From assembly GCA_903916665.1 (NCBI GenBank), contig CAIWXP010000027.1:1-5172 (forward strand): DNA of 5,172 nt. The letters are read 5' to 3'. Numbering within the stretch: the first letter of the stretch is position 1; each line of letters opens with the position of its first letter. This DNA comes from Candidatus Iainarchaeum sp. Its GTDB lineage: Archaea > Iainarchaeota > Iainarchaeia > Iainarchaeales > 0-14-0-20-30-16. A program made the translations under genes and the position numbers. The notes below the pieces were generated by a model, which saw nothing but the letters and a program-made list of their open reading frames with translations, was not told the origin of the DNA and made no database searches. Below, in pieces: positions 1 to 5,172 of this stretch.

Positions 1-170
1 AACAAATTAAAATAAACTGCTTCCATTGACATTTTTGAGTTATTTTCTGCCATTAATATGGGTACTAAAAATAATATACAGACAATAACAATAATTGTTG
101 CTTTGATTGCCCAAGACCAAAATAATCTTTTACTTGGTTTTCCTTCATATAATACCCTATCTTCTACCAT
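1..170 (-). CDS. N-terminal part of a membrane protein gene that continues beyond position 1; possibly a bacterial-PH/DUF304-like membrane-flanked family (weak)
   Basis: This gene is absent from the ORF track because the window edge truncates it. The reverse complement from ATG at 170-168 reads MVEDRVLYEGKPSKRLFWSWAIKATIIVIVCILFLVPILMAENNSKMSMEAVYFNL with no stop down to position 3. An AGGTGAT Shine-Dalgarno-like motif (complement of 177-183) sits 6 nt upstream of the ATG. A hydrophobic stretch (AIKATIIVIVCILFLVPIL) looks like a TM helix. The E-x-V-L-Y-E-G-K-P-S lead-in followed by a TM recalls DUF304/bPH_2 proteins, from memory only. Confidence 0.5.
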   Translation of the reverse strand, partial: MVEDRVLYEGKPSKRLFWSWAIKATIIVIVCILFLVPILMAENNSKMSMEAVYFNL

Positions 171-260
171 AAAAATATCACCTAATTAATAGTTAAATTA
201 TTATAATATTACTACGATCTACTTATTAATATATATTTCCCTATTATATGTGGTGATTTA
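171..260. promoter_or_regulatory. Divergent intergenic region with ribosome-binding sites for both flanking genes and AT-rich TATA-like stretches
   Basis: AGGTGAT (complement of 177-183) serves the minus-strand gene and GGTGAT (252-257, 3 nt before ATG 261) serves the plus-strand gene. TATA-like runs occur at ttataatatt (about 200-209) and ttaatatatattt (about 215-227). Exact promoter elements cannot be resolved in this AT-rich background. Confidence 0.3.
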
Positions 261-629
261 ATGAAATTTATGATTATAACATTATTTGCATTAATATTTG
301 CAACTCTAGTTTTATCTGGTTGTATTGCAAGCTGTCCAGATTTAAAAGGTGTTGAATTAAAAAATTTAGGTGACGTCTATTTTGTTACTGTTGATAACAT
401 AAAATTAGATGGGTTACAAGTTATGGGTAAAACAACCATATTGGGTGGAACACTTTGTAATAAAGGTACATTGGAAGGAGAAAATGTAAACAATATTTAT
501 TGTGATATTATATTATCAAATACAGAAATAGATTCTCAAGGAAATATAATTTCAAAAGACAAAAAAAATGCACAAATAGTATTCGATGCAAATAAAACCT
601 ATTTAGAAACTAGTTGTTTGGGAAATTAA
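261..629 (+). CDS. Small secreted or lipid-anchored protein (signal peptide with lipobox L-S-G-C); function unknown
   Basis: This is a 122-aa ORF with a GGTGAT RBS at 252-257 and a TAA stop. The N-terminus MKFMIITLFALIFATLVLSGC has a charged n-region, a hydrophobic core and a lipobox-like LSGC. The mature part is Gly/Asn/Thr-rich with four further Cys. I recognise no family. Confidence 0.7.
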   Translation: MKFMIITLFALIFATLVLSGCIASCPDLKGVELKNLGDVYFVTVDNIKLDGLQVMGKTTILGGTLCNKGTLEGENVNNIYCDIILSNTEIDSQGNIISKDKKNAQIVFDANKTYLETSCLGN

Positions 630-643
630 TTTCCCAAAACAAT
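613..643. terminator. Inverted repeat or hairpin between two convergent genes; candidate bidirectional terminator
   Basis: GGGAAATT|AATTTCCC (620-635) is a perfect 16-nt palindrome. Pairing extends outward (617-619 with 636-638, then 614-616 with 640-642) with one bulged A at 639. The repeat spans the TAA of the plus-strand gene (627-629) and ends next to the TGA of Cdc48 (643-645). No clear oligo-T tract follows on either strand. Confidence 0.3.
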
Positions 644-2841
644 CATCTAATATAATTTGTATCTTTTTCTTTTTTCTTCTCTTCACTATCTAATAAATTC
701 TTTTTAGATTCGTTTAGTTTATTTAAAGATTTTTTTAAATCTTGAATTGTTATAGGGGCACTCTTCATATTATTTGCTTCTAAAGATATTAAACCTGCTG
801 CTCTTAATATTGAACTTAAATCTGCACCAGAAAAACCATCTGTATCATGAGCAATTAATTGCAAATCATTTCTATCTTTCAATGTCATATTCTTAGACTG
901 TTTTTCTAAAATATCCAATCTACCTTTCTCATCGGATAAACCAACGTGCAATAATAAATCAATTCTTCCAGGTCTAATTACAGCAGTATCCAAATCTTCT
1001 AATTTATTTGTTGCTGCTAAAAATACAATTCCTTTTGAATTACTCATACCATCTAATTCTGTCAATAATTGATTAACAACTCTACTTGTTGTTGGATTGC
1101 TATCCATTGATCTTCTTGGTGCAATGGCATCAATTTCATCAAAGAAAACAATACAAGGTGATGCTTGACGAGCCTTTTGAAAAATATTTCTAATTGCTCT
1201 TTCACTTTCCCCTAACCATTTATTAAAAATCTCAGGACCTCTAACAGAAATAAAATTAGCTTCGCATTCGTTTGCAATTGCTTTTGCTAACATTGTTTTT
1301 CCTGTTCCTGGCGGACCATACAATAAAATTCCTTTAATTGGAGAAATACCCATTTTCTCAAAACTCTCATAGTGCTTCAAAGGCAATTCAACCATCTTTT
1401 TAATTTCGTCTTTAACATCGTCTAAGCCACCAACATCATTCCAATTAACATTGGGAATTTCTGCAAATACTTCTCTCAAAGCAGAAGGATTAACTTCTTT
1501 TAATGCATTTTGAAAATCTTCAAAATTAATTAATATTTTTTCTAATTCTTCTGGCTCAACAGCTTCCGAACTTTCTAAATTTAATTTATAATTTTTATCG
1601 TCTCTTACTCTTCTAATTGTTTGCATTGCGGATTCTCTTACCAGCGCACACAAATCAGCACCAACAAATCCTCTTGTTTGCAATGCAATGTCTTCTACCA
1701 TGCCCATAAAAAATGTTTTTTGTAATTTATCTAAAGAATAATCTGTTTTTAATGCAAATTTATTTGTTATATTTTCATTCTTTGTTTCATCCTGATCTAA
1801 TAAAGAAAATAATTCTTCCAATTGTTTTTGTTCTTCTACTAATTTATCTTCTAATTTTCCTTTTTCTTTTACTACAATCTCATTTGCAGATTTAAGTTTT
1901 TCTACCACTCTTTCAATATATTCTTTTTTAAATAATGGTCTAATTGGAGCATTTCGTGTTAATATATTTAATATTTCTATTCTACCATCTTTATCTGGTG
2001 CACCAATCTCTATTTCCCTATCAAATCTTCCTGGTCTACGTAGAGCATTATCAATTGAATTAGGCCTATTGGTAGTTGCTATAACAATGGTTTGACCTCT
2101 TGCTTCCATTCCATCCATTAAACTTAACAATTGGGCAACAACTCTTTTCTCAACGTCACCTGCAACTTCTTCTCTTATTGGTGCTATGGCATCAATTTCA
2201 TCAATAAAAATTATACTTGGATTATTATCTTGAGCTTCTTTAAATAAGTCTCTAATTTTTTGTTCTGCCCCACCAACATATCGTGACATTATTTCTGGAC
2301 CTTTAATTGTGATTATATGTGCACCAGACTCATTGGCAACTGCTTTTGCAATTAATGTTTTTCCAGTTCCTGGAGGACCAAATAATAAAACACCTTTTGG
2401 AGGCTCAATACCTAAATGATTAAATAATTCTGGATGTCTTAAAGGAAATTCAATCATTTCTTTTATTTTGCTTAATTGTTTTTTTATTCCTCCAATATCT
2501 TCATAGGATACTCTTGCAACATTGGCATTGTTTGGATCAACGGGTTCACTTAAAACTTCTACTTCTGTTTCATCACTAATAATAACCGGGCCCTTGGGTT
2601 GTGAGCTTTGAACAATTAATGTAATTGGATTTCCAAAAACAGCAAACATTACTTCTTCGCCAGTAATCATTGGTTTCATTAAAAAATTCTTTTTAATTAA
2701 TCTTGTATACTGGCCCAACTGTGCTTGAACTTCTTGAATTGGAGCAAAGGTAATTTTTTTACAGGGTAATAAAACTGCTTTTTTAACTACTACCCCATCA
2801 CCTATAGACACACCACAATTTTTTCTTGTGAAACTATCCAC
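643..2841 (-). CDS. cdc48: Cdc48/VAT/p97-type double-ring AAA+ ATPase: second half of the N domain plus D1 plus D2. The GTG start at 2841 is probably an ORF-caller artefact, and the frame continues upstream to 3045 through a TGA.
   Basis: There are two AAA+ modules. D1 has Walker A GPPGTGKT (aa 155-162), Walker B IIFIDEID, pore loop MSRYVGG and [14 protein letters not shown]2 has Walker A GPPGTGKT (aa 509-516), Walker B IVFFDEID, pore loop FNKWLGESE and IRPGRID. The linker motifs SYEDIGG and [10 protein letters not shown] are typical of Cdc48/VAT. N-terminal residues [20 protein letters not shown] match the second half of the VAT double-psi barrel, followed by a beta-clam-like segment. The stop is TGA at 645-643. 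Confidence 0.95.
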
Positions 2842-2880
2842 TCTTATTATTCTTTCTCCTTCTTCACTTGGTCTGCCGGG

Positions 2881-3045
2881 TCAAATTTTTGCCAAACTAT
2901 CTTTTTTTCCTTTTATTAAAATATAATCATCATGGGATAGCCCTAAAACGTTACGAGTTTCATTATCAATGGCAGCAACTTTCTTTCCCACTAAATTAGG
3001 ATCTGCTTCCATTATTTTCAATGTAGTACTTTTTTCACTTGCCAT
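2881..3045 (-). CDS. cdc48: N-terminal fragment of the same Cdc48/VAT gene (first half of the double-psi beta-barrel N domain), ending at an in-frame TGA
   Basis: The ORF-track entry 2881-3081 reads ...TLKIMEADPNLVGKKVAAIDNETRNVLGLSHDDYILIKGKKDSLAKI. This parallels the VAT N-terminus ILRVAEANSTDPGMSRVRLDESSRRLLDAEIGDVVEIEKVRKTVGRV, recalled from memory. I prefer ATG at 3045 (MASEKSTT...) because GTGAT (complement of 3050-3054) lies 4 nt upstream. ATG 3081 has no comparable RBS and would add 12 residues absent from homologues. The frame is identical to that of 643-2841. Confidence 0.75.
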   Translation of the reverse strand: MASEKSTTLKIMEADPNLVGKKVAAIDNETRNVLGLSHDDYILIKGKKDSLAKI

Positions 3046-3094
3046 AGGAATCACTGTAAACTTTTGTATCTTTGTATTCATCCATTAAACATAT

Positions 3095-3490
3095 TTAATT
3101 TTTAGAATTAAAATTCATAAAGAAAAATGTTAACCAACCCATAAAGAATGATACTGCAATGTGTATATAGGGTGTACTTAATAGAGATGAAAATATCCCC
3201 GATGTTTGTGTATAGTAAATCCAATAGGCCATATAATAACCCAAATATAACATTATCAATAGTATTAAACCGATATAAATTTCTGCAAAATTAAAATCAA
3301 TTTCTTTTTTAAAATATTCAAAAATTAAATATCCAAAAATAAAAAATGCAATTATAAATAAATGATTTGTCCAGGGTGAGTTTATATCAAATATTAATTT
3401 TGTTGCGCTTAAAACATATAACAAAATATAATTTACAACGAAAATTGCTGCAAAAATTAAAATATTCTTTTTAAGATCTTTTTTTGACAT
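3095..3490 (-). CDS. Small integral membrane protein with four predicted TM helices; family unknown
   Basis: This is a 131-aa ORF with a TAA stop. A GGGGGT RBS-like motif (complement of 3498-3503) lies 7 nt upstream of ATG 3490, inside the end of the upstream gene. The lysine-rich N-terminus MSKKDLKK is followed by four hydrophobic segments at about aa 9-29, 43-60, 69-93 and 108-127, rich in Phe/Tyr/Ile. The gene overlaps the upstream CDS by 20 nt. Confidence 0.7.
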   Translation of the reverse strand: MSKKDLKKNILIFAAIFVVNYILLYVLSATKLIFDINSPWTNHLFIIAFFIFGYLIFEYFKKEIDFNFAEIYIGLILLIMLYLGYYMAYWIYYTQTSGIFSSLLSTPYIHIAVSFFMGWLTFFFMNFNSKN

Positions 3491-4715
3491 TTAAATTACC
3501 CCCATCATTAGCTTTTACATAGCTATCTATCTCTTCATAGGTTGTTGCACAACCACTATTTTTTATTGTGTATAATAATGATTTCTTATAATCTAATCCA
3601 TCATATTTTTTAAAATATCCCTCTTTAATTGCAAAGGCAATCAAATCAACACTTCTTATTACAGAAATATTTTTTAATATAGCATTAACTTGATTTAATT
3701 TTATTTTGTCATAGGATACTTTTTCTTTATAACGTGATTCCATCAAATCATGTAACTTTAAAGGATCTTCAATTAACCAACGTGTAATAATTTCATCAAT
3801 TACTAAAACAGCATTGTTAGCTTTGGCAAAAGCTATGCATTCCAATTCTCCTTTTTGCAATACTTCTAATTTACCATGTTTTGTATAAAATACACTATTA
3901 CACAATTCTTCAATATTACCATTCTTAGGAACCTCTTCTTTTTTAATTAAAGTAAATATTTTTTTATTTATTAAATATTCATATTGTATCCCTACCCATC
4001 CATAGCGAACTACTTTTTGTTGAATATCTATTGTTTCATTGTGCACTGCTTCAGTTAAATATAAATTTACCGTTGGATTTCTTTTTTTAAATTCTTCAAA
4101 GAATTCAACTAAGCCAGTATTTCCAATTGAAATCAAAGAACTTGAATCAAAAATTAAATTTCTATTTTCTTTTAATAGTGATTCTACTTTCTTTGTTAAA
4201 ATATCTTCAGGCAATTTTTGATTATGCGTTTGTGTATCTGCCAGATAGGTTTGTAAATCATAGACATTAACTGCCAATACTTCATTTATCTTTGTTGTAG
4301 AAAACCCCATAGAATATAGTCTTGCACCAACTTTTACTCTTCCTTTCTTTTCAATATTTTTTAAATAGTTATTAAACTCAGAATTATCCTTTTCAAACAA
4401 ATGAATAAAAACATTTAAATCGTTTTTTAATGAATCTTTATTTTGACTTTTTAATTTATCAAAAAATGCTAATATTCTTTCCTTATCTCTTTTCCAAGAT
4501 TTTGATTCGATTAAATGATTCTGTGTTAATGATTTATATAAACAATAAACTATAACCGACAAATATAATCCAGAGAAATCTCCATTTATTGCGCAATACT
4601 CTGTCAACTCATTGGATGTCCTTTTCAAAGGCACAATATTTTGTCTTTGAAAATCTTGAACAATTAATTCTAATAATTTTATGTAGCCTTTCTGATTCGC
4701 CAAATTAATATCCAT
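3471..4715 (-). CDS. Multidomain protein: unrecognised helical N-terminal region, an HTH-like (UPF0175/COG2886-like) segment, and a C-terminal PIN-like domain of the COG2405/DUF3368 type
   Basis: The ORF track starts at GTG 4724, but that GTG lies inside the RBS. GGTG (complement of 4722-4725) sits 6 nt upstream of ATG 4715, giving MDINLANQ... (414 aa). The stop is TAA. The PIN-like signature, in ORF-track numbering, is NLIFDSSSLISIGNTGLVEFF (aa 189-209), LYLTEAVHNE (aa 221-230), KGELECIAFAKANNAVLVIDE (aa 291-311) and ISVIRSVDLIAFAIKEGYF (aa 353-371). This matches the pattern D-[ST]-S-P-L-I...P..V..E...GE.E.I.LA......L..DD...G....L..A...G that I recall for COG2405 proteins. The HTH-like segment is VGARLYSMGFSTTKINEVLAVNVYDLQTYL (aa 132-161). 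Confidence 0.8.
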   Translation of the reverse strand: MDINLANQKGYIKLLELIVQDFQRQNIVPLKRTSNELTEYCAINGDFSGLYLSVIVYCLYKSLTQNHLIESKSWKRDKERILAFFDKLKSQNKDSLKNDLNVFIHLFEKDNSEFNNYLKNIEKKGRVKVGARLYSMGFSTTKINEVLAVNVYDLQTYLADTQTHNQKLPEDILTKKVESLLKENRNLIFDSSSLISIGNTGLVEFFEEFKKRNPTVNLYLTEAVHNETIDIQQKVVRYGWVGIQYEYLINKKIFTLIKKEEVPKNGNIEELCNSVFYTKHGKLEVLQKGELECIAFAKANNAVLVIDEIITRWLIEDPLKLHDLMESRYKEKVSYDKIKLNQVNAILKNISVIRSVDLIAFAIKEGYFKKYDGLDYKKSLLYTIKNSGCATTYEEIDSYVKANDGGNLNVKKRS

Positions 4716-4724
4716 AATAAACAC

Positions 4725-4919
4725 CGTAACTTATATTAAAAAATGTAAAAGTATTTTTATACTTATACTATATATAAGGGATTTCCGTTAAAATTTTCAA
4801 GAAAACCTTATAAAGCTTATGTATCCTAAATATAATAGACTTTTTCATTAAAAAAGACATTTTTTTAGTTTTTTTATTTAGTAAATAGATTTTCTTTTTA
4901 AAAAAGAAAACCCTAAAAA
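4725..4919. promoter_or_regulatory. Divergent intergenic region holding the likely promoter of the minus-strand three-gene block and the promoter of tRNA-Asp
   Basis: This is a 195-nt AT-rich spacer. On the minus strand, TTATATATA (complement of 4768-4776) lies about 53 nt upstream of ATG 4715 and is preceded by CGGAAAT, a possible BRE/TATA pair. For the tRNA, the TATA-like runs tttatttagtaaata (4873-4887) and ctttttaaaaaag (4894-4906) lie 15-45 nt upstream of 4920. These assignments are tentative. Confidence 0.3.
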
Positions 4920-4991
4920 GCCCCGATGGTCTAATGGTTATGATCGACCCCTGTCACGGGTCAGATCCGGGTTCAATTCCCGGTCGAGGCG
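4920..4991 (+). tRNA. tRNA-Asp (anticodon GTC), 72 nt, no intron, CCA not encoded
   Basis: I folded the cloverleaf by hand. The acceptor stem is GCCCCGA/TCGAGGC, with six Watson-Crick pairs and a C4-A69 mismatch. The D arm is GTCT-AATGGTTA-TGAT. The anticodon stem GACCC/GGGTC carries the loop CTGTCAC, giving GTC = Asp. The variable region is AGAT, and the T arm is CCGGG-TTCAATT-CCCGG. The discriminator is G at 4991, followed by TTTACA. The segment is a GC-rich island in AT-rich sequence. Confidence 0.9.
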
Positions 4992-5000
4992 TTTACATGG

Positions 5001-5096
5001 CACACGTAGTGTGAGCTGTAAATGTATCTGTAGTTTGGTTTTGAAAAAACGAAACTACTGGGCTTCAAAATGGCAATTGCAAAATTGACTTTTGAA
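5001..5096 (+). other. GC-elevated segment with three hairpins immediately 3' of tRNA-Asp; candidate small structured RNA or 5' leader of the downstream gene
   Basis: H1 pairs CACAC (5001-5005) with GTGTG (5009-5013). H2 pairs 5030-5042 with 5046-5058, giving 12 bp with one G-G mismatch and a gaa loop. H3 pairs TTCAAAA (5064-5070) with TTTTGAA (5090-5096), enclosing the palindrome GCAATTGC (5073-5080). A further TTTTGAA at 5039-5045 could pair with 5064-5070 instead. No known RNA family is recognised. Confidence 0.3.
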
Positions 5097-5117
5097 CACA
5101 AACTTTTTGTGATTAAT

Positions 5118-5172
5118 ATGGCTAAGAAAAAGAGTTATTTAAAAATATCATTAAATATTATATCTATATTAA
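5118..5172 (+). CDS. Start of a gene running off the window end; the N-terminus looks like a signal peptide or membrane anchor
   Basis: ATG at 5118 is preceded by GTGAT (5109-5113) with a 4-nt spacer, the same RBS type as other genes here. It reads MAKKKSYLKISLNIISIL, then the window ends. An in-frame upstream ATG at 5070 (MAIAKLTFEHKLFVIN-MAKKK...) is possible but lacks an RBS. Only 18 codons are visible. Confidence 0.35.
   Translation, partial: MAKKKSYLKISLNIISIL

Follow-up and report, generated by a model that had tools for sequence, protein, structure and literature searches.

An in-frame TGA at a conserved tryptophan position of a Cdc48/VAT gene on an AT-rich archaeal contig

The Cdc48/VAT gene carried by a metagenomic contig from an uncultured, AT-rich and probably DPANN-like archaeon is interrupted by a single in-frame TGA at a conserved tryptophan, and we conclude that this is probably a real and recent TGG-to-TGA nonsense allele in an organism that uses the standard genetic code. 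The evidence points to a common kind of event, the TGG-to-TGA nonsense substitution. That the same gene closes on a normal TGA stop argues for an ordinary nonsense change, or for an assembly error, rather than for a new code; between these two we judge a consensus error less likely than a real allele. The window referred to throughout is the whole stretch of DNA that was analysed, which is a complete contig of 5172 nt with a GC content of 28%.

The interrupted gene and its homologues

The gene lies on the minus strand in parts of 66, 13 and 732 codons, all in one shared frame and split only by the TGA (Table 1), around which the minus-strand letters are GCA AAA ATT TGA CCC GGC AGA CCA AGT, that is, AKI-stop-PGRPS. 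The ORF caller entered the 66-aa ORF separately (3081..2881 including its stop) and took the GTG at 2841 as the start of a 732-aa ORF (2841..643). An earlier note on this DNA had described the interruption, and its coordinates, frame arithmetic and translation all proved exact on re-reading. A frameshift or indel was considered and rejected, the frame being the same on both sides of the TGA.

Table 1. Coordinates of the parts of the interrupted Cdc48/VAT gene in the window
Feature	Position	Strand	Description
Cdc48 codons 1-66	2884..3081	-	N-terminal tail and first part of the CDC48_N double-psi barrel
In-frame TGA (opal)	2881..2883	-	At conserved Trp67 of CDC48_N; 3' context TGA-C
13 bridging codons, PGRPSEEGERIIR	2842..2880	-	Cdc48 homology resumes past the TGA
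Rest of Cdc48	646..2841	-	Second part of CDC48_N, CDC48_2, D1 AAA, inserted helical segment, D2 AAA, C-terminal tail ...TNYIR
Natural Cdc48 terminator TGA	643..645	-	Context TGA-T; adjoins the conserved C-terminus NYIR

Bridging the TGA yields a conceptual product of 799 aa (812 aa as queried) that reads ...SLAKIWPGRPSEEGER... across the internal TGA site and aligns end to end with archaeal Cdc48 proteins, at a coverage of 98-99% and with 72-77% identity to the closest, which are metagenomic; identity to the named Cdc48 proteins of Thermococcales, Archaeoglobales and Diapherotrites is 42-50%. Its domains are those of a CDC48 family AAA ATPase: CDC48_N (PF02359) at residues 20-102 (E = 1.8e-22), CDC48_2 (PF02933) at residues 128-182 (E = 2e-11), and a tandem of AAA domains (two stretches matching PF00004, E = 4.8e-94) with two AAA_lid_3 domains found by Pfam. 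The N-domain of VAT (1cz4) matches it with E = 1.2e-17. The Walker A motif GPPGTGKT occurs twice, accompanied by the Walker B motifs IFIDEIDA and VFFDEIDA, and the alignments show these columns to be invariant or nearly so. The gene thus shares with archaeal Cdc48/VAT, as represented by Thermoplasma VAT (PDB 1cz4, 5g4f), CDC48_N, CDC48_2, two AAA domains and a Tyr-containing C-terminal tail, and differs in that its frame is interrupted at Trp67, where VAT itself has Tyr; every relative encodes Cdc48 in a single uninterrupted frame. Alignment to homologues revealed no further stop or frameshift in the conceptual product, and the impression given in the earlier note, of a gene not visibly decayed, holds at this level of coverage.

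A Lys/Glu-rich helical insertion of about 85 residues separates the D1 AAA core from its lid (Cdc48 residues ~395-480; window about 1560-1820, minus strand). It is common to the homologues P0002-P0006 and P0012-P0013 and to the Cdc48 proteins of Thermococcales and Archaeoglobales; P0007-P0010, otherwise close, and P0016-P0018 lack it.

The residue opposite the TGA was tryptophan in all 21 homologues of a first alignment, and in 77 of the 78 of a wider one, where the remaining sequence has Leu and none has Cys. The earlier note had expected that the TGA would fall opposite the Tyr of VAT and that many archaeal Cdc48 proteins would have Trp there; both are borne out, VAT reading ...GRVYRARPED... 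and another solved archaeal Cdc48 N-domain, 7dg9, having Trp. The alignment of the conceptual product that the earlier note had proposed therefore assigns the column to Trp.

At the nucleotide level, the orthologous codon is TGG on all six independent contigs on which it was read, four of them retrieved by exact-protein look-ups (L002, L003, L009 and L010) and two by a scan of JGI metagenomes with a degenerate TGR pattern (L011 and L012). A further pair, L004 and L013, are stretches of one contig that is the same as L003 at the site, and stands outside this count. The JGI scan, for K-x-W/stop-P-G-R-[PA]-S-E-E-G with TGR, returned three stretches representing two independent contigs, all with TGG and none with TGA. 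In L002 and L012 the site reads ATT TGG CCC GGA AGA CCA AGT, against ATT TGA CCC GGC AGA CCA AGT in the window; at the Trp67 codon the window differs from its orthologues by a single G-to-A transition in the third position.

Conservation is undiminished on either side of the TGA. The first 66 codons have 59-78% identity to close homologues, similar to the rest of the N-domain, and the 13 bridging codons have 77-85% identity to the seven closest (P0002-P0007 and P0010). An old pseudogene was rejected as an explanation on the ground that the N-terminal 66 codons are as conserved as the remaining N-domain.

The reading of UGA in this organism

A stop codon lying exactly on a column so dominated by Trp, in a very AT-rich genome and in a gene that is otherwise intact, invites the interpretation that this organism decodes UGA as Trp, whether throughout the genome (as in code 4) or in an ambiguous manner, with context deciding between Trp and stop. 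The coincidence with Trp adds to this, being only 1.5-18% probable under random nonsense mutation. We nevertheless regard decoding as Trp as very improbable, and the evidence against it comes from the gene itself, from the codon usage of the contig and from the relatives.

First, TGA closes this same gene at its conserved C-terminus. The terminal TGA stands immediately past ...DTNYIR; exactly NYIR ends 11 homologues, and others stop two residues beyond the same Tyr (YIG, YFG, YVR). That this TGA is no error is shown by L014 (ERZ18626762), an independent contig that comes from a different sample and matches window 33-751 at 100% identity, terminal TGA included. Read as sense, it would add WLFWEINFPNN before a TAG and run into the convergent gene, in agreement with the earlier note, which had placed the terminator at 645-643 with LFWEINFPNN and a TAG following. 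The stretch whose absence beside the C-terminal peptide ...DTNYIR would mark the TGA as a stop is NYIRWLFWEINFPNN. Among orthologues the Cdc48 terminator varies, being TGA in L002, TAA in L003 and TAG in L009 and L010.

Second, TGG outnumbers TGA ten to one in the window. The other 10 Trp codons are all TGG (eight in complete genes and two in the partial minus-strand ORF at 1-170), and the three other complete genes all end in TAA, as had been counted before. This is so despite a strong preference for A in the third position, A-ending codons making up 83% of the purine-ending codons in two-fold sets and 88% of those in four-fold sets in the contig; given that bias, the probability of finding at most one TGA in 11 Trp codons is ~2e-7 if TGA and TGG were synonymous. 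The codon-usage test excludes an established UGA=Trp reassignment. A code of the table 4 type would place TGA at many Trp columns, and here it occupies one of 11 Trp positions in the 5.2 kb of this organism.

Third, the syntenic relatives use the standard code. TGA terminates five of their 38 genes; 70 Trp codons in these loci are TGG, and in-frame TGA codons, a count of which had been suggested as a check, number zero. Coding density under table 11 is ~90%, and a Codetta-like test for same-strand ORF pairs joined by TGA found none in the relatives, just antisense or off-frame noise. Use of TGA as a terminator, by Cdc48 itself as well as by those five genes, is likewise unlike table 4 codes, in which TGA is unused for that purpose. 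A tRNA with anticodon UCA, which had also been proposed as a thing to look for, was absent from the contig and all related loci, in which the scan recovered tRNA-Asp (GTC) and one tRNA-Ile (TAT); tRNA-Trp itself was unsampled among these loci, which makes the tRNA comparison a weak control.

The prior for such a code in archaea is also very low. A single release factor, aRF1, reads all three stops in archaea, which have no dispensable RF2. PMC13462651 reports UGA-to-Trp reassignment in four bacterial phyla only; no new code for archaea was validated among the 2309 species of a Codetta screen, and UGA=Trp arose in very AT-rich bacterial genomes (PMC8629427). We found no archaeal UGA=Trp code reported in the literature surveyed.

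Set beside the known systems, the window resembles the table 4 organisms (Mycoplasmatales, Entomoplasmatales and reduced insect endosymbionts) in its AT-richness and in having TGA at a conserved Trp. It differs from them in that its TGA also terminates the same gene, in that TGG dominates 10:1, in that its relatives use TGA stops, and in that no tRNA-UCA is seen. Context-dependent stops such as those of Condylostoma and Blastocrithidia (tRNA-Trp with a 4-bp anticodon stem; PMC13092985) would let UGA be Trp internally and a stop terminally, and a context-dependent or ambiguous UGA is the only recoding model compatible with the contig. Such ambiguous-stop systems are known only in eukaryotes, with bacterial candidates proposed, and they have many genes with internal UGA, unlike the window with its one TGA in 11 Trp positions and its relatives with none. 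An early or ambiguous capture, in which internal UGA would be read as Trp, for instance through competition between a modified tRNA-Trp and aRF1, while UGA still terminated at gene ends, is compatible with the 5.2-kb contig because the contig has neither a tRNA-Trp gene nor the aRF1 gene; we give it only a very slight chance. If true, UGA=Trp here would be the first in Archaea and a convergent codon capture in an AT-rich reduced genome.

How surprising, then, is the coincidence with Trp? Among the single-base routes to a stop in Cdc48, 1.5-5% fall on Trp codons (according to the weight given to transitions), and 18% of the transition routes do. Since few nonsense routes hit Trp codons, the coincidence lends some likelihood to a decoding explanation, with a likelihood ratio of roughly 5-50 in its direction. 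The coincidence is real but moderate, and is the expected signature of G-to-A transitions. Most in-frame stops of pseudogenes are products of transitions in codons such as TGG and so look like UGA=Trp, and TGG-to-TGA nonsense mutations are known to produce false UGA=Trp calls when a genetic code is inferred (PMC8629427). The opal nonsense changes described at Trp codons of pseudogenes or strain variants (Shulgina and Eddy 2021, PMC8629427) share with the window a single G-to-A change, a kept frame, a conserved Trp and an otherwise intact gene; we see no sequence difference between a recent opal pseudogene or variant and the case here.

Two lessons follow for similar finds. A stop at a conserved Trp is a G-to-A signature in AT-biased genomes, and alone it says little about the genetic code; and even a 5-kb contig offers quick internal controls, in the gene's own terminator and in the TGG:TGA ratio as compared with the A-ending bias.

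A nonsense allele and its alternatives

The earlier note had left three hypotheses standing: (a) a recent TGG-to-TGA nonsense mutation or sequencing error, (b) UGA read as Trp, and (c) a genuinely split gene. The first is supported, by the single substitution, the TGG of the orthologues and the standard code. The second is contradicted by the terminal TGA, the 10:1 ratio and the standard code of the syntenic relatives, and the third is not supported, in that the break falls inside CDC48_N, a split would cost 13 conserved codons, and the gene is whole in every relative.

We propose that, in an AT-rich uncultured archaeon with the standard code, one G-to-A transition converted the Trp67 codon from TGG to TGA, a change of the sort that AT-biased mutation tends to produce. 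With the rest of the gene intact, the change is likely to be recent. Termination at the premature opal stop, 66 codons in, would free the first 66 residues, a piece of the N-domain barrel. Should the allele be real, any full-length Cdc48 would probably come from passive, low-level misreading of the UGA by the normal tRNA-Trp (anticodon CCA); alternatively, the gene may be a fresh Cdc48 pseudogene in one strain. Of the stop codons, UGA leaks most in the bacterial and eukaryotic systems studied, and UGA followed by C is a weaker termination context in bacteria and eukaryotes. In the window C follows the internal TGA, and T follows the terminal one. PMC8136774 and PMC10573299 place tRNA-Trp among the near-cognate tRNAs that decode UGA. 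Because misreading by tRNA-Trp would restore the wild-type residue, this may be the least harmful nonsense change possible, and because TGG-to-TGA alone gives a wild-type readthrough product, we infer that such alleles should persist longest among nonsense changes. Against a nonsense allele, Cdc48 is a conserved and possibly single-copy unfoldase, and selection should act against an interruption of its gene.

The alternative within hypothesis (a) is that the organism has TGG, and that the A at 2881 arose as a consensus mistake or as the assembler's choice of a minor-variant path in a mixed-strain, low-coverage population. In keeping with this, only one contig is on record with the TGA allele, the Cdc48 gene is otherwise perfect, and other assemblies show a fragmented, heterogeneous population, in which one contig (L008) has two differing sites and another (L001) diverges completely inside the neighbouring gene. 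Exact-product look-ups with the 66-aa and the 732-aa products found neither on any other contig. The contigs that overlap the window stop short of the site: L001 and L008, which carry the neighbouring gene, both end at window 2934, inside the His50 codon and 51 nt upstream of the TGA, and L014 and L015 reach only the 3' end of the Cdc48 gene. We nonetheless think an error or minor-variant path unlikely. The overlaps of the contig with four others agree at 99.8-100% identity, which speaks for its general accuracy; a short-read assembler accepts only k-mers seen repeatedly, and we estimate that a stop-creating substitution in a consensus is rarer than a segregating variant.

Two wider searches bear on the record of the allele only within their reach. 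A protein word-index search with a 164-aa N-domain query gave 38 candidates, with one match at 66% identity, and missed P0001 despite its 100% identity over 84 residues. A GTDB scan with the conceptual protein and six peptide patterns gave three distant bacterial AAA proteins and no archaeal relative. Neither of these negative results implies absence.

A functional split or restart is improbable. Under such a reading translation would stop at the TGA and begin again at GTG 2841 or later, producing a truncated Cdc48 with or without the 66-aa piece as a subunit. An in-frame GTG does lie 13 codons downstream, with AAGGAG 14 nt upstream of it, and VAT lacking its N-domain remains an active unfoldase. 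Yet the AAGGAG merely encodes the conserved EEGE and its spacing is long, and a restart would leave out the 13 conserved bridging codons. As for a split, the break falls in the middle of CDC48_N, at the boundary neither of a domain nor of a half-barrel (residues 13-57 and 58-101 are the parts matched by the solved half-barrel peptides), and none is found among the relatives. A Nanoarchaeum-type split gene would break at a domain boundary, with a start signal for each part and the same break in relatives; here the two parts are contiguous and in frame, with one codon between them.

Programmed, site-specific recoding of this single UGA, by regulated readthrough or by insertion of selenocysteine, has hardly any probability in our estimate. 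The 3' neighbour of the TGA is the C mentioned above, which would suit readthrough, and UGA does specify Sec in some archaeal lineages; Sec and Pyl are the only demonstrated cases of readthrough in archaea (PMC8211752). However, no orthologue has a stop or Cys at the column, and the codons there are all TGG. No stable RNA structure is predicted downstream, the 131 nt around and after the TGA folding no better than shuffled sequences (z = 0.24). Selenocysteine was rejected for want of Cys in the column; moreover, an Rfam search, informative on SECIS elements only as far as its models cover them, gave no match, and the 3' UTR of Cdc48 is only 13 nt, followed by the convergent gene.

Neighbouring genes and related loci

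Upstream of Cdc48, window 3095-4991 holds a tRNA-Asp (GTC), a gene of ~410 aa and a gene for a 131-aa multi-pass membrane protein, and the order of these with Cdc48 is kept in L002, L003, L004 and L009. Relative to L002, the ~410-aa protein has 60% identity and the 131-aa membrane protein 52%; Pfam gave no match for either. The longer gene was called as a 417-aa ORF, and its real start is probably the ATG at 4715 (MDINL...), as in L002.

Downstream, a 122-aa ORF on the plus strand (window 261-629) begins with a lipoprotein-like signal (MKFMIITLFALIFATLVLSGC...) and converges on Cdc48 across a 13-nt gap; in its place the relatives have a bPH_2 gene. Beyond it, a partial minus-strand ORF (MVEDRVLYEGKPSKRLFWSW...) at window 1-170 runs off the left contig end. 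Both the 122-aa ORF and this partial ORF are 100% identical in L014 and L015, which come from other samples.

The related loci also carry a tRNA-Ile with anticodon TAT (L002:15324-15397), an intein-containing (LAGLIDADG) DUF87 ATPase of 1299 aa (L003:685-4584) and, near Cdc48, an IS605 OrfB / Cas12f-like TnpB element (L010:3803-4888).

Up to the end that they share at window 2934, L001 (ERZ18625396) is 100% identical to the window and L008 (ERZ27313081) has two mismatches. The shared end could mark a branch of the assembly graph where strain variation sets in at 2933, or a common coverage gap if the read sets overlap. Identity of L001 to the window extends over 2934-4099 and then gives way to complete divergence inside the 417-aa gene, leaving a 221-aa truncated version; its unrelated 5' part (L001:1-292) has no similarity to any fetched locus. 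L001 represents either a rearranged strain or a chimeric contig, and it is the arrangement in the window that agrees with the relatives.
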